A DNA stretch of 64,000 bases from Bdellovibrionota bacterium (lineage in GTDB: Bacteria > Bdellovibrionota_C > UBA2361 > JAFLCA01), in NCBI GenBank assembly GCA_041907145.1, contig JAYRHW010000283.1:1304-65303 (forward strand). Direction: 5' to 3'. Both the position numbers and the translations under genes were made by a program. How positions within the stretch are numbered: position 1 is the first letter of the stretch; every line of letters begins with the position of its first letter. This document shows, piece after piece, positions 1-64,000 of the stretch. Under the pieces are notes generated by a model, which saw nothing but the letters and a program-made list of their open reading frames with translations, made no database searches and was not told the origin of the DNA.

Positions 1-263
1 GTAGTCACTCCCGCGCAGCCGGCGGCAAGCTCCTCGATAACCAAGCAGGCATCAAAAAGAGAAAGCCCAGTGCCACCGCACTCCGCCGGCTGAATTAAAT
101 TCATCAGCCCCAAGGCGTGAGCCTTTTTGATTACTTCCGCGGGAAAATCACCAGATTCGTCGAACTCTTTGGCGATTGGCACAACCTCTGCGGCGACGAA
201 TCGCCGAGCCTCGTCTCTTAGCGCAATCTGCTCCTCGCTCAATCCGTAATCATCAGCCTTCAT
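1..263 (-). CDS. acyl-CoA dehydrogenase, N-terminal fragment (gene runs off the left window edge)
   Basis: Reverse-complement translation from the ATG at 263-261 gives MKADDYGLSEEQIALRDEARRFVAAEVVPIAKEFDESGDFP, a typical ACAD N-terminus. A GGAGG-like SD sits about 10 nt upstream (fwd tcctcc 274-279). Confidence 0.7.
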   Translation of the reverse strand, partial: MKADDYGLSEEQIALRDEARRFVAAEVVPIAKEFDESGDFPAEVIKKAHALGLMNLIQPAECGGTGLSLFDACLVIEELAAGCAGVT

Positions 264-310
264 AGGTTATCTCCTCCTTGACGATAGCGAGGATGTTATC
301 GACAGGAAAC

Positions 311-342
311 AATAAAAAAAGCCCGCCATCCGGCGGGCTTTA
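311..342 (-). terminator. rho-independent terminator downstream of the IclR-family gene
   Basis: Perfect GC-rich hairpin aagcccgcc-atcc-ggcgggctt (319-340). On the minus strand it is followed by a run of seven U (fwd aaaaaaa 314-320). It lies 38 nt past the IclR stop at 378. Confidence 0.7.
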
Positions 343-377
343 CGAGAAGTGCGCAAGCGGAAACCGTGAGGTCTCCC

Positions 378-1193
378 TTACTCTATTCGGGTAGCGCGCT
401 CCTCAGAGGGAGTGCGAGCAATCTCTTTCTCGATGCTAGATCCCAACGAGCTACGAGTTGCCCCCAGAGCATTCGAAAGCTGCGTAACTGCTTCCTCGAT
501 CTGCGGGAGCAAGACTTCAACCTTGGCGCGGTATTGCGGAGTCAAAACCTCAACAGCACCGACCACCTCATTCTTTGGACCGCGTACGACACGGCAGATT
601 GAGACAACATCCGGCTCGACAGCGCCGCGGTCAATGAGCTGCCCACTGTTACGGAGCTCATTCAACTGATTTCGAATGGCCGCGTCCTGCGGAGTATTCG
701 TAGCCAATAACTCACTGAGCACTGCATCCGACAACTGCGCGGTGAGGAGTCGGCCAGCAGCACTCATTTTGGCTGCGAAGGAGACCGCCACTCGAGGGGC
801 CACTTTTACTGGGCGTTTGGACTCGACACTTACGGGGAACTGCACCTGGCCGTTTTGCAGGACAGCCAGACTAACGGTCTCCCCGACTCGATCGGCAAGA
901 GCACGCAAAATCGGAAGGGCGCGATTAACGAGCGTGCTCTGCGCGAGATACGACTGCCCCAACTGCAATGCCTTGACTCCCAAACGGTAATCCTCGCTAT
1001 CGTGGTTCTGCTCGACATAGCCGCGAAGCTCGAGCGTAGCCAAAAGGCGAAACACGTTATTCTTATGGAGCTTCAGACGCTTGGAGAGCTCTGTCACGCC
1101 GACCTCGCCATGGGAGTTGCACAACTCCTCGAGCACATCGATGGCATGCGAAACCGACTGAATCATGTAATTGGCTTTTTCTCTCTTCACCAT
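378..1193 (-). CDS. IclR-family transcriptional regulator
   Basis: 271-aa ORF with an N-terminal HTH (LEELCNSHGEVGVTELSKRLKLHKNNVFRLLATL) and a C-terminal IclR effector-domain-like region. Confidence 0.8.
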   Translation of the reverse strand: MVKREKANYMIQSVSHAIDVLEELCNSHGEVGVTELSKRLKLHKNNVFRLLATLELRGYVEQNHDSEDYRLGVKALQLGQSYLAQSTLVNRALPILRALADRVGETVSLAVLQNGQVQFPVSVESKRPVKVAPRVAVSFAAKMSAAGRLLTAQLSDAVLSELLATNTPQDAAIRNQLNELRNSGQLIDRGAVEPDVVSICRVVRGPKNEVVGAVEVLTPQYRAKVEVLLPQIEEAVTQLSNALGATRSSLGSSIEKEIARTPSEERATRIE

Positions 1194-1385
1194 ACCTGCT
1201 ATTCCGATTAAGAACCCAAAAATACAGCTGAAATCTCATTGTTCTTAGCGCGATAATTCAAGAAACCAGCGAGTTAGCAGCTCGACTAAGAACGTGTTTT
1301 ACTGGCACTCATTGGCTTATAACAGGTAGATTACCCAAAGGCAATTGTGAATTTTTTCAACGATCTATCAGAGAAGCAGGCCCGT

Positions 1386-2162
1386 TTAGCGGATGAGGTC
1401 CGCCATTTGATATAGCCCTGCTGATTTACCCATTAGGGCCTCCAGGGCGCGCAGACCACCGCGGGCAAATATACCGCGATCGGAGGTGCGGTGGGTGAGC
1501 TCAATGCGCTCGCCCTGCCCAAGGAAAAAGACGGTATGCTCACCCAACACCTCTCCGCCCCTAAGGCTTGCCACTCCAACCGAATCCGGAGTGCGGGCCC
1601 CAGGCTCCGCTCCGCGCGCCGGAACGAGACTGAGACCACCGGCCTCTGACATCGCCTTTCCGAGCGTCAAAGCCGTACCCGAAGGAGCGTCCTTCTTGTG
1701 CTGGTGATGAATCTCGAAGATCTCGGCTTGGAATCCGGATCCAAGCATGCGCTGAGCCGTAAGACAAAGCTGCTTTAGCACATGCACTGCGGTCGAAAGA
1801 TTAGCCGATATGAGAATTGGGCAGCGCTCCGAAGCTCGGCGCAGACTCGCCAACTGATCTGCATTCTGCCCGCTGGAAGCGATGACGACTGGTCGCTGAT
1901 ACCGGGCGCATAAATCCGCAACCCGCACGCTCGAAACCGCTCCGCTAAATTCAATGACCCCATCTGCGCCTCTTATCGCTGATTCTAAATCCGCGCTAAA
2001 GCGCTGCTCATGGTAAGGAACCGGACAGTTCTGCCCGAGATGTTTCGAGCGTGGTGAAACTACGGCTGACGAGAGTGCAAACGCGGGAAACTCCGGCAAA
2101 ACCTTTAGCACCTCGCTACCGGCTCTTCCCGAAGCGCCTATGACGGCCAAGCGAATAGACAT
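1386..2162 (-). CDS. dapB: 4-hydroxy-tetrahydrodipicolinate reductase
   Basis: 258 aa. The N-terminal Rossmann motif MSIRLAVIGASGRAG is typical DapB. It sits next to dapA. Confidence 0.85.
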   Translation of the reverse strand: MSIRLAVIGASGRAGSEVLKVLPEFPAFALSSAVVSPRSKHLGQNCPVPYHEQRFSADLESAIRGADGVIEFSGAVSSVRVADLCARYQRPVVIASSGQNADQLASLRRASERCPILISANLSTAVHVLKQLCLTAQRMLGSGFQAEIFEIHHQHKKDAPSGTALTLGKAMSEAGGLSLVPARGAEPGARTPDSVGVASLRGGEVLGEHTVFFLGQGERIELTHRTSDRGIFARGGLRALEALMGKSAGLYQMADLIR

Positions 2163-2167
2163 TGAGG

Positions 2168-3046
2168 TTACAGAAGCCCCTTGATGCGCTCTATCGTGCT
2201 GGGTTGGGCTGCGACCAACGGTAGTCGAAGAGTCGGGTGACGAATTATTCCCCGCAAAGCCAAAGCGGTCTTCACAGGTATGGGATTAGTCTCGCAAAAC
2301 ATAGCGCGAACCATGGGAAGAACTTTTACTTGCGCCTGGAGTGAGTCCTCCCAATGGCAGGAACGCGCTGCATCGGTAATGGCGAGCGTCTCCTTCGGCC
2401 ATACGTTCGAAATGACCGAAATCACGCCGGTGCCGCCCGCAGCCATGGTGGCGTGTATCAGCCCATCCTCCCCCGACAAGATCGATATTGAGCGCTGAGT
2501 CAGCGCGAACGTATCCAAGGTTTGAGCAAGCGAGCCGCTGGCGTCCTTAAGCCCTATGATTATTCCCCGCTTGGCCAAAGAAGCAACGGTTTCCGGCAAC
2601 ATATTCACAGAAGTTCGACCGGGAACGTTGTAGGCGATAATCGGCAACGTACCTGCCGATCGCACCGCCAAAAAATGCTGCACGATACCATCTTGGGTAG
2701 GCTTATTATACGGAGGGGTAACGAGCAGAATCCCGTCCACGCCGGAGTCCTCGAGGTATTTCGCTAGAGAAACGGCCCGCGCGGTGCTACTTCCCCCAAC
2801 TCCGGCAATAAGCGGCACGCGGCCCTTGATGTGATTGATAGCCGCGGAAACAATCTCGCGATACTCGTTGTCCTCGATCGTCGCTGCTTCACCAGTAGAT
2901 CCGCAAACCACGAGGCCGTTTACTCCGGCGGCAATTTGATAATCAATCAAGGAGCACAGCGACTGAATATCCGGGGCAGAACCATCGTGCGTAAACGGCG
3001 TCGCGAGCGCGGTGAAAGTACCTAATAGAGATAGGTTTCGAGACAT
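2168..3046 (-). CDS. dapA: 4-hydroxy-tetrahydrodipicolinate synthase
   Basis: 292 aa with DapA-family motifs (TALATPF, VVCGSTGE, GVGGSSTAR). Adjacent to dapB. Confidence 0.85.
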   Translation of the reverse strand: MSRNLSLLGTFTALATPFTHDGSAPDIQSLCSLIDYQIAAGVNGLVVCGSTGEAATIEDNEYREIVSAAINHIKGRVPLIAGVGGSSTARAVSLAKYLEDSGVDGILLVTPPYNKPTQDGIVQHFLAVRSAGTLPIIAYNVPGRTSVNMLPETVASLAKRGIIIGLKDASGSLAQTLDTFALTQRSISILSGEDGLIHATMAAGGTGVISVISNVWPKETLAITDAARSCHWEDSLQAQVKVLPMVRAMFCETNPIPVKTALALRGIIRHPTLRLPLVAAQPSTIERIKGLL

Positions 3047-3048
3047 AA

Positions 3049-3624
3049 CTACTCTTCGAGTTCTTCTTCGGAAAGTATCGTCGAATGATCCACCGACTTC
3101 ACATCAGAGGCCTCTCCGCGCCACAATACTTGAACCAGCTGAAAGGACTCGCCCTCGACTCCTCCCTGGTTATACGGAACCACCTTATAGAGGTACGTAG
3201 ATCCAGCCTTAACCCCGTTATCGAGAAAGCTAAATTGCTTCAGATCATCGGAGATATGAACTCGACGGGTAGGTCTCCCTGCCGCCTTGGCCTCGTCTTT
3301 TGCCTTGGTTAGGGCTGCAAATGCCGTATCGGCGACAGAGCCCACTATGGCGAAATTATCTTGAAGATCGATCGCGTCCTTGGCTGTCAAAAGCTGCTTC
3401 CGATACACACGATAGCCATCCAGCGAGGTCAGTGACTTGCCCCGCTGATCGGAATCGGGAGCGCGCCAAGTAAACGCTACGCCGTCAAGCGTTCCTTTGA
3501 CGGTCAGAGCGCCGACAGCCTCCGGAGCAACCTTCTCCGGTGCGACGGGGGGCGCATAGCGACCGCATGAAGATAGAGAGATTCCTGCAGCGCAGAGTAT
3601 AATGAAGTGAGCCAGGGTTTTCAT
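3049..3624 (-). CDS. hypothetical lipoprotein, Fn3-like
   Basis: Lipoprotein signal peptide with a lipobox (LSSCG). The body is a beta-rich region resembling a fibronectin-III fold. No recognisable family. Confidence 0.5.
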   Translation of the reverse strand: MKTLAHFIILCAAGISLSSCGRYAPPVAPEKVAPEAVGALTVKGTLDGVAFTWRAPDSDQRGKSLTSLDGYRVYRKQLLTAKDAIDLQDNFAIVGSVADTAFAALTKAKDEAKAAGRPTRRVHISDDLKQFSFLDNGVKAGSTYLYKVVPYNQGGVEGESFQLVQVLWRGEASDVKSVDHSTILSEEELEE

Positions 3625-3740
3625 AGAATGCTCGTAATGGGCGCGGAAACGCGCGATAGCCGACCAGCCGAAAGTCTACACCACGGCAGAGCGAATTCCC
3701 AGCCAAAACCCGGAATGGACTCTCCTAAGCAGAACAATCG

Positions 3741-4307
3741 CTACTTGTCGACGAACCCGCGCAGACGCTTGCTACGACTAGGGTGCCGAAGTTTGCGCAG
3801 TGCTTTGGCCTCAATTTGGCGGATACGCTCACGAGTGACATCGAAGTTCTGACCAACCTCCTCGAGAGTATGATCGCTCTTCTCCCCGATACCGAACCGC
3901 ATGCGCAGCACTTTCTCCTCGCGAGGGGTAAGCGTTGCAAGCACCTTTCGAGTCTGCTCCTGCAGGTTCATGTTCACGACCGCATTAGCAGGGGACACGA
4001 CGCGCTTATCCTCGATGAAGTCTCCCAGATGGGAATCCTCTTCCTCGCCAATCGGAGTTTCCAGAGAAATAGGCTCCTTTGCGATCTTCAGAACCTTGCG
4101 GACCTTATCGATCGGTATCTCCATCTTTTCCGCGATCTCTTCCGGGGTCGGCTCACGGCCCAACTCCTGGACAAGTTGTCGCGAGGTGCGCACCAACTTA
4201 TTGATCGTTTCAATCATATGAACGGGGATACGAATGATTCTGGCCTGATCGGCAATCGCCCTCGTGATCGCTTGTCGAATCCACCAGGTGGCGTAGGTAG
4301 AGAACAT
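3741..4307 (-). CDS. rpoD: RNA polymerase sigma-70 (RpoD), C-terminal segment (regions 2.2-4.2), separated from the N-terminal segment by an in-frame TAA
   Basis: [22 protein letters not shown]...[14 protein letters not shown]...[14 protein letters not shown]...[33 protein letters not shown] is canonical sigma-70 region 2-4. The called ATG comes from a K-to-M change relative to the family consensus. Confidence 0.85.
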
Positions 4308-4319
4308 ATAGACGCGCTG

Positions 4320-5930
4320 TTACTCTAACTTATCCACGGCCTTCATCAGGCCGATATTTCCTTCCTGGATAAGATCGAGAAATTGCAATCCGCGATTGGT
4401 ATACTTCTTGGCGATCGACACCACCAAGCGCAGATTCGCCTCAACTAACTCCCGCTTAGCTTCATAAGCACGCACCTCGCCGTCACGCAAAACGCGAACG
4501 CAGCGCTGGTACTCAGCAATATCCATGAGAACTTTATTCTCATGCTCATCAAGCTTCTCCTTCACGGCTCGTAACTGGTCGCCCAAATCACGCGCTTCAG
4601 TGGCCTTCATTTTCAGGCGGCGACAAGCGCGTTTAAACTCAAGCTGATTCGGCGAAACGAGCTCGGGCATAGCCTCCAGCAACTCGGCACGCGGCCTGCC
4701 CACCCCTCTCTCTACGGCACCGAGCTCTGTCATTACGGCCTTGATAGTATCATCGGTCTCCTTGATGAGGTTGCTCATCTTGGCATACTGCTTGCCGTTC
4801 AGATTAAGCTTGATGATCTTGTTCGCATTGGCATCCAAGATCCGTCGATAGCGACGCTCGACCTCGGGTAAGTTGCGCTTATGCTGGCGCCTTGCAATGC
4901 GTAAATCTTCGAAAATCCTATGCGTGTCCTTGAGCGCCTTTTTATAAAGCGAGGCTCTCTTGAGAAATTTCTTGCGCTGCTCCTCGTCTTCCTGGTTGAC
5001 CTGTGGAGTCTTATCGTCCTCCTTTTGAGCGTCGTACTCGCCTTCCTCGTCCTCAGTAGGGCGCGGCTTCTTCTGTTCCTCCTCTTCCTCCTTCTCTTCG
5101 GCCTCGGCGGAGTCCTGCTCAGCCTCTTCCTCTTCGAAGAGATCGCGCAGTCGAACTTCTTCATTCTTAACTTGATCGAACAAGTTTACCGTGTAGAGCA
5201 GTGAAAGCGGCTGGCGCAGGGTCTGGTCCGTTGCAGCCTTAAGTCCAGCCTCTATTTTCTTGGCGATTTCTACTTCACCTTCACGAGTGAGAAGGCTTAC
5301 GTTTCCCATTTCGCGCAAATACATGCGCACGGGATCTGAGCTCTTGCCAAGCGCCGATGCATCGAGCGAATCGTCACCCGCCGGCTCCGGAGCAATGCCC
5401 GGATCCATCGCCTCTTCGAAGCCCTCGCTGTTCTGGTCTACGATATCGATATCGTTTTCACCGAACATGGAGATGACGTCTTCCATTTGGTCTTCGCTGA
5501 CCAGTTCGGAATCCAGTGCTTCATTCAAGTCTTCAACAGTGAGATAGCCCTTCTCCTTGCCGAGTTCCATCAAACGCGCGACTTCGACTTCCCCAACACC
5601 GCCCTTCTCGCCCTTCTTATCGGCTCCTGCAGGGCGATCCGTTTCGCCAGCAGTTTCATCCCGCGGTTTGCGTTCGAGTACCGGACCTGCCTTGGTCATT
5701 TTTACTACTGAGCGGGGCTGCTCGTGTTCCTTGCTTCCCTCGGCCTTCACAGCTCCGCGCTTCAGGTCCGTCGGCTCCGCATCAGAATCGCTCTTCTTCT
5801 TGCGGAGAGGAAGTGCCAGGCGTTTGCCCTTGAGCTTCACGACGGCGCGCGTTTTGACAGTTGACTTGGCAGCAAGCTTGACATCGCGTGCACCAGCGTC
5901 ACGCTTCTTAATTCTCTTCTTTACTTTCAC
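4320..5930 (-). CDS. rpoD: RNA polymerase sigma-70 (RpoD), N-terminal segment (region 1.1, acidic insert, 1.2, 2.1), ending at an in-frame TAA
   Basis: Ends ...[37 protein letters not shown]. It carries a long D/E-rich insert. The reading frame continues directly into the 3741..4307 segment. Confidence 0.85.
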
Positions 5931-6071
5931 GGACTGTTACCACCCTAAAAATGATAGGCGCACTCGAGTTGAATTTTGGCAAAATGAGATTACTTTCCGG
6001 CTGAAAAGCACCGACCCGACATCATAAGAATACTGAGCGAAATTACAAGACTACCAACCCTACACCGACGC

Positions 6072-7907
6072 TTAAAGTTGCTCAAGTCGGCGCTTGAGAA
6101 GGATCTTCTCATGCGCGAGCTCGGCCTTATGTTCCATAGCCTCGAGTTGCGACATTCGGACATCTATCTCTGTAATAGCTTGATTTAGCTTGAGTTTTTT
6201 GAAATGACTACGGCACTCGAGGACGCTCCGTTCGAAGTCCACCTCAGAATCCCCCTCCATCTCGTAGGAGCGGCGCCAATGAACGGTCCAGGAGTCACCA
6301 AATTCCTTTAGAAGGCCCTTTATGGTCTCTCGCTTCTCACTATCCGAGCGCCCCGCCTCAGAAACTACCGCATGCAGCCCTTCGATAAACCTCAAGGTCG
6401 ATGGATGCAGCCCCTCGCAAATATCAGCGTCCCGCAAAAGCTCGCTCGTGACTCTCTCCTTTAAAACCATCGCCGCGTGCAGGAGCTCGCGATCGGCCAA
6501 GGGGAGTTTCTCCACCTGAAGCACCGCCTGCGTCTCCTCGCTCCGCTTCTGCGGAGATGACTCCTGCACCGAAGTTGGGGAGCTCGTGCCATCCGGCTTC
6601 ACCAGAGCCTGCAGGTCTTTAGGATCGACCAAGAGTTTCAAAGCAGCTCGCTGCAGTAGGTCGCTCAGCTCAATGGTATTACGTACCCTTCGAAGAACGG
6701 CCACTAACTCCTCGGCTAATTTCCCCTTGGCAGCAGCCCCCATATCCTTGGCATCTTTCCACCCCGCCCGTGCCAGCAATGAGTCGATGAAGCAGTCCAG
6801 TAGAGAGACTCGCTCCAGCTGCTTGAGATAGGCTTCAGTCCTAGCCCCATGCTGCAAAGCGAGGGTATCGGGATCCTCACCATCCGGAATAAATAGAGCA
6901 TGAACATCGATCCCGCTATTAAGAAATATCGGAAAACACTTCGCGGCGGCAGTGCGCCCGGCAACATCGCCGTCAAAGAGAACATGCACTCGCTCCACCA
7001 GATGCTGAAGCCTCTTTACGTGCTGTTCGCTGACCGCCGTACCACAGGTGGCCACTACATTACGCACGCCGGCCTGCCAGAGGCCGACAACGTCCATATA
7101 CCCCTCGACCAAGTATACCTCCTTAACCTTTCGGATGGCGTCGAGCGCCTGGGGCAATCCGAAGAGAATTCGGTTCTTTTGGTAAACTGGAGTTTCCGGA
7201 GAATTCAGGTATTTTGGCGCGTTCCTGGCGGCACTGTCTTCGGCGAGAGCTGGAACGATTCGTCCGCCAAATCCGGCAATCTTGCGACCTTCAATAAGAA
7301 TGGGGAAGATTATCCGCGCTCGAAATGTGTCGTAGAGATCTCCCCGCGGGCTTCGGCGGATAAGACCTGACTGTAATAGCAGTGCCTCATCAAACTTATT
7401 CCTCTTCAGTTCCTCAGCGAGCGCGCCCCAGACGGCTGGTGCGTAACCGAATCCGAATTCATGAAGGGCCTTTTCGTTGATGTGCCTGGAAGTCAAATAC
7501 TCTTTGACCTGCGCTGGGGCAGACGCAAGCTGGCTGCGAAAAAACTCCTGAGCCATATTGTTGATGGCGAAGAGAATATCCCTGTGGGGAGCTTCCTGTT
7601 TTTGCGCGGTGCCGCCTTCGCGGCGAACTTCAATTCCGTAACGAGCGGCCAGCTCCTCGACAGCGTCCGGAAAGGAGAGCCCCCTGCTCTCCATCACGTA
7701 GGTGATCACATTTCCCGATACACCACAGCCAAAGCAGTGATAATAGCGACCGTTATCACGAATATGAAACGATGGCGTCTTCTCCGAATGGAACGGGCAA
7801 AGCGCGGTGAAGTGGGCGCCATTTCGCTTCAATTGAGTTTGTTCCCCGACAAGATCGACGAGGCTGGCGCGTTCCTTAATTTCCTCGATAGTAGTTGCGG
7901 ATATCAC
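6072..7907 (-). CDS. dnaG: DNA primase
   Basis: 611 aa with a CHC2 zinc-finger (CPFHSEKTPSFHIRDNGRYYHCFGCG) and TOPRIM region (EGYMDV). Classic position upstream of rpoD. Confidence 0.9.
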   Translation of the reverse strand: MISATTIEEIKERASLVDLVGEQTQLKRNGAHFTALCPFHSEKTPSFHIRDNGRYYHCFGCGVSGNVITYVMESRGLSFPDAVEELAARYGIEVRREGGTAQKQEAPHRDILFAINNMAQEFFRSQLASAPAQVKEYLTSRHINEKALHEFGFGYAPAVWGALAEELKRNKFDEALLLQSGLIRRSPRGDLYDTFRARIIFPILIEGRKIAGFGGRIVPALAEDSAARNAPKYLNSPETPVYQKNRILFGLPQALDAIRKVKEVYLVEGYMDVVGLWQAGVRNVVATCGTAVSEQHVKRLQHLVERVHVLFDGDVAGRTAAAKCFPIFLNSGIDVHALFIPDGEDPDTLALQHGARTEAYLKQLERVSLLDCFIDSLLARAGWKDAKDMGAAAKGKLAEELVAVLRRVRNTIELSDLLQRAALKLLVDPKDLQALVKPDGTSSPTSVQESSPQKRSEETQAVLQVEKLPLADRELLHAAMVLKERVTSELLRDADICEGLHPSTLRFIEGLHAVVSEAGRSDSEKRETIKGLLKEFGDSWTVHWRRSYEMEGDSEVDFERSVLECRSHFKKLKLNQAITEIDVRMSQLEAMEHKAELAHEKILLKRRLEQL

Positions 7908-7913
7908 AGTATA

Positions 7914-9104
7914 TCAAACGGTACGAATGAGGATGGCGATTCCCTGCCCGCCTCCAACGCATAGCGTGGCTAGCCCGAGGGAGCCGTTCGCGCGTCGCAG
8001 CTGATGCACTAAGGTTACCAAAATTCGTGCGCCGCTCGCGCCGATGGGGTGCCCAAGCGCGATAGCTCCGCCGCAAACATTGACCTTACGAACGTCCCAC
8101 TCGAGTAGTTTGTTCACTGCCAGCGCCTGCGCGGCAAAGGCTTCATTCGCTTCTATTAGGTCGACTTGTTCGATAGAGACTCCGGTCTTGGCTAGAACCT
8201 TTTTCACCGCCCCCACCGGACCGATGCCCATAACTTCGGGTTCAACTGCGGCGCTTGCCCAACCGAGGATTTCCGCCAGGGGGGATACTCCCCATGCATC
8301 GGCTTGCGTCTTCGAAGCTAGAACCACCGCAGCCGCTCCATCGTTGATTCCCGACGCATTACCGGCGGTAACAGTTCCATCCTTCTTGAAGGCGGGCCGC
8401 AAGCTCTTGAGGGATTCCAGCGTGCAGTCCTTGCGCGGATGCTCGTCGATTTGGAAGGTTCCCGTCACCTTTCCCCGCTTCATGAGCGGTACGGCAACCA
8501 CCTCGTCGGAGAATGCGCCGCTTGCCAGCGCCGCCTGAGCCTTTAGTTGACTGCCATAGGCGAATTCGTCCTGAGCCTCTCGACTGATTCCGTAGCGCTC
8601 CGCCAAATTCTCAGCCGTAATCCCCATATGACAGGAATTGAAGACATCGGTCAGGCCATCCTGCAGAATTAAGTCGCGCAATTCGCCATGTCCTAGACGG
8701 GAGCCCCAGCGCGCCCCGAGCGAGACGTACCCAGCCTGCGACATGCTTTCCACCCCCCCTGCCGCGATGCACTGCGCGTTTCCGCACGAGATTTCAGCGG
8801 CAGCAAGCGCGATTGCCTTCAACCCAGAGCCGCAAACCTTATTCACGGTGTAAGCCGGGGTGCCTATGGCCAGACCTGACTTAAGGCATACCTGACGAGC
8901 GAGATTCATCCCTTGTCCAGCCGCCAGCACATTTCCAAGAATGACTTCGTCGAGGGTCGCACCTTCGGGCACTCTGGCACGGCGCAAGGCCTCCTTAAAG
9001 GCAATTGCCCCAAGCTCCGCCGGAGCCGTATCGATTAAGCTACCGCCAAACCCGCCAATTGCGGTACGAGCCGCAGATACTAGAAATACTGGCTCAGTGC
9101 GCAT
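7914..9104 (-). CDS. acetyl-CoA C-acetyltransferase (thiolase)
   Basis: 396 aa with the thiolase active-site Cys region (VNKVCGSGLKAI) and the C-terminal CVGGGQGIA motif. Confidence 0.85.
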   Translation of the reverse strand: MRTEPVFLVSAARTAIGGFGGSLIDTAPAELGAIAFKEALRRARVPEGATLDEVILGNVLAAGQGMNLARQVCLKSGLAIGTPAYTVNKVCGSGLKAIALAAAEISCGNAQCIAAGGVESMSQAGYVSLGARWGSRLGHGELRDLILQDGLTDVFNSCHMGITAENLAERYGISREAQDEFAYGSQLKAQAALASGAFSDEVVAVPLMKRGKVTGTFQIDEHPRKDCTLESLKSLRPAFKKDGTVTAGNASGINDGAAAVVLASKTQADAWGVSPLAEILGWASAAVEPEVMGIGPVGAVKKVLAKTGVSIEQVDLIEANEAFAAQALAVNKLLEWDVRKVNVCGGAIALGHPIGASGARILVTLVHQLRRANGSLGLATLCVGGGQGIAILIRTV

Positions 9105-9106
9105 GA

Positions 9107-9619
9107 CTATCCCTCGTTCTCTTCCCCACCGGAAGTATATTCATACTCGACAAAGATCTCGACAATTTCGTATTCCTTTGCGCCACCAGGCAGGGCCACT
9201 TTGACAACATCGCCCTGCTCCTTTCCGATGAGCGCCTTTCCCAGCGGAGACTCAAAGGAGATCCATCCGCGGTCAACATCGGACTCCTCGGATCCAACGA
9301 TGCTGATGGTCTTTCTGTCGCCGGAGTTCAATTCCTCGATTGTCGCGGATAAACCGAAAACCACCTTGGTCACATTTGAAATCTTTCGCGGATCGATTAT
9401 CTCCGCCATCGATAAGCGGGTCTCGATATCGCGGATTTTACCCTCGACCATTCCAGACTTATTCTTGGCGGCATCGTAATCTCCATTCTCGGAAAGATCG
9501 CCGTGCCCGCGAGCAATCTCGATCGCGCGCGCAAGTTCTGGTCGCATGGCCTTTAGCTTCAGCAGCTCAGAGCGAAGAGAATCATAGCCGCGCGGAGTCA
9601 TTGGTCTTTTCATGAACAC
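9107..9619 (-). CDS. greA: transcription elongation factor GreA
   Basis: 170 aa. The coiled-coil N-terminus carries the conserved acidic tip (GDLSENGDYDAAK) and is followed by an FKBP-like C-terminus. Confidence 0.85.
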   Translation of the reverse strand: MFMKRPMTPRGYDSLRSELLKLKAMRPELARAIEIARGHGDLSENGDYDAAKNKSGMVEGKIRDIETRLSMAEIIDPRKISNVTKVVFGLSATIEELNSGDRKTISIVGSEESDVDRGWISFESPLGKALIGKEQGDVVKVALPGGAKEYEIVEIFVEYEYTSGGEENEG

Positions 9620-9687
9620 CTCGTTCTACAGGAACCTTCGACCTTAACGCACTACAGGCCGAAGTTCAATGCATTCAGAATGATGGA

Positions 9688-12600
9688 TTAGAGCGCCTGA
9701 TGGTAGTCCTGTAGCGCCTTTACCTGGATGATATTCGTGCGCTGCATTAGCTCCATTGCCTGCACGGCAGCGCTGGCCGCCGACATCGTCGTATAGGTCG
9801 GAATCTTCAATTCGTTCGAAACTAGACGTATCGATCGTGAATCCAGCAGCGGGCTCGACCCTTCCGGGGTATTGATGACCAATGAAATGTCACCGGCACC
9901 AATGAGGTCTACGATATGGGGTTGCCCCTCTCGCACCTTGTTCACCTCCTCGGAATGAATGCCGTGGGTGCGCAGATACGAAGCTGTGCCTCGTGTGGCC
10001 ACAAGACCAAATCCGATCGAGACAAGTCGACGAGCAACTTCGAGCAGATCCTCCTTGTCCCCATCCAGCACGCTCAAGAAGGCCTTCCCAGGTCGTGGCA
10101 GCGCGATATTGGCAGCAAACTGAGACTTGGCGAAGGCTCCGGGAAATTCGGCGAACATACCCATCACTTCCCCGGTCGACTTCATCTCAGGCCCGAGGAT
10201 AGTGTCCACGCCCTCGAATTTACTGAATGGAAATACGCAAGCCTTCACGGAGACGAAGCTGGATGGAGTGACCTCTCTAGCCTTGAGCTGCGCTAAGCTC
10301 TTTCCCGCCATTGCTCGAGCGGCGACTTTCGCCCAAGGAATTCCCGTAGCCTTACTGACAAACGGCACGGTACGCGAAGCTCGAGGGTTAACTTCCAGAA
10401 TGTAGACAATCTTATCCCTCGAAACCGCAAACTGCACATTCATCAATCCAACGACCTTAAGCTCGCGAGCCAACAGTTTAGCCTGCTCCTTCATTTGCGC
10501 GATGACATTAGGGGAAAGGGTTTGGGGCGGCAGACAACAAGAGCTGTCGCCGGAATGAATACCGGCGCGCTCGATATGCTCCATCACGCCGGCGACCATA
10601 ACTTCCTTCCCGTCTGAGACGCAGTCGACATCTACCTCGATTGCATTATGAAGATAACGATCGAGCAGCACAGGACGCTGATGCGAGACGCCCACTGACT
10701 CACCCATATACTGCGCGAGCTCTTCATCGTTGTGCACGACTCGCATCGCGCGACCACCAAGGACGAAGGAGGGGCGGATCATCAAGGGATAGCCAATTCT
10801 ATGGGCCGCTTGTAACGCTTCATCAGAATTGCTGGCCGTGCTCCCTTCAGGCTGTCGCAGCTTGAGACTATTAATCAGAGCAGCGAAGCGTTTGCGGTCC
10901 TCGGCAATATCGATTGACTCAACCGACGTTCCGATGATCGGAACTCCCGCCCTTTGCAGTTCGCTCGCTAGCTTAAGCGGCGTCTGCCCACCGAATTGCA
11001 CGATAACTCCGGTGGGCTTCTCTCGCTCGACAATAGCAAGCACTGATTCGAGTGTGAGCGGCTCGAAATACAGGCGATCGGCCGTATCGTAGTCAGTGGA
11101 AACCGTCTCTGGATTGCAATTTACCATGATGGTCTCGAAGCCATCTTCCTTGAGCGCCAACACGGCATGCACGCAGCAGTAGTCAAATTCGATGCCCTGA
11201 CCAATGCGGTTCGGTCCTGATCCAAGGATCATGATTTTCTTCCTCTGTGTCGGCGGCGCTTCTGTAGCTGCATCATAGGAGGAGTACAAATATGGAGTAT
11301 GGGCGACAAACTCCGCGGCGCAGGTGTCCACCGATTTGAATACAGGTGTTATGCCCCAGGCCTTTCGCTGATCGCGCACCTCGAACTCCGAGGCACCCAG
11401 AAGCTTGCCGATGCGGGAATCTGAAAATCCGTCTCGTTTGAGAGCCCGCATAGAATTGGCATCCAAACCAGAGAGTCGCCTGCCCTTCAACCCCTCCTCG
11501 GCTTCAATGATGGCCTCCAGTTCAGAGAGGAACCACAGGTCGATACCCGTAGCGTCGTAGAGAGCCTTTGCCTTATATCCTGCCCGCAATGCTTCGCCGA
11601 CTATCCATAGACGATGCGGACTGGGCCTCTTGCAGAGCTCGAATATCTCTCCTTTGCCTAAATCTTTAACCAGCGAGTGTCGGTCGAAGCCCGCAGTATC
11701 GAGCTCCATGGAGCAGATGGCTTTTTGCATGGCCTCGCGGAAATTTCTTCCAAAAGACAGCACTTCACCTACGCTCTTCATCTGGGTTCCCAGCGTCGTA
11801 TCAGCCATCGGGAACTTTTCGAAATTGAAGCGGGGAATTTTTACTACGACGTAATCAATCGACGGTTCGAAGCACGCCGGCGTCTCCCGAGTGATGTCAT
11901 TGCGCACCTCATCAAGCGTGTACCCAACGGCCAACTTGGCAGCAATTTTAGCAATCGGAAATCCCGTCGCTTTGGAAGCCAAGGCGGAGCTGCGCGATAC
12001 TCGAGGATTCATCTCGATGACGATGACCCGCCCATTCGAAGGGTTAAGAGCAAACTGAACGTTCGAGCCGCCTGTATCGACGCCGATTCGCCGCATAACG
12101 GCGATCGACGCGTCGCGCAGTATCTGATATTCCTTGTCAGTGAGTGTTTGGATTGGGGCCACCGTGATGGAATCCCCTGTATGAACCCCCATGGGGTCGA
12201 AGTTCTCGATCGGACATACAATGACGACATTGTCCTTCAGATCTCGCATCACCTCGAGTTCAATCTCTTTCCATCCCAGCAAAGATTCCTCGATAAGCAC
12301 TTCGCGGTTAGGGCTCGCACGAAGAGCGTGCGAAACCTTGCGCCGCAATTCCGAAGCGTCCTTTACTATTCCACCCCCGGTACCTCCGAGGGTGCGAGAC
12401 GGCCTCAGAATTAGGGGAAAGCCGATTAGCTCCGCAATCATCTCAGCGTCTTCAACCGAGTGCGCCACGCCGCTCTTAGCCGACTCCAGTCCAATCTCAT
12501 CCATCGCTCTACGGAAGAGCTCGCGATCCTCTGCGGTCTTTATTGCCTCCAAATTGGCGCCAATGAGCTCGCAGTCGTACTTTTCAAAAACTCCCCGTGC

Positions 12601-12909
12601 GCCGAGCTCTAGAGCGATATTCAAAGCGGTCTGCCCACCCATCGTGGGAAGGACGGCGTCCGGACGCTCGACACGGATGATTTCCTCGACAAAGTCGGCT
12701 GTTATCGGCTCGATGTACGTACGATCGGCGAACTCCGGATCCGTCATTATCGTGGCAGGGTTGGAGTTAACCAGAATGACTTTGTATCCCTCCTCCTTGA
12801 GCGCCTTTATCGCTTGCGTGCCGGAGTAATCGAACTCACAGGCTTGGCCGATCACAATCGGCCCCGAACCGATCAGCAATATGGAATGAATATCTGTGCG
12901 TTTTGGCAT
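9688..12909 (-). CDS. carB: carbamoyl-phosphate synthase large subunit
   Basis: 1073 aa with a duplicated ATP-grasp architecture and a C-terminal MGS-like domain. Highly conserved CarB motifs are present throughout. Confidence 0.95.
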
Positions 12910-12914
12910 ATAGG

Positions 12915-14126
12915 CTAGGCTGCCTTCTCTCGATAGCTCACAACATTTTCATAAAAGCGTCTAAATAAGTACTGGGCATCATGCGGACCTGGTGAAGATT
13001 CCGGATGATATTGAACGCAAAAGGCTCGCGCCTCAGGAATGTCGAGCCCCTCGACAGTCTGGTCGTTTAGATTGACATGACTGACAACGACGCTCCTCGA
13101 CAGGGACTCCGGCTGCACCGCGAATCCGTGGTTTTGAACGGTTATTTCGACTTTTCCGGTCAGGTTATTTCTGACCGGGTGATTTCCGCCGCGATGCCCA
13201 AACTTAAGTTTATAGGTCTTGCCGCCAACTACCTGCCCCAATATTTGATGCCCGAGGCAAATGCCGAAGATGGGAAATTTTCCGAAAATTCCCTTCACGG
13301 TATCTACGACATAGCCGAGCGTTGCCGGGTCTCCCGGGCCGTTAGACAGAAAAACTCCATCGGGCTGCAGAGCCAAGATCTCGCTCGAAGTCGCAGTGGC
13401 AGGAACCACCGTAACGCGAAACCCCACCTCAAGGAGCAGCCGTAAAATATTGTGCTTAATGCCGCAATCGATCGCTACGACATGCGGCCGCGACCATAGC
13501 TTACCGAAATCAAGTTCGCGCTTGCCCCTACTCTTGAGACTATACTCGAGGCTCCACGGCAGTTCGTTCCACGAGTAAGATTGCTGGCAGGTAACCGTCT
13601 TCACATAATCCTTACCTTCCATCGATCCCTGGGATCTCGCACGAGCGACCAGGTCATCAGGATTGAGGGAATGACCGACTGCCATGGCCCCCATTTGAGC
13701 GCCATGAGTACGAAGATGCGCAACCAACTCTCTCGTATCGATGCCGCACATACCCATGATACCGTTCTCCCACAGATACTGCGGGAGGGTGCGGTCGGCA
13801 CGAAAGTTGGAGACGACTCGTGGGAGGTCCCTAATCAGCACCCCTTCGGTATAGACCCGGTCGGATTCGACGTCCTCAGTGTTACATCCGACGTTTCCGA
13901 TGTGAGGCGCAGTAAAACACATGATTTGCCCGGCATAACTCGGGTCAGTAAGGATCTCCTGGTACCCAAACATCGAGGTATTAAAAACCACCTCCCCCAA
14001 GACCGGGTCATCACTGCCACGGGCGGCCCCGAAGCATTGCCCACGGAAAATCGAGCCGTCGGCGAGCGCTAATACTCCTGCTTGCCCGGAAATAACCTCA
14101 CCCTTTGCCTTTCTGCGCTGCTGCAT
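12915..14126 (-). CDS. carA: carbamoyl-phosphate synthase small subunit (glutamine amidotransferase)
   Basis: 403 aa with the class-I GATase catalytic region (GICLGHQ). It ends 6 bp upstream of carB. The true start may be slightly downstream of the called one. Confidence 0.9.
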
Positions 14127-14132
14127 ACCCGC

Positions 14133-15425
14133 TTACTCTATGAGACGCTGCCCTTCGACCACAATCTTGCCACCGACAATCACCGTATCCGCGATCCCCT
14201 TAAGTTCTCTGCCTAAAAATGGAGTATTGTGGCTTAGTGAGCGCAACACCTCGCGCCTGAAAGTCCATCGATACCCTGGATCTACCACCGCGATGTCCGC
14301 CGGCTTCCCTGGTAATAAGCTGCCAACGCCAAGTCCGAAGATACTAGCTGGTCGAGTTGCCAGAGCCTCCACGGCGCGCCTGCGCGTTATTTGGCCTGAA
14401 GTTACGAGATCGAGCAGTAAAGGTAGGCTCGTCTGCAGGCCTAAGATCCCGAATGTTGCCTTAGAGAATTCAACCAGCTTGCTGTCGCGCTCATGCGGAG
14501 CATGGTCACTAGCAACTGCGTCGATAGTTCCGTCCTTCAGTCCTGCGATAAGCGCAAGTCGATCAGAATCCTCTCGCAACGGCGGGCTCATCTTTGCGCT
14601 GGTGTCGTACTCGCCCACGGCGGACTCAGTAAGCGTAAGGTGATGCGGGGTAACTTCGGCCGTGACCCGAATTCCATCGCTCTTCGCCCGGCGAATGAGC
14701 TCGACACTGCGAGCTGAGGAGACATGACAGATATGAGCGCGGCCGCCTGTGTAGCGCGCGAGCTCGATATCACGAGCTACCATGACATCTTCGGCAACCG
14801 TCGGCATGCCCTTTAGTCCCAGGCGCGTGGACAGTGCTGACTCGTTCATGCAGCCACCACAGCTAAGGCGCTTATCCTCCTCATGACAACTGATTGGAAC
14901 ATCAAGCATCAAGCACCATTCCAGCGCTCTCCGCATCATACCAGCGTCCCAAATCGGCTCGCCATCATCCGAAAATGCGACACAGCCTGCCTCCCTGAGC
15001 TCGGACAGAGGTGACATATCCCTGCCCTCAAGCGCCCTCGATACCGAGCCAATCGGATGGACCCTGGCAGCGCCGATCGCTTGAGCACGCTCGATGATAA
15101 ACCTCGTCACTTCGGCACAGTCGTTCGTAGGTCGAGTGTTCGGCATGCAGCAAATTGAGGTATAGCCGCCCAAGGCTGCCGCTTGTGCACCTGTCCTAAT
15201 AGTTTCCTTCCACTCGAATCCAGGTTCGCGAAGGTGAACATGCAAATCGACGAGCCCCGGTACTACCCACTTACCCCTGGCATCAACACGCTGCGTCACC
15301 GCTACCGACTTGAAGGCTCCGCGAGCCCCGACATCCTTGATGAGACTGCCATCGACAAGTACGTCAAATTCACCCTCTCGATTAGAGCCTGGGTCGATGA
15401 GCTCTCCATTCTCGATTAGAATCAT
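14133..15425 (-). CDS. pyrC: dihydroorotase
   Basis: 430 aa with amidohydrolase metal ligands (DLHVHLREPG). Operon position between pyrB and carA. Confidence 0.85.
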   Translation of the reverse strand: MILIENGELIDPGSNREGEFDVLVDGSLIKDVGARGAFKSVAVTQRVDARGKWVVPGLVDLHVHLREPGFEWKETIRTGAQAAALGGYTSICCMPNTRPTNDCAEVTRFIIERAQAIGAARVHPIGSVSRALEGRDMSPLSELREAGCVAFSDDGEPIWDAGMMRRALEWCLMLDVPISCHEEDKRLSCGGCMNESALSTRLGLKGMPTVAEDVMVARDIELARYTGGRAHICHVSSARSVELIRRAKSDGIRVTAEVTPHHLTLTESAVGEYDTSAKMSPPLREDSDRLALIAGLKDGTIDAVASDHAPHERDSKLVEFSKATFGILGLQTSLPLLLDLVTSGQITRRRAVEALATRPASIFGLGVGSLLPGKPADIAVVDPGYRWTFRREVLRSLSHNTPFLGRELKGIADTVIVGGKIVVEGQRLIE

Positions 15426-16411
15426 GCGACTCCTCCAAAGTCAGCGGATGCCGCGCTTCGGTCAAGAGTGGCAAGGGCAAGAAGAACCGCCATGCGCACC
15501 GCGACTCCATTATTAACTTGCTTATGAACGAAGGAGCGTTTGCCGTCGAGAACTTCTCCCGAAATCTCGGTACCGCGATTAGCTGGCCCCGGATGCAGCA
15601 CGATGCTCTCAGGAGCCCAACGCGAAAGTACGCGCTCACTAACGCAATACTCCCGGCTATATTCCTCGAGCGTCGGCACGTAGTGCTCAGACTGCCGTTC
15701 CAGCTGCATGCGGAGCACCATGACAACATCTGCTCCTTCAATCCCTTTGGCCAAGCTGCTCTCTATCCGCAAAGGACCACCGAACATCGAGGCATTGGAA
15801 AATTCACGAGGGACGAGGGTCGGTGGGCCCACGAGGGTCACCTTATTTCCCAGTTTCTGATGAGCCCAAATGTTGCTGCGGGCGACTCTTGAGTGTCGAA
15901 CATCGCCGACTATAGCGACTTTCAACCCCTGGCGCGGCCTCTTAAGTTCATCGAAGTGTTGCCACATGGTTAGCACATCGAGCAAAGCCTGAGTGGGATG
16001 CTCGTGAAGGCCATCACCCGCATTCACCACGGCAGTATTAACGAGGTGCTTGGCTAAGAAATGTGGGGCCCCGCTCTCCTTATGACGTATGACGAGTACA
16101 TCCGGAGCCATGGCTTCGAGATTGCGGGCCGTATCGAGCAATGTTTCTCCTTTCACCACGGAGCTATCACTGCCGCTTAAATTAATGGTGTCAGCAGATA
16201 ACCGTTTCCCGGCGATTTCAAAACTGGCTCGCGTGCGGGTACTAGGCTCAAGAAATAAGTTTACGATAGTCTTACCACGCAGCGCCGGAACCTTCTTCAG
16301 TTCGCGGGTGCTGACCTCAACGAATTGCTGGGCATTTTCGAGTAGATACTCCAGCTGGACCTTGCTTAGCCCTTCGATATCCAGCAAATGCTTCAGCCCT
16401 GGTGAATTCAC
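15422..16411 (-). CDS. pyrB: aspartate carbamoyltransferase catalytic subunit
   Basis: 329 aa with the ATCase/OTCase signature STRTR and the HPxQ motif. Confidence 0.9.
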   Translation of the reverse strand: MNSPGLKHLLDIEGLSKVQLEYLLENAQQFVEVSTRELKKVPALRGKTIVNLFLEPSTRTRASFEIAGKRLSADTINLSGSDSSVVKGETLLDTARNLEAMAPDVLVIRHKESGAPHFLAKHLVNTAVVNAGDGLHEHPTQALLDVLTMWQHFDELKRPRQGLKVAIVGDVRHSRVARSNIWAHQKLGNKVTLVGPPTLVPREFSNASMFGGPLRIESSLAKGIEGADVVMVLRMQLERQSEHYVPTLEEYSREYCVSERVLSRWAPESIVLHPGPANRGTEISGEVLDGKRSFVHKQVNNGVAVRMAVLLALATLDRSAASADFGGVA

Positions 16412-17049
16412 CGACTACCTTTCCCCTCAGGAGTAATTAAATAAACTCCGTCCTCGAAACCCTGCTCCTTCAACCGGATCCTGACGAATTCATCCTTGGA
16501 TGTGGGGAGGTTCTTCCCCACATAGTCCGGGCGGATCGGAAGCTCGCGATGTCCGCGGTCAGCAACCACAGCCAGCTCTACGCAGGATGGGCGCCCGAAA
16601 TCAATTATCGCATCGAGCGCGGCACGAACCGTCCGTCCAGTGTAAAAGACGTCATCAACGAGAATTATCCGCGACCCAGACACCGAGAAAGGGAGGTCCG
16701 TCCCTTTTAGCGTCGGCTGCGCATGCCCATGCGAAAGATCATCACGGTAGAGCGTAATATCGATAACACCGAAGGGAATTTCGATACTTTCGATCTCTTG
16801 AACGCGATCATGGATGCGTTTGGCAAGATACTCACCGGCTGTTCTGATACCCACCACGGCAAGATTCTTCAAGTCTCGATTTCGCTCGACAATCTCATAG
16901 CTGATACGAGAGATGCAGCGTGCAATCGTCTCGCTGTTAAGAATAGGCTTCCAATGCTGGGGAACCTGCTTAACGTGATTGCCGGTTACTGGTTTTTGAT
17001 CCTGCTTTTCAGCCATGCTGCCCTCGCTACAAAACACGCGGAAAGACAC
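16408..17049 (-). CDS. pyrR: bifunctional pyrimidine operon regulator / uracil phosphoribosyltransferase PyrR
   Basis: Type-I PRTase fold (VVGIRTAGEYLAKRI ... IILVDDVFYTGRTVRAALDAI). It is the first gene of the pyr operon, as in Bacillus-type arrangements. The true start may be the MAEKQDQ Met, about 11 codons in. Confidence 0.8.
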   Translation of the reverse strand: MSFRVFCSEGSMAEKQDQKPVTGNHVKQVPQHWKPILNSETIARCISRISYEIVERNRDLKNLAVVGIRTAGEYLAKRIHDRVQEIESIEIPFGVIDITLYRDDLSHGHAQPTLKGTDLPFSVSGSRIILVDDVFYTGRTVRAALDAIIDFGRPSCVELAVVADRGHRELPIRPDYVGKNLPTSKDEFVRIRLKEQGFEDGVYLITPEGKGSR

Positions 17050-17398
17050 CGCGGGACTACGCCCTTACCGGGCTATCGAAGCTGAGTGCTGGCGGAAGGT
17101 CAAGAGACAGGGCGCAAGTCGCGCTGCTGCAAGGGCTGCCCGGAGGCAGTAGAACTTATTATCTCGATACCTTCGCGAACTCTCAGTTTCGCATTTAAAG
17201 GCCTGGCTCCTCATCATTAGCATGCCTGAACGGCCGCACTATGAATCTGAGCCACTCGTCCTAGAATACCATCGACGCAGAAGCGATGCAACGCGCGAGG
17301 CTTCGCTAGGTTCTAGCGACTTATAGTAACAGCGTCAAGGGAATACCACTTACGGATTTGCCCAGAGAAGATTTCTGCGTGGGCGGTCTTGCAGAGGC

Positions 17399-17863
17399 CT
17401 AAAAGTCACCCTCCGCGTAGGCGTGGAAATCGAAGGTATGAATGTCGTAGTCCTTATCGCCAATGGTGATATAGAAAACCTCTTGATAGGGCAGGCTAAT
17501 TCGCATGTGTCTCCCATCCCGCTCAATCTTCAGATCATCCGGCTCCACGGGCAACTGTAGCTTCTTTATATGATACATGAGGCGGCGCCGAATCTCGGCG
17601 TCCTTTTCGGTCGAAGCCACCCGAATAATCTGCTCGAATTGATTGCTAATTTCGTAAAAGCAATAATAGAAAGGCAAGATATTATAAGCGGCGTATAAGG
17701 CAGCAGCGGTCAGCGCTCCAAAAACGAAGATAGTCAACTTGCCGATCCCCCGCTCACCGGCGATATCAGAAGCCATTTGCCGACCCATCTTAGGGAACCT
17801 ATACTGAACAGACGAACATGACAAACAGGCTGGTGGGTTGTTTTCCATGGAGCCCATTAGCAA
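17399..17863 (-). CDS. hypothetical membrane-anchored protein
   Basis: 154 aa with one predicted TM helix (LTIFVFGALTAAALYAAYNILPFYY). No family recognised by eye. Confidence 0.4.
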   Translation of the reverse strand: MLMGSMENNPPACLSCSSVQYRFPKMGRQMASDIAGERGIGKLTIFVFGALTAAALYAAYNILPFYYCFYEISNQFEQIIRVASTEKDAEIRRRLMYHIKKLQLPVEPDDLKIERDGRHMRISLPYQEVFYITIGDKDYDIHTFDFHAYAEGDF

Positions 17864-17918
17864 GAATGCCGCATAATACTTCCGCGCTCCTCTTCACTTA
17901 AGATTCACTCAAGACAGA

Positions 17919-18296
17919 ATGATCCAAAACAAGTCCGCTCAGCAGGAAAAAAGAAGACTCCAGACCCTGTTTGCCTGGGCCGGCCTTTGTCTCGCTCTAG
18001 GAATCGGAAATATCGCTTTCGGCCAATTCAAATATGCGCAGTACTCTGCCCTATTATCGGAGGCCACCGCCGAGCTTGCAAGACCGGAAAACACTGTTAG
18101 CCTACCGCTGCTTGGCCCTGCCCTCAACGTAGATCGCCAGACCCAGCATATTGGCAGAGTCAGGTTACGTATGGACTTCTATGCGTTCGTAATCTTGGGA
18201 GGGCAGGCCCTGACTGCACTGGGGGCCATACTTCTGGGCATTACACTATTGAAACGAAAGGCGGCCAATACGGACGATCAACCTCAGGATACCTGA
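17919..18296 (+). CDS. hypothetical small membrane protein
   Basis: 125 aa with two hydrophobic helices. It is the only plus-strand gene in this stretch. Coding status is uncertain. Confidence 0.35.
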   Translation: MIQNKSAQQEKRRLQTLFAWAGLCLALGIGNIAFGQFKYAQYSALLSEATAELARPENTVSLPLLGPALNVDRQTQHIGRVRLRMDFYAFVILGGQALTALGAILLGITLLKRKAANTDDQPQDT

Positions 18297-18640
18297 GATA
18301 AGAGCTCCGGAAGCTTCTTCACGAAAACAGAGCGCGGATAGATCTCCTTCATCCCCTCGTCACTGGCAGCCTTCTCCAGCTCATGGTCGACATGAGAATA
18401 ATACGCCACAAGTCTTACCGGGCGCGTGGACTTCCGGGTGCTATCAAGAACCTCGGCCCTATTCCAGTCCGCAGCTGAAAGATCCATTAGAATAAGACCA
18501 GCACCCAGTAGAATACCCTCACGCAGCTCAGCGATATCACGAACCGCTCTACAATTCTGCCCCAGTTCACGAGCTAGCGCGGAAATCTTGGATTTAAAAA
18601 TCAGGTCGCGGCTGATAACGAGGATGCTAGGCGAGTCCAT
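18284..18640 (-). CDS. receiver-like (degenerate CheY-fold) domain protein
   Basis: 118 aa with alternating beta/alpha pattern (ILVISRD ... LILMDLS ... RLVAYYSH). The canonical DD and K residues are missing. It overlaps the upstream sigma-54 activator stop by 14 bp. Confidence 0.45.
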   Translation of the reverse strand: MDSPSILVISRDLIFKSKISALARELGQNCRAVRDIAELREGILLGAGLILMDLSAADWNRAEVLDSTRKSTRPVRLVAYYSHVDHELEKAASDEGMKEIYPRSVFVKKLPELLSQVS

Positions 18641-20021
18641 AGGATTTTACCTTAGCAATGAGATTGGAGCGAGAAATTCCCAATTCCTTCGCTGCCTCGG
18701 AGCGGTTTCCCTTCGCTCTCTCGAGTGCGGACTGAATCATGTTCCTTTCGACATTTTCGATGGCATCCTTGAGATTGCCCTCCAGACGTCGTCCCTGGGC
18801 GGGAGGCAGGGGCCGTTCTCGCAGGTGAGCTGAAATCAAATCTGCATCGATTACGCTCGAGCTCCCTGCCATAAGCACCAAACGCTCAATTTCGTTTTCG
18901 AGCTCACGGATGTTCCCAGGCCAATGGTAGTCGCTCAATACACGAAGGGCATCCACACTCAGGGCCTTAACGGGGGACTTGCTCCGCTCCGCGATTACCT
19001 TCAGAAAGTGTGCGGCCAGGAGAGGTATATCCACTCGTCGCTCACGAAGCGGTGGGATTCGGACAGAGATCACATTCAGTCGATAATATAAATCCTCACG
19101 GAAAGTACCGGCCGCGACCATCTGTTTCAGATCGCGGTTCGTAGCAGCGATGATGCGTACATCCACTTTCTTGGTTTTGGTAGCTCCAACAGGCATGAAA
19201 GTGCCGTCCTGTAACACCCGCAGCAGCTTAACCTGCAGCGCTGGGCTCATCTCACCTAGCTCATCGAGGAAAAAGGTTCCGCCGTCAGCAACCTCGAAAA
19301 GCCCCTGCTTGTCTCGCACGGCTCCGGTAAACGCTCCGCGAACGTGCCCAAAAAGCTCCGATTCCAGTAGATTATCATTGAAGGCCGAGCAGTTCTGAAT
19401 TACGAAGGGCTTGTTCTTCCGAGGAGAATGATAGTGCAGCGCACTGGCAATCAGCTCCTTTCCGGTACCTGATTCACCGGTGATCAGGACTGGCACGTCG
19501 GAATCGCGCACCTTGTCCAGCAAAGCGAAGAGATCGCGCATGATCTGGCTCGCCCCGATGATATTCGCAAAGCAAGCGCGTTCCGACTCGCGCGATCGCA
19601 GCTCGGCGGTGACTCGATTGGAGCGCTGAAGCTCCTCGTAGAGCCTTCGCGTGCGCATGACGGCCGCGAGCCGCGCCATCAACTCCCCACTATCGAAGGG
19701 GCGGCGAACATAGTCATCCGCTCCGTTCTCAAGCCCTGCAATTAATGCCTCACTGGAGTCGTTCGCTGTGACAAGAACTACGGGAATATAGCGCATTGCC
19801 GCATCAGCCTTAATGCGCTTGGTAACCTCAAACCCATCCATGCCGGGCATATTCACGTCCAGTAAGATGAGATCCGGATTCTCGGCCTCGATGCGCCTGA
19901 GAGCATCAGCTCCGTTCCCAGCGGTCACCGTGCTAAAGCCGTTCTTCTGTAGGACCTGCTCCAGCGCGAAAAGTCCATCTTCATTGTCATCAACGACGAG
20001 GACTTTTGTTCGTACTGACAT
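18627..20021 (-). CDS. sigma-54-dependent response regulator (NtrC family)
   Basis: A REC domain (VLVVDDNEDG ... LLDVNMPGMDG) is followed by an AAA+ sigma-54 interaction domain (GESGTGKELIASALH; the GAFTGA-like loop; HWPGNIRELEN) and a C-terminal Fis-type HTH. Confidence 0.9.
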   Translation of the reverse strand: MSVRTKVLVVDDNEDGLFALEQVLQKNGFSTVTAGNGADALRRIEAENPDLILLDVNMPGMDGFEVTKRIKADAAMRYIPVVLVTANDSSEALIAGLENGADDYVRRPFDSGELMARLAAVMRTRRLYEELQRSNRVTAELRSRESERACFANIIGASQIMRDLFALLDKVRDSDVPVLITGESGTGKELIASALHYHSPRKNKPFVIQNCSAFNDNLLESELFGHVRGAFTGAVRDKQGLFEVADGGTFFLDELGEMSPALQVKLLRVLQDGTFMPVGATKTKKVDVRIIAATNRDLKQMVAAGTFREDLYYRLNVISVRIPPLRERRVDIPLLAAHFLKVIAERSKSPVKALSVDALRVLSDYHWPGNIRELENEIERLVLMAGSSSVIDADLISAHLRERPLPPAQGRRLEGNLKDAIENVERNMIQSALERAKGNRSEAAKELGISRSNLIAKVKSYGLA

Positions 20022-20040
20022 GGATTTGCCGATCGGATCG

Positions 20041-21297
20041 CTATTGCCCCTTCATCATCTCGAGGAAGTCCTTGTTGGACTTTGTGCCGTCCATCTTGCT
20101 CTGGAGCCATTCCATAGCTTCGACGACATTAAGGGGATTGAGCACCTTACGGAGCAGCCACACCTTCTGAAGGACGTCATTCTTCAGTAGGAGATCCTCC
20201 TTGCGAGTACCCGACTTATTGATATCGATTGCTGGGAATACGCGGCGCTCCACGAGCTTGCGATCCAAGACGAGCTCCATGTTGCCCGTGCCCTTGAACT
20301 CTTCGAAAATGACCTCGTCCATACGAGACCCAGTATCAATCAGGGCCGTGCCAATGATAGTCAAACTTCCGCCCTCCTCGATATTTCGAGCGGCGCCGAA
20401 AAATCGCTTAGGCTTATGCAGGGCATTTGAGTCCACACCACCCGACAAGATCTTGCCGCTCGGGGGCACAACTGTGTTGTAGGCGCGAGCTAAGCGGGTA
20501 ATCGAATCAAGCAGAATGACTACATCCTTCTTGTGCTCAACAAGGCGCTTGGCCTTCTCGATAACCATTTCAGCGACCTGAACGTGACGCTGGGCAGGCT
20601 CATCGAACGTCGAACTCACGACTTCGCCATTTACCGATCGCTGCATGTCGGTGACTTCTTCAGGACGTTCGTCTATCAGCAAGACGATCAGAACCACTTC
20701 GGGGTGATTCTCGGTGATCGCGTTGGCGATATTCTGGAGCAAAACGGTCTTACCAGTGCGAGGCGGTGCGACGATCAATCCGCGCTGCCCCTTACCGATC
20801 GGCGCGAATAGGTCGATCACGCGCGTAGACATTCCACCCTTCTTGCTCTCGAGTTTAATCTTCTCCTGCGGATAGATGGGAGTTAGGTTATCGAAATGCA
20901 CTTTCGTCTTCAGTGCGTCCAAAGTGTCATGATTGACTGAATTGACTTTCAGTAGAGCGAAGTACCGCTCTCCTTCCTTCTCCCGCGGTGGTCGAATTTG
21001 CCCCTCCACGGTATCGCCGGTCTTGAGACCAAAGCGCCTGATCTGGGCGGGCGAAACATAAATATCGTCCGAACCGGGGAGGTAATTATAATCGGGAGCG
21101 CGCAGGAAGCCGAACCCGTCGGGCAGGCACTCCAGGACGCCTTCGCCGTATATGTTCCCATTAGATTCTGACTGCGCGGTCAGTATGCTGAAGATAAGAT
21201 CCTGACGGCGCATGGTGTTAGCGCCCTCGATCTCGAATTGGGTAGCCAATTTCATTAACTCATCTGGCTTCAGTCGCTTAAGTTCATTCAGGTTCAT
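20041..21297 (-). CDS. rho: transcription termination factor Rho
   Basis: 418 aa with the N-terminal OB/RNA-binding region, Walker A (PPRTGKT) and the Q and R loops. Highly conserved. Confidence 0.95.
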
Positions 21298-21626
21298 GGT
21301 GTATGTCCGTTGGGCACTAAGTACTACAAGGTTAAAGGCAACATATTCTCACAGCCGCTTGCTGCCATCTCCCTGGCAAAGGGTTCAAACAAAGATATTC
21401 GTTTGGATAGAATCGGTCTCGTGGCAAGTACTGAGAAAAGTAGGTTGAAAAAATTACGAACAGAAAAATTAGTCGGTTAGAGATTATCTTTCAGATTGGC
21501 GAATAAGGTTTTAAGGGAGCTCTCCCCTGCAATCTATAATAGGGACAGGCAATGGAGAGGATTCTAAGGAAATAAGGACGATAACGTCCAACCCTTCTTA
21601 ATTGTAGCCACAACCCCATAAATCAG

Positions 21627-22304
21627 TCAACGGGGCATCTCCAATCGCTCTTGGATGGTCCTGGCCGCCACGGCCCTCACGTAGAGGGGCTCTAACCCTA
21701 TGAGTTTCTTTGGATCTGGTCCAAAAATCCGCCCCCCCAAAGCATGAAAGGCAAATACCGAGTGCTCTCCGCCTGGTTCGACTCTAACCGACTTAAACGG
21801 AAGTATGCCCAGAGTGTTGTCGCAGACAAATACGCTCGTATCCTCGACGCCCCTGGCTAGATCTTCGAGTTTCACAATTGACACTTGCCCTATGGCCTTT
21901 AGAGCGCCGCACGATGCGATTTCATACGTCTCTACAAAAGCCTCTCCGCGTCGCGCGTCACGCAAAGCTGTGACAGTTCCGGTACCCGCCTCAGCCGCCT
22001 GCACCAAAACTGCAAGAGAAGATACGGGGTAGACAGGAATATCAAGCGCTATAGCCAGCCCCTTCGCAAAAGCAAATCCGATTCTTAAGCCTGTAAATGA
22101 GCCAGGACCCTCGCTGATCACGATGGCAGATAGTTCGGTCGCCCGTAAACGGTTCCTCGCTAGCAGCTCGCCGAGCAGTTGAGCCAGTGACTCGGTATGA
22201 CTAGCCGCTTCCTCTGCGGATGCACGATCAAGCCGCTTTCCGCCTTGCACCAACGCGACGCTGGTGGCGCTTCCACTGGTCTCGATACCTAGGACAGTGT
22301 GCAT
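21627..22304 (-). CDS. tsaB: tRNA threonylcarbamoyladenosine biosynthesis protein TsaB (YeaZ)
   Basis: 225 aa. N-terminal MHTVLGIETSGSATSVALV is typical of the Kae1/YgjD-family inactive paralog. Confidence 0.8.
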   Translation of the reverse strand: MHTVLGIETSGSATSVALVQGGKRLDRASAEEAASHTESLAQLLGELLARNRLRATELSAIVISEGPGSFTGLRIGFAFAKGLAIALDIPVYPVSSLAVLVQAAEAGTGTVTALRDARRGEAFVETYEIASCGALKAIGQVSIVKLEDLARGVEDTSVFVCDNTLGILPFKSVRVEPGGEHSVFAFHALGGRIFGPDPKKLIGLEPLYVRAVAARTIQERLEMPR

Positions 22305-23437
22305 CAGAGCTTCAAGAGATCATTACCGAATGCGAAAATCATAAGCAGAAAAAGAATAAGCATGCCCACTTGATTGGCCACTTCCTGTATTCGCAGACTC
22401 ACGGGCTTGCCTCCCCTTAGGGCCTGTAGCGTAAAAAACATGAGATGTCCCCCATCCAAGATTGGGATGGGCAGAAGGTTCAGGATCGCTAAGCTCACGC
22501 TCAGAAAGGTCATGAAGTCTAGTACGTGCTCAAGGCCTTTTTTGGCACTCTTTGCTGCTTCCTTGAAGATAAAAATCGGCCCAGAAATATGCTTGGGCGA
22601 TATGGCTCCCTGAATCATTCCCCAAAGCCCGCGCACGGTAACGACGCAAAGGTACGATACCTGTCCCACCCCGGCCTTTACAGCACCGTAAAAGTCCACC
22701 GGTTCGCGAATCGTGTCGGGCACGATGCCTATCTTCACTGAGCGTTTGCCGCTTGTTCCCTCCAGCACGGAGATCTCAGCAGTATCGTCCGTTCCCGCCA
22801 TAGTGAAAGACTTTGTTTCCACCCCGGCCTCGGCTACTCTCTCCACGCTGAACGTGACAGCTTTCCCGTCCGACTTTCGAATCAGATCGGCCATATCTAC
22901 CCAGGACTCCACCGCCTGACCATCGACGGACTTCACTAAGTCCTTGGCCCTTAACCCCGCCTTTTCAGCCGGGTAGCCGGGAATCACATCTCCGATAACG
23001 GCGCGGTCAACGGCCACCATGCGGCCAAAATTGTAGAAGGAAAAAATCGAGAACAGCACCGCGAACAACAGGTTAAAACCCGGGCCGGCCAAAACGATCG
23101 AGGACTTGGCGAGATATCCCTTACTGAGGAACCAGCGCGAACGATCATTAAGTAAAGCCCGGTCTTCCGGGGAAAGCTCCTCATCAGGAGTCGCGCTAAC
23201 GGGCTCCATGTCTCGCGGATCGTCGCCCACCATTCGGACATACCCCCCAAGCGGAATGAGCCCGATAGCGTATGTGGTTTCCCCAATCTTGCGCCGCCAA
23301 ATCTTGCGGCCGAATCCAATGGAGAACTCAAGCACGCCGACTCCATTGAGTTTAGCAAGTAGAAAGTGCCCGAGCTCATGGACGAAAATAAGAATTCCGA
23401 GAACAAGAATCGAAACGAGAAAATACTCTATATTCAT
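22304..23437 (-). CDS. rseP: RIP zinc metalloprotease RseP (site-2 protease)
   Basis: HELGHFLLAK HExxH motif sits in the first TM helix, followed by a PDZ domain and the LDGG motif. The ORF-track start at 23473 is probably too far upstream. MNIEYF at 23437 is the likelier start. Confidence 0.85.
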   Translation of the reverse strand: MNIEYFLVSILVLGILIFVHELGHFLLAKLNGVGVLEFSIGFGRKIWRRKIGETTYAIGLIPLGGYVRMVGDDPRDMEPVSATPDEELSPEDRALLNDRSRWFLSKGYLAKSSIVLAGPGFNLLFAVLFSIFSFYNFGRMVAVDRAVIGDVIPGYPAEKAGLRAKDLVKSVDGQAVESWVDMADLIRKSDGKAVTFSVERVAEAGVETKSFTMAGTDDTAEISVLEGTSGKRSVKIGIVPDTIREPVDFYGAVKAGVGQVSYLCVVTVRGLWGMIQGAISPKHISGPIFIFKEAAKSAKKGLEHVLDFMTFLSVSLAILNLLPIPILDGGHLMFFTLQALRGGKPVSLRIQEVANQVGMLILFLLMIFAFGNDLLKL

Positions 23438-23523
23438 GCAGGAAAATTCCTTAGGCGGGTACTGGGAGAGCACAAATACACCACAACTGCCTCCCTACAC
23501 TCAGCGAAATGCACGAGCACAGC

Positions 23524-24732
23524 TTATAGTATACCCAGACCGAGATCTCTTGAAAACAGCTCCCAGAGCTCCTCAAGCGCAGTATAGAGCTCGGCAAAAC
23601 TCGTAGCCGGTGCGCGGCTATTATCACTCAGGGCCTGCTCTACGAAAGGTTCGATGCCATCAAAGGCTATTCTTCGCTTCAAGAAGGCCTGAACAGCCGC
23701 CTCGTTCGCCAAGTTCAGCACGGCACCGGCTAGTCCGCCCGCTGCCAGGGCCTCTCTTGCCAGACGCAGGGCCGGAAATCGGCCTTGGTCCAGCTTTCTG
23801 AAACTTAATTGCCCGACCTCCTCGAGGTTCAGCCGAGGCATAACTTCTCCCAGGCGGCCATGGGGATACTGCATCGCGTAGGCGATTGGCCCCCTCATAT
23901 CGGGCACCGAGAGTTGCGCCAACATTCCGCCATCACAAAGGCGAACGAGAGAGTGCACAATGCTCTGCGGATGAACAAGTACCTCGATTCGAGACTCTTC
24001 GACGCCAAAGAGCCAATGAGCCTCTATGAGCTCAAGAGCCTTGTTCATCATCGTCGCAGAGTCGACAGAAATTTTGGCTCCCATACTCCAACGCGGATGG
24101 CGTACCGCCTCCTCTGGAGTGACTCCTGAAAGCTCCCTTCGATTGCGATCCAGAAAAGGGCCTCCTGAGGCGGTCAACACCAGACTATCCAAATCTGTCG
24201 CTTGTACCCCTTGAAGCGCCTGAAAAATGGCCGAGTGCTCGCTGTCCACCGGCAAAATTTTTGCTCCACTGCGGCTTTGGGCCCCCTGGACCAATTCTCC
24301 CGCCGCCACCAAGCTTTCCTTGTTGGCAAGTGCGATAGTCTTTCCAGCATGTACAGCGGTCTCAACGGAGCGAAGCCCGGCAACTCCCACGACTGCCGCC
24401 ACTACCACATCAACCTCCGGCAGACCGGCGAGTTCAGCGGTTTCCGCTTCACCCACCACCAATTCGAAGGCCTGCTTCTCCCTTCCCTGCAGCGAAGCAG
24501 CGGCCCTATGATCTGATAATCCCACGTATTTCGGACGGTGAAGGCTCGCGATTCTTTCCAACTCGCCCGCGTTCGAATTTGCCGTAATACCCACGAGCTC
24601 GAACTTACCTGGGTGATTGCCAATCACCTCGAGTGTCGAGCGCCCAATCGACCCCGTTGCTCCACAAAGAAGCACTCGCCGTGGTCCCCCATCAGGCGGT
24701 GTGTCACATTTCCCGGGCACAGGAACCAGCAT
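23524..24732 (-). CDS. dxr: 1-deoxy-D-xylulose-5-phosphate reductoisomerase
   Basis: 402 aa with the NADPH-binding motif LLCGATGSIG and a conserved DXR core. Confidence 0.9.
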   Translation of the reverse strand: MLVPVPGKCDTPPDGGPRRVLLCGATGSIGRSTLEVIGNHPGKFELVGITANSNAGELERIASLHRPKYVGLSDHRAAASLQGREKQAFELVVGEAETAELAGLPEVDVVVAAVVGVAGLRSVETAVHAGKTIALANKESLVAAGELVQGAQSRSGAKILPVDSEHSAIFQALQGVQATDLDSLVLTASGGPFLDRNRRELSGVTPEEAVRHPRWSMGAKISVDSATMMNKALELIEAHWLFGVEESRIEVLVHPQSIVHSLVRLCDGGMLAQLSVPDMRGPIAYAMQYPHGRLGEVMPRLNLEEVGQLSFRKLDQGRFPALRLAREALAAGGLAGAVLNLANEAAVQAFLKRRIAFDGIEPFVEQALSDNSRAPATSFAELYTALEELWELFSRDLGLGIL

Positions 24733-25610
24733 TAGAATCCCCCGGCCAGCATCACAATGGCCAGAAACACGGGCGCAGAGAGTAATTCTCCATCTATACG
24801 GTCAAGCACTCCGCCATGTCCCGGCAATATGGTCCCACTATCCTTGATCCCCGCATCTCGCTTCAGGAACGACTTAAGTAGATCTCCCGTTTGGGCCGCC
24901 AGGACTACGAGCGCAGAAAAAGCAGCCAACGATGCCAAGCTGACCTCGATACCAAGCAAGGCTTGGAGCAGCAATCCAGTCAAGACCCCAGCACCGAGTC
25001 CTCCCGCGCTGCCAGACAGAGTCTTGTTCGGGGATAACGCTGGTGCGAGCTTCGGGCCTTGGAACTTTCGCCCCGTAAAGAAGGCAGCGATATCATTCAC
25101 AGCCACCACCGAAACTAACCATGCGACTGGCCCAACGGCGCCGGGCAGCATGGCGAGAGCGAGTAGACTTGCTCCGCCCAGTCCAATGAGGACGAATCCA
25201 GCAAAAAGGGCGCCCGAAATGCTGTGAGCAAACTCCGAGGACTCTCGGGCTGCATAAGTGAAAAGTAGAGAGGCCAGGAACGTACCCGATGCCCAGGAGA
25301 GGAAGAGGGCTGATTTAATAAGACTAACATCGATGAAGGAACCAAAAAGCCCAGTCTGACGAAAGCAAAGGCACAAGAAAACGGCACTCGGAGCCAAGGA
25401 GACACCGAGGAAGGCTATCCGTCCAGCGCTCCCCTTGTTTTGCCCCATCTGGGCGAACTCCCACGCACAAAGCGCTACAGCTGTGAGCGCAAAGCCCAGC
25501 AACAACCAGCGGCCTATTGCAGTAAAATGAGCAAGTACTAGGACAGCGACAAAGCTCCCCACAACGATCAACGCTGTCCTAATTCGAGTGCGGAGCGATG
25601 CGTCAACCAT
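24732..25610 (-). CDS. cdsA: phosphatidate cytidylyltransferase
   Basis: Polytopic membrane protein with a C-terminal CTP-transferase signature-like region. Conserved position between uppS and dxr. Confidence 0.75.
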   Translation of the reverse strand: MVDASLRTRIRTALIVVGSFVAVLVLAHFTAIGRWLLLGFALTAVALCAWEFAQMGQNKGSAGRIAFLGVSLAPSAVFLCLCFRQTGLFGSFIDVSLIKSALFLSWASGTFLASLLFTYAARESSEFAHSISGALFAGFVLIGLGGASLLALAMLPGAVGPVAWLVSVVAVNDIAAFFTGRKFQGPKLAPALSPNKTLSGSAGGLGAGVLTGLLLQALLGIEVSLASLAAFSALVVLAAQTGDLLKSFLKRDAGIKDSGTILPGHGGVLDRIDGELLSAPVFLAIVMLAGGF

Positions 25611-25624
25611 AGAGGATCCTCTTG

Positions 25625-26392
25625 TTAGGGGCGGCCGGGAGAAATCGGCGTCTCCTGCAACTGATCGTCAGTGAGCCCAAACCTCCGAGTGCGTCCAGCA
25701 AATTCCTGAAGACAGCGAAGGTACTCCTCCCGATTAAATTCCGGCCACAACACGGGCGTTACAACGATTTCCGAATAAGCCAGCTGCCACAGAAGAAAAT
25801 TCGAGATGCGATTCTCATCGCTGGTTCGAATCAGCAAATCTGGGTCGGGAACGTCGGGAGCATACAACTGCGAGGTGATCGTCTGCTCGCTTATATCCTG
25901 CGAGCGAAGCTCTCCCCGTTGCACGGCTTCTGAAATCTTCCGCGCCGCAGCGACTAGCTCCTCCCTTCCGCCATACGACACCGCCAGTATGAGGTCCATT
26001 GCCTTAGCGTCCTTCGTTCGCTCGAAATTGCGCTGCAGCGACTCTTGCACTTCCCATGGCAGACGGCTCAGGTCTCCGATTGCACGCAAGCGAATATCAT
26101 TTTTGAGCATCAACTCCAGCTCGCTGTCGAGGTACTGCGCAAAGAGACGCATGAGCGACGAAACCTCGTCGCGTGGACGCTGCCAGTTCTCAGTGGAAAA
26201 AGCGAACAAGGTAAGATAGCGGATACCGAGCCTGCGCGACTCCTCGACAATCATGCGGACTGTCTTTGCGCCTGCCCGATGCCCCTCGATGCGGGGCAAG
26301 AAGCGCTTCTTCGCCCAGCGGCCATTGCCGTCCATGATGACCGCAACATGTCGCGGAAGCACGGCGGGAGCCTGCAGCACTGCTCTGCTCAT
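25625..26392 (-). CDS. uppS: ditrans,polycis-undecaprenyl-diphosphate synthase
   Basis: HVAVIMDGNGRWA and the C-terminal ...RRFG motif, the cis-IPPS signature. Confidence 0.9.
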   Translation of the reverse strand: MSRAVLQAPAVLPRHVAVIMDGNGRWAKKRFLPRIEGHRAGAKTVRMIVEESRRLGIRYLTLFAFSTENWQRPRDEVSSLMRLFAQYLDSELELMLKNDIRLRAIGDLSRLPWEVQESLQRNFERTKDAKAMDLILAVSYGGREELVAAARKISEAVQRGELRSQDISEQTITSQLYAPDVPDPDLLIRTSDENRISNFLLWQLAYSEIVVTPVLWPEFNREEYLRCLQEFAGRTRRFGLTDDQLQETPISPGRP

Positions 26393-26426
26393 GAGCGTAA
26401 GACCTCCGCTGCCACAGCCTCGAAAC

Positions 26427-26990
26427 TCAAACTTCCATCACTTCTTTTTCTTTTGCGGCCGCAGCCTTATCTATCTCCGCGATATAGCGGTCGGTAATTT
26501 TTTGGATCTCTTCTTGCCCTCGGCGCAGGTCGTCAGCGGCGATTACCTTGTCCTTCTCCTGCTTCTTCAATAGATCAATGCCCTCCCGGCGATGATTGCG
26601 AATCGAGATCTTTTCATCCTCGCTCATCTTGTGCAATTTCTTGACCAGCTCCTTACGCCGATCCTCAGTCAGCGAGGGGATCGCTATGCGAATCATCGAC
26701 CCATCGCGTGATGGATTCAGCCCGAGATCAGCTTGGCGAATGGCCTTCTCGATGCTATCGACAGCACCGCCGTCATATACCTGTATGGTCAGCAGCCGGG
26801 GCTCCGGGGCATTAAGGAGCCCGAGGCTCTGCAGTGGAGTTTGGGTGCCGTAGTAATCTACCGTAAGACCATCGAGCAAACTCGTGCTTGCTCTGCCCGT
26901 ACGTAGGCGCTGCACCTCCTTCTTGAAGTGTTCAACGGTCTTCTTACATTGCTCCTCAACGTTGCCGAACTTGCCTGCCATACGATTCAC
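26427..26990 (-). CDS. frr: ribosome recycling factor
   Basis: 187 aa with conserved RRF core (LRTGRASTSLLDGLTVDYYG). Confidence 0.9.
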   Translation of the reverse strand: MNRMAGKFGNVEEQCKKTVEHFKKEVQRLRTGRASTSLLDGLTVDYYGTQTPLQSLGLLNAPEPRLLTIQVYDGGAVDSIEKAIRQADLGLNPSRDGSMIRIAIPSLTEDRRKELVKKLHKMSEDEKISIRNHRREGIDLLKKQEKDKVIAADDLRRGQEEIQKITDRYIAEIDKAAAAKEKEVMEV

Positions 26991-27010
26991 CTACGATGTA
27001 AATGAAAATC

Positions 27011-27748
27011 TTAGCGCTTGCCGTTAATCTCGCTATGAACCAAGGTGCCTATCTTGTGTCCGGTTACCACGCGCTTCAAGTTACCCTCGACGCCGATATT
27101 GAAAACGATAATCGGCAGCTTGTTGTCCATGCACAAGGATATTGCCGCCGCATCCATCACCTTGAGCTCTTTGCTCAGGACCTGCAGAAACGTCAGCTCT
27201 TCGAAGGGAACGGCGTCGCAATTCTTGGCTGGGTCGGAGTCATAGACGGCATCCACTTTAGTTCCCTTGAGGAGGACGTCCGCTCCTATTTCCATCGCGC
27301 GCAAGCTTGCCGCAGTGTCCGTGGTAAAGTAGGGATTTCCCGTTCCGCAGGAAAAGATTACAACTCGATTTTTTTCGAGGTGGCGAGTAGCTCTACGTCG
27401 GATATACGGCTCCGAAATCTGCCGCATTTCAATTGCCGACATTACGCGGGTATCGATGCCGCGCTGCTCTAGAACGTCCTGGAGGGCCAGCGCATTGATT
27501 GCGGTTCCAAGCATTCCCATGTAGTCGCCCGAGGATCGATCCAAGCCCTGAGCGCCAGCCTGGATACCACGGAATATATTACCGCCCCCAATGACAATGC
27601 CGAGCTCGACTCCGAGCTCGTATACCTCGAATATCTCTTTAACGAGGCGCCCAATGACTTCCGAATCAATCCCGAAGCCTCTGTCCCCAGCTAAAATTTC
27701 TCCGCTTAGCTTGAGAAGAATTCTCCGGAATTTCAATGGCTGTGTCAT
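27011..27748 (-). CDS. pyrH: UMP kinase
   Basis: 245 aa, amino-acid kinase fold (ILLKLSGE ... [13 protein letters not shown]). Confidence 0.9.
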
Positions 27749-27781
27749 GGGCGCCCTGTCCTTACAAGAGGATAAGCAAAA

Positions 27782-28438
27782 TTAGGCTCCGGAGGTCATG
27801 GACATAACTTCGTCCACGAAGTTAGCCTGAGACTTGGCAATGCCTTCGCCGACCTCGAAGCGCTGTATGCGTCGCACGACGACCTTCTCACCGACCTTCA
27901 TGCTAAGCTCATCCACGACATCCTTGATGGACCTCTTTCCGCTATCGTCCTTCACGAAGATTTGACGCACCAGCACGTTATCTTCGAAAAATTTTTCGAG
28001 CTTGCCCGGCAAAATCTTATCGGCTTTTGCTTTCTGGGCATCGTTTAGCTGCTCCAGGAGAATTTCCTTTTCCTTCTCCAAAATAGCAGCAGGAACGTCC
28101 TCGACATTGACATACTGCGGTCGCATCGCCGCCACATGCATAGCAATATCGCGAGCTACAGACTTGAATTCCTCACCGCGAGCGACGAAGTCGGTCTCGC
28201 AGTTAAGCTCGACAACCGAAACTACCTGGTCTCCGGCATGCACATACACGCCGAGAGTGCCCTCAGCGGCTGTCTTGCCTGCGCGCTTCCCGATGTCCTT
28301 GAGCCCCTTCTTCCGCAAAATTTCCACAGCGGCTTCCATCGAGCCCTTGGCTTCGGTAAGTGCAGCCTTGCAGTCCATCATCCCTGCACCGGTCTGCTCA
28401 CGAAGCTGCTTCACTAAATCAGCTGATACTGCATTCAT
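27782..28438 (-). CDS. tsf: translation elongation factor Ts (short form)
   Basis: 218 aa. The N-terminal UBA-like motif LVKQLREQTGAGMMDCKKAL is the EF-Ts signature. Confidence 0.85.
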   Translation of the reverse strand: MNAVSADLVKQLREQTGAGMMDCKAALTEAKGSMEAAVEILRKKGLKDIGKRAGKTAAEGTLGVYVHAGDQVVSVVELNCETDFVARGEEFKSVARDIAMHVAAMRPQYVNVEDVPAAILEKEKEILLEQLNDAQKAKADKILPGKLEKFFEDNVLVRQIFVKDDSGKRSIKDVVDELSMKVGEKVVVRRIQRFEVGEGIAKSQANFVDEVMSMTSGA

Positions 28439-28467
28439 ACTCCCTCCTTAGGTTCCGTTGCTCGACT

Positions 28468-29310
28468 TTAAGCAGAAGCTGCCGCCGCGGCTTCCTCTGC
28501 TGCCGGCGCGGCCTGAATCGAGGCTGACTGTTCATCGCGATTCTTCTCTTCCTTAGGCCGGCGCGCTTCATATTCAGCCCGACCCTGAGCAACCGCATCC
28601 GCCATCGCTGCAGTGAAGAGCTTGATGGTGCGAGCAGCATCGTCATTAGAAGGAATAGGAAACTCGATCTGGTTTGGATCGGCGTTGGTATCGACCAGCG
28701 CTACAACCGGAATATGCAGGCGGCGAGCCTCCGCTACAGCGATCTCTTCTTTGATGACGTCGATAACGAATACCAAATCAGGCAACTTCTTCATTCCGCG
28801 AATACCGCCCAGATTTGCTTCGAGCTTGACGAGCTCCTTACTGATCATCGTCTTCTCTTTCTTGGCCAAGCGAATCTTCGACTCAGGATTCTCAGCTTGA
28901 GCGAGCAAATCTTCCATTCTACGCATACGGTCGATGGATGATTTGAGGGTTTGAAAATTACTCAGAGTGCCGCCCAGCCACCGCGTCGTAACATGCAGAG
29001 CGCCGCAGCGATGAGCTTCGTGACGCACGCACTCGCGAGCTTGCTGCTTGGTTCCAACGAACAGTACTGTTCCACCACGGCTCGTGGTGTCCACCACATA
29101 TTTGCGCGCACGCTCCCAGAGCTTCAGTGTGTTGTCCAAGTTGATAATATGAACGTCATTACGGGAGCCAAAGATGAAGGGCAACATCTTAGGATTCCAA
29201 CGGTGCGTCTGATGTCCGAAATGAGCTCCGGCATCGAGCATAGTCTTGATGGTAACTTGAACTGGATATGCGGGGGCTTCGTACGACCCCGAATTGGTCG
29301 GATTAGTCAT
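28468..29310 (-). CDS. rpsB: 30S ribosomal protein S2
   Basis: 280 aa with conserved S2 core (AGAHFGHQTHRWNPKM ... FVIDV ... NADPN) and a short acidic, Ala-rich C-terminal tail. Confidence 0.95.
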   Translation of the reverse strand: MTNPTNSGSYEAPAYPVQVTIKTMLDAGAHFGHQTHRWNPKMLPFIFGSRNDVHIINLDNTLKLWERARKYVVDTTSRGGTVLFVGTKQQARECVRHEAHRCGALHVTTRWLGGTLSNFQTLKSSIDRMRRMEDLLAQAENPESKIRLAKKEKTMISKELVKLEANLGGIRGMKKLPDLVFVIDVIKEEIAVAEARRLHIPVVALVDTNADPNQIEFPIPSNDDAARTIKLFTAAMADAVAQGRAEYEARRPKEEKNRDEQSASIQAAPAAEEAAAAASA

Positions 29311-29460
29311 TATATGTACTCCGTCTTAGTTGAGCCTCCCCAGGTTCAAGGACAAATAGCGAGAACGAGCTCGATATTCACCAAGACGTGAGTGCTCAAC
29401 GAGCAACTCACCAGAACCCAGGTGTGAATTTTTAGCTCCGGGAAAGTAGCACCTAACGCG

Positions 29461-29479
29461 AAAAAGAGCAATTGCTCTG
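29461..29479 (-). terminator. weak terminator-like hairpin between purQ and rpsB
   Basis: Hairpin agagc-aatt-gctct (29466-29479). On the minus strand it is followed by UUUUU (fwd aaaaa 29461-29465). It lies 14 nt after the purQ stop. The stem is only 5 bp. Confidence 0.3.
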
Positions 29480-29492
29480 GAAATAAAGCAGG

Positions 29493-30191
29493 TTATGCCC
29501 CGATAGAGGACTCAAAAATCCTGCGTCCTGCCTCCCCGCCTACATACCCGACTATCTTTTCGGCGGCCCTCTCTGGGTGCGGCATGAGACCCACTACATT
29601 ACGCCCCTTGCTGCAGATGCCTGCTATTGAATGCATAGCCCCGTTCGGGTTGCACGACCTGTCATTATGATCCACCCTGCCGCTAAAATCGCAGTATCTA
29701 AATACAACCTGCTCATTATCCTCGAGGCTCTTGACCGTATCGCTGTCGGCGAAGAAGTTCCCTTCGAAATGCGCGATCGGACAGCATACGACCGTCCCGG
29801 GTTGAATGCCCTTGGTAAATGGCGTGGAACTCTGCTCCACCTTGACGCTCACGAACTGAGAGAGAAATTTCATCGGTAAGTTCTGCAGAAGCACCCCGGG
29901 AAGGAGCTGAGCTTCACACAGAATTTGGAATCCATTGCAGATCCCTAACACCGGGCCTCCGCGGTCGGCAAATGCCCGCACTTCACCCATGATAGGGGAA
30001 AGCTTTGCCAGGGCGCCGGTTCGTAAATAATCACCGTGCGAAAACCCTCCCGGGATAACGACGATATCGGGGCTGCCAAGGTCGGTCTCGCGATGCCAAA
30101 CCGATCGCACCCTCTGACCGAGCAGTCCGTACAGATGCAAAACATCATGATCGCAGTTCGAACCGGGAAATACGACGACCGATACCTTCAC
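29493..30191 (-). CDS. purQ: phosphoribosylformylglycinamidine synthase subunit PurQ
   Basis: 232 aa GATase-1 (MKVSVVVFPGSNCD ... GICNGFQ). Confidence 0.85.
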   Translation of the reverse strand: MKVSVVVFPGSNCDHDVLHLYGLLGQRVRSVWHRETDLGSPDIVVIPGGFSHGDYLRTGALAKLSPIMGEVRAFADRGGPVLGICNGFQILCEAQLLPGVLLQNLPMKFLSQFVSVKVEQSSTPFTKGIQPGTVVCCPIAHFEGNFFADSDTVKSLEDNEQVVFRYCDFSGRVDHNDRSCNPNGAMHSIAGICSKGRNVVGLMPHPERAAEKIVGYVGGEAGRRIFESSIGA

Positions 30192-30198
30192 GTCCGAC

Positions 30199-30438
30199 CT
30201 ATAGGAATTTTATTTCGTAATTTTCAATAATCGGATTCGCGAGCAGCTTCTGGCAGATAGTCTCGATTTCCTTGCGCCCGGCTTCCTCGCTCTCCGCCTT
30301 GACGGAAAGTTCCACCAACTTACCGACCCGAATATCGGCAATCCCCGAGAATCCGTTGTCTGATAGGCCGCGTTCGATAGCCTTGCCCTGAACATCGAGC
30401 ACCCCATTCTTCAGACGTACAAGCACTTGCGCGCGCAT
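30199..30438 (-). CDS. purS: phosphoribosylformylglycinamidine synthase subunit PurS
   Basis: 79 aa of PurS size and pattern, immediately upstream of purQ. Confidence 0.8.
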   Translation of the reverse strand: MRAQVLVRLKNGVLDVQGKAIERGLSDNGFSGIADIRVGKLVELSVKAESEEAGRKEIETICQKLLANPIIENYEIKFL

Positions 30439-30448
30439 AACTACCTCA

Positions 30449-31783
30449 TTATAGCGTGGATTTCTTAGCTCGATCGAAAATCATATCAACATGTTTGGTA
30501 TGCCTTTTCAAGTCAAACGCCGATTCGACTTCCTTCGCACTCATCACAGCTGAAATCTTGGTATCAGCGAGAACTCGCGCCTTGAGATCTGGGCCCCCCT
30601 CCCAAGCCGCCAATGCGTGTTGCTGCACCAGACGATAAGCATCTTCGCGTACCATCCCTCTATCAACCAATGCGATGAGCAAGGTACCGGAGAAAACCAG
30701 TCCGCGGGTATGCTCCAGATTTTCCTGCATGCGCTGAGGATAGACGACAAGTCCGGAGATTAGGCTCGCAAATCGGGCCAGCATGAAGTCCATGAGGATA
30801 CACGCATCAGGCGCCGCCACGCGTTCAACCGAGCTATGACTAATATCCCGCTCATGCCAAAGAGGGACGTTCTCGAGCGCGGCTGCCGAATAGCTACGGA
30901 CGAGTCTGGCAAGTCCGCTCAGGTTCTCACTCAAGATGGGATTGCGCTTATGCGGCATGGCGGAGGACCCTTTCTGCCCCGCAGAGAACTTTTCTTCAGC
31001 CTCGCGAACCTCTGTGCGCTGCAGATGGCGAATCTCGACGGCACAACGCTCTATCGAGCAGGCAAGGAGCGCCAGCGCCGAGAAAAAGCTGGCGTGACGG
31101 TCACGGGACACTATCTGAGTTGGCACAGGCTCGGACTTTAGGCCCAAAGCCGAAAAAACATGCGCCTCGACCTTAGGCGAAACCGAAGCATAGGTACCTA
31201 CCGCCCCTGCAATTTTTCCTACAGCGACCTCGTCGATCGCTGCTACGAGGCGCCTCCTTGCGCGCCGCAGTTCCGCGTACCACCCCGCTAACTTGAGCCC
31301 AAAAGTCGTAGGCTCGGCGTGAATGCCATGGCTTCGGCCCACGCAGGGGGTGTACTTGAATTCTTCAGCACGCTTCCAAAGAGCATCACACGCGGCATCA
31401 AGCCCCCTTAACAATAGCTCCCCCGAGCGCTTCAGCTGAACAGCCAAAGTGGTATCGAGAAGATCGCTCGAGGTCATTCCCCGATGCAGGACTCGGGCCT
31501 CCGGCCCGACATGCTCGGCAACATTAGTGAGAAATGCGATGACGTCGTGCTTGACCTCCTCTTCGATTGCAAGCACTCGGGCGGTATCAAATGCGCCGCG
31601 CGCCTTGACGGCCGCAAGCGATTCCTTCGGAGCAGATCCTTCCATTACCATTCCCTCAAGCGCCAATGTCTCGACCTCAAGCCAAATCTTGAAGCGGTTC
31701 TCATCCGACCATAGATTGCTCATCTCGGGACGGGAATAGCGCGGAATCATCGTGTAGTTCTCACTGATAGGCGTCCAAGCCAA
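30449..31783 (-). CDS. purB: adenylosuccinate lyase
   Basis: 444 aa with the fumarate-lyase signature (GSSAMPHKRNP). Confidence 0.9.
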   Translation of the reverse strand: MAWTPISENYTMIPRYSRPEMSNLWSDENRFKIWLEVETLALEGMVMEGSAPKESLAAVKARGAFDTARVLAIEEEVKHDVIAFLTNVAEHVGPEARVLHRGMTSSDLLDTTLAVQLKRSGELLLRGLDAACDALWKRAEEFKYTPCVGRSHGIHAEPTTFGLKLAGWYAELRRARRRLVAAIDEVAVGKIAGAVGTYASVSPKVEAHVFSALGLKSEPVPTQIVSRDRHASFFSALALLACSIERCAVEIRHLQRTEVREAEEKFSAGQKGSSAMPHKRNPILSENLSGLARLVRSYSAAALENVPLWHERDISHSSVERVAAPDACILMDFMLARFASLISGLVVYPQRMQENLEHTRGLVFSGTLLIALVDRGMVREDAYRLVQQHALAAWEGGPDLKARVLADTKISAVMSAKEVESAFDLKRHTKHVDMIFDRAKKSTL

Positions 31784-31825
31784 GAGTAGAAAATGAGCGG
31801 AGAAAAATCAATCAACAGGCTTGGT

Positions 31826-32587
31826 CTACAGGGCCAGCATCGGTGTCTCACGCTGCACGCAAGCGCATATGAGCGTTCCAAGGGAACCTCCCGCGAGCTG
31901 CGATTCAGCGGCCTTCAACGCCAGCTCCGGTGTATTGCTGTTCTCGCTGAGATGCCCCAAGACCACGTGCTCCAGATCTCCGTGCATTATCTCCGCCAAA
32001 AAGGAGCTCGCACAGTCGTTGCTCAGATGGCCATGTGAGGAGGAGATCCGTTGCTTGAGCTCCCAAGGATAGTCGCAAGAGCGCAGCATCTCTTCATCGT
32101 GATTGGACTCTAGAACCAAGGCGTTCGATCCACGCAGCGACTCTCGCACCAGAGGGGTAACCTTCCCCAGGTCGGTGGCTTGCGAGAATTTAATTCCTCG
32201 CGCCGAGATCGAGAAGCCCACCGGATCGCTGGCATCGTGCACGATACTGAATGGCGCTATATCCATCTCTCCAATACTAAAAGCCCGACCAGTCTCGAAA
32301 AACTCCAACGCGAACAAGCCCCTCAAAGAGCGAGCCGCACCGCGATTCGCGTACACAGGAAGCTTGAACTTTCGACTCATCACCGGGACGCCATGGATAT
32401 GGTCTCGATGCTCATGGGTAACGATGATTGCATTCAAGCTGCGGGGATCGACACCCACCGACTCAAGTCGCCGCTCGGTTTGCTTGGCGGATAGCCCACA
32501 ATCGATCAAAATACGGGTATCGCCGCTTTCGAGATATGTACAATTCGCACGACTGCCGCTGGTAAGAACTGAGAACCGCATGGACAC
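31826..32587 (-). CDS. MBL-fold metallo-hydrolase
   Basis: 253 aa with the HxHxDH motif (THEHRDHIHG). Confidence 0.7.
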   Translation of the reverse strand: MSMRFSVLTSGSRANCTYLESGDTRILIDCGLSAKQTERRLESVGVDPRSLNAIIVTHEHRDHIHGVPVMSRKFKLPVYANRGAARSLRGLFALEFFETGRAFSIGEMDIAPFSIVHDASDPVGFSISARGIKFSQATDLGKVTPLVRESLRGSNALVLESNHDEEMLRSCDYPWELKQRISSSHGHLSNDCASSFLAEIMHGDLEHVVLGHLSENSNTPELALKAAESQLAGGSLGTLICACVQRETPMLAL

Positions 32588-32652
32588 AGGCTAGCGGGCT
32601 GTCTCGCTTCTGGCAATTTGAAAAGTGGTCGGTCTGGTGGTAGAAGTCTTTC

Positions 32653-33603
32653 GTGGGCATGCCACTCGAACCCCCTCTTCCCATCGGAATCATAGGCGCC
32701 GGAGCAGTCGGCCTAGGCCTGGCTGCTCATCTCTCTAAGATCGTGCCGGTTACCGTTGTCGCTCGCTCCAATAAGCTTGAACAACTTAAACGCTCCGACC
32801 CTCCTCCAGGAGTAAGCTATGTTGGATCGTTGAGTGCTCTACCGCTGCAGGTCGGTTCGTTATGGGTCTGCACCAAGGCCTTTGCCGCTCCGGACGCGCT
32901 CAAGGCCGCCGAGTTTCTCTTCAGTCCAACCTGCCCGGTAGTCGTCTTGAGCAACGGGCTGGGCGTTTATCAGGAATGTGCCGAGCTGATAGCGCGCCGA
33001 GCGCCGATAGTACGTGCGCTTGTAAGCACCGGGTTCGTTGAGACATACGACGCAGTGGTCCAGACTGGCCAGCTCAAGGTAGCGCTCGCTGCCTCTTCTG
33101 AGTATGAGTCGTCGCTGCGAACAGTTGAATCCATTTTGCTGGCGGCCGGCGCCGTTGTCACGATTGAGTCAAATGTGGCGACTGCCGAGTGGCGCAAAGC
33201 ACTCCTCAACGTCGTGACCAATCCGATATGCACCCTCGTTCGCTCCAGTAATAAGGCCCTCATTGAGGATAGCGATCTCTCCCAACTTGCCGTTCAAATT
33301 CTAGGTGAAGCTCGCTCGGTCGCCCTAAAGGAGGGTTTTTCATTTCCTGATCTCACCAACGAATATATTTTCTCTCTGGTAAAATCAGTCGGAGATAATA
33401 GAAATTCGCAGCTCATCGACCTGGAGCGTGGTCGCAAATCAGAGATTGACTACGTCCTAGGACGGATTATTCGGATTGCGAAATCTTACGACCTACCCGT
33501 CCCGCGCTGCGAGACGCTGTATGCCTTATGCCGTGCCACAGAAAGGAATATGATCTCGGCTCCGCCTAACCCCGCGGCAGCCCTAAAACCCTCTCCGCTA
33601 TGA
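32653..33603 (+). CDS. 2-dehydropantoate 2-reductase family protein (ApbA/PanE-like)
   Basis: N-terminal Rossmann motif IGIIGAGAVGLGLAAHL. Length and C-terminal domain fit the ketopantoate reductase family. Confidence 0.65.
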   Translation: MGMPLEPPLPIGIIGAGAVGLGLAAHLSKIVPVTVVARSNKLEQLKRSDPPPGVSYVGSLSALPLQVGSLWVCTKAFAAPDALKAAEFLFSPTCPVVVLSNGLGVYQECAELIARRAPIVRALVSTGFVETYDAVVQTGQLKVALAASSEYESSLRTVESILLAAGAVVTIESNVATAEWRKALLNVVTNPICTLVRSSNKALIEDSDLSQLAVQILGEARSVALKEGFSFPDLTNEYIFSLVKSVGDNRNSQLIDLERGRKSEIDYVLGRIIRIAKSYDLPVPRCETLYALCRATERNMISAPPNPAAALKPSPL

Positions 33604-34714
33604 TGGAGCGCTGAATCTCGGAGGTTCCAGCGGCTATCGTTCGTCCACGAGAATAAAGGTAACGGTGGACGTCCGCATGCGCTGCTCCGTGCTCGCCTCC
33701 AGCGGACTTCAGTGGATCGAGCTCCAGCGCAAGCTTAGCGATGGACTGAAAAGACTCTGACCATAGTAATTTATCAAGAGACCCTTCCGGCCCTGGAGGC
33801 TTACCGTCAGCGTAAGAAAGGAGGTGCTCGTATGCGAGCGCACGAATGGCGCATGCTCGGGAAATCTCGCGAGCCAGCGCAGGCCGCAGCTCAGGTCGCG
33901 GACGATCGCGATAGCGGGCTACTAATTCACGCAGCGCCACCTCCGATTGCAGCTGCCGAGCGAAGGTCAAGACCACGCGCTCGTACATCAGCGTGGAAAT
34001 TGCTATCTTCCAGCCATCTCCGACCTGACCGACGACATTTTCCTGTGGCACGAAGGTCTTATCGAAAAAGACCTCATTAAATTCCAAATCCCCGGAAATT
34101 TGTTTCAGTGGGCGGACACTGATGCCGGCGCTCTTCATGTCAACGAGAAGGTATGAAAGACCTTCGTGCTTTTTGCCACTTGCGTCAGATGTGCGGCAAA
34201 GAACGAAACACCACTGCGCGATATGCGCAAAACTTGTCCAGATCTTTTGTCCCTCGAGGAGGAATCCGCCCTGAGAAGGAGTGGCGCGTGTTTTGATCGC
34301 CGCAAGATCGCTACCGGCGCCTGGTTCAGAAAATCCCTGACACCAAACCTCAGTGCCGTTCAATATGGCTGCGAGGTAACGCTTCTTCTGCTGCTCATTT
34401 CCGTGCCGGATCAGTACGGGACCCACCATCGTCAGCCCGAACAGTCCAAGGAGCTGCGGCGCACGGGCACGCACCAGCTCCTCCTGCACAATAGCTTCCT
34501 CCACAAGACTGAGGGACCTCCCCCCAAACTCCTTCGGCCAATGCACGCCGACCCAATTGCCGCTCGCGAGCGTCTGCTGCCACTCACGACCCACGCGGAC
34601 GAAAGTTTCAAGTGAAGAATTATCTCCGTATGACGGAGGAGGATGCGCGACGAGCCACTTGCGCAATTCCTCGCGAAAGCGCTCACGCTCGTCAGAAAGT
34701 GCGAGTTTGAGCAC
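33566..34714 (-). CDS. acyl-CoA dehydrogenase family protein
   Basis: 382 aa with ACAD middle and C-terminal domain features. Its start overlaps the pgl stop by 4 bp. Confidence 0.8.
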   Translation of the reverse strand: MLKLALSDERERFREELRKWLVAHPPPSYGDNSSLETFVRVGREWQQTLASGNWVGVHWPKEFGGRSLSLVEEAIVQEELVRARAPQLLGLFGLTMVGPVLIRHGNEQQKKRYLAAILNGTEVWCQGFSEPGAGSDLAAIKTRATPSQGGFLLEGQKIWTSFAHIAQWCFVLCRTSDASGKKHEGLSYLLVDMKSAGISVRPLKQISGDLEFNEVFFDKTFVPQENVVGQVGDGWKIAISTLMYERVVLTFARQLQSEVALRELVARYRDRPRPELRPALAREISRACAIRALAYEHLLSYADGKPPGPEGSLDKLLWSESFQSIAKLALELDPLKSAGGEHGAAHADVHRYLYSRGRTIAAGTSEIQRSIIAERVLGLPRG

Positions 34715-34716
34715 CC

Positions 34717-35469
34717 TTAGCCCTTATGCCTGCTTAGTTTCGCGGCGGCTCCGGAGTCCAAAAAGAAGGTCACACGCTCCGCTGCGGATTCGAATAAACG
34801 AGCGGGGTACTTTGCCGCAGGCTCGTCCGACTCCAGAATCTGTCGCATGATGTCTGCTTTGTTGTCACCCTTGACGATGAAGAAGATCTTTCGTGCTCCG
34901 AACAATGCGTCAGGAGTCATCGAAATTCTTGGCTTACCATCCTCAGGATGGGTCACGGCTGCGCATAGAGAATTACCGCGTGCCCCAATCAGAGGCGAAC
35001 CAGGAAAAATCGAAGCGGTGTGCCCATCTTCTCCGACTCCCAACAGGACGATATCGAACACAGGCAACTCGTCCGCTCCAAGCTTCTCGCCATTGCGAAC
35101 TGCCGCCGCGTACGCCCGGGCCCCCTCCTCGGGCGACTTAAGGCTCGTATCGACGGGATGAATTACAGGTGTCTGTCCCGAGACCTGGCTAAGCAGTGTC
35201 TCCTGGGTCATTTTAAAATTGCTCATGTTATCGCTGTGAGGAACCCAGCGCTCATCGCCCCAGTACAGCACCAACGAGCCCCAGTCCACATCCTCCACCC
35301 GCGGCGGCTTAGAAAGCGCCCGGTAGATTGAGCCTGGAGTACTGCCGCCAGCCAGCACCACAGAGCACCGGCCGCGTTCATTGAGCGCCTCGCGGGACGA
35401 CGCAACGATCTCGTCTGCCACGGCACCCGCGAACAGTTTAGGCTCTATAATTTCTACCGTGGCCTTCAT
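34717..35469 (-). CDS. pgl: 6-phosphogluconolactonase
   Basis: 250 aa NagB/RpiA-superfamily fold (VVLAGGSTPGSIY ... HTASIFP). Last core gene of the tal-zwf-opcA-pgl operon. Confidence 0.8.
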   Translation of the reverse strand: MKATVEIIEPKLFAGAVADEIVASSREALNERGRCSVVLAGGSTPGSIYRALSKPPRVEDVDWGSLVLYWGDERWVPHSDNMSNFKMTQETLLSQVSGQTPVIHPVDTSLKSPEEGARAYAAAVRNGEKLGADELPVFDIVLLGVGEDGHTASIFPGSPLIGARGNSLCAAVTHPEDGKPRISMTPDALFGARKIFFIVKGDNKADIMRQILESDEPAAKYPARLFESAAERVTFFLDSGAAAKLSRHKG

Positions 35470-35495
35470 ATATTTCCCAGGACTAGTCCGCGAAT

Positions 35496-36572
35496 CTACG
35501 ATCCTCTAGCGCTAAATTCCTGCGCCAGACGCGCCGAGGCAGTATAGTTCGCCATAGACTCCCCGATCAAGAAGAAGCGCAGGAGCCGTCCTCTGCGAGT
35601 ATCGTCATCAAATGGTCTACTGGAGCGGAAACTGACCCTCAGCTCGACCGTCGAGCTCAACACCTCGCCTCGGGATAGGCGAATATATTGCTCTTGAGGC
35701 ACGGGGCCGATCCGGAGGGGCTCGAACTTAAAGAGCACTTCACGGATCCCCGGATCACCTGTGCCTGAAACGGCGGTGAAATCGAGCCGAATCGCTCGCC
35801 CGGAGGTCCCGGTACATTCCCAGCGATGCCCAGCCCGAGTGACCTGAGTAGAAACACCAAGCCTCGAGGCAATCCATGCGCCGAGGAGCACCGCCGGCGC
35901 TGACTCTCCTCTGCACGTCGAACTCTCCGAAGTAATGCTCACTGACTGTATGGAGTCGACGTATTCCCGAACGATGGAGCGTCCGAACAGATCCTTAATC
36001 TCATCGCGCCATATGCCCAAAGCAACCCATTGTAAATCCAGAGTCGTCTTTGTGAGTGCGCGAACGGCGGCGAGATCCTGATATCGTCCCTCGAAATCAC
36101 TGGAATCCAAAATCACGGTGTCCGCAAGCGATGCAATCTCACGCAAATCGCTGACGAGAAAGCCCGCATCGTACAGATAGAATTCGGAGGGCGTTCCCGT
36201 GAGCAAATTGGCACGAATAAGACTGGGCAAGGCGGCTAACTGCTTGCGAGAGCCTCCAATTCGAATCACCTCGGAACATACATGTTCCTTCTTGGACAGC
36301 GCTTGACACCGAGCCGAAACAGAAACCTCGAGTTCGGACAGGGCTTCATCCAAATAGAAGACGAAAAACCGGCTTGGATGACAGAGGGAGAGCGCGTCGA
36401 TATCGTCTTCGAGACTATCGAGCAGCTCGCGTCGACTGAGCGGAACGATCACATTATAGTTTGTCGACCGACTGTAACGGGTATCCTCGCTTTCCATGCC
36501 CGCGAATAGCGAGGTCAGCGCAGCTCCGACATCGCCGCGCTTCGCCGGGACATATGCGTAACGGGTGGTCAT
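35496..36572 (-). CDS. opcA: OpcA-like glucose-6-phosphate dehydrogenase assembly protein
   Basis: 358 aa. The call rests mainly on its conserved position between zwf and pgl, as in actinobacterial and cyanobacterial OPP operons. By eye the sequence is compatible but not diagnostic. Confidence 0.5.
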   Translation of the reverse strand: MTTRYAYVPAKRGDVGAALTSLFAGMESEDTRYSRSTNYNVIVPLSRRELLDSLEDDIDALSLCHPSRFFVFYLDEALSELEVSVSARCQALSKKEHVCSEVIRIGGSRKQLAALPSLIRANLLTGTPSEFYLYDAGFLVSDLREIASLADTVILDSSDFEGRYQDLAAVRALTKTTLDLQWVALGIWRDEIKDLFGRSIVREYVDSIQSVSITSESSTCRGESAPAVLLGAWIASRLGVSTQVTRAGHRWECTGTSGRAIRLDFTAVSGTGDPGIREVLFKFEPLRIGPVPQEQYIRLSRGEVLSSTVELRVSFRSSRPFDDDTRRGRLLRFFLIGESMANYTASARLAQEFSARGS

Positions 36573-36575
36573 ACC

Positions 36576-38123
36576 CTACAATCTTCGCCAGGTATGTTTG
36601 CGATCCCTGAGTAGTCCGGCTGCGGCGGAAGGGCCCCACGAGCCGGACGCGTACTGATACATGGCGGGCACATGCTCCGCCGACCCCGGCTTCTGTGCCC
36701 AGGTTTGAAGAACCGGGGCCAAGCAATCCCACGCCTCCTCTATTTCATCGTCGCGGGTAAACAGCGAGGCATCACCCTTCATGGCGTCCAGCAGAAGACG
36801 TTCATAGGCATCCGGGGAAGCGACACCGAAGGAATTACCGTAGGTAAAATCCATGACAACGGGGCGCACGCGCATTCGGGGACCGGGCGCCTTGGAGCTA
36901 ATCTTCAACGAGATGCCTTCATTAGGCTGTACCTGAATTGCCAGGGTATTTTGCTCGAGATCGCCAACCTGCCGCCCACGAAACATCGAATCAGGGGCAC
37001 GCTTGAATGCTATTGAGATTTCCGTGATTCGTTTCGGTAGACGCTTCCCCGCGCGTATATAAATAGGCACGCCAGCCCAGCGCCAATTATCGATTTCCAG
37101 TCGCATCGCGGCAAAGGTCTCAGTAATAGACCCTGGCGCTATACCCTTTTCCTCGAGATATCCCGCGACCGGGTCGCCATTGACGAACCCCTTGGTGTAC
37201 TGAGCGCGCACGGTGTTCGCTGCAACTTCCTCCGGCTTTAAGCGCCTAATGGCCTGAAGAACCTTCACCTTCTCGTCGCGAATACCGTCAGCGTCGCTGA
37301 GCGAAATGGGCGGCTCAATGCACAGAAGCGCCAATATCTGCAGCAGGTGGTTTTGAATGATGTCGCGCAAGATTCCACTCTGATCGAAATAGCCAGCGCG
37401 ACTCCCTACTCCGATGTCCTCACAGAACGAAATCTGAATATGATCGATGTAGTTTCGATTCCAAAGCGGCTCGAACATCCCATTGGCGAAGCGGAAGACC
37501 AAGATGTTCTGAACTGTCTCCTTTCCGAGGTAGTGGTCGATACGGTAAATCTGCTGCTCGGCAAAACTCTTTCGAATCTCGGTATTCAGAGTCTGCGCGG
37601 AACTTAGATCGTGCCCAAACGGCTTCTCGATAATTAGCGACGTAGACCGCTGCCCTTTGCCGAATTCCTCGACCAACCCGCCTGCCTTTAAATTCGCGGA
37701 AATGGGCCCGAAGAAATTAGGACCAGTAGCTAAATAATAGAGATAATTAAAATCCTCCCCTCGCTCCTTACCAAGAGCCGTCAGACGCTCTCGGAGTTTA
37801 GCAAAATCGGCCACCGACGTTCCGTCGAGCGGCTGGTAAAAGATGTTCTGAGCAAACTTCTGCCACAACTCATCGCTGACCGTGCGACGAGAATGCTTCT
37901 TTACCGCCTCGAATAAATCAGCCCGATACTGCTCATCGGTAAACTTGGAACGAGCAGCCCCGATGACCACGAAGCCAGAAGGCAGATATTCGTCGAACGC
38001 TAAGTTGTAGAGGGCGGGGATCAATTTTCGGTGGGTAAGATCGCCTGATGCCCCAAAGATCACAACTGCCGTGGCCGGAGGCCGTATGACACGATTCTCA
38101 CCTTCGGCAAACGGATTTTCCAT
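36576..38123 (-). CDS. zwf: glucose-6-phosphate 1-dehydrogenase
   Basis: 515 aa with NADP-binding GASGDLTHRKL and the G6PD active-site region (DHYLGKE). Confidence 0.9.
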   Translation of the reverse strand: MENPFAEGENRVIRPPATAVVIFGASGDLTHRKLIPALYNLAFDEYLPSGFVVIGAARSKFTDEQYRADLFEAVKKHSRRTVSDELWQKFAQNIFYQPLDGTSVADFAKLRERLTALGKERGEDFNYLYYLATGPNFFGPISANLKAGGLVEEFGKGQRSTSLIIEKPFGHDLSSAQTLNTEIRKSFAEQQIYRIDHYLGKETVQNILVFRFANGMFEPLWNRNYIDHIQISFCEDIGVGSRAGYFDQSGILRDIIQNHLLQILALLCIEPPISLSDADGIRDEKVKVLQAIRRLKPEEVAANTVRAQYTKGFVNGDPVAGYLEEKGIAPGSITETFAAMRLEIDNWRWAGVPIYIRAGKRLPKRITEISIAFKRAPDSMFRGRQVGDLEQNTLAIQVQPNEGISLKISSKAPGPRMRVRPVVMDFTYGNSFGVASPDAYERLLLDAMKGDASLFTRDDEIEEAWDCLAPVLQTWAQKPGSAEHVPAMYQYASGSWGPSAAAGLLRDRKHTWRRL

Positions 38124-38162
38124 TGTATTGTCCCTTTTCTATTCCGCGATCCACCCGTGACG

Positions 38163-39287
38163 CTACGTAAAACGAGCGCGCTTTTTCTCGATCGAGTCGA
38201 GCAGCTCTTGGAACGATTCTGAAAACAGTTTTACACCTTCCTTCTGCAGCTGTAGAAGCAAATCACTGAAATCCAGTCCAAGTTGGTTCACCTTAGCCAC
38301 CAACCCCTTGGCCTCGGAAAGTCCCCGATGGAGCCGAGGTTCAACTGTCATATTTTCTCGCAACGCGTTTAGCGTTTGCGGAGGGACTGTATTCACTGTT
38401 TCGCGTCCCGCAAGCTCCTCCACATAAAGCACCGGGCTTAGATCCGCGCTCTTTGTTCCCGTGCTTGCCCATAAAGGTCTCTGAACATGAGCTCCTCGCG
38501 ACCTGAGCTTCGCAAACCTCTCCCCCTTGAAGAGCTGCTCGTAGCGCTCATACGCAAGCTTGGAGTTAGCGACTCCGATTTTGGCGCGGAATTGAGCCTT
38601 GTCCTCGGCCTTTGCCTTGCCCGACTTCACGAGCGCGTCGAATGCCTTTTCGCATATTGTATCTACGCGCGATACGAAGAAGCTCGCCACCGAGGCCAGC
38701 CCCTTGATATCCTGATTGCGGGCAGCACGCGCCTCGAGCGCGGAAAGGTATGCTTCCGCAACTTGCTCATACACCGCGACAGAAAAGATCAGCGTAATGT
38801 TCACGTTTATTCCGGCCTCGAGCGCCGCCTTTACGGCGGGCAACCCCTCAGGGGTGGCGGGGATTTTGATCATGATATTCGGTCGATTGAGCCGTGCCCA
38901 TAATCGCTTAGCGGCATCGAGAGTCCCCTTCGTATCGGCCGCCAGAAATGGAGATACCTCGATACTCGCATGCCCATCAGCGCCATTTGAGGCGGTATGT
39001 ATCGGAAGGAGAAGATCAGCCGCGGCGCCAACGTCGGCTATCATGAGATCCTCGCAGATGTCTTGTGCGCTCATTCCTCGTTTCGCCAAAGGACCAAGGT
39101 CGGCATCATAGTCGCTACTGTCCGCGATTGCTTTCTTGAATATCGTAGGATTACTCGTAAGGCCTGAAACTCCAGAGTCGATAATCTTTGCGAGCTCGCC
39201 GGAGTTGAGCACGTCCCTGGACAGGTTGTCGTACCAGATCGATTGCCCAATCTCGTTAAGTCCTATAATGAATTTATTTTTGGCCAT
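38163..39287 (-). CDS. tal: transaldolase (long, actinobacterial/cyanobacterial-type)
   Basis: 374 aa with the TSNPTIF motif and a Schiff-base Lys region. First gene of the OPP operon. Confidence 0.85.
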   Translation of the reverse strand: MAKNKFIIGLNEIGQSIWYDNLSRDVLNSGELAKIIDSGVSGLTSNPTIFKKAIADSSDYDADLGPLAKRGMSAQDICEDLMIADVGAAADLLLPIHTASNGADGHASIEVSPFLAADTKGTLDAAKRLWARLNRPNIMIKIPATPEGLPAVKAALEAGINVNITLIFSVAVYEQVAEAYLSALEARAARNQDIKGLASVASFFVSRVDTICEKAFDALVKSGKAKAEDKAQFRAKIGVANSKLAYERYEQLFKGERFAKLRSRGAHVQRPLWASTGTKSADLSPVLYVEELAGRETVNTVPPQTLNALRENMTVEPRLHRGLSEAKGLVAKVNQLGLDFSDLLLQLQKEGVKLFSESFQELLDSIEKKRARFT

Positions 39288-39815
39288 GGCGGACCCTTAG
39301 GTTAAGGAGGGGAAACACCGCCAACGCAGGCACGGTCATTTCCTGAAAAATCACTCTCTTAACCCTACTGCGAAAGAAGTCCGGGTGCCAGGGGTGAGTA
39401 GAGATCCGCAGGCTTTTAGAGGTTAGCCGGAAGTTTTCCGAAAACGGAACGAATTGGCGGCTCTTTTGCTTCAGATTCGCTTTTAGCAGAGCTTTCTCGG
39501 AGCGTCAGTACTTCCGCCCGGCAGACCTCCCGAGCCTCGGCCCGAAGTCTGGCAAAATCGAAGCGCGGGGTGCGGCGTCCGTAGGACACCAGATCTCTTT
39601 GACGAATAGCTTTGCGACGAGCACTCATGAGGCTTCCCCGATTTCTAGCGCCGGATAAGGCGTTTACAAGAATTATCAAAAACCGAGGAAAACCGAATAG
39701 AATGTCTGGTTAGTGAGATTACCCTACCTCGCTCTACAGACTCAAAGGTTATGAGCGAAGACTGAATACATGTTCCCTAAGACAAGTACACAAAAAACCA
39801 TGAGATTTCAGACTG

Positions 39816-40619
39816 TTACTTACCCGACTCGGCTCGTCCCGAGGCCAGGCGCGGTACATCGAGCGGGCCAGGGTAGGAAATGATATTGCGCTGGCGATTA
39901 CGGTAAAACTGGTAGCTCGTGTAAAGACAGTTGAGAGCATACGGAATGCCGTTTACGTGGCAGATCTCATCGCCATAATAGGTCGGGATTGGCCTCTCCA
40001 CGATGCGCATCTCACGCTCAGCCATCGCTAAAATAATCTGCGTGTCAAAATGCCAGGTGTTCGTAAAGGATTCGAAGGGAATACGCTTAAGTGCCTCGGT
40101 CGAGTACAGCCGATACCCCGAGTGATATTCGCTCAAGTGCAATCCAGAAAGGTGATTCTGGACCGCTGTCAGGATTCGATTGCCGATAAATTTGTAGAGC
40201 GGCATTCCCCCTTTGAGTGCGGCGCCCTTGGTGGACATTCGAGAACCAAAAACCATGTCTGCCTTTCCCTCTGTTAACGGCTCGAGGAGGAACGGCAAAG
40301 CCTCGGGGGCGTACTGCCCATCTCCGTGGACAAGCGCGACTATGTCGAGCCCCCTTTCGATGGCGTAGCGATATCCTACCTTCTGATTGCCGCCATAACC
40401 CTGATTTTTTTCGTTGCGGTGGATCGTTAGCTTCTCAATCTTGTTCTCATACTTGTAACCAAGCGCAGCATAGTACGTATTGTCCTTGCTGCAGTCATCG
40501 ATGACAAAAATTTCATCGACCTGCTCATAGAGGTCAGAGGGTATACGAGAGAGGGTCTTGATGAGGTGGTTAACCGCGTTGTAGGCGATGATGAATATTC
40601 CGATGCGTGGCTTGCTCAT
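39816..40619 (-). CDS. family-2 glycosyltransferase
   Basis: 267 aa GT-A fold (IFIIAYNAVNHL ... VIDDCSKDNT ... DGDGQY). Its start overlaps the rimO stop by 4 bp. Confidence 0.75.
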   Translation of the reverse strand: MSKPRIGIFIIAYNAVNHLIKTLSRIPSDLYEQVDEIFVIDDCSKDNTYYAALGYKYENKIEKLTIHRNEKNQGYGGNQKVGYRYAIERGLDIVALVHGDGQYAPEALPFLLEPLTEGKADMVFGSRMSTKGAALKGGMPLYKFIGNRILTAVQNHLSGLHLSEYHSGYRLYSTEALKRIPFESFTNTWHFDTQIILAMAEREMRIVERPIPTYYGDEICHVNGIPYALNCLYTSYQFYRNRQRNIISYPGPLDVPRLASGRAESGK

Positions 40620-42112
40620 AATGTCTGAACGTCTTCGGAAACCGCCCTGTTCTCCGTCTTTCCGCGCTTGACCTTACCAACAAGATCATACCCAGCAACC
40701 TCGGTTATTTCAACCGGGACGAACTGTCCCGTGGGAACCTCGGCAAGATCGAACTCGGCATCGTTCATAATGACAATCCCGTCGACGTCGGGAGCCTGAA
40801 ATTCGGAACGTCCCGCAAGGAGCAGCTCAGTCTCATCGTGCTGCCCCTCCACGAGGACCGATAGCACCTGTCCTCGCAAGCCATCCAGCCGCCTCTCGTT
40901 TACCTCTTGTTGCGCGAGCATGATGCGCTCGCGGCGCTCCGCTTTAACTGACTCCTCAACCTGTTGCTTGAGGTCATGAGCCGGCGTTCCCAGCTCCGGC
41001 GAATAGGTGAATACGCCGACGGATGAGAAGTAGCCTTCGCGGACGAAGTTCTCTAGTTCTGCGATATCGCTATCGCTCTCACCGGGGAATCCGACAATAA
41101 ACGTGGTACGCAAAGCGATGCTAGGCTGCCGACTGCGAATAAACTCTGCAATTCTGCGCGGTGAATATCGGCCAAGCGGGCGCTTCATCTCTTTGAGCAC
41201 CGATTCGCTTGCGTGCTGCAGCGGCAAGTCCAGGTAATTACATACTCTCGGCAAGGCCACGATTGAGTCTAAGAGCTCCTCATCAACGCCGATGGGATAG
41301 GCATACAGAAGTCTAATCCAATCCACCGCCCTGCCTGCGTCAAGGGCCTTGAGCAGCGCAGCGAGATTTCCACCCTTATGGTCGCCGCCAAACGAGGTCA
41401 AATCCTGGGCAACCAGATTAATCTCCCTTACCCCCTGCTCTCCGAGGGCCGCTACCTCTCGCACCACCGAGTCGATGGAGCGGCTACGCATATTACCCCG
41501 GATTTTGGGAATAATGCAGAAGGTGCAGGGCCTATTGCATCCCTCAGAGACCTTCACAAAGGCGGTGTGTCGCTTGCTTGCCAAATAGCGCGGCGTGGAA
41601 TCGTCATATAAGAAGTACGGGCGGGCGGCCGAGGATAACGTATCTTCCAAAACACCCCCGGCGGCTTCCGCGACCCTCATTACATCCTGAGTGGTAATAA
41701 ATGCGTCGACTTCAGGAAGTTCGGCGCGCAAGTCACCGCGGTAGCGCTCGACGAGACAGCCGGCCACAACTAATTTTCGCAAGCGGCCTTGTGACTTGTA
41801 TTCGGCGACGTCGAGAATGCAATCGATGCTCTCCTGGATAGCGGACTCCAAAAATCCGCAGGTGTTGATGATAGCGACGTCCGCCTGAGAAACTTCGCTG
41901 ACGATTTCGTATCCGCTGCTCTTGAGAACACCCAGCATTACCTCGGAGTCCACCTGATTCTTCGCGCAACCCAGAGTGACAACCGCAGCGCGGCCACGAA
42001 ACGATTTGGGTTCGAGGGCGTAATCATGCGTGCGGACGTTCATACTCACCCCATCGGCGCAGCACGCGGCTCCCTCTGTTGATTCTCCGACGATGGATAG
42101 TCTGGATTTCAT
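40616..42112 (-). CDS. MiaB-family radical-SAM methylthiotransferase (RimO-like)
   Basis: MTTase N-domain (VVTLGCAKNQVDSE), radical SAM CNRPCTFC and a C-terminal TRAM domain. It has an N-terminal extension of about 50 aa. Confidence 0.8.
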   Translation of the reverse strand: MKSRLSIVGESTEGAACCADGVSMNVRTHDYALEPKSFRGRAAVVTLGCAKNQVDSEVMLGVLKSSGYEIVSEVSQADVAIINTCGFLESAIQESIDCILDVAEYKSQGRLRKLVVAGCLVERYRGDLRAELPEVDAFITTQDVMRVAEAAGGVLEDTLSSAARPYFLYDDSTPRYLASKRHTAFVKVSEGCNRPCTFCIIPKIRGNMRSRSIDSVVREVAALGEQGVREINLVAQDLTSFGGDHKGGNLAALLKALDAGRAVDWIRLLYAYPIGVDEELLDSIVALPRVCNYLDLPLQHASESVLKEMKRPLGRYSPRRIAEFIRSRQPSIALRTTFIVGFPGESDSDIAELENFVREGYFSSVGVFTYSPELGTPAHDLKQQVEESVKAERRERIMLAQQEVNERRLDGLRGQVLSVLVEGQHDETELLLAGRSEFQAPDVDGIVIMNDAEFDLAEVPTGQFVPVEITEVAGYDLVGKVKRGKTENRAVSEDVQTL

Positions 42113-42116
42113 ACGA

Positions 42117-42830
42117 CTAGGCTCCGGGGTTCTTGCGGCGATCGTTTATATCTCCGCCCTTGGGAAAGCTGGCGGCAAAAGTATCCTCCGGAACTTTGAC
42201 ATTAACGGAGAGTCCCGAAAGCAAAATCGAGGTGGTATTGCCTCCTACATCGGTCACGGCGGCGCCGCGGGGATAGAAGTCGTCGCCGACGAGAAGCTTA
42301 AAGGCTTTGAGGGAGCTGGAGGGCGTCGACTGGGCTGTCTGTCCAGGGGCAAACTCCAGGATAGTGCCAACAGCACCAGGGCAAGCTCTCAGTAAATTGA
42401 AATCTCTGCTGAGGTTCCCTAGCCCCATTAGAAAGGCTACCGGTAAGTCTGATATAACTCGGTCTTTGAAATCGTCGATAACCAGCTGATTTTCACTCTT
42501 TTGGTAGTACCACAGAGTTCCATCACGAACGAGAAACGTTTGCTCCTCCGGGGATAGATACAACCACTTCATCTTCCCAGGTCTAGTAAACCAGACGGTG
42601 CCAGAACTCATTTCAGATATTTCCAGCGCCGAAACAAAGGAGTCTTGGGAAAACGAGGCACTCAGTGAAGCGACCTTGCTGTAGGCCTCCTGGACGTGTT
42701 GAACCACCTCCCGTCCCTTAGCTACGGCAAGCGCCTTGCCGCCGGAACAGGAGAAGTCTCCTTGCTCAGCCATGAGGCTCGCGGGAGCAACGACAAATAG
42801 AAGAAATGGAAGAATTCCGACCCAACGCAT
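42117..42830 (-). CDS. lolA: outer-membrane lipoprotein carrier protein LolA
   Basis: 237 aa with a signal peptide and a LolA-like beta-barrel pattern. It conserves the ftsK-lolA neighbourhood seen in E. coli. Confidence 0.6.
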   Translation of the reverse strand: MRWVGILPFLLFVVAPASLMAEQGDFSCSGGKALAVAKGREVVQHVQEAYSKVASLSASFSQDSFVSALEISEMSSGTVWFTRPGKMKWLYLSPEEQTFLVRDGTLWYYQKSENQLVIDDFKDRVISDLPVAFLMGLGNLSRDFNLLRACPGAVGTILEFAPGQTAQSTPSSSLKAFKLLVGDDFYPRGAAVTDVGGNTTSILLSGLSVNVKVPEDTFAASFPKGGDINDRRKNPGA

Positions 42831-42972
42831 AAGGGAGGGATAATAAGCTAGTTCAGATACTTAGGCAAACTGGCTGCTTTTATCTTAATCCTATGGAGAG
42901 CTTGTCAGGCCTTCGCCTCCTACCGGTCCGCGGAATGGTTGGCGTCTCGAAGTGCCGAAGATTTTAGCGAGA

Positions 42973-43117
42973 GGATGGGTGCAGGGGCTAGGCCCTTGCC
43001 CGTCTTCGGAATCTTGGCGCAGCCAAGTATCGAAATATTAAATATTAACGGTGGGATGGGGTGCAGGGGCTAGGCCCTTGCCCGTCTTCGGAATCTTGGC
43101 GCAGCCAAGTTCCGAAA
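42973..43117. repeat. tandem direct repeat of two units of about 63 bp, each carrying two short perfect palindromes
   Basis: Unit A 42973-43035 and unit B 43053-43117 are about 95% identical: gatggg(g)tGCAGGGGCtagGCCCTTGCccgtcttcggaatCTTGGCgcaGCCAAGt..cgaaa. They are separated by an AT-rich 17-bp spacer (period about 81 bp). Confidence 0.7.
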
Positions 43118-43120
43118 GGT

Positions 43121-43173
43121 AAAATAAAGCGCGGCGGCTTCCTCGTGTCTCCACTAAGAATGCCGCCGCGCGC
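43121..43173 (-). terminator. strong terminator-like hairpin (10-bp all-GC stem) followed on the minus strand by a U-rich run
   Basis: GCGCGGCGGC (43129-43138) pairs perfectly with GCCGCCGCGC (43162-43171) over a 23-nt loop. On the minus strand it is followed by UUUAUUUU (fwd aaaataaa 43121-43128). Confidence 0.45.
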
Positions 43174-44155
43174 ATGGCAGAAAGTTAAGTCCCTCGAGAG
43201 ACGAAACTTTTGTCTTTAAGCTCCAAGCGCTCTTGCGATGGTGTCCTACTCCCGGGTTAGCGAAAGTCGGTCCTGTCTGAGAGCACTGACCGTTAGGCCA
43301 GTCGAAGCTTGGATACCTGAGTAAAGATCTCCAATGGTAGACTAATCACCCCCTGAGTTTAAACTGCAATGTTTTGAATATCGCAGCCTTTTCTGTCTGC
43401 AGCTTTCGTTCAAAGTGGCTTTGCCTGTTTTCACAGTACCTACTTTCGCAGGTTTTTCCACCAAGACCTTCCTCCCTTTCGGGATTCGCTGTCATCAGTT
43501 TTGCTAATTGCGGATACTCCTGTTTCCAGTTTCACCGTTTACAGCTTTTCTCAGATCCTCCACCGAACCCTTTCGGGTTGATAGAAGCGAGGGCTTTGCT
43601 CCATCGATACCGCGACAAAGCCGAAGCCTTGTTTCGCGCTATCTGACGATCTCCGCTGGTCGCCCAACGAAGCCCTTTCCATGAGAGTCGGTCACCCAAA
43701 ACAATGGATTCCAAGACGTCAAACTGAAAGCAAGCGAACGAAAAATCGGTTTCCCGTCTATCGCAGCCTCCCCTCATCTCCTTCACTGGCGAACCAGAGA
43801 GATCAACGATGAACAGACAAGGCCTTCACTTCTCTACGTCTCAGAGAGCCACCGCTCTCTTCACTCTGACTCTTAAGTACCTTCGCCTCGCGGCAAGATC
43901 AATAAAAAACGGGAACTGAATTGGAAATTTCTCAAGATGTTGAATCTTTCTTTCTTCGATCCATGACGAGCGAGTTATCCACAATGTTGGAAAAATTTTT
44001 ATCTTAGTGGTCAGACACATCAAACAACTTCAACACACTTGAAGGTGTTACTCAGCCCGCACCAGGCCACTATTCATACGACGTTCCATTTTTTGAGCGC
44101 TTCGGCAGACTAGCTGGCGCCCGGAGATGAGTGCTGCTCTAACCAGCTAATACCA
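43174..44155. other. about 1-kb ORF-poor non-coding segment downstream of ftsK; candidate structured ncRNA or degenerate element, identity unknown
   Basis: No ORF of 60 aa or more has a credible start or composition on either strand. The segment is AT-richer than flanking genes. It has several short GC stems closed by UUCG-type tetraloops (ccctttcggg at two places) and mutually exclusive stem options near 43590-43650. Confidence 0.3.
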
Positions 44156-46813
44156 CTAGGCCTCGGGCTCGTGGGTCGGGACGATAACCTCCCTGGGCTT
44201 TGCGCCGTCCATGGGCCCAACCAAGCCATCCTTTTCCATCATATCGATGATGCGCGCAGCACGATTGTATCCTATCCGAAACGCTCGCTGCAGCATTGAG
44301 GTGGAGGCCTGCCCCTTCTGAAGCACTAACTCTACAGCACGGTCGTAAATAGCATCGTACTCACCCTCATCGTTGAGAAGATCTTTGGTCTCGCTGTTCT
44401 CGTCCTCCTCCAGCACCTTCTTGCACATCTCAAGAATCCGCTCGTCGTATTGAGGCTTGCAGCGTTTCTTAACCGCCTCGACGACATTCTTCACCTCAGC
44501 GTCAGAAACGAAGGCACCATGAATGCGGCGAAGTGCCTCTGCGCCCGGCAACATGAACAGCATGTCGCCCCGACCGAGCAACTTATCTGCCCCCATCTGA
44601 TCGAGAATGGTCCGAGAATCAACCCGCGCCGTCACACGGAACGAAAGACGGGCTGGGAAATTGGCCTTAATGAGCCCGGTGATTACATCGACGGATGGTC
44701 TCTGCGTTGCGATAATCAGGTGAATCCCAGCAGCTCGGGCTTTCTGAGCCAGTCGAGTGATGAGCTCCTCGATATCTCTGCCAACTGTAAGCATCAGATC
44801 AGCGAGTTCGTCAATCACAATGACGATTTTCGGCAGCGGCTCAAGCACCTCGGCGACAATCGGCTCCGCCTCCTGCGAACCTTCCTCGCTCTCGTTAATC
44901 CCCGCAGGCTCGGCATTTGGCGCCGCAACGGTCCCGGATTGGACGACGTCTTCCTCTGCAAGCTGTATGACACCTTCGGCGGCGCCAACGGGGGACTTCT
45001 CCTTCTCTCCGCGCACAAGAGCATTGTAGCCATCGATATTACGCACCCCGAATCGCTGCATCATGCGATAGCGCCGATTCATTTCATTCGCCGCCCACTG
45101 CAAGACGCCCTTGGCCTGCTTTGGATCGGTCACGACCGGAACACGAAGATGCGGAATATCCTCATACACACTCAATTCCAGGATCTTCGGATCTATAAGG
45201 ATCAACCCCAGTTCCTCAGGACGAGCGCGATACAACAAGCTCACGAGAAGCGCGTTGATACAAACGGACTTGCCGGTGCCGGTCGCGCCGGCCATGAGTA
45301 GATGCGGCATAGTAGCGATGTCAGCGACCACTGGATCGCCGTACGTATCCTTGCCGACGGGAACGGTTAATATCGACTCGGCGTTCACAAACGCCTCGCT
45401 CTCCAAGACATCACGGAGTCGAACTATATCGCGATGCTTGTTGGGTACCTCGATACCCACCGTTCCCCGTTTAGGGATCGGGGCGATAATTCGGAGCGAG
45501 CTTGCGCGCAAACTCATGGCCAAATCATCTTGCAACGCTGCAATTTTCCCGACTTTCACCCCAGGAGCGGGCTCGAACTCGAATAGGGTAATGACCGGAC
45601 CTGGATGAACGTGGGTAACTTTGCCAAAAATTCCAAAATCTTTGAGCTTATTCTCGATTTGGCGCGACTTATCCCGCAATTCATCGTCATTCTCGCCGCC
45701 GACGCTCGGCTCCCCAGGACTCAACAAGCTAACATCGGGCAACTCGTAATCTGGAAAAAGCTTCGGCACATAGACCTCCCGCTCCTCCTCTTCCTTTTCC
45801 TTGCGGCGCTTACGAGCCGCCTGCGCTGCCTTGGCTCGCTCCTCGGCGTCCCGGCGCTTTACTACAACACGGGAGTAGTCCTCTCCGAGATCTTCGGCGG
45901 GAGAATCATCGTCAAGCTCCGATAGATCTTGAGTGCTCGGGGTAGGATCATCGTCATCATCCGACAAGGTCTCAACCTGTTCATCAAGAGCAGTGCTGTT
46001 CTTGCGCAAGCGAGGACGCGGCAGCTTCCATTCCCTCTCCTCCTCATCCGGTGAGGATTTCGAAGTCTTGGAGCCCTGAGTTGAAGACTTTTGCTGCGGC
46101 AGTTGTTCTAATGAATGGAGAAAGAAAACCGCTGCTCGCCGGGCGGTCCACACCGCTAGGCGGGGAAGTCCAATGAAGAGCGCATATAACGTGGCGCGAG
46201 AAAATCGCTGGAACCCCTCGAATAAGCTCGCAACGGACTGCCGCGTTGCGATCGCAAAGCACAAAACGAATAATGCTCCGGTAATCAGGCTGGCTCCGGC
46301 CGTGCTAAAAAGTCGAACGAGTGGTCGAGCAATCAGCCCGCCGACGCTGCCCCCGCCCGAAACTCCCCAAAAAACGGCTGCTAGCGCACACGAGAAAATC
46401 AGAATACCCAGCAAGCCACACAACATCAGCAGTTTGGGCGTTTTGCCGTAATCTTCAAGTAGATCTTCGGTATTCCAAAAATATCGGGACAGGATGAGTG
46501 CCCAGGCCACGGGTACGAACGCGCACCAACCCATGAACCCGGACAGCATCGTTCCCACGAAATGCCCAACTGGTCCGAATGGGTTTTGCAACAGTCTTAC
46601 ATCTGACACATCGAGACCGAAGAGCTGCCCACGCTCGGCCTGGAAGGATAGGAAGCTCACGAGAATGAAAACTGAAAAGGCAAAAAAGACGACGGCGAGA
46701 GCCTCATTAGCCCACTCTATCGATGCGGAGAAATTACGCCCCTTAGCGGAAGTGCCGCCTGACTTTTTACGCGGGAGCCCGCGACGTTTCGTGGCAGTGT
46801 TTGTCATGCCCAT
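44156..46813 (-). CDS. ftsK: DNA translocase FtsK
   Basis: 885 aa with N-terminal TM segments, a Pro/acidic linker, a RecA-like motor (LLMAGATGTGKS) and a C-terminal gamma/KOPS-binding domain (QRAFRIGYNRAARIIDMME). Confidence 0.9.
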   Translation of the reverse strand: MGMTNTATKRRGLPRKKSGGTSAKGRNFSASIEWANEALAVVFFAFSVFILVSFLSFQAERGQLFGLDVSDVRLLQNPFGPVGHFVGTMLSGFMGWCAFVPVAWALILSRYFWNTEDLLEDYGKTPKLLMLCGLLGILIFSCALAAVFWGVSGGGSVGGLIARPLVRLFSTAGASLITGALFVLCFAIATRQSVASLFEGFQRFSRATLYALFIGLPRLAVWTARRAAVFFLHSLEQLPQQKSSTQGSKTSKSSPDEEEREWKLPRPRLRKNSTALDEQVETLSDDDDDPTPSTQDLSELDDDSPAEDLGEDYSRVVVKRRDAEERAKAAQAARKRRKEKEEEEREVYVPKLFPDYELPDVSLLSPGEPSVGGENDDELRDKSRQIENKLKDFGIFGKVTHVHPGPVITLFEFEPAPGVKVGKIAALQDDLAMSLRASSLRIIAPIPKRGTVGIEVPNKHRDIVRLRDVLESEAFVNAESILTVPVGKDTYGDPVVADIATMPHLLMAGATGTGKSVCINALLVSLLYRARPEELGLILIDPKILELSVYEDIPHLRVPVVTDPKQAKGVLQWAANEMNRRYRMMQRFGVRNIDGYNALVRGEKEKSPVGAAEGVIQLAEEDVVQSGTVAAPNAEPAGINESEEGSQEAEPIVAEVLEPLPKIVIVIDELADLMLTVGRDIEELITRLAQKARAAGIHLIIATQRPSVDVITGLIKANFPARLSFRVTARVDSRTILDQMGADKLLGRGDMLFMLPGAEALRRIHGAFVSDAEVKNVVEAVKKRCKPQYDERILEMCKKVLEEDENSETKDLLNDEGEYDAIYDRAVELVLQKGQASTSMLQRAFRIGYNRAARIIDMMEKDGLVGPMDGAKPREVIVPTHEPEA

Positions 46814-46935
46814 TACAACCCTTTAAGACAACCTACCCCTCTCAACAGAGCGGGCAGCAGCAATCCAAATCAGTGTTTTATGATAGCCAAGGACGGGGGT
46901 TTGCGAAACGGGCAAAATACGATCGCCAGTGCGGT

Positions 46936-47604
46936 TTAACCTTGGGGCTTGCCGCCTGAAAACTGCTCAATACGCCGCGAGGACAGCTGACTCAGGGCGG
47001 ATCGAAACCCATCAGCCAGCAGGTCCTGAGCGCTGCGCCAACCAACCCCGGCCTCCGAACTGAAACGCTGCCGAGCCTTGAAGAGATTCTGGCTAAGAAA
47101 TTCATCTTGGAAGTGGTAGCTGGCCGTCCAGACCGTCTTGCCATCACTGCTGCGCAACAATCGCATGGAAAAGTCGACGCCTGCCGGCTGAGTGGCTCCC
47201 ACCGCAGATCCCTGGCGCTCCGTGTACCGCAAAATGGTAGTCCGCAGCACAGCGTCTCCCCCGAACTGCCTGGCCACAGCACGCGCAGAGTCGTCACTTG
47301 TAGCTTTGGAGGCTGCAACTCTTGCCGACTCAGCATCAATCAATTGCACATCCATCTGCTCGCGAGCCGCCTGTTCAAGCTGCGCTAGAATTCGATTCTG
47401 ACCGCCTGATGCGGAGCGCGCCCGCGGGTCGAATATTGGAGCTGCAATAAGAATACTGTTAATGCCGAGCAACTCACGTGGCGTCTCAGACTCGGCAATC
47501 AAGGCCGGAGTCGTAATTGCAGGAGAAAGCGAAGGTTGCGATCCTTGCCCGCATCCGCCCAGGAATCCCAAGCAAAAGGCAATAAAAATATGTTCTCTTT
47601 TCAA
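46936..47604 (-). CDS. hypothetical lipoprotein
   Basis: 222 aa with a lipobox (FLGGCG). The apparent start is TTG, with a GGAG SD 7 nt upstream. No ATG is available downstream of the in-frame stop. Confidence 0.5.
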   Translation of the reverse strand: MKREHIFIAFCLGFLGGCGQGSQPSLSPAITTPALIAESETPRELLGINSILIAAPIFDPRARSASGGQNRILAQLEQAAREQMDVQLIDAESARVAASKATSDDSARAVARQFGGDAVLRTTILRYTERQGSAVGATQPAGVDFSMRLLRSSDGKTVWTASYHFQDEFLSQNLFKARQRFSSEAGVGWRSAQDLLADGFRSALSQLSSRRIEQFSGGKPQG

Positions 47605-47865
47605 ACCGTTACTCCAAGATTTGGACGTGCCACGTCAATCAGGGAAAGCGCCACAAGTATTCCCCAACCAAGACCAATGTACAATCATTATCGATCGGTC
47701 TATCTGTCCTGTTTTAATCTTGATTTTCGCTCATCGAATCGCTTTACTTTTTCGCTAGGTGTACGATAACAAATACACTCTCATTCTGCTCCTTCCGTCA
47801 CGGCAAATGGCACTGACGTGGAGAACCAGTAGAATTATCATATCGTTTCGCGGTTAGAGAATATC

Positions 47866-48240
47866 ATGAAGGCAGCTGAAAAAATCATCGACGCGCTTAC
47901 ACAACTCATGGAGGGCTACGCCGAGCTCCAGAGCTCTCTCGAAGAGGACTACGGGGTAACCGGCAAGGGCGCTGAGGAGGATAGCGAGGCAAACGCGGAG
48001 GTTGATGCAGCTCTGGTCACCGAAGTACGAGCAGCCGTGGAGTCAGTCATCGAAAACGAAGATTATAGCGCCGAAGAAGTGGCTGCTGTCATTTCCGCAG
48101 TAACTGACGCGTTGCAGGAAATCGATCCGGATCTCTTCCAGGAGGAGAAGGAAGAGGAGGAGGAAGACGATGATATCGACTACGATGATGATGACGACGA
48201 GGACTTTGAGGAAGAAGACGATGACGATGACGACGAGTAG
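47866..48240 (+). CDS. small highly acidic protein with poly-D/E tail
   Basis: 124 aa. A helical N-terminal half is followed by [32 protein letters not shown]. It is divergently transcribed from the lipoprotein gene. Confidence 0.55.
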   Translation: MKAAEKIIDALTQLMEGYAELQSSLEEDYGVTGKGAEEDSEANAEVDAALVTEVRAAVESVIENEDYSAEEVAAVISAVTDALQEIDPDLFQEEKEEEEEDDDIDYDDDDDEDFEEEDDDDDDE

Positions 48241-48329
48241 CGACACCGTCACCTATCGTTCGATATACGCTCGTTTGTCTAAATTTCAGTTTTGCTAGGA
48301 TCCAGAATTTGCCCGGGAAGTCGTTAGGC

Positions 48330-49586
48330 CTATTCCGGCAAAAGTCGGTACTCTGCCCAGCTATCCATGGGGAATCTTTCAACAGCGCGCTCAATATCCT
48401 TGCGCGAAGTTTGCTTGATGGTGGCAATAGTATCGGCAAGACTATGAACGGCCTGCCGATAGTTCCACTCCATCCCCAGCGCCATTAGTCGGCCCATCGG
48501 AAGCTCTCCGCTCAAAGCGATCTTGGCGCAAAGCTTGGCCTTTGCCCGCTCCAGGTCCGCCCCCGAGAATTCTAGCGGCGAGCGAATTATGCCCTCGACT
48601 ATACGAGCGACCTCCGGAAGCTTTTGCGGTGATGTACTGGCATACGCCAAATAACAGCCAGTCCCGTCCCTCTCGTCATTATCTGCTCCGGCATCTTCCG
48701 CAATGCCCTTGTCAACCAACTCCCAGTAGAGACGTGAGCCTGTTGAATCCCCCATCATCATGGAGAGCAGGGACATGGGATAGCGCTCCGGATCTTGCGC
48801 CGAAGCCCCCTCGCACATAAAAAGCACGTGCGACTGGGTGAGATTCTTCTTCTTAAGCTCCTTGCGCACGGGTTTGCCGCGATGTGGGCCGACATTTCTC
48901 TCAGCTTTGAACTGCTTCCAACCAGAGGTCTCCGCCTCTGCTCTACTGACAAACGCATTCCAATCGAAATTTCCCGTGCCCACCAGAACCATATTCGAAG
49001 GGGTGTATCGTCGGTCGAAATAATCCTTCATTTCATCGCGCTTTAACGCGCTGATGGACGCCGTCGACCCCAACACCGAATTACCGGCCGTGTGGCCTGA
49101 GTAAAAATCGGCCATGGCGTGTTCAAAAAGGTAAAAGTGGGGTCGGTCCTGATACAGTGCGATCTCCTCGAGAATTACCTTTTTCTCCATATCGTACTCG
49201 GCCGGATCCAGGGCCGGGCGTAGCATGTCCGAGAGCAATGATTGCATCTGCGCGAAGTACTCTGGGATCACCTGTGCATAGAAGACAGTATTTTCCTCCG
49301 AGGTGAATGCGTTTGCCTGGGCGCCGATATTGCCTAGCTCGTAGGTAATGTCGAGCGCGCTGCGCGTCGCAGTCCCCTTGAACATCATATGCTCTAAGAA
49401 ATGCGATACTCCGGCTTCCTTTCCAACTTCGTCCCGCGCCCCCGTCCTAACGAAGTAACCCACCGCGGTGCTTAATGCCTCAGCCCGTGGCTCGCCGAGA
49501 ACAGTGAGTCCGTTCTTAAGCACTGTCTTTCGAAACTTAGCGTCGCTCATGAAAACTCCTGCTCGCTGACTATGGGACGGAAGCAA
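48330..49586 (-). CDS. M16-family zinc peptidase (catalytically competent subunit)
   Basis: Carries the inverted zinc-binding motif HFLEHMMFKGT (HxxEH). Confidence 0.8.
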   Translation of the reverse strand: MLPSHSQRAGVFMSDAKFRKTVLKNGLTVLGEPRAEALSTAVGYFVRTGARDEVGKEAGVSHFLEHMMFKGTATRSALDITYELGNIGAQANAFTSEENTVFYAQVIPEYFAQMQSLLSDMLRPALDPAEYDMEKKVILEEIALYQDRPHFYLFEHAMADFYSGHTAGNSVLGSTASISALKRDEMKDYFDRRYTPSNMVLVGTGNFDWNAFVSRAEAETSGWKQFKAERNVGPHRGKPVRKELKKKNLTQSHVLFMCEGASAQDPERYPMSLLSMMMGDSTGSRLYWELVDKGIAEDAGADNDERDGTGCYLAYASTSPQKLPEVARIVEGIIRSPLEFSGADLERAKAKLCAKIALSGELPMGRLMALGMEWNYRQAVHSLADTIATIKQTSRKDIERAVERFPMDSWAEYRLLPE

Positions 49587-50814
49587 ACGTATCTGAGTGA
49601 ATTGCCTTAGGGCCTAACGTCATGCTCATAAAGCGATTTACCGGGAAGGCGTCTACATAGGCATCGATATCTTTAGCCTGAACAGCCTCGACGGCACTTA
49701 GAATTTCCTGCAGAGGACGCACTCGCCGGCCAAGCCACCAATCCGCTGCTGCAGATGCCGCACGTGAACCCGTAGATTCCTCACCGATGATAAGAGCTGC
49801 CTTGAGATTGGCTTTCGCGCGTGCCAATTCCTCAGCTGTCACCGTGCCGCGCAGTTTTCGAAGCTCCGCGACCATTACCTGCAGAGTTTCCTCGGCTCGC
49901 TCAGGCGTAGTACCTGCATAGGCCATGATAGCTCCCGCATGCTGGGTTGCAGAATGTCGAGCGTAAACACTGTAGCAAAGCCCTCGTTTTTCCCGAACTT
50001 CGATGAAGAGGCGACCAAACATTCCGCCTGATAGGACTCCCGTGGCAACCTTGGCAGCGTAAAAATGCTTTGTACCAAAGGCGGCTGAGGGGTACGCCAG
50101 TGCCATTTGCACCTGAGCAGATTCAAAGTCAATGTGATGCGCTGCTAATGTCGGCATAGCGCCAAACCTGGGAAGAGCCGGAGCTTCCCCCTTCCAGGCG
50201 CCAAAGTGCTTTTCAACGCTGCGTATGACTCGGTCGCTATTGACCTTTCCAGCAATCGCCAAGACCGAGCCCTGGGGCCTGATGCGGTGCTCCCACTGAG
50301 ACCTAAGATACGACGCAGTTGCAGATTTGATCCCCTCCTCAGTCCCCAGCGTCGACCGCCCCCATACCCCGGGGTAATACCGCTCTGCCAAGGAAGTCAT
50401 GACCCGGCGAGCAGGATTATCGATAAGAGACGCGAGGTCATGCAAGAAGACACCCTGGATGCTCTCAACTTCCTCCGCCGGAAGTAGTGGTTCGCGAACG
50501 ATTAAACCCACAAGTTCAAGGGCCCTGTCGAGCGCGTCCGCCAGGAGAGATCCTCGAAAAACAAATCTGTCGTACGATCCGCTTTCTCCATGAGAAATTC
50601 CAAGTCCATCAAATGCTTCCGACAGCTCCCGGGAATGATAAGATCCGGCCCCGCGACTCATAAGCTCGGCCAGCAAGAGACTTGTACCGACATGCCCCTC
50701 CTCGTCGCATACGACGCCGCCCGGCACGATCAAATCATATGCGGCCGATTCAGCCTGCGGAATTTCTTCAATGAGGAGCACTAAGCCATTGGAACAGGTA
50801 TGGGTCGTGAGCAT
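49570..50814 (-). CDS. M16-family peptidase (partner subunit)
   Basis: 414 aa M16 fold immediately upstream of the first M16 gene, overlapping it by 17 bp. A typical paired arrangement. Confidence 0.75.
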   Translation of the reverse strand: MLTTHTCSNGLVLLIEEIPQAESAAYDLIVPGGVVCDEEGHVGTSLLLAELMSRGAGSYHSRELSEAFDGLGISHGESGSYDRFVFRGSLLADALDRALELVGLIVREPLLPAEEVESIQGVFLHDLASLIDNPARRVMTSLAERYYPGVWGRSTLGTEEGIKSATASYLRSQWEHRIRPQGSVLAIAGKVNSDRVIRSVEKHFGAWKGEAPALPRFGAMPTLAAHHIDFESAQVQMALAYPSAAFGTKHFYAAKVATGVLSGGMFGRLFIEVREKRGLCYSVYARHSATQHAGAIMAYAGTTPERAEETLQVMVAELRKLRGTVTAEELARAKANLKAALIIGEESTGSRAASAAADWWLGRRVRPLQEILSAVEAVQAKDIDAYVDAFPVNRFMSMTLGPKAIHSDTFASVP

Positions 50815-50817
50815 TTC

Positions 50818-52146
50818 CTACTCTTTACAGATTTGAGCCAGTGTAACGGATTCGGCCTGTCCAGGCGAGACAAAGCTCTGAAATACTCTGCTAACCTCGG
50901 CCGGATAGTGCACGGATGCCCGACTTCCGAACAGCGCCTCCCGGATTTCCGAAATGGATAGCTTATCAGGGCTGCGCATGAGGGTGAGCGGCATATCGCG
51001 AGAGTCCCCGCGCAAAACGATATGAGCCCTCTCCAATGCGTCAATGGTGGGTTTGAGCACGACGGTACTGCAGCCAAGTGCTTCAGCGAGCTCGATGTCA
51101 TTGGGCAATTGGGCGCCGCGTTGGAAGGCCCGCGTAATAATGACCAACGACTGCACTGCCAGCAGCATCCTGGCATCTCCCACGCTCAGCACGGAGCGTT
51201 TCCAAACTTTGCCGTGATGAGGCAGGTATTGCGCCTGATACGACAGCTCGGCGCCAAAGAGCACTATCGTCCAGCCAATATAGAGCCAGAAGAGAGAAAT
51301 CGGTATCGCGGCTAAGGTTGTATAGATTGCGCTGTAGGAAGAAAATCGCACGATGTAAACTGCATATCCTTCCTTTGCGAGCCCGAACAGGATCGCCGTC
51401 ATCAGCGCACCAAAACAAGCAGAACTCAATTTAACGGGAGCCTTCGGCACCAGGTAAAAGAGCGAGACGAAGGCGAGGAAATCTATCAAAAACGGCAGCA
51501 ACGAGTTGTATATCCAAAGCCCCCCGCCGAATCCGGCCAGCATCGGCTCTACACGCGAGGAGCTGAAATAGTAAGCGGAGATTGCTAGTGCAGGCGCTAT
51601 CACCAGGATGGCGCAGAAAATAGCGATCCGATGGGCGATCGTTCGCGGTTCGTACACCTGCCAGACCTCATTGAGAATATATTCAATCGAGTTCATGAGC
51701 AGAATTGAGGTGATTACCAGGAAAAGGATTACAATCACATTGAAGGAAGAGAGGCGCTCGCTAAACGTGCTGAGATATGCAAGCGCGGTATCCACGCTAT
51801 TCACGTCTGGTACGAATTGCTTAAGGATGAATCGGCGCACCTCCGGTATATGTTCGCTCGAAACCGCGAAGGAAGCGAACATGCCGAAGGCCAGAGCCAT
51901 GAGCGGCACCAGGGATAGCAGTGTGGTATATGCGAGGGATGCAGCCTTGGAGAATCCGTTATCCCAATAGAAACGGTCTGCAGAAGAAATTATGACGCGG
52001 CACAGCCAGCGGAGTTCCCCCACTAGGCGCTGAGCGGAGCGCCTGGGGTCACTAACCATCTCACGTACTTCATCCTTGACGTCGCCAAGGCTTTTCGATG
52101 ACATACCTGCGTTTGACACCCCGTTATAACAAACGATTATCACCAA
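50818..52146 (-). CDS. YihY/BrkB-family membrane protein with C-terminal extension
   Basis: 442 aa with a polytopic core (AASLAYTTLLSLVPLMALAF ...) and a soluble C-terminal tail of about 100 aa. Confidence 0.7.
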   Translation of the reverse strand: MVIIVCYNGVSNAGMSSKSLGDVKDEVREMVSDPRRSAQRLVGELRWLCRVIISSADRFYWDNGFSKAASLAYTTLLSLVPLMALAFGMFASFAVSSEHIPEVRRFILKQFVPDVNSVDTALAYLSTFSERLSSFNVIVILFLVITSILLMNSIEYILNEVWQVYEPRTIAHRIAIFCAILVIAPALAISAYYFSSSRVEPMLAGFGGGLWIYNSLLPFLIDFLAFVSLFYLVPKAPVKLSSACFGALMTAILFGLAKEGYAVYIVRFSSYSAIYTTLAAIPISLFWLYIGWTIVLFGAELSYQAQYLPHHGKVWKRSVLSVGDARMLLAVQSLVIITRAFQRGAQLPNDIELAEALGCSTVVLKPTIDALERAHIVLRGDSRDMPLTLMRSPDKLSISEIREALFGSRASVHYPAEVSRVFQSFVSPGQAESVTLAQICKE

Positions 52147-52249
52147 AAGCTCAAGAGAGCACTCAGCGAAAAACGTTGTTTCCAGACATTAGCCCGGAAG
52201 TTCTATGATAGGATGACGGTCTAGGTCAGATTACTGCACGGATTCGACT

Positions 52250-52546
52250 ATGGCTTATTTTTGCGCCCATTGCGCCAAAGAACTTTCGCTGACGACCGGC
52301 CAGAAGGTTGGAAGGCGAGAGTCCTGCCCACATTGCGATGGAGATCTGCACTGCTGCAAGAATTGCTCTCACTTCGACGATAAAGCCTACAATCAGTGCA
52401 AGGAACCACAGGCGGACCGCGTACTCGAGAAGAACCGCTCGAATTATTGCGACTATTTTCAGTTTCGCGATGGCGCCCTCGCGAAGAGCGGGGATCTTGC
52501 TAAGAGCAAGGCACTGCAGGACCTGGATTCCCTATTCAAAAAGTAA
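52250..52546 (+). CDS. small Cys-rich (zinc-ribbon-like) protein
   Basis: 98 aa with CxxC...CxxC...CCxxC plus two more Cys residues. It is convergent with the sigma-54 activator; the two stops are 2 bp apart. Confidence 0.5.
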   Translation: MAYFCAHCAKELSLTTGQKVGRRESCPHCDGDLHCCKNCSHFDDKAYNQCKEPQADRVLEKNRSNYCDYFQFRDGALAKSGDLAKSKALQDLDSLFKK

Positions 52547-52547
52547 C

Positions 52548-53975
52548 CTACTCTTCGGAGTTCTCACTCTGACTGTTCGCTACTTCCGGCCTGTCACTTA
52601 TACCGAGCTTATCCATCTTATATTTTAATATCCGGCGGCTAATCCCAAGCAACTCGGCAGCACGCGTCTGTACGAAGTTCGTCTTGCGCAGAGCCTTGAG
52701 AATCATCTCGCTCTCGAACATCTTCTCCGCTTCCTCGAATTTCATTGAATCGTCGAACGCCGGCGCCTTGAACCCTTCTAAGCTGCTTCGTGCCTTCAGC
52801 TTGCGCGGAAGATCGGCGTCCGTCACTTGCTCCTGCGGCGACAAAGCCATGAGGCTCTCGATTACGTTCTCGAGTTCCCGCACATTACCCGGCCAATCAT
52901 ACTGAACGAGAATGTTCATGGCCTCAGGCGATAGCTGCAGCTTCTTCCCCCCGTAAACCGGGGAGAACTTCTGGAGAAAATGCTCAACCAGAGATGGTAT
53001 ATCCTCGTAGCGATCGCGTAGCGGCGGCAGATTTACGCCGATAACATTGATGCGATAGTAGAGGTCCTGTCTGAACATCTTGGACTTTATCAATTCCTCT
53101 AGATTCTTGTTTGTAGCTGCGATAATGCGCACATCCACTTTAATCGGCTTCGAGCGACCTACTCTATAAAACTCCTGCTCCTGCAGGAAGCGCAGCATCT
53201 TTACCTGAACCGGCAGGCTCAATTCTCCAATCTCATCGAGGAACAACGTTCCTCCATCCGCCAACTCGCAGTGGCCGATGCGGCGTTCCACGGCGTGTGT
53301 AAATGCTCCGCGTTCATGACCGAATAACTCCGACTCGATCAAAGTCTCGGGTATGGCAGCACAGTTGAGCGCGATGAAGGGTTTGTTCTTTCGCGGGCTC
53401 AGCTCATGTATCTGGCGCGCAATCAGCTCTTTGCCGGTGCCCGACTCCCCTGTAATGAGCACCGTTGTGTCACGCTCCGCGACTTGACGAACCTTTTGAA
53501 ATAACTCGCTCATGCCGCCGCACTTGCCGACCATCGGCCCGAAATCAGCTGCCGGCGCCGGAATATGGCGCCCAGAGTTCTCCGCGCCCGCTGTGAGTCG
53601 CACGTCTGCGTTCGACAGCGTTCCGATGATCAGGGTAGTCAGCTCCTCCACTTCGAAGGGCTTGCTCAAATAATCCACTGCGCCCCACTTCATCGCCTGC
53701 ACCGCTGTCTTAACCGTATTCGTCGCCGTCAGCATGATGACCGGAGCTTCGATACTGCGCTCCTTGAGCTGCTTGAGGGTCTGCATGCCATCGAGATTCG
53801 GCATGAGAACATCGAGTAGTATAAGATCTGGTTTGATATCGTCGATAACGCTCAAAGCCTGCTGACCGTCCTCGGCTGTATGAACGTCAAAGCTGCTCTT
53901 TAGGAGCAGGCGCAGTGAATCGCGCACCCCTGCCTCGTCGTCGACTATCAGCACGCGCTTTCTAGGCTCTAACAT
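52548..53975 (-). CDS. sigma-54-dependent response regulator (NtrC family)
   Basis: REC (VLIVDDEAGVRD ... LLDVLMPNLDG), an AAA+ sigma-54 domain (GESGTGKELIARQIH, GAFTHA loop, WPGNVRELEN) and an HTH. The ORF-track start at 54023 is probably too far upstream. MLEPRKR at 53975 is more likely. Confidence 0.9.
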   Translation of the reverse strand: MLEPRKRVLIVDDEAGVRDSLRLLLKSSFDVHTAEDGQQALSVIDDIKPDLILLDVLMPNLDGMQTLKQLKERSIEAPVIMLTATNTVKTAVQAMKWGAVDYLSKPFEVEELTTLIIGTLSNADVRLTAGAENSGRHIPAPAADFGPMVGKCGGMSELFQKVRQVAERDTTVLITGESGTGKELIARQIHELSPRKNKPFIALNCAAIPETLIESELFGHERGAFTHAVERRIGHCELADGGTLFLDEIGELSLPVQVKMLRFLQEQEFYRVGRSKPIKVDVRIIAATNKNLEELIKSKMFRQDLYYRINVIGVNLPPLRDRYEDIPSLVEHFLQKFSPVYGGKKLQLSPEAMNILVQYDWPGNVRELENVIESLMALSPQEQVTDADLPRKLKARSSLEGFKAPAFDDSMKFEEAEKMFESEMILKALRKTNFVQTRAAELLGISRRILKYKMDKLGISDRPEVANSQSENSEE

Positions 53976-54192
53976 AAGAATCCACCGTCCCGGCCAACAC
54001 TTTTTCCTCAAAGTAAGATGCAATTTTGAACAGCTCGGTCACCCCGTACTTACAAAAAATGTGCGTTGCGGCGAGCCTAACCCTGTTCACCCTAGGGAAT
54101 ATAGGAAATTCAGCCACTTAGAAAGGGCCAATTTGGGCGGATGTCGGTCAATTTTGCACAGACGCAGGCGCTACCTAAGGCCTGGCAGCCCT

Positions 54193-54221
54193 TTGTGGCG
54201 CTTCGCATCAACCCGTATAAT
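54193..54221 (+). promoter_or_regulatory. candidate sigma-70 promoter for the TPR gene
   Basis: -35-like TTGTGG (54193-54198), a 17-bp spacer, then a perfect -10 TATAAT (54216-54221), 26 nt upstream of the ATG at 54248. Confidence 0.35.
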
Positions 54222-54247
54222 GCGGCGGCGACATTTTAGCGTGGAGC

Positions 54248-55123
54248 ATGATGAACTACTTTTCCTTCGCCATTGGCATTCCGGTACTTGTGCTGACTTT
54301 CACTGCGACAACCTCCCAAGCCCAGTACCTGCCCCCGGCGCCAAAGATTCAGACCTGGAGTAGTGGGAAACTTTCAGCACTCCACGATGATGAAGCTGCA
54401 TTGATTCGACAGGGATTCACTCACGCCGCCGACAACAGGCCCGCGGATGCCGCCTCCAGTTTCGAGCAGGCGCTCAAGCTTCGCCCCAGCAATTCCGATA
54501 CGCTTTTTCTGTTGGCGCTCGCCCAGGAGAGCAGCAACAAGCCGGACCAAGCAGTCCAGACCTTGGATGAGTCGTTATGGTTCTCGAAGCACTCCTTGAT
54601 CCCAGCCGCAGAGGTGTTGACTGAAAAGGCACGCTTGCTCGTCTCGCGAGGAGAATTCGCCAAGGCTCAGCCTATTGCAGCTCAGGCGCTAGCTGCCGTT
54701 CCTCAGTCCGTTCGAGCACGCTGCGTGGCGAGCGCCGCCGCCGCGGGCCTGGGCAATCGCGGCGACTCGATCCGAATACTCCGAGAGACCCCTGCCCCGA
54801 TGAACACGAGTGAGGAAATTCGATTTGCTCTGGCGCGCGCGCTTTTGCTTGGCAGCAACCGCTCGTTGAATCAGAGCGAAATCGAGGAGGCTCGGGGAAT
54901 CTTATCCACTCTTAACAGCACGGAAACGAGCAGCCTCGAACCAAAGCAGGTCGCACAGGAGTATATCCGGTCTCTCATCGCAGTTGGGAAAGTTGACTCA
55001 GCATCGGTGGAGCTGCAGCGAGCCATGAAACTCTATCCGGCGGATTCTGACCTTGCCGCGCTTGAGCGTCAGCTGGACATTGAAAAATCTGCACACTCAG
55101 AACCGACCCCCGCAAGCTCCTAG
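54248..55123 (+). CDS. secreted TPR-repeat protein
   Basis: 291 aa with a signal peptide (LVLTFTATTSQAQ) followed by TPR-like helical repeats. Confidence 0.7.
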   Translation: MMNYFSFAIGIPVLVLTFTATTSQAQYLPPAPKIQTWSSGKLSALHDDEAALIRQGFTHAADNRPADAASSFEQALKLRPSNSDTLFLLALAQESSNKPDQAVQTLDESLWFSKHSLIPAAEVLTEKARLLVSRGEFAKAQPIAAQALAAVPQSVRARCVASAAAAGLGNRGDSIRILRETPAPMNTSEEIRFALARALLLGSNRSLNQSEIEEARGILSTLNSTETSSLEPKQVAQEYIRSLIAVGKVDSASVELQRAMKLYPADSDLAALERQLDIEKSAHSEPTPASS

Positions 55124-55170
55124 CCGTATCGCTACAGCGAGCGCAGCGGGAATGCGCCATGCCGGTATTT

Positions 55171-55935
55171 CTATCCAGCGCTGGCCGACCCGAAGTAGAT
55201 TTCCTGCAGCATTTCATGCTGCCGAACCCGCTCTGGGGTGTCGTCGAGCACAACCTTTCCGATATCGAGCACGATGATACGGCTGCAGAATTTCTGAATG
55301 AAATTGATATCGTGCTCGATAACGAGCACCGTCTTTTGCAGTGATTTCAGTTTCCGAATGATGCCGGCAACGTCCTCCTTCATCTTCGGAGACACGCCCG
55401 CCGTCGGCTCATCAAGCAAGAACAAGTCAGCCCCGAACGCCAGCGTACGCACAATCTCGAGCAATCGCATCTGTCCGCCCGATAGACTTGAGGCGCGCTT
55501 ATGTTCGTGAGATTCTAGTCCGACTTCGCTCAGGTACTCTCTTGCCTTCTCTCGGTTCAGCCTATTCTGAGCAGCCCATGGGAACAGCGTGGACCGCAAA
55601 GGCTGTCGGCTTTCAAGCGCAGTAACGATATTGTCCAGCACGCTCATCTCGCGGAAGACGCCAAAGTTCTGGAATACCCTACCCAACCCGAGCCCCGCGC
55701 GTCTAAACGGCGGCATGCGGGTAATCTCCTCGCCCTTGAAATGGATGACTCCGGAGTTTGGGAAATTAAATCCGCTCAGGCAATTAAAAAGCGTAGTCTT
55801 CCCACTGCCGTTCGGCCCAATAATACCGACCGTCTCCCCAGCGGCCACCCGCAAGGAAACTCCCGCGAGGATCTGAGCCCCCTTGATACTAAAAGTAATT
55901 TCCCGAACGTCGAGCATGGGCATCGCGTTGTTCAT
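55171..55935 (-). CDS. branched-chain-amino-acid-type ABC transporter ATP-binding protein (LivG-like)
   Basis: 254 aa with Walker A (GPNGSGKTT), the LSGGQ signature and Walker B (LLLDEP). Confidence 0.8.
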   Translation of the reverse strand: MNNAMPMLDVREITFSIKGAQILAGVSLRVAAGETVGIIGPNGSGKTTLFNCLSGFNFPNSGVIHFKGEEITRMPPFRRAGLGLGRVFQNFGVFREMSVLDNIVTALESRQPLRSTLFPWAAQNRLNREKAREYLSEVGLESHEHKRASSLSGGQMRLLEIVRTLAFGADLFLLDEPTAGVSPKMKEDVAGIIRKLKSLQKTVLVIEHDINFIQKFCSRIIVLDIGKVVLDDTPERVRQHEMLQEIYFGSASAG

Positions 55936-56801
55936 ACCGTCCTCTCCACTGGAAAGAGGGTCTCTCGCTTCCAGTACACGACTCCAAACTGTATCAAGGC
56001 GTAGAGCATTTGCCTCATAGGGCCGAGAATGTCCGGTCGAATATCCAGAAACCTAAGAGGCTCAGGCAACAGCACCAGGAATATTGTTGATGCTGTTACG
56101 CCCCAAAATGAGCCGGGCTTGCCCACTACGATAATCGTCAAAACAAAAACCATCTCGGTAAGAGAGAATGAGGATGGATCAATGTAGTTGATATAGTAGG
56201 CAAAGAAAGCTCCCGCGAGCCCGGCAAAGGCCGAGGACACGAAAAAGCTCAGGTTGCGGAGCTCTTGGGTGTTTCTCCCCAATGCCTGACACGCTTGATC
56301 GAATTCCGCTTGTGCGCGCAACGATCGGCTCATGCCATTTCTAAATAGAATGAAGAGCACGCACTGCGACAGCAGCGCAAAGACGGCAATCAGGATCAGA
56401 AAATTCTTATTATCCGAGAAGTCTACTCCCCAGAGCTCGGGTCGGGGGATTCCTGGAACTCCTAGAACACCGCGAGTCAAAGACTTCCAATTTATCAACA
56501 ACGCAGAAACGACGGAGCTAAAGGCTAACGTCCCTATAGCAAAGTAATCCTGCTCCAGGCGTAGAGAGATGCCCCCAATAAGCAGCGCAAACAATCCACT
56601 CAGAAGCATGCTTGCCGCGATACATTCGAGGAATGGAACCTGCAGCTCAGTCGACAAGAGTGCGCTGGTGTAGGCACCTATGGCGTAGCCAGCTACGTGA
56701 GCCAAATTGAAGAGCCGTCCCAATCCGAAGGTAAGATTGAAGCTCTGGGCCAAGATCAAATAGATGCAAATGAGAATGAGAAGATGAATGTAATAATCCA
56801 T
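55932..56801 (-). CDS. ABC transporter permease (LivM-like)
   Basis: Polytopic HAAT-family permease. The start is moved to MDYYIHLL at 56801, which overlaps the livH stop. The 349-aa ORF-track call overlaps livH. Confidence 0.75.
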   Translation of the reverse strand: MDYYIHLLILICIYLILAQSFNLTFGLGRLFNLAHVAGYAIGAYTSALLSTELQVPFLECIAASMLLSGLFALLIGGISLRLEQDYFAIGTLAFSSVVSALLINWKSLTRGVLGVPGIPRPELWGVDFSDNKNFLILIAVFALLSQCVLFILFRNGMSRSLRAQAEFDQACQALGRNTQELRNLSFFVSSAFAGLAGAFFAYYINYIDPSSFSLTEMVFVLTIIVVGKPGSFWGVTASTIFLVLLPEPLRFLDIRPDILGPMRQMLYALIQFGVVYWKRETLFPVERTV

Positions 56802-57727
56802 CAGGCCACTCTGCCCTTTACCGCAAACAGCCCCTGCGGACGAATGAGCAGAACGAGCAATATGATGACAAAGGCAAACGCATCCTTGTACCCAGCTGGA
56901 ATACTGTACGAGCCGAAATCGAGCCCAATACTCAGGTTTTCGACTAGTCCCAAAAGGTAGGACCCCAGAACCGTTCCCCAAATATTTCCGAGTCCGCCAA
57001 GAATCATGGCGGCAAAAGCCTTAATGGTATAGGCGTTGCCCATGGTCGGCTGCAAGTTGGTTTCATAACCGACCAGCACCCCGGCATAGGCTGCAAGAAC
57101 GCAGCCCACGACGAAGCATATATATTGCGCTCGCTGACTGCTGAGGCCCAAGGACTCGGCGCCCGATGCGAACTCCGAAACTGCCCGAACCCTCCGGCCA
57201 AGAGACGTCGAATGTATGACAAGCGCCAGGAATGACAACAACAACAATGCGCTGGCAATGATAACGATCTGAACCGGGGTGATATAAACTCCGGCGACTT
57301 CATAGCTCGTTATTTCCATCCCAACACTAAGCGATTTGACATTCACGCCGAATGCCATAGAAATGCTCGATTCCAGAATGATGGAGAGGGCCAAGGTGGT
57401 CACGAAAGCCAGGAAAAAACTATAACGAGAAAAAGGAAGAATGAATAATTTCAGGCTTCCGACTGCCAGCACTATCGTCCCACCGATGGTGATGAGCGCG
57501 GAGCTTATTAATCCCAAACCGCGATCAATGGCCGCCCAATAGAAGAGATACGCGCCCACCATCATCAAATGACCGTGCGCGAAGTTGAGAATGCGCAACA
57601 ATCCGTATGTAAGAGAGAGGCCCGCGCTTGCTAGCGCATAAATGCTGCCTGCAATGAGCGCATTTACCAGAAGCTGGGGCAAAATCTCCATGCCGCAAAT
57701 TGTAGTGAAGGAACCGGGCTCTGGCAA
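56801..57727 (-). CDS. ABC transporter permease (LivH-like)
   Basis: 308 aa HAAT-family permease with about 8 TM helices. Confidence 0.8.
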   Translation of the reverse strand: MPEPGSFTTICGMEILPQLLVNALIAGSIYALASAGLSLTYGLLRILNFAHGHLMMVGAYLFYWAAIDRGLGLISSALITIGGTIVLAVGSLKLFILPFSRYSFFLAFVTTLALSIILESSISMAFGVNVKSLSVGMEITSYEVAGVYITPVQIVIIASALLLLSFLALVIHSTSLGRRVRAVSEFASGAESLGLSSQRAQYICFVVGCVLAAYAGVLVGYETNLQPTMGNAYTIKAFAAMILGGLGNIWGTVLGSYLLGLVENLSIGLDFGSYSIPAGYKDAFAFVIILLVLLIRPQGLFAVKGRVA

Positions 57728-57742
57728 GTTCTGGAGAGAACT

Positions 57743-59014
57743 CTAGTAATTGTCGATATCCTTCCAAGCCTGCTCGCGGCGTATGCGATCGGGATCATCC
57801 ACGATACCGCCTAACACGATACGACCGAGACGGGCGAAAATCTCATCGATCGGCGTATTCTTGGCGTCCGGGAAAAGAGGATCGAGAAAATCAGGGTGGA
57901 ATCGCATCATGTGTTCCAAGACCGCACGATCATGTTCTGACTTGGCTAAGGTGGCCCATATATGCCGCCCTATCGCACCAAAGTCCATAATTCCCCATTC
58001 GAGCATCTTCGCGATGTACTGACCCGCAGAGAGCAATTCCTCGGGAGCCGGCGGACGCTCGAAGGCGTAAGACCCTCCGCTGTTTCGCATGCGGTCCGCG
58101 ATGCTCACGACATTCGATACGATTTGCGGATGGCAGTGTCCGGAAAGGATCTTTCGCTCCAGCGTTGAATCCAGATACGTAAGCTTGATTGGATGAACGC
58201 GGCGAAGCAACGCTTCATCCAGCGTGCGGTTCCAGTTCTTGGTGAAGATCATGAGAAGATTGTCGACATTCGCATCAATCGGCGGGCGCGATTCGAGCCA
58301 GATGCGAGCGTCCTGGATCGGACCAAGGAAGAAGGTATCAATGGAGCCGTCCGGTTTATCGAGCTCATCGATAAGTAATATGACGGGCTTCTTTTGCGAC
58401 GCTAAATAGGCACGCGACAGAATCCCAAGATTCATTAGATCCTCGCCCTTTCCTTCGAGCTTTCCGACCATGGCATTCGCCATGGCCAGTGTTGATGGTG
58501 CCTCTATCAGATTCTGTGTCGGCATGCCGCGATAGCAGCTCAAGCACATCAATTCTGCACCGCTGATCTTGGCTAGGCTTTTCGCGAAGAAGCTCTTACC
58601 ACAGCCCGAGGGGCCCTCGAGCAATAACGCCTTGATGCGCGAGCTCTTGGTATTGAGCAGCAGCGCCACTTGAATAGCCAGAAACGGAAGGCACTGGTAT
58701 CCCACGGTGGACAGCTTCTCGGCCAGCTGCTGAGGATTACCAAGGAATGAAAATCCCGGCTTCTCTACTTTAAGATTGGATACGAACTGGGCATTGACGG
58801 CTCCAAGTCCGTCGTCGGTAGCAACGTGGGGTTGGGGCGCGATTGGGCCGCTCCTAGGTGGGATTTGCTTCTCTGCGATACTAGGCTTATCCGCGGGAGG
58901 CTTCAGCGCGGCGGCCTGCGGCTTCGGCGTAATTTGCAGTTCCACCCTAGGTCGATTCGGCATCACCCGTGAACTCTTCGATACGCTGGGTTCAGTTCTG
59001 CGCTTAGGAATCAT
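57743..59014 (-). CDS. AAA+ ATPase (MoxR/AAA_5-like) with Pro-rich disordered N-terminus
   Basis: Walker A LLLEGPSGCGKS, Walker B ILLIDELD, and a sensor/Arg region ALLRRV. The first 100 aa are P/A/K-rich. It sits immediately upstream of livHMG. Confidence 0.6.
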   Translation of the reverse strand: MIPKRRTEPSVSKSSRVMPNRPRVELQITPKPQAAALKPPADKPSIAEKQIPPRSGPIAPQPHVATDDGLGAVNAQFVSNLKVEKPGFSFLGNPQQLAEKLSTVGYQCLPFLAIQVALLLNTKSSRIKALLLEGPSGCGKSFFAKSLAKISGAELMCLSCYRGMPTQNLIEAPSTLAMANAMVGKLEGKGEDLMNLGILSRAYLASQKKPVILLIDELDKPDGSIDTFFLGPIQDARIWLESRPPIDANVDNLLMIFTKNWNRTLDEALLRRVHPIKLTYLDSTLERKILSGHCHPQIVSNVVSIADRMRNSGGSYAFERPPAPEELLSAGQYIAKMLEWGIMDFGAIGRHIWATLAKSEHDRAVLEHMMRFHPDFLDPLFPDAKNTPIDEIFARLGRIVLGGIVDDPDRIRREQAWKDIDNY

Positions 59015-59183
59015 GCTGCCCTTTGTCTAAAACCCCTCGAGGCCTGCGTAATAAGTGACTGAAATTACACGACTAAGTCCCAGCCACCGGCCTCTATTTT
59101 GCATCTACCAAGAGTTATGGAGTTGCGGGTGAAAAAGTGGCTTAACTCGGCATCTTAGCGCAACTAAGCTGACCGAATTTGCT

Positions 59184-61553
59184 CTAGGAGCCCATGACCT
59201 GTCTGCCGCCGTTCGGAGAAGCCTTCTCGTTCGCATCTTGCTCCAAGTCGAACTGGGTATACGAACGGTAGTAGCGGTTATAGTAATAGTAATCCCCGCT
59301 CGTAATATCGACATCGTTTAAGATGGCACCAAGGATGTTGGCACCAACGGCCTTCAGGCGATTTCGCGCATCATTGACGACTCGGCGTGGAGTTGACGCT
59401 CCCTTTATAACCAACACGACCCCATCGACATATCGGGACAGTACGACTGAATCCGTCACCGGCAGCACCGGCGGAGAATCGATAACCACATAATCGAACT
59501 CTCGCGAAAGCTGATCTATCAATGATGCCATCTCGAGTGAGCCGAGGAGCTCGGCAGGATTCGGCGGAATCTTGCCACTAGGAATAATGGTGAGCCGCCG
59601 TACGACGTCTCGTACGAACACTTCGCCGACGGTGCGCTGCCCCGTGATGACCTCAACAAGACCGGGAAGGTTCTTATCCAAGGAAAAATGCTTCGCCAAG
59701 CTCGGACGACGAAGATCCGCATCAATCAGCACCACTCGCCCCCCCGCGGAAGCAAGGCTCGCGGCGAGATTCACTGACGAGGTAGTCTTCCCCTCAGAAG
59801 ACTGCGCCGAAGAAACCAAAATGGTTCGAGGCGGCTGCCCAGCTCTGGACAGCAAGATAGCAGTGCGAATCGTTCGATAGGCTTCAGAGGCCAGCGACTT
59901 CGGAGCATGCACGTAAACGATCGGCAAATGGGAAGCTGCCTGATCCAGCGGCACGATCTCCTTTGCTTGCGGAGGCTTCACGGGAGATTCCCCCTCCTGA
60001 GCACCGGAAATCGGCGCGGGCAAAGCCTCAAACATGAACGACGGAACCACTCCGAGGCTCGGCATGCCTATCTGCTCGAGCAGCTGTTCCGGAGTCCGCA
60101 CCGTGTTATCCAGATAATTAATGAGAAAGGCAAAGGTCAACCCCGCGCCGACCCCGACGAGCAGTCCCAACAGAACGACATAAGTCTTTTGCGGATAACT
60201 TGGTCTTTTGGGGACGCTGGCATAATCAACCACGCTGACGTTCGAGGCATTGCTCTCTACCGCTAAGGCCGTCTCCTTGATCTGACGCAACACATTCTGC
60301 AGTAATTCACGCGAGGTAGTTAATTCACGGTTGAGGACATTATACTGAACTTCCTTCTTGGATAGCTCGAACGTCCGGCTCTTTTGCTGCTCCAGCTCTT
60401 CCTTGAGGTTCTTCTCCTCTTCTGCGGCAGCCATAGCCTTGGCCTTAAGTCCGCTTACTACCTGCTTACGCTGCGCAGACACCGAACGCTTGATGGCTTC
60501 AATCTGCGAACGCAATTGAACCATCTTTGGATAACTAGGAGTGAACTTAGCTGAAAGCTGCTGATACTCGCCCTCGAGCTTTGCCAGCTCAGAGCGAAGC
60601 TGCTGGATGCCGACATCGTCAAACCCGGCTGACGAGTCGGACAGGGCTCCTTCGGCTTCCTTCCAAATATGCTCGGTCTCGATTCGCTTCGCGGTGGCAT
60701 CAGTCAGAAGTCGATTAAGCTGCGACATCTTTTGGGCGGTTATATTTTCATCTTTATTCACAGCCACAATCGAATTGGCTTCAGCGTAGTCCGCCATTTC
60801 GCGCTCGAGGCCCGCCACCTTCTCGCGCAGCTCATCCGCCTGGCCGCGCAAGAATTCCAAACCGTGGGCCTGCTGCTCGATTCGGTTGCTGCGAGTCCAG
60901 TCGATATAAGAAAGTGCGTGCTTGTTCGCTATCAAGGCCGAAAGTGTGGGACTTTTGGTGGTTGCACGAATGACTACGAGAGAAGTCCTTCGCACTGGCT
61001 TTACTTCAATAGTATCGAGATACTTTTTAATGACACTAATGGGAGCCTTATAGGTTGCAAGAGTATCGACTCCGCTCGCTAGGTCCTCCCGACTAGCACC
61101 CGATCCGAATATCCTCGAGAAAAATCCGGCCGTAGATGCCTGCTCCAAGCTCGAGCGTATGCTTTGATCTTCGAGCGAACGATCCGCGAGGGAGTAGCTC
61201 CTAATCTCTTCAATTTGAGTCTCCAGGTAGTTTGACTCCTTGCTCTTCTGCTGCAGCAAATCCTCAATCTTGGTGGCAGTCAGCACGGGCTCATAGGTGC
61301 TAATTCGAATTTTAGCCTCGGCGCTATATTGAGGAGTGGCGGTAAAGGCATAGATCAGCGAGAGCAAAATGGCGAGGGCGATGATGCCGACGACGATCGT
61401 GCGGTACTTGAAGACCACCCGCCAATACTCGCGTAGTTGCACCTCCGGACCGCTTGACTGCTCGATTCCAACGCTATCGGCTCGAAGTTCGAGCGGCACC
61501 GGCAAATGCTCGGGGCGAGGTCTAACATTGGGTGATGGAGAATATTCCGTCAT
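59184..61553 (-). CDS. polysaccharide co-polymerase / tyrosine autokinase (Wzc/GumC-like)
   Basis: 789 aa with an N-terminal Wzz-like region (TM1, long coiled-coil periplasmic domain, TM2) and a C-terminal BY-kinase P-loop (SSAQSSEGKTTSSVNLAASLA ... VLIDADLRRP). Confidence 0.8.
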   Translation of the reverse strand: MTEYSPSPNVRPRPEHLPVPLELRADSVGIEQSSGPEVQLREYWRVVFKYRTIVVGIIALAILLSLIYAFTATPQYSAEAKIRISTYEPVLTATKIEDLLQQKSKESNYLETQIEEIRSYSLADRSLEDQSIRSSLEQASTAGFFSRIFGSGASREDLASGVDTLATYKAPISVIKKYLDTIEVKPVRRTSLVVIRATTKSPTLSALIANKHALSYIDWTRSNRIEQQAHGLEFLRGQADELREKVAGLEREMADYAEANSIVAVNKDENITAQKMSQLNRLLTDATAKRIETEHIWKEAEGALSDSSAGFDDVGIQQLRSELAKLEGEYQQLSAKFTPSYPKMVQLRSQIEAIKRSVSAQRKQVVSGLKAKAMAAAEEEKNLKEELEQQKSRTFELSKKEVQYNVLNRELTTSRELLQNVLRQIKETALAVESNASNVSVVDYASVPKRPSYPQKTYVVLLGLLVGVGAGLTFAFLINYLDNTVRTPEQLLEQIGMPSLGVVPSFMFEALPAPISGAQEGESPVKPPQAKEIVPLDQAASHLPIVYVHAPKSLASEAYRTIRTAILLSRAGQPPRTILVSSAQSSEGKTTSSVNLAASLASAGGRVVLIDADLRRPSLAKHFSLDKNLPGLVEVITGQRTVGEVFVRDVVRRLTIIPSGKIPPNPAELLGSLEMASLIDQLSREFDYVVIDSPPVLPVTDSVVLSRYVDGVVLVIKGASTPRRVVNDARNRLKAVGANILGAILNDVDITSGDYYYYNRYYRSYTQFDLEQDANEKASPNGGRQVMGS

Positions 61554-61562
61554 GCTAAATCA

Positions 61563-62714
61563 CTACGGCGCGATGCTGAATCCGGCGCCGATGTTAAAGA
61601 TTTTGGTGATGCTCTCGAAAGTGTCCTGCGTCAAGCGGCGCCCCGAGTCGGAAGGTATGCGAACAATATCGCCACTACGCAGCCTGATATCCCGGTCCTC
61701 TCCAGAAGCAATCTTTTGCAGGTCGACGACGTAGTACGCCTTGCGGTCACCCCCGACCTCGCGCTCCACTTCGACCTCAGCAACATTGGCTCCGTAGGTG
61801 ATGCCGCCAGCCGCAGCAATCGCCCCAAGCATGGTCATCTGCGGTCCCAAATCGTACTGACCAACCTTTTGGACTTCGCCTTCCACCATGACCTTTCCTG
61901 CTTCCGGAATAATTATCATATCGCCGCCGCGGACGGGGATCTCCAACGGGATGCCGCCATTCGTTCCCATGACCTGATCGAGGTAGATCTGAATTCCGGA
62001 ATCTCGCAGCTGATCAGGTGCCTGCGACGCGAGGGCAAGCCGGGCGCGCGCCTCCACATCATTTGCGGCCGCCACGCCTGACAACTCAGCCGGCACAAGC
62101 GTTAGAATATTGCCTGCCTTTTCATTCATACCCCCGGCTTCGCTGATAAGCTCGAGAATGCTATTCGAGCCTTTCTTCAAGGGATAGGTGCCGGGCTTCG
62201 ACACAGCACCCATTACAGCAATCTTCTGGCTGCCATAGGAACTGATGAAAACGGTAATTTCCGGCTGCTTTACATATCCAGCCAAACGCTTTCGCAGTTC
62301 GTCATGAAAATCCGACTCAGTCAGTCCCGCGGCTTTTACTGCTCCAACTAAGGGTAAGGAAACGAATCCGGATTCGCGAACCCGCGCGGTGACGTTCAAT
62401 TCGGGAACGTCGAAAACGTTAATTTCAAGCTCATCGGCGGGCCCGATGCGATAGTTGCTATCGTGCCCTGAGCCCTCGGCTCGGCGGCGAATCAAGTTCA
62501 TCAGCCGATTCTGGCTAACTTTGTCGGGCTCCATGAATCTTGCTCGCTCCTCCTCGAGACTGGCTGTCGGAACGCCTTTGGATTCGGCCTCAGACATAAT
62601 TTGGGAGCGGGATTTTGTACTCGCTCGTGAGGAGCATGAGCAAAGCCCACATACCAATAAGCAACCCACTAGCAAACGAGCGTATCTCATACCAAGGCCG
62701 GTCCTAACCCACAT
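61563..62714 (-). CDS. polysaccharide export outer-membrane protein (Wza-like)
   Basis: Lipoprotein signal (CGLCSCS), the Poly_export motif YRIGPADELEINVF, and SLBB-like repeats. Confidence 0.8.
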   Translation of the reverse strand: MWVRTGLGMRYARLLVGCLLVCGLCSCSSRASTKSRSQIMSEAESKGVPTASLEEERARFMEPDKVSQNRLMNLIRRRAEGSGHDSNYRIGPADELEINVFDVPELNVTARVRESGFVSLPLVGAVKAAGLTESDFHDELRKRLAGYVKQPEITVFISSYGSQKIAVMGAVSKPGTYPLKKGSNSILELISEAGGMNEKAGNILTLVPAELSGVAAANDVEARARLALASQAPDQLRDSGIQIYLDQVMGTNGGIPLEIPVRGGDMIIIPEAGKVMVEGEVQKVGQYDLGPQMTMLGAIAAAGGITYGANVAEVEVEREVGGDRKAYYVVDLQKIASGEDRDIRLRSGDIVRIPSDSGRRLTQDTFESITKIFNIGAGFSIAP

Positions 62715-63600
62715 AGCGAATCTTAGAGACGATAACCCTGTCTAAACAGTCGATCTGTAAGCCCTTACGATGCACTATAGTATATATAGGACACTGAAGA
62801 GCGAACAAGGTTTCATCTTTCTTTGCTCGTGAGATTATATCGCCTTCCGCAGTGACAAGAGCGTCAATCGTGCCCGCCCGCAGAGCCGCTAGCCCCCCAT
62901 CCGCCTCGGCAAAGCCCCGGACGGTCACAAGGTCAGCGCCTCCCGCCTGGGCTCTCGCCCGAACAGTTGGCAAACGCCTCATACTTAGTTCCCGTCCGGC
63001 CTTCAATTCCGACAGCCCATATTCGCCACACGATACGAGATTACTGCCATTGCCAAGATCGGCACCAAATACCTCGCTCGAACTCCGCTCCACAATCGGG
63101 CAGCGCCCCAGCGCGGGGAGCAGTCTATCACCAAGCGGGCGAGATCCATTGCCCTCTGTCTCCAGACGCAGCCAGGATGTGCCATCGGTTCCCGTATCAC
63201 TTGCGGGCTCAACAAGGAGCGATCTCACACCAGGAAGCATTCCGGCGCCAGAGCAGCGGCTCAGGGAATAGCGCACGTCTCCGGCAGTCACAACCGCGCC
63301 ATTTGTAAATCGGGCAAGCGGAGAAATTCGAAGCCGCCAGATCTTACCATCGGGGGAAATCTCTATCCTATCGGCGACTCGTAGCCCTATACCAGAGGCA
63401 GATGACGCCTCCCGCAGAGTTCCCACGACTCCACGTCTCAAGAGCTCCGCGCCCGGATGATCTGAGGTCAATATATTAAGGGTAGGCGGCAAATCCGGGA
63501 CTCCCAACGTGACGGACACCTCGGACTGAGCGGGAACCGAGAAAAATGCGCTTAGGGCCAAAACAAAAAATCCGCGCAGAATGCGTTGGCCGCCTATCAT
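62704..63600 (-). CDS. secreted hypothetical protein with a short solute-binding-protein-like motif
   Basis: Signal peptide (FFVLALSAFFSVPAQSEV). A segment FTNGAVVTAGDVRYSLSR resembles an SBP family-5 motif, but the protein is far too short for that family. The start is moved to MIGGQRIL at 63600. Confidence 0.35.
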   Translation of the reverse strand: MIGGQRILRGFFVLALSAFFSVPAQSEVSVTLGVPDLPPTLNILTSDHPGAELLRRGVVGTLREASSASGIGLRVADRIEISPDGKIWRLRISPLARFTNGAVVTAGDVRYSLSRCSGAGMLPGVRSLLVEPASDTGTDGTSWLRLETEGNGSRPLGDRLLPALGRCPIVERSSSEVFGADLGNGSNLVSCGEYGLSELKAGRELSMRRLPTVRARAQAGGADLVTVRGFAEADGGLAALRAGTIDALVTAEGDIISRAKKDETLFALQCPIYTIVHRKGLQIDCLDRVIVSKIRYVG

Positions 63601-63968
63601 AGCGTACTCCCACCTGAGGCACTCCGATACACGACGAGAAGCTGCTCGGGATTGTCGCAAAATTTCCTGCTCCGCACGGCATTATTGGAAGATATTTTCC
63701 AGTACTTGTAGTAATTCGAATGCGGCCACAGCGAAATTAGCGTTGTCTCCCCAAGTTTTGCACTGCGAACCTGTATTCCACCCTGAAGCTCTTCCCAAGT
63801 TCGATTATCCTCACTCACGTAGACGCGCATGGTTCCCTGGACCGCTTGATCGAGATCCGCGCGCGAGCGCAACTCAATCAATACGGGCGACTGCCCCGGT
63901 GGCAAATAAAACCCCACTGATGAATAAAAGTCATCGAAGCAGACCTCGCCGCTCGGTGACCAATGCAC
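63597..63968 (-). CDS. hypothetical protein (may extend beyond the window)
   Basis: 123-aa ORF with ordinary-looking composition. Its stop overlaps the next gene's start by 4 bp. No recognisable family. Confidence 0.3.
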   Translation of the reverse strand: MHWSPSGEVCFDDFYSSVGFYLPPGQSPVLIELRSRADLDQAVQGTMRVYVSEDNRTWEELQGGIQVRSAKLGETTLISLWPHSNYYKYWKISSNNAVRSRKFCDNPEQLLVVYRSASGGSTL

Positions 63969-64000
63969 GATAGGTGTCTTTAACGGTCTGGTATCCGAGG

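Follow-up and report, generated by a model that had tools for sequence, protein, structure and literature searches.

The rpoD gene of an uncultured Bdellovibrionota member carries, in its deposited metagenome assembly, an in-frame TAA that lies within a patch of base changes at 4306-4326. We believe that this patch is probably an uncorrected consensus error of the assembly and no biological feature, which would give it a technical cause, and that rpoD is most likely intact in living cells. Taken literally, the sequence would truncate the sigma factor after the region 2.2 helix, with loss of the parts for promoter melting and for –10 and –35 recognition (regions 2.3–4.2); a cell with one primary sigma factor should not survive such a truncation. 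Positions are those of the window, the whole 64-kb stretch of DNA that was analyzed. An earlier note on this DNA had listed three options for the interruption without choosing among them. The first, a cluster of sequencing or assembly errors, fits the results best; the second, a disrupted copy with an intact paralogue, is disfavored; and the third, stop read-through or a split sigma factor, found no support.

The rpoD locus and its two reading frames

The features of the locus are the following.

3741..5930, minus strand: rpoD, primary (group 1) sigma-70 factor, of 729 codons with the TAA counted as sense
4320..5930, minus strand: N-terminal ORF, 536 aa, GTG start; basic extension, regions 1.1 and 1.2, non-conserved region, region 2.1 and the 2.2 helix; last residues AVDKLE
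3741..4307, minus strand: C-terminal ORF, 188 aa, with an ATG from a K-to-M change; regions 2.3–2.4, 3 and 4
6072..7907, minus strand: dnaG (primase), directly upstream of rpoD; Pfam Zn_ribbon_DnaG, DNAG_N and Toprim
6021..6048, minus strand: promoter-like site (TTGTAA, 16 nt, TATGAT) in the dnaG-rpoD spacer; a consensus match alone, no commoner than in shuffled sequence

Translation of the reverse strand over 3741-5930 bore out two claims of the earlier note, that a TAA interrupts rpoD in frame at 4320-4322 and that the frame is otherwise continuous over the full length of the gene. The 536-aa ORF gave Pfam matches to Sigma70_r1_1, r1_2, ner and r2, the last of which broke off at model position 41 of 71, and the 188-aa ORF matched sigma-70 regions r3 and r4. 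Across the two ORFs, regions 1.1, 1.2, non-conserved, 2, 3 and 4 of a group 1 sigma-70 are all present and in order, as they are in E. coli sigma-70 (PDB 4jk1 chain X), and E. coli residues 377–525 align over their full length with the 150 residues that surround the patch. Unlike that of E. coli sigma-70, the window frame is cut by the TAA at the Y421 position, with three neighboring invariant residues changed, and the single open frame of a group 1 sigma-70 over regions 2.1–4.2 is broken there.

The window protein also differs from E. coli sigma-70 in a basic, Lys/Arg-rich extension of ~115 aa ahead of region 1.1 (rpoD codons 1–115, window 5590-5930, minus strand). This extension is shared with relatives in the Bdellovibrionota and neighboring lineages, whose N-terminal extensions are alike in length and composition and show little sequence identity. 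A long acidic insert had been placed in region 1 by the earlier note. The acidic, Glu-rich stretch is there (~aa 265–320), but its place is the non-conserved region that separates region 1.2 from region 2.1, where the Pfam Sigma70_ner match spans aa 246–461 of the rpoD product.

The rpoD product is 81% identical to the annotated RpoD (MBN8549475.1) of the nearest relative, the metagenome-assembled genome UWPOB_DELTA1 (JAFLCA010000069), in which rpoD is intact. The order of nine genes, carB-greA-thiolase-dnaG-rpoD-hypothetical-dapA-dapB-iclR, is identical in the window and in this relative. Because the gene order matches that of a relative with an intact rpoD, we regard the window gene as the organism's housekeeping copy and not a spare; judged from sequence, the gene at 3741-5930 is the predicted housekeeping sigma gene in the orthologous position downstream of dnaG. 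The same gene order argues against the reading that this is a disrupted rpoD copy whose intact paralogue lies elsewhere in the genome, and so does the lack of relaxed constraint on the gene described below. No second sigma-70 family gene besides rpoD was found in the 64-kb window.

The promoter-like site at 6021..6048 was the sole such match across 3600-6200, and it lies upstream of the entire rpoD gene. Directly downstream of rpoD, 3049-3624 (minus strand) encodes a 191-aa protein without a Pfam match, whose position is kept in 10 of 10 related loci at an identity of just 34–45%. Elsewhere, the window encodes two sigma-54-dependent response regulators (18627-20021 and 52548-54023, minus strand) with receiver, AAA+ and Fis-type HTH domains, which indicates that the organism also relies on sigma-54.

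Both ORF products are present in a public protein collection, with a single NCBI contig of 66,881 nt as their source, and the 536-aa product is identical to the protein called on that contig. Since both products derive from the NCBI contig, the stop and the new ATG belong to the deposited record. No entry for the exact 188-aa and 536-aa products was found in a position index.

Four changes at invariant sigma-70 positions

The elements of the patch are listed here, with alleles given on the gene strand.

4306..4326, minus strand: the patch, 21 bases with four transversions
4320..4322, minus strand: in-frame TAA at the site of a conserved Tyr (E. coli Y421), read as tta on the plus strand
4326, minus strand: C to A, TTC to TTA, F to L (E. 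coli sigma-70 F419L)
4320, minus strand: C or T to A, TAC/TAT to TAA, Y to stop (E. coli sigma-70 Y421stop)
4312, minus strand: G to T, GGC to GTC, G to V (E. coli sigma-70 G424V)
4306, minus strand: A to T, AAG to ATG, K to M (E. coli sigma-70 K426M)

The two versions of the patch-spanning sequence are AAGTTAGAGTAACAGCGCGTCTATATGTTC and AAGTTCGAGTACCAGCGCGGCTATAAGTTC. E. coli numbering comes from an alignment of query residues 1–149 to residues 377–525 of 4jk1 chain X, which places the equivalents of F419, Y421, G424 and K426 at the boundary between regions 2.2 and 2.3. The motif of the lineage is DKFEYQRGYKF, whereas the window reads DKLE-stop-QRVYMF. DKFEYQRGYKF was present in the ten nearest loci and in all 24 protein relatives read, with GF for GY in one protein. 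Among the loci where the motif was found, F, Y or W, G and K were invariant (76 of 76 relatives); the earlier note had described the affected motif as near-invariant. The codons in these 76 relatives were TTC (68) or TTT (8) for F, TAC (55), TAT (18) or TGG (3) for Y/W, and AAG (65) or AAA (11) for K. The frame ran uninterrupted through all 24 of the sequences read and all 76 motif-bearing loci.

The Gln that follows the Tyr is found in 10 of 10 nearest relatives and in 26 of 76 overall. Because all ten nearest relatives have it, we take the Gln of the window motif to be native, and the total comes to four changes where the earlier note had counted the stop plus four or five further substitutions. 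Its statement that a K-to-M change creates the ATG of the 3741..4307 ORF was correct (AAG to ATG at 4306).

Five residues in the last 247 codons set the window apart from the nearest relative, and four of these fall inside 8 codons (permutation P = 0.0003). All four changes in the patch are non-synonymous transversions, and in strand-neutral terms three are C>A and one is T>A. In the neighboring genes, private changes at columns invariant among relatives reached a maximum of 1–2 per 10 residues, compared to 4 in rpoD. The new bases on the gene strand are A, A, T and T at spacings of 6, 8 and 6, an arrangement that is reverse-complement symmetric and gives the same pattern on both strands.

Constraint, stop usage and translation signals

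Both halves of rpoD appeared strongly constrained. Compared with the nearest relative, 0 amino acids and 26 third positions differed in the 52 codons before the patch, and 1 amino acid and 104 third positions differed in the 187 codons that follow the new ATG. With roughly half of the third positions and almost no residues differing, purifying selection must have maintained both halves until now. We looked for the relaxed constraint or further lesions beyond the patch that accompany pseudogene decay, and found neither (0 of 52 and 1 of 187 residue differences). Since the flanks show no relaxed selection, the patch is either extremely recent or not biological. That invariant residues of the primary copy are hit while the flanks stay constrained counts in favor of a consensus error.

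The use of stop codons in the window bears on whether a full-length sigma factor could be made by decoding the TAA, be it through read-through, through a suppressor tRNA or through codon reassignment. The stop falls exactly at a Tyr codon in a continuous frame, as such decoding would have it. However, TAA ends 17 of the 50 window ORFs examined for their stops (TAG 23, TGA 10), among them tsf and a dihydroorotase-like gene, each of which is directly followed by a different gene. rpoD is the only window gene with an in-frame TAA. A tRNA that suppresses TAA would carry the anticodon UUA; within the 64-kb window we found no tRNA genes and no Rfam elements, including any known recoding RNA. Decoding would also leave L419, V424 and M426 at invariant positions. 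With TAA an ordinary terminator and no other interrupted gene in the window, recoding was rejected, and we consider it almost certain that the codon is not read as sense.

At eight other sites, two long open stretches lie in one frame with a single stop between them. The six of these with flanks of >200 codons are pairs of different adjacent genes by Pfam (carA/dihydroorotase-like, OpcA/G6PD, M16 peptidase/BrkB, permease/AAA ATPase, pyrH/tsf and thiolase/dnaG), and the two on the plus strand (28939 and 46449) lie opposite minus-strand genes with complete Pfam matches. Apart from rpoD, no broken ORF of at least 130 aa was found in the window by Pfam, a few ORFs having no match and the rest complete domains, with rho, rpsB, tsf, pyrH, frr, uppS, cdsA, dxr, rseP and ftsK among the complete matches. 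The view of the earlier note that no other large gene has an internal stop is upheld by these gene pairs and complete domains. Separately, the lolA-ftsK interval (42831-44155) is a non-coding stretch of 1.3 kb, unusually long for a window that is otherwise tightly packed; neither strand has an ORF >90 aa, and Rfam gave no match (E up to 0.1).

Translation signals at the new ATG bear on a different reading, a naturally split primary sigma factor in which translation stops at the TAA and re-initiates 12 bases on, with fragments of regions 1.1–2.2 and 2.3–4.2 assembling on RNA polymerase. The new in-frame ATG lies 12 bases after the stop, four codons on. When four random substitutions were simulated in the patch, a stop arose in 28–35% of cases, and 3–5% of the simulated patches containing a stop also had a downstream in-frame ATG. 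This makes the sequence of stop and ATG a mild coincidence and not a signal, although it does count against the error reading to that extent. The break also maps to the short linker between the region 2.2 and 2.3 helices, and both halves are otherwise perfectly conserved; both points count for a split.

Against this, the 20 nt ahead of the new ATG gave an anti-Shine-Dalgarno pairing of –2.4 kcal/mol, compared to a gene median of –4.8 kcal/mol, and 66% of window ATGs pair equally well or better; no Shine-Dalgarno signal was found before the 188-aa ORF. A consensus search of 3600-6200 found no internal promoter within rpoD. The split is seen in none of the 76 relatives and in one assembly only. 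With it the protein would lose YQRGY and have F419 and K426 changed, all of these residues being invariant, and F>L and G>V play no part in splitting. A natural split of this kind is highly improbable in our view, and it is extremely improbable that the stop and ATG are real and fixed, with a Bdellovibrionota lineage making its primary sigma factor as two polypeptides that reassemble on RNA polymerase. Even when a working split sigma factor and read-through are taken together, either one is very unlikely.

The layout does resemble known systems in which sigma function is encoded by two ORFs, such as B. subtilis sigK/skin and SigO-RsoA. In B. subtilis sigK, a large DNA element (skin) interrupts the gene and is excised to rejoin it, whereas only 12 bases lie between the ORFs in the window. 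SigO-RsoA is a two-subunit sigma factor (PMC10141391) made from separately evolved genes with their own translation signals, unlike the 188-aa ORF, which has no such signal. Unlike in either system, no relative shares the split seen in the window. In a literature search, we found no described case of rpoD being naturally split at region 2.2/2.3.

Possible origin of the patch and coverage of the strain in an independent assembly

The patch coincides with an imperfect inverted repeat.

4298..4327, minus strand: imperfect inverted repeat, TAGAG-T-AACA, 11 nt, TGTT-CTCTA; arms 4327..4318 and 4306..4298

Quasi-palindrome templated mutation, in which template switching occurs at imperfect inverted repeats, has been described in E. 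coli. Several substitutions arise at once in such events and bring the repeat closer to perfect pairing. In the inferred ancestor, three of the nine stem pairs are mismatched, and the changes at 4326, 4320 and 4306 pair exactly those three. When four substitutions were placed at random, 0.3% of the sets reached nine or more stem pairs of which three or more were new (P about 0.003, a statistic chosen after the hairpin had been seen). However, the gain in folding energy from the patch changes was ordinary (P about 0.25), and the changes are not confined to one arm: the 5' arm has two of them (4326 and 4320), the 3' arm has one (4306), and the remaining one (4312) falls in the loop. Because both arms and the loop are affected, a single one-arm template switch fails to explain the patch. 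A hairpin-templated origin is suggestive for three of the changes. We see in it a hint, and no more, that the patch may go back to miscopying by a polymerase, whether in the cell or in library preparation. The window was also searched for a gene-conversion donor, and it has no other copy of the patch at up to 3 mismatches. A nearby 17-nt inverted repeat and a 23-nt direct repeat were also rejected as donors, with one match gained and one lost by the changes.

The hairpin is one ground for a rival reading, in which a multi-base mutation occurred very recently in the sampled population and the patch is a real but dead allele. The hairpin also counts somewhat against a consensus error, since a polymerase template switch is possible in cells too. 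Such an allele could have arisen by template switching at the imperfect inverted repeat or by error-prone repair synthesis. Its recovery could mean that the assembly traced a minority or dying sub-lineage, or that the loss is covered by another primary-like sigma gene elsewhere in the genome. The absence of decay elsewhere in rpoD fits a very recent event, and the population may be micro-diverse, as one SNP separates two assemblies of the strain (see below). However, the dnaG-rpoD context marks this as the primary copy, of which a null allele should not reach consensus frequency. In addition, no single simple template switch covers all four changes, the folding gain is ordinary and the window offers no donor sequence. 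The mutation class also speaks against it. Natural variation is transition-rich and mostly synonymous, and a spectrum of C>A and T>A only is atypical of it; the patch in this respect resembles damage-type or miscall-type errors. Overall, we consider a dead allele unlikely.

Independent evidence on the strain comes from run SRR26835457, whose Logan assembly also includes it. A 3.2-kb Logan contig matched window 10104..7831 at 2274 of 2274 bases, and a 1.4-kb contig matched 4200..2831 at 1369 of 1370 bases. Three of the five complete genes tested were absent from this assembly. The 1.4-kb contig stops at 4200, inside the most conserved part of rpoD and 106 bases from the patch. Short contigs, missing genes and a contig end near the patch indicate that the strain is thinly or ambiguously covered in SRR26835457, and the end at 4200 fits a branching or thinly covered assembly graph. 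The lone difference between the deposited and Logan sequences, at 3154 in the hypothetical gene 3049-3624, is a synonymous A/G transition (GAG vs GAA). Either the strain population has real micro-diversity or the two assemblies were drawn from different reads. The contrast between this real strain polymorphism, a synonymous transition, and the four non-synonymous transversions of the patch favors the error reading.

The patch is flanked by 4276-4298 and 4327-4355, whose 17-mers are common to 19 and 33 loci, respectively. Across the 13 kb examined, these two are the islands most widely shared with other taxa, and such islands make assembly of the patch site from a mixed community difficult. A consensus error is also favored by this difficulty and by read support that is thin or tangled. 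In JGI metagenomes we found no match to the patch, with its four bases left free, and no rpoD N-terminus of the same species; a same-species locus was not found among the matches listed from a genome collection, and the literature search found no report naming SRR26835457.

We therefore return to the consensus error as the preferred reading. Consensus errors in metagenome-assembled genomes cause false pseudogenes, including through C>A / G>T library artefacts of oxidative damage. Like such false pseudogenes, the patch is an isolated lesion of C>A and T>A class only in a strongly constrained essential gene, and it lies in a highly conserved, hard-to-assemble region of a low-abundance organism. 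Unlike them, it has four changes in 21 bases where a single-base error is usual, and its one A>T change is not of the 8-oxoguanine type seen in oxidative-damage artefacts. Short-read assemblers normally let a four-error patch survive only with at least two supporting reads. The source was probably a single aberrant molecule in the library, carrying damage or polymerase errors, that determined the consensus where this low-abundance organism had thin read coverage; we assume that overlapping mates or duplicates of the one molecule would have supplied the needed read support.

The isolation of the patch cuts both ways. That the neighboring genes have no similar clusters and that all other genes are intact counts in favor of an error confined to this site. 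The contig is otherwise clean over 64 kb, which indicates that the assembly is not generally error-prone and counts against an error. General sloppiness of the assembly was accordingly rejected as an explanation, with every other gene examined intact.

The case has a practical value: in a metagenome bin, an error confined to one short patch can make the gene of an essential, universally conserved protein look like a pseudogene or a split gene. Two-sided constraint, mutation class, stop usage, translation signals, relatives and independent assemblies served as indirect tests that separate error from biology. Were the stop nevertheless real and fixed, the primary sigma factor of this bacterium would be broken or in two pieces, a remarkable finding for transcription biology.

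Follow-up and report, generated by a model that had tools for sequence, protein, structure and literature searches.

A candidate gene for an uncatalogued, highly structured non-coding RNA of about 750 nt between ftsK and lolA in Bdellovibrionota

Large structured RNAs of bacteria and the ftsK-lolA spacer

OLE RNA (RF01071, ~610 nt) occurs in Bacillota, where its usual context is an adjacent oapA (OLE-associated protein) gene, and GOLLD (~800 nt) and ROOL (~580 nt) RNAs are typically located in prophages or beside tRNA genes. Among other structured RNAs, group II introns are characterized by domains V/VI, a 5' GUGYG and usually an intron-encoded reverse transcriptase (RT), and they are inserted in host sequence, often in multiple copies. 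At the small end of the scale, 3'UTR-derived bacterial sRNAs are 50-200 nt in length and act by short seed pairing. To our knowledge, bacterial ncRNAs of more than 500 nt with ribozyme-like complexity are very rare, namely rRNAs, group II introns, OLE, GOLLD, ROOL and a few others, and each such large RNA that we know of has proved to be a ribozyme or an unusual assembly. OLE, GOLLD and ROOL form higher-order complexes, and those of GOLLD and ROOL are RNA-only homo-oligomeric cages (PMC12286853).

In the window, that is, the whole stretch of 64,000 nucleotides analysed here, the spacer between ftsK and lolA (42831-44155) measures 1,325 nt, with no other gene-free gap in the window coming close in size, in line with the approximately 1.3 kb given by an initial annotation of this DNA; the same two genes are 158 nt apart in E. 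coli K-12. That annotation had also described the spacer as AT-richer than its surroundings. Its GC content is indeed lower than that of its neighbours, although the drop is modest (0.44-0.53 versus 0.53-0.59). The best explanation is that positions 43121-43867 hold, on the minus strand, the gene for an uncatalogued and highly structured ncRNA of ~750 nt, to which we assign a probability of roughly 0.78. The earlier proposal of a long structured minus-strand ncRNA, or ftsK 3'UTR, ending at a GC hairpin is thereby supported, on the evidence of conservation in two relatives, compensatory changes, G·U pairs together with folding energy, and a sharp stop of conservation at the 3' end. The features of the locus are as follows.

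44156-46813, minus strand: ftsK, the upstream flank (Pfam FtsK_4TM, FtsK_alpha, FtsK_SpoIIIE and FtsK_gamma)
43868-44155, minus strand: ftsK-side part of the spacer, with no terminator after the ftsK stop and with partly conserved blocks at ~43965-44090
43874-43902, minus strand: putative promoter of the RNA (TTGATC at 43902-43897, a 17-nt spacer and TACTTA at 43879-43874)
43121-43867, minus strand: core structured RNA of ~747 nt, from the first covariation-supported helix, taken as its probable 5' end, to the end of the U-tract
43354-43557, minus strand: central and most conserved domain (92% mean column identity, alignment A6)
43121-43171, minus strand: intrinsic terminator (hairpin 43129-43171 with 18 predicted pairs and a GAGA loop, followed by UUUAUUUU at 43121-43128)
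42973-43126, no strand assigned: 82-nt tandem repeat (1.9 copies, 91% matches, two palindromes per unit)
42840-42868, minus strand: sigma-70-type lolA promoter (TTGCCT-17-TATTAT), whose end lies 9 nt upstream of the start codon ATG of lolA
42117-42830, minus strand: lolA, the downstream flank (Pfam LolA, 70 bits)

Conservation, coding potential and secondary structure

Counterparts of the core RNA were found at the same ftsK-lolA position in two relatives, at 7142-7881 of L002 (GCA_017302875.1; GTDB Bdellovibrionota_B, class UBA2361) and at 4316-5059 of L006 (a JGI metagenome contig, 3300045389), whose ftsK-lolA spacers are gene-free as well (1,160 and 1,213 nt, respectively). A comparison of this spacer among related genomes had been suggested as a check in the initial annotation, and it revealed that ~750 nt have been kept at the locus in two distant relatives. 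LolA of these relatives is only 56% identical to that of the window, and third codon positions are 34-47% identical, meaning that synonymous sites are saturated across the three genomes. The DNA identity of the RNA core is 73-78% among the three loci, which equals that of the FtsK motor domain (74-77%) and is higher than that of rimO (67-71%) and lolA (57-60%). Invariant stretches in the core reach 26 nt, and conservation peaks at 43494-43543 with 92% invariant columns. The RNA is single-copy and strictly syntenic, with one copy in the window and one real match among GTDB species representatives. Two genomes, L094 and L108, lack the element and have ftsK-lolA spacers of 130 and 405 nt, respectively. 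Short spacers without a homologous segment had been named beforehand as evidence against an RNA gene, and these two partly fit that description, but both are outgroups. Because the distribution is very narrow (three sequences) and the nearest outgroups are without the element, a dispensable element or a selfish origin is possible.

Searches for further copies covered several collections. The LolA query returned no further homologues from genome contigs, and a 17-mer search of the same contigs returned 84 loci, with ~70 chance matches expected by our own estimate; homology search confirmed only L015, which lies on the L002 contig. No match was obtained in metagenome contigs with a pattern of 26 nt or by aligning a back-translated pseudo-peptide, in viral contigs (IMG/VR) with three conserved blocks, or in plasmids and phages with blastn. 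Over all fetched loci, nhmmer and a covariance model recovered the three known copies only. The same was true of R1, a covariance model of the central domain, which scored 243-248 bits on the three loci and found nothing beyond them. The Logan contigs with LolA relatives (P0002 and P0005) do not reach the element because all of them break ~140-235 nt upstream of lolA.

No conserved coding potential was found. The spacer had been called ORF-poor; ORFs of 90, 84 and 60 aa do exist in it, but none of them matched Pfam and their frames are interrupted or unconserved in the relatives. Furthermore, stops occur in all six frames of the RNA, and six-frame translation of the three sequences left no frame open in all three. 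A 1,261-aa concatenated six-frame pseudo-protein, meant to detect ORFs wrongly annotated on homologous loci, matched none of 5.8 billion proteins. A decayed protein gene or small ORFs were rejected on these grounds. The element aligns to no decayed protein gene; such an alignment is what the earlier reading of the locus had listed as counting against it.

The three sequences share a fold that is supported by compensatory changes. RNAalifold yielded a consensus of 253 pairs, 45 of them compensatory, at -259 kcal/mol, and in an independent count of 248 retained pairs in 29 helices, 94.9% of cells were paired. Double changes were observed at 47 of these 248 pairs, compared with 19.7±3.2 in shuffles (0 of 500 reached 47) and with 5-12 in a slid control whose partners were shifted by 1-3 columns; a phylogeny-aware significance is out of reach for these counts because they rest on three distinct sequences only. 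The most conserved central helices never vary among the three and so are predicted but unproven.

The predicted architecture is multi-domain and comprises 28 helices, with a long-range helix closing the 5' and central super-domain, after which the 3' domain follows. Eight GNRA, two UUCG and one UAAC tetraloops are present in the predicted fold, and the junctions are invariant and A-rich. The central domain is predicted to form a multi-branched junction with five GAAA/GAGA tetraloop hairpins. By eye, GAA (43533-43531) faces AGUA (43518-43515) in a manner similar to the loop-E/sarcin-ricin signature. Two hairpins had previously been described as UUCG-type; both CCCTTTCGGG copies exist (43474-43483 and 43568-43577), but their minus-strand loops are GAAA (GNRA) and not UUCG, and the true UUCG loops of this strand lie at 43793-43790 and 43625-43622. 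As for the competing stems proposed in this region, the cgcgacaaagcc/ggcttgtttcgcg pairing is part of the consensus (hairpin 43648-43602), whereas the ggctttg/caaagcc alternative is not.

Strand, transcription and the flanking genes

The RNA was assigned to the minus strand because of 108 G·U cells and a folding energy difference of 61 kcal/mol. The minimum free energy is -287.7 kcal/mol (z -5.7) on the minus strand versus -226.9 kcal/mol (z -3.4) on the plus strand, and canonical pairs make up 94.9% of cells on the former versus 81.8% on the latter. The 3' end coincides with a Rho-independent terminator, a GC-rich stem-loop (arms 43129-43143 and 43157-43171) directly before a U-tract (43121-43128), so that the GC hairpin and minus-strand U-run noticed at first reading are real. 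This terminator is kept in 3 of 3 sequences, two pairs of its outer stem covary (G-C to A-U) and its inner part is invariant. Immediately 3' of the U-tract, invariance falls from 82% to 24% in the conservation profile. A simple terminator scan missed the hairpin because its apical part is larger than the 8-nt loop limit of the scan.

At the other end, transcription may start at about 43868-43866, a position suggested by the putative promoter TTGATC-17-TACTTA. Its hexamers and spacing are kept in the three loci (TTGATC/TTGAAT, 17 nt and an invariant GGTACTTA). A consensus promoter scan of the window, L002 and L006 did not call it, and its -10 hexamer TACTTA is poor. According to the model that we propose, the RNA would be transcribed co-directionally with ftsK and lolA, probably starting at this weak promoter of its own, to which read-through from ftsK may add; transcription would halt at the strong intrinsic terminator, and a conserved promoter beyond it would drive lolA separately.

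In none of the three loci does a terminator-like site intervene between the ftsK stop and the element. The element might therefore be produced solely by read-through, as a structured ftsK 3'UTR without a promoter of its own, and could stabilize or terminate the ftsK mRNA or be processed to a 3'UTR-derived RNA. We consider this unlikely. The element does share the strand of ftsK, its terminator would double as the ftsK terminator, and the weak -10 of the putative promoter fits such an origin; yet ~290 nt of poorly conserved and unstructured spacer lie between the stop codon and the core, and the first helix is directly preceded by a conserved TTGAnn-17-TACTTA. In the conservation profile, 30-44% of columns are invariant in the ftsK-side spacer, versus 10-14% directly past the ftsK stop. 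These ftsK-proximal ~290 nt have a weak consensus fold (-17 kcal/mol, with many broken pairs) and were left outside the RNA for this reason. Moreover, the outgroups express ftsK without the element, and 750 nt with 28 helices and invariant junctions far exceed what stabilization of an mRNA needs. The element resembles 3'UTR-derived bacterial sRNAs in lying directly downstream of a same-strand coding sequence with a common terminator, and differs from them in its ~750 nt, its conservation across structured domains and the lack of an obvious conserved seed. A 3'UTR origin is in any case a question of biogenesis and is compatible with a function in trans.

The ftsK-side spacer also contains a perfect DnaA-box consensus, TTATCCACA, read from the sequence on the plus strand at 43975-43983. 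An oriC in the spacer, to which this box had pointed, was rejected, as the cumulative GC skew is monotonic regionally and neither L002 nor L006 has a perfect copy of the box.

On the lolA side, the element might be regarded as a giant leader that regulates the lolA-rimO operon in cis, in the manner of a riboswitch or attenuator, with its terminal hairpin as a conditional terminator that governs read-through into lolA. It does immediately precede lolA in the same orientation and ends in a terminator, and lolA has no Shine-Dalgarno sequence, but such a leader is very improbable. In every relative, a conserved sigma-70-type promoter, TTGCCT-17-TATTAT, follows the terminator and precedes lolA. The promoter scan called it in the window, in L002 and in L006, and L098 and L107 visibly carry this sequence too; the promoter region of lolA is also retained in relatives that lack the element. 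The distance and sequence between terminator and lolA vary freely (~110 to 290 nt inserts and a window-specific tandem repeat), and the consensus holds no alternative pairing and no conserved anti-terminator pairing, with the terminator stem among the best-conserved helices. Neither a base-pairing regulator nor a cis-leader of lolA is, in our opinion, what the RNA is. A possible pairing of AAGGGAGG in the RNA with CCTCCCTT at -9 to -2 of lolA was put down to chance; the window has this complementarity, L002 has it only in part and L006 lacks it.

Comparison with known large RNAs and possible roles

At gathering thresholds, Rfam 15 gave no match in the 64-kb window. This set of 4,227 covariance models covers OLE, GOLLD, ROOL, raiA, HEARO, RNase P, tmRNA, SRP and 6S as well as group I/II introns and riboswitches. 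With the threshold relaxed to E<=10, queries of 2 kb and 771 nt returned only noise (at most 17.3 bits versus thresholds of 40-155, with E of at least 2.5), and no matches were obtained for L002 and L006 at E<=5. ARAGORN predicted 0 tRNA or tmRNA genes over the window. The initial annotation had found by eye no signatures of tmRNA, RNase P, SRP, 6S, cobalamin or tRNA, and the Rfam check that it recommended likewise produced no credible match. A literature search for such an RNA in Bdellovibrionota/Oligoflexia, or at ftsK-lolA, found no description. The RNA is apparently undescribed and lineage-restricted.

Like OLE, the RNA is large, chromosomal and single-copy, has many conserved helices and invariant junctions, and is situated amid housekeeping genes; OLE, too, is a stable RNA of its own whose function is not evident from sequence. 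Unlike OLE, it belongs to Bdellovibrionota_B and not to Bacillota, is longer (~750 nt), has ftsK and lolA as neighbours with no oapA-type partner, and has no sequence or structure match to that family. With GOLLD and ROOL it shares the size class, the density of helices and GNRA loops, A-rich junctions and the apparent loop-E-like signature. It differs from them in having no covariance model match, no tRNA in 64 kb, no phage or viral similarity and a strict chromosomal synteny, so its context is neither a prophage nor tRNA-adjacent. The complexity, the wealth of tetraloops and the long-range helices closing multi-helix junctions are also reminiscent of large ribozymes such as RNase P RNA and group II introns. 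By eye, a few short strings resemble conserved regions of RNase P, for example AACCCGGG-GUAGG. RNase P was rejected, since cmscan of the 771-nt query had no match at E<=10; RNase P RNA is also only half as long as the present RNA. In contrast to group II introns, the RNA has no GUGYG 5' end, domain V or intron-encoded protein (IEP) and is not inside a gene; no Rfam intron match and no ORF with a Pfam domain were found in the spacer, and the element is single-copy.

Least probable of all is a remnant or domesticated piece of a mobile or selfish RNA, such as a MITE, an ornate RNA of phage origin or a group II intron lacking its ORF, that entered a spacer prone to insertions. The distribution is patchy and narrow, and the inserts in the spacer differ by lineage, with tandem repeats in the window, REP-like sequence in L102 and an element with inverted repeats in L108. 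Nevertheless, the element is single-copy and strictly syntenic across synonymous-saturated genomes, lacks terminal repeats and any RT, IEP or transposase ORF, matches no Rfam intron or ribozyme, has nothing similar in phage, plasmid and viral collections and no tRNA nearby, and is functional at present because it shows purifying selection and compensatory changes.

Returning to an RNA gene of its own, we suggest that the RNA works through its three-dimensional fold as a stable trans-acting RNA. By analogy with the 'ornate' RNAs OLE, GOLLD and ROOL, it might serve as a ribozyme, scaffold an RNP or form an assembly made of RNA only; the gene neighbourhood gives no pointer to its function. We lean slightly towards a hitherto unrecognized class of giant 'ornate' RNA in bacteria, limited to Bdellovibrionota_B/UBA2361, in which the ~750-nt, tetraloop-rich fold of 28 helices would perform an elaborate biochemical task, either catalysis or the formation of an RNP or RNA-only multimer. 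If so, it would be one more entry on the very short list of ribozyme-grade bacterial ncRNAs of more than 500 nt, and it would come from an uncultured and poorly known lineage akin to predatory bacteria. Its known distribution comprises three genomes so far, and three sequences are the basis of its proposed boundaries and mode of action. A well-delimited RNA of 750 nt would offer a new target for cryo-EM and ribozyme hunting and a marker of lineage-specific RNA biology. The present case also suggests that comparing the spacers of housekeeping genes in MAGs can still reveal large RNAs that are absent from Rfam.

Finally, the tandem twin-palindrome repeat that had been reported at 42973-43117 is real and extends to 43126, with a period of 82. 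Specific to the window, with no counterpart in L002 or L006, it lies outside the conserved RNA. It had been thought to sit in the lolA promoter and is instead located upstream of it. In L102, a similar GGCTGCGCCAA-ATTCCGA segment is seen upstream of lolA.

The conserved block in the ftsK-lolA spacer

The spacer between ftsK and lolA comprises 1,325 nt. No other gene-free gap in the 64-kb window comes near it in size, the rest being densely packed with minus-strand genes. The separation of about 1.3 kb reported in the initial annotation was borne out; the two genes lie 158 nt apart in E. coli K-12.

Features of the spacer and its flanks:
44156-46813, minus strand: ftsK, an 885-aa ORF with all four FtsK Pfam domains
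43568-43577 and 43474-43483: two copies of CCCTTTCGGG
42117-42830, minus strand: lolA, a 237-aa ORF with a LolA match

Other claims made for the spacer fared unevenly. It is AT-richer than its surroundings as stated, with only a modest drop in GC (0.44-0.53 vs 0.53-0.59). ORFs of at least 60 aa, said to be lacking with a protein-like composition, do exist (90, 84, and 60 aa), none with a Pfam match or conservation. The GC-rich hairpin with a U-run on the minus strand (43121-43173) is present, and so are the two tetraloop hairpins, namely the CCCTTTCGGG copies, but their loops are GAAA on the transcribed strand, not UUCG.

LolA homologues were used as the route to contigs of relatives. They yielded L002, from GCA_017302875.1, which is placed by GTDB in p__Bdellovibrionota_B; c__UBA2361 (PMC8103865), and L006, from JGI metagenome 3300045389, whose LolA proteins share just 56% identity with that of the window. 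Both have the gene order of the window (ftsK, gap, lolA, rimO, glycosyltransferase), with gene-free gaps of 1,160 nt in L002 and 1,213 nt in L006. The comparison of this spacer among relatives, suggested at the outset, revealed a homologous block of about 750 nt at the same locus in both. In the alignment of the three spacers, the strongly conserved block spans approximately 750-790 nt, with invariant runs of up to 26 nt (e.g., CTGAGAAAAGCTGTAAACGGTGAAAC). DNA identity among the three is 73-78% in the RNA core (window 43121-43867, minus strand), 74-77% in the most conserved part of ftsK, 67-71% in rimO, and 57-60% in lolA, and third codon positions are saturated (34-47%). The block stops abruptly at a U-tract, its 3' limit, past which the share of invariant columns drops from 82% to 24%, and farther on to 0-8%; conservation on the ftsK side decays more gradually. 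No open frame is common to all three sequences, and stops occur in all six frames. We regard this comparative evidence as decisive for the nature of the RNA.

Among the window's gaps without long ORFs, the next largest are 39288-39815 (529 nt) and 56982-57742 (762 nt). The former matches the place where relatives carry a small conserved ORF of 64-71 aa (e.g., 11219-11431 in L002).

Strand, secondary structure and likely mode of action

G·U pairs account for 108 cells of the structure, and canonical cells amount to 94.9% on the minus strand vs 81.8% on the plus strand. Together with the folding energies (-287.7 kcal/mol, z = -5.7, vs -226.9, z = -3.4), these counts assign the modelled RNA to the minus strand. 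For the three sequences, RNAalifold predicted 253 base pairs (-259 kcal/mol), and at 45 of these pairs both partners had undergone compensatory substitution. Pairs were also counted independently for 248 pairs, after removal of one spurious terminal helix.

Independent pair count against controls
Cells with standard pairs: observed 94.9%; shuffled partners 89.7±0.6%; partners slid by 1-3 columns 38-47%
Pairs changed on both sides: observed 47; shuffled partners 19.7±3.2 (0/500 reach 47); partners slid by 1-3 columns 5-12

Elements of the structure model:
43866-43858 with 43327-43319, minus strand: long-range helix closing the 5' arm and central multi-branched super-domain
43318-43218, minus strand: 3' domain
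43214-43176, minus strand: hairpin
43171-43129, minus strand: terminal extended hairpin of 18 predicted pairs, followed by UUUAUUUU

Covariation resides mostly in peripheral hairpins, for instance helices 9, 12, 23, and 24 and the stem of the terminator. Helices of the central junction pair without variation and, being invariant, are plausible rather than proven by covariation. Stable tetraloops prevail among the hairpin loops and are conserved or swapped within their class: eight GNRA (GUGA, GCGA, five GAAA, and GAGA), two UUCG, and one UAAC. The junctions are invariant and rich in A. An internal loop with GAA (43533-43531) opposite AGUA (43518-43515) resembles, by eye, a loop-E/sarcin-ricin module.

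GNRA tetraloops are typical mediators of tertiary contacts. Their abundance, the strong purifying selection acting on about 750 nt, the compensatory changes in stems, and the invariance of unpaired junctions are, in our reading, hallmarks of RNAs acting through a defined three-dimensional fold, as ribozymes and RNP scaffolds do. Further examples are OLE, GOLLD, and ROOL, recently shown to form RNA-only homo-oligomers (PMC12286853). On the strength of these features, we propose a functional structured ncRNA (probability roughly 0.78) that would be made from its own terminated unit, be stable, and act in trans in a structural or catalytic role. Conservation, covariation, strand data, and the sharp 3' end all agree with the long structured minus-strand ncRNA ending at the GC hairpin that the initial annotation envisaged.

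The proposed transcription unit and surrounding DNA

Features around the RNA:
43975-43983, plus strand: perfect DnaA-box consensus TTATCCACA, upstream of the RNA where conservation is partial
43902-43897 (TTGATC), 17 nt, 43879-43874 (TACTTA), minus strand: putative RNA promoter, conserved upstream of the first helix
42973-43126: tandem repeat, 82-nt unit, 1.9 copies
42868-42840, minus strand: sigma-70-type lolA promoter, TTGCCT-17-TATTAT, with 9 nt between its end and the start codon of lolA

The putative promoter would set the transcription start at about 43867, immediately before helix 1. Its -10 is weak, and a consensus scan made no call. No terminator was found after ftsK in the window, L002, or L006, so transcription may also continue into the RNA from ftsK. 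These points favour the RNA being solely an ftsK 3'UTR, which we nevertheless consider unlikely; it would be a question of biogenesis, still compatible with a function in trans. The 290 nt adjoining ftsK hold conserved blocks with no convincing consensus fold, and were treated as regulatory or spacer DNA.

For the proposed trans-acting RNA, the 3' end is a strong predicted intrinsic terminator, which all three sequences keep and which shows covariation. The lolA promoter follows downstream and is kept in all relatives examined; lolA therefore appears to be a separate unit, making it very improbable that the RNA is a leader or attenuator of lolA. The stretch from terminator to promoter varies freely, and in the window it holds the tandem repeat, which was found as described, though not within the lolA promoter as supposed.

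One-mismatch versions of the DnaA box occupy the aligned position in L002 and L006. An oriC at this site was rejected because cumulative GC skew does not switch there; the box might titrate DnaA, serve in regulation, or have arisen by chance.

The lolA -10 (TATTAT) is only 9 nt from the ATG and a Shine-Dalgarno is absent (42828-42868, minus strand), which suggests a leaderless or near-leaderless mRNA. The conserved promoter lies at 7963-8003 in L002 and 5168-5208 in L006. Even leniently defined, SD-like motifs occur at only about 22 of 48 window genes. An 8-nt complementarity between a conserved segment of the RNA (43478-43471, AAGGGAGG) and lolA positions -9 to -2 (42839-42832, CCTCCCTT) is partial in L002 (GGGAC/GTCCCT), absent in L006, and probably chance.

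Family assignment, distribution and other inserts

By eye, no signature of tmRNA, RNase P, SRP, 6S, cobalamin, or tRNA had been recognized, and database searches concurred: Rfam 15 gave no match in the whole window at gathering thresholds and only noise in permissive E-value scans of the spacer, and ARAGORN found no tRNA or tmRNA in the 64 kb. Literature searches retrieved no description of such an RNA. It is like the large ornate ncRNAs in look, and perhaps in mode of action. However, it has no CM match to OLE and no OLE-type partner gene beside it; it has none to GOLLD or ROOL either, and lacks the phage or tRNA context in which those occur. Signatures of introns and RNase P are absent. Every known-family membership test run was negative. 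We classify it as a new family within this known, loosely defined kind. Its size and complexity are unusual enough for follow-up, an interest tempered by there being three known sequences and no lead to function.

Only three distinct copies were found, L007 being identical to L006. A pattern scan of the genome collection returned the L002 contig only, remaining matches being at chance expectation; no copy turned up in the metagenome, viral, plasmid, or phage collections, and nhmmer and a central-domain covariance model over the fetched loci added none to the known three. Short spacers without the segment, named initially as evidence against the RNA, do occur in two outgroups, L094 (a SAR324-labelled MAG, 130 nt) and L108 (a JGI contig, 405 nt, FtsK C-terminus 76% identical to that of the window), but L002 and L006 keep the homologous segment. 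Further relatives have lolA beside other genes. One sub-lineage seems to have evolved or acquired the RNA, which has apparently stayed single-copy and syntenic ever since, and a mobile-element remnant, at odds with this single-copy, syntenic state, is the least probable reading.

Each 82-nt repeat unit contains two palindromes, GGGGCTAGGCCC-like and CTTGGCGCAGCCAAG; the unit occurs nowhere else in the window, nor in L002 or L006. At L102, a relative's lolA locus, a similar GGCTGCGCCAA-ATTCCGA segment lies upstream of lolA. Many Logan contigs of this relative share one breakpoint some 140 nt upstream of lolA, suggesting that such segments are a genome-wide REP/MITE-like repeat. In the L108 spacer (1219-1623), a perfect inverted repeat of 14 nt, GGTAACTATTCACC ... 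GGTGAATAGTTAC, has A-runs at its flanks and looks MITE-like. A second gene-free gap in L108, of about 1.09 kb (4604-5691), lies between glycosyltransferase and transaldolase genes, where other relatives have a 64-71-aa ORF.

Follow-up and report, generated by a model that had tools for sequence, protein, structure and literature searches.

A tandem double-hairpin repeat upstream of lolA, beside a candidate class of large structured RNA, in a Bdellovibrionota bacterium

Introduction

The REP elements and BIMEs of Gammaproteobacteria are imperfect, GC-rich intergenic palindromes of ~30 nt, which are clustered, dispersed and arranged in alternating orientation, with RAYT as their cognate. Mycobacterial MIRUs likewise form a dispersed family, present at many loci and with documented copy-number polymorphism. 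Tandem small RNA genes such as PrrF1/PrrF2 and LhrC1-5 each carry a recognisable promoter and a Rho-independent terminator, and they are conserved in relatives.

Here we describe a tandem repeat located upstream of lolA in a 64,000-nt stretch of DNA (the window) from a Bdellovibrionota bacterium (assembly GCA_041907145.1, contig JAYRHW010000283.1). Like REP and BIME elements, the array consists of imperfect GC-rich palindromes of ~30 nt, forming a small cluster just downstream of a transcription unit. Its hairpins are stable and strand-asymmetric (G.T versus A.C), so that passive insulation or 3'-end protection is plausible here as well. Unlike REP and BIME elements, it has no detectable dispersed copies, runs head-to-tail and is accompanied by no RAYT in the window; moreover, its unit combines two different hairpins with ~20 nt of non-palindromic flank. 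With MIRU minisatellites and other VNTRs it shares a head-to-tail arrangement of 40-100 bp units, an intergenic position within a core gene cluster, a small number of units, homogenisation between copies and decay of the terminal unit. However, MIRUs occupy many loci and are polymorphic, whereas this array is known from one locus. The units resemble PrrF1/PrrF2 and LhrC1-5 in being near-identical, structured, intergenic and ~80-100 bp apart, but they lack an evident promoter, terminator or conservation of their own. Finally, the stem-loops are GC-rich and lie near a gene 3' end as intrinsic terminators do, and a real terminator adjoins them (43171-43121), but they are followed by a U tract on neither strand.

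Results

Structure of the repeat array

The array is located in the 1,325-nt gap between ftsK (44156-46813, − strand) and lolA (42117-42830, − strand; PF03548, E 2.2e-19), which contains no credible open reading frame. A RimO/MiaB-like gene (40616-42112, − strand) lies on the other side of lolA, and the neighbourhood as a whole is composed of core housekeeping genes. The repeat search returned two 68-nt copies (42977-43044 and 43059-43126) with a spacing of 82 and 93% identity, and TRF delimited an array at 42973-43126 with a period of 82, 1.9 copies, 91% matches and a score of 264. In addition, a 47-nt core pattern matched twice, compared with 0.00 matches expected from 100 shuffles. These results confirm the two near-identical copies that an initial annotation of the sequence had placed here, and the tandem duplication of a double stem-loop upstream of lolA is genuine. 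The distance of ~140 bp to the lolA ATG (42830) given in that annotation is right as well. Its period of about 81 bp was close to, but not exactly, the 82 obtained by repeat search and TRF, and its 63-bp units (42973-43035 and 43053-43117) were correctly located but too short, the alignment extending the unit to the whole 82 bp.

Repeat search, TRF and pairwise alignment together define two intact units, u1 (42961-43042), which is nearer lolA, and u2 (43043-43126). Their alignment contains a core that is identical at 52 of 52 nt without a gap (42977-43028 matching 43059-43110), flanked by sequence in which only 19 of 29 aligned positions agree and three positions are gapped. If the core had diverged as fast as the flanks, the chance of finding all 52 positions unchanged would be ~1e-9 by our own arithmetic. 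The last bases of u2 overlap the complement of the T tract that ends the neighbouring RNA gene, and the corresponding flank of u1 is also A/T-rich. A decayed third unit, u0 (~42908-42960), retains CGGAAT..TTGGCG..CCGAA and has lost the palindromes. It is in register with u1 at a spacing of 75 nt, and its local alignment to u1 scores 30, versus 15.0 ± 2.7 in shuffles (2 of 2000 as high).

By structure, the array is an intergenic minisatellite with head-to-tail 82-bp units in a non-coding region. A coding repeat was rejected, as 82 is not a multiple of 3, the units have no frame in common and stops occur in two of the six frames. A CRISPR was rejected because no unique spacers separate the two intact units, which adjoin each other, and because the repeat comprises the full 82 bp; this bears out the exclusion already made in the initial annotation.

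Folding and strand asymmetry of the hairpins

RNA folding of the + strand gives two directly abutting hairpins of ~13 bp in each intact unit. In u1, hairpin 1 (42974-43004, + strand) is composed of GAUGG / GCAGGGGC-UAG-GCCCUUGC / CCGUC and includes two G.U pairs, while hairpin 2 (43005-43034, + strand) is composed of UUCGG..CUUGGC-GCA-GCCAAG..UCGAA, the outer stem having one mismatch and one G.U pair. In u2, the fold places hairpin 1 at 43055-43086 (+ strand) and hairpin 2 at 43087-43116 (+ strand), the latter reading UUCGGAA-U-CUUGGC-GCA-GCCAAG-UUCCGAA, with 13 bp and one bulge. Hairpin 2 is thus a perfect 6+3+6 palindrome, CTTGGC-gca-GCCAAG, that extends to 13+3+13, and hairpin 1 has 13 bp with an internal loop. 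In hairpin 1 (GCAGGGGC/GCCCTTGC) a G.T on the + strand becomes an A.C mismatch on the − strand, and this palindrome is therefore imperfect. Of the two perfect short palindromes per unit that had been proposed, with 8-bp and 6-bp stems, only the one in hairpin 2 is perfect; both hairpins exist, but each reaches ~13 bp in the fold.

Each unit folds better than its shuffles on both strands (z −2.3 to −4.9). For u1 (42973-43036) the energy is −30.6 kcal/mol (z −3.2) on the + strand and −22.8 (z −2.3) on the − strand; for u2 (43055-43118) it is −36.9 kcal/mol (z −4.9) and −31.0 (z −4.65), respectively. Three positions are G.U on the + strand and A.C on the − strand.

Inspection of the sequence revealed no U tract after either hairpin on either strand. 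The sequence after hairpin 2 on the + strand is AAAGGUAAAAUAAAG or AUAUUAAAUAUU, and that after hairpin 1 on the − strand is ACCCCAUCCC. The array hairpins were therefore rejected as intrinsic terminators, being GC-rich stems without a U-rich tract behind them. Promoter-like matches did not exceed chance (two found, one of them on the + strand, versus 1.1 ± 0.9 in shuffles). The hexamer TTGGCG occurs in each hairpin 2, followed 16-18 nt on by TATTAA after u1 and by TAAAAT after u2, the latter picked up in the promoter search.

Scans with Rfam 15 gave no match at E<=1 in 42000-45000, a best score of 17.3 bits against a gathering score of 70 in 42880-43950, and no match at the gathering threshold in the whole 64-kb window, which also contains no tRNA or tmRNA. 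Set beside the consensus sequences of dif, parS, sigma-54 promoters and attC, the palindromes showed no apparent resemblance, and these readings were dropped.

A structured RNA gene next to the array

The orthologous loci were fetched through relatives of LolA and FtsK, which yielded 28 loci (~150 kb; L numbers below). Two of them keep a ftsK-lolA gap of ~1.2 kb, namely L002 (GCA_017302875.1, 'Deltaproteobacteria bacterium UWPOB_DELTA1') and L006/L007 (JGI 3300045389 and a Logan run). Over ~790 nt of this gap the three genomes have 72-77% DNA identity, although their LolA proteins are only ~56% identical. This conserved part contains a structured non-coding RNA gene of ~750 nt (43120-43867, − strand; L002 5128-5889; L006 4303-5067). 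It is bounded by a promoter-like TTGATC-17-TACTTA (43874-43902, − strand), which is kept in the three genomes and whose function is presumed, and by an intrinsic terminator (43121-43171, − strand) composed of a stem-loop (43171-43129) and a T tract (43128-43121, TTTATTTT).

The terminator is well preserved. Its T tract is kept in the window, L002 and L006, and its stem carries compensatory changes (GGCGGC/GCCGCC, GACGGC/CCCGTC and GACAGC/CCTGTC); the terminator helix, helix 29, has 18 pairs, two of them with changes on both sides.

RNAalifold on the three sequences, taken on the lolA strand, predicts 248 pairs at −258.8 kcal/mol with a covariation term of −14.1, and 45 pairs survive changes on both sides. 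The proportion of cells that pair is 94.9% and falls to 38-47% after sliding the partners by 1-3 columns. Pairs changed on both sides number 47, compared with 5-12 for slid partners and 19.1 ± 3.1 for shuffled ones (0 of 500 as high). The opposite strand reaches −178.6 kcal/mol with a covariation term of −3.0 and many A.C breaks. Moreover, the variable columns lack 3-base periodicity (101/93/88). The predicted RNA contains many GNRA tetraloops, one UUCG tetraloop and a nearly invariant core at ~43415-43555.

The Rfam scans assign this RNA to no family, and literature searches revealed no counterpart. The more distant loci L017 and L028, where lolA follows ftsK after 130-405 nt, lack it. In word scans of genomes and metagenomes the already known relative was the only real copy; three Firmicutes loci and L018 were rejected as chance word matches. 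We regard the RNA as a candidate for a new class of large bacterial non-coding RNA, known from three genomes. To our knowledge, large structured bacterial RNAs of unknown function are rare.

A perfect DnaA-box-like sequence, TGTGGATAA, is located at 43975-43983 (− strand), ~75 nt upstream of the −35 hexamer of the RNA gene and within a conserved block. In the relatives this site has 1-2 mismatches (TGTTGATAA and TGTGAGTAA).

The array fills a variable spacer

A promoter-like TTGCCT-17-TATTAT precedes lolA (42840-42868, − strand) and is kept in the window, L002, L006, L019 and L027, with 9 nt from the end of the −10 hexamer to the lolA ATG in every relative. The intact units therefore lie ~100-260 bp upstream of the −35 hexamer. 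In this region (GTTTGCCTAAGT...TTATTATC, 42828-42868, − strand) no Shine-Dalgarno sequence stands before the ATG. From its sequence, this arrangement suggests that the lolA mRNA is leaderless, with a promoter that abuts the start codon.

In the three-way alignment, the only unalignable part is the spacer between the T tract of the RNA gene and the −35 hexamer of lolA, and the tandem array fills exactly this spacer, directly after the terminator, a context that the initial annotation had overlooked. With ~252 nt, the spacer of the window exceeds those of L002 (78 nt) and L006 (105 nt) by about two units. The RNA gene, its terminator and the lolA promoter are all present in L002 and L006, but the spacers of these two loci are unrelated. 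The same holds at closer range, as the LolA proteins of L002, L027 and L019-26 are 72-76% identical to one another and their spacers are mutually unrelated. In L028, whose FtsK is 76% identical, the gap of 405 nt contains neither the large RNA nor the repeat.

The unit was aligned on both strands to eleven spacers upstream of lolA, each tested against 1,000 shuffles. A significant score was obtained for L023 alone (34 versus 16.9 ± 2.6; 0 of 1000 as high). L023 opens with 19 nt (GGCTGCGCCAACATTCCGA), 18 of which match one arm and the loop of hairpin 2 without a change of orientation; the homology stops at the hairpin end. The distance from this motif to the lolA ATG is 197-215 nt in L023, compared with 176-194 nt for u1. 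In the other spacers (L002, L006, L027, L008, L028, L017, L016, L003, L013 and L015) a diverged single copy was not significant against shuffles. An apparent likeness in L006, two hairpins in the same order, was rejected as unsupported by sequence or by fold z-scores. The LolA of L023 is 55% identical to that of the window. In the LolA identity matrix the L023 organism groups with L002 and L027, L006 is a sister at ~65% and the window is an outgroup at 55-57%. Together with the unrelated spacers of the related genomes, this distribution shows a spacer that turns over quickly, and a hairpin 2 (the 13+3+13 palindrome) that is patchy and older than the duplication.

The same spacer contains other repeats in the relatives. 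In L027 (1-200) there are three copies, one inverted, of a ~29-nt motif containing GTGGTCTT, which form a long hairpin (z −4.2); a second promoter-like sequence, TTCGCCTAAGT...TAAAATAAT, is also present, and the contig ends inside the repeat. In one relative, seven of eight independent Logan contigs (L019-L026) have a common start 140-141 nt upstream of lolA, at a GC-rich hairpin, GGGCGAGC-TCCC-GCTCGCCC (first 30 nt of L019-L026; 76-105 in L023). The common contig start suggests a repeat or indel polymorphism at this point in the population of that relative.

A second assembly supports concerted evolution

The only other assembly of the species is Logan contig L001 (SRR26835457; 2,337 nt), which encodes the LolA of the window and ends inside the repeat. 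Over the 176 nt upstream of lolA it differs from the window by one mismatch, located in the loop of hairpin 1. L001 starts exactly 30 nt before the first base that separates copy 1 from copy 2, and the variant base falls within these first 30 nt. Logan contigs are built from 31-mers, and each 31-mer occurs once per accession (PMC12424806). A start k-1 = 30 nt before the divergence thus means that this 30-mer has two continuations, and as it includes the variant, both copies carry the variant base in the L001 assembly and the other base in the window. A fault in a single assembly thus cannot account for the duplication, and the copies have been homogenised. The core is therefore kept identical between the copies by concerted evolution, through gene conversion or unequal exchange.

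Search for further copies

No further copy was found in the 64-kb window with sub-patterns at <=3 mismatches, with blastn-short or in the whole-window repeat search. Among the 28 fetched loci, blastn-short matched only L001 and L023. Exact 21-mers had no match in 185,579 species genomes or in the JGI metagenomes, and an exact 26-mer had none in IMG/VR; the window's own 21-mer was absent from the genomes as well, so these collections evidently do not include the source genome. A concatenated six-frame peptide probe of the core, run against 5.8 billion proteins, returned nothing. Among ten window ORFs of 154-232 aa no transposase or RAYT was found, seven having housekeeping Pfam matches and three having no match. 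A second locus is thus not detectable wherever a search was possible, the source genome being covered within the 64-kb window.

These results bear on the proposal that the array belongs to a dispersed REP/BIME family, the first of three options that the initial annotation listed without choosing; the others were duplicated protein-binding sites ~8 helical turns apart and a duplicated twin-hairpin RNA. The array hairpins do fit a REP-type stem-loop palindrome of ~20-40 nt. However, the copies are direct and head-to-tail rather than alternating as in BIMEs, and the closest relatives keep the locus without the unit, although 19 nt of hairpin 2 recur in L023. Since no other copy was found in the window, the 185,579 genomes, the JGI metagenomes, IMG/VR or the protein probe, a dispersed family is unsupported. 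Within what was searched, which for the source genome was its 64-kb window, the unit is unique to this locus and absent as a whole from the related genomes, the outcome that the initial annotation had itself named as speaking against such a family.

Discussion

We tentatively read the array as an extragenic palindrome module that is specific to this locus and whose role is passive at most, insulating the lolA promoter or protecting RNA ends, and no dedicated regulatory job; we consider this possible, a little short of probable. The alignments show that the spacer sequence right after the T tract of the terminator was duplicated in tandem, locally, and that the hairpin core is homogenised between the copies by gene conversion or unequal exchange. 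On our reading, read-through transcripts, antisense RNA or single-stranded DNA may adopt the stable hairpins, which could buffer the lolA promoter from the presumably strongly transcribed RNA gene, and the number of units would be free to drift. Several observations fit this reading less well. The abrupt transition from identical core to diverged flanks could result from selection acting on the two copies, and not from conversion alone. A passive hairpin should be constrained in structure and not in sequence, yet L023 shares 18 of 19 nt, which hints at sequence-specific recognition or mobility. Furthermore, the three wobble positions favour the + strand, opposite to the direction of read-through, and uniqueness in the source genome refers to its 64-kb window only.

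The identical cores and diverged flanks would also be expected from selection on two equivalent sites, and the palindromes could accordingly be tandem binding sites of a regulator, acting as operators or upstream activating sites at the lolA promoter. A period of 82 bp corresponds to ~7.8 helical turns and would present the sites on nearly the same face of the helix, permitting cooperative binding or looping. CTTGGC-gca-GCCAAG is a perfect 6+3+6 palindrome; moreover, L023 preserves half of hairpin 2 (18 of 19 positions), oriented alike and about equally far from the conserved promoter. Nevertheless, we consider binding sites unlikely: the unit is absent from L002, L006 and L027, in which the promoter is nearly unchanged, 13-bp arms flanking a 3-nt centre are typical of hairpins but rather long for operators, the unit nearest the promoter (u0) has lost its palindromes, and no candidate regulator was found. 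The recurrence in L023 has another possible source in mobility, with hairpin 2 being a low-copy extragenic palindrome of REP or MITE type that landed in the spacer and was then duplicated locally. Its distribution is patchy, since the window, an outgroup, and one ingroup member share 18 of 19 nt while the closest relatives of that member lack it, and the homology in L023 stops exactly at the hairpin end. The element sits just past a terminator in a spacer that collects other repeats (L027), and the short-read contigs of several relatives end in this spacer. Yet both known occurrences are at the same locus, with no second one in the 64-kb window, the ~150 kb of fetched loci, three DNA collections or the protein probe; the copies are direct and not alternating as in BIMEs, and the window encodes no RAYT or other transposase. 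Mobility is thus a decidedly improbable origin.

The strand asymmetry raises the question of a transcript. Each unit could encode a twin-hairpin small RNA on the + strand, from a duplicated gene directed toward the 3' end of the large RNA and possibly acting there. In each unit the fold of the + strand is more stable by 6-8 kcal/mol, the three wobble positions are G.U on this strand and A.C on the other, and TTGGCG in hairpin 2 is followed by an A/T-rich hexamer (TATTAA or TAAAAT) after 16-18 nt. However, three of three wobble positions amount to p ~0.125 only, the hairpins have no U-tract terminator, and the sole promoter-like match on the + strand borrows the complement of the neighbouring T tract as its −10 and does not exceed shuffles. 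There is neither an Rfam match nor a complementarity of >=12 nt to the large RNA or elsewhere in the window. Moreover, the unit is not conserved in the relatives that have the large RNA. It is absent from L002, L006, L027 and eight other loci, only 19 nt recurring in L023. A small RNA of this kind appears distinctly unlikely to us. A more far-reaching possibility, which we regard as very improbable indeed, is that the twin-hairpin units are functional partners of the ~750-nt RNA, either as convergent + strand small RNAs or as protein-docking hairpins that control its 3' end or couple it to lolA. If this were true, the whole ftsK-lolA insert would represent a novel locus, ribonucleoprotein or regulatory in nature, in an uncultivated Bdellovibrionota-like clade.

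On present evidence, the repeat does not represent a new riboswitch, mobile family or defence system. As a locus-specific palindrome module, it provides a small example of spacer evolution, with a homogenised hairpin core and concerted evolution between two haplotypes, and it illustrates the rapid turnover between a terminator and a conserved promoter. The array looks like an ordinary single-locus tandem hairpin repeat, and the adjacent RNA gene is the more remarkable of the two. The practical value of the repeat is that of a signpost to this RNA gene, which covaries strongly, is bounded by promoter and terminator and has no Rfam family; each new class of large structured bacterial RNA is of interest.

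Further features were observed elsewhere in the window. A 90-nt segment at 19207-19296 is 73% identical to 53179-53268, the two lying in − strand ORFs (18627-20021 and 52548-54023), and this likeness presumably reflects, from the sequences, a domain common to paralogous genes. The gaps at 47604-48330 and 39287-39816 contain no ORF of >=130 aa and no Rfam match at the gathering threshold; at the position of the latter gap, relatives carry a conserved small gene of ~64-71 aa (L002 9219-9431). In addition, all 4-kb bins have a negative GC skew on the + strand, and nearly every long ORF runs on the − strand. The uniform skew and ORF strand indicate that the window belongs to one replichore arm, with its genes co-oriented with replication.
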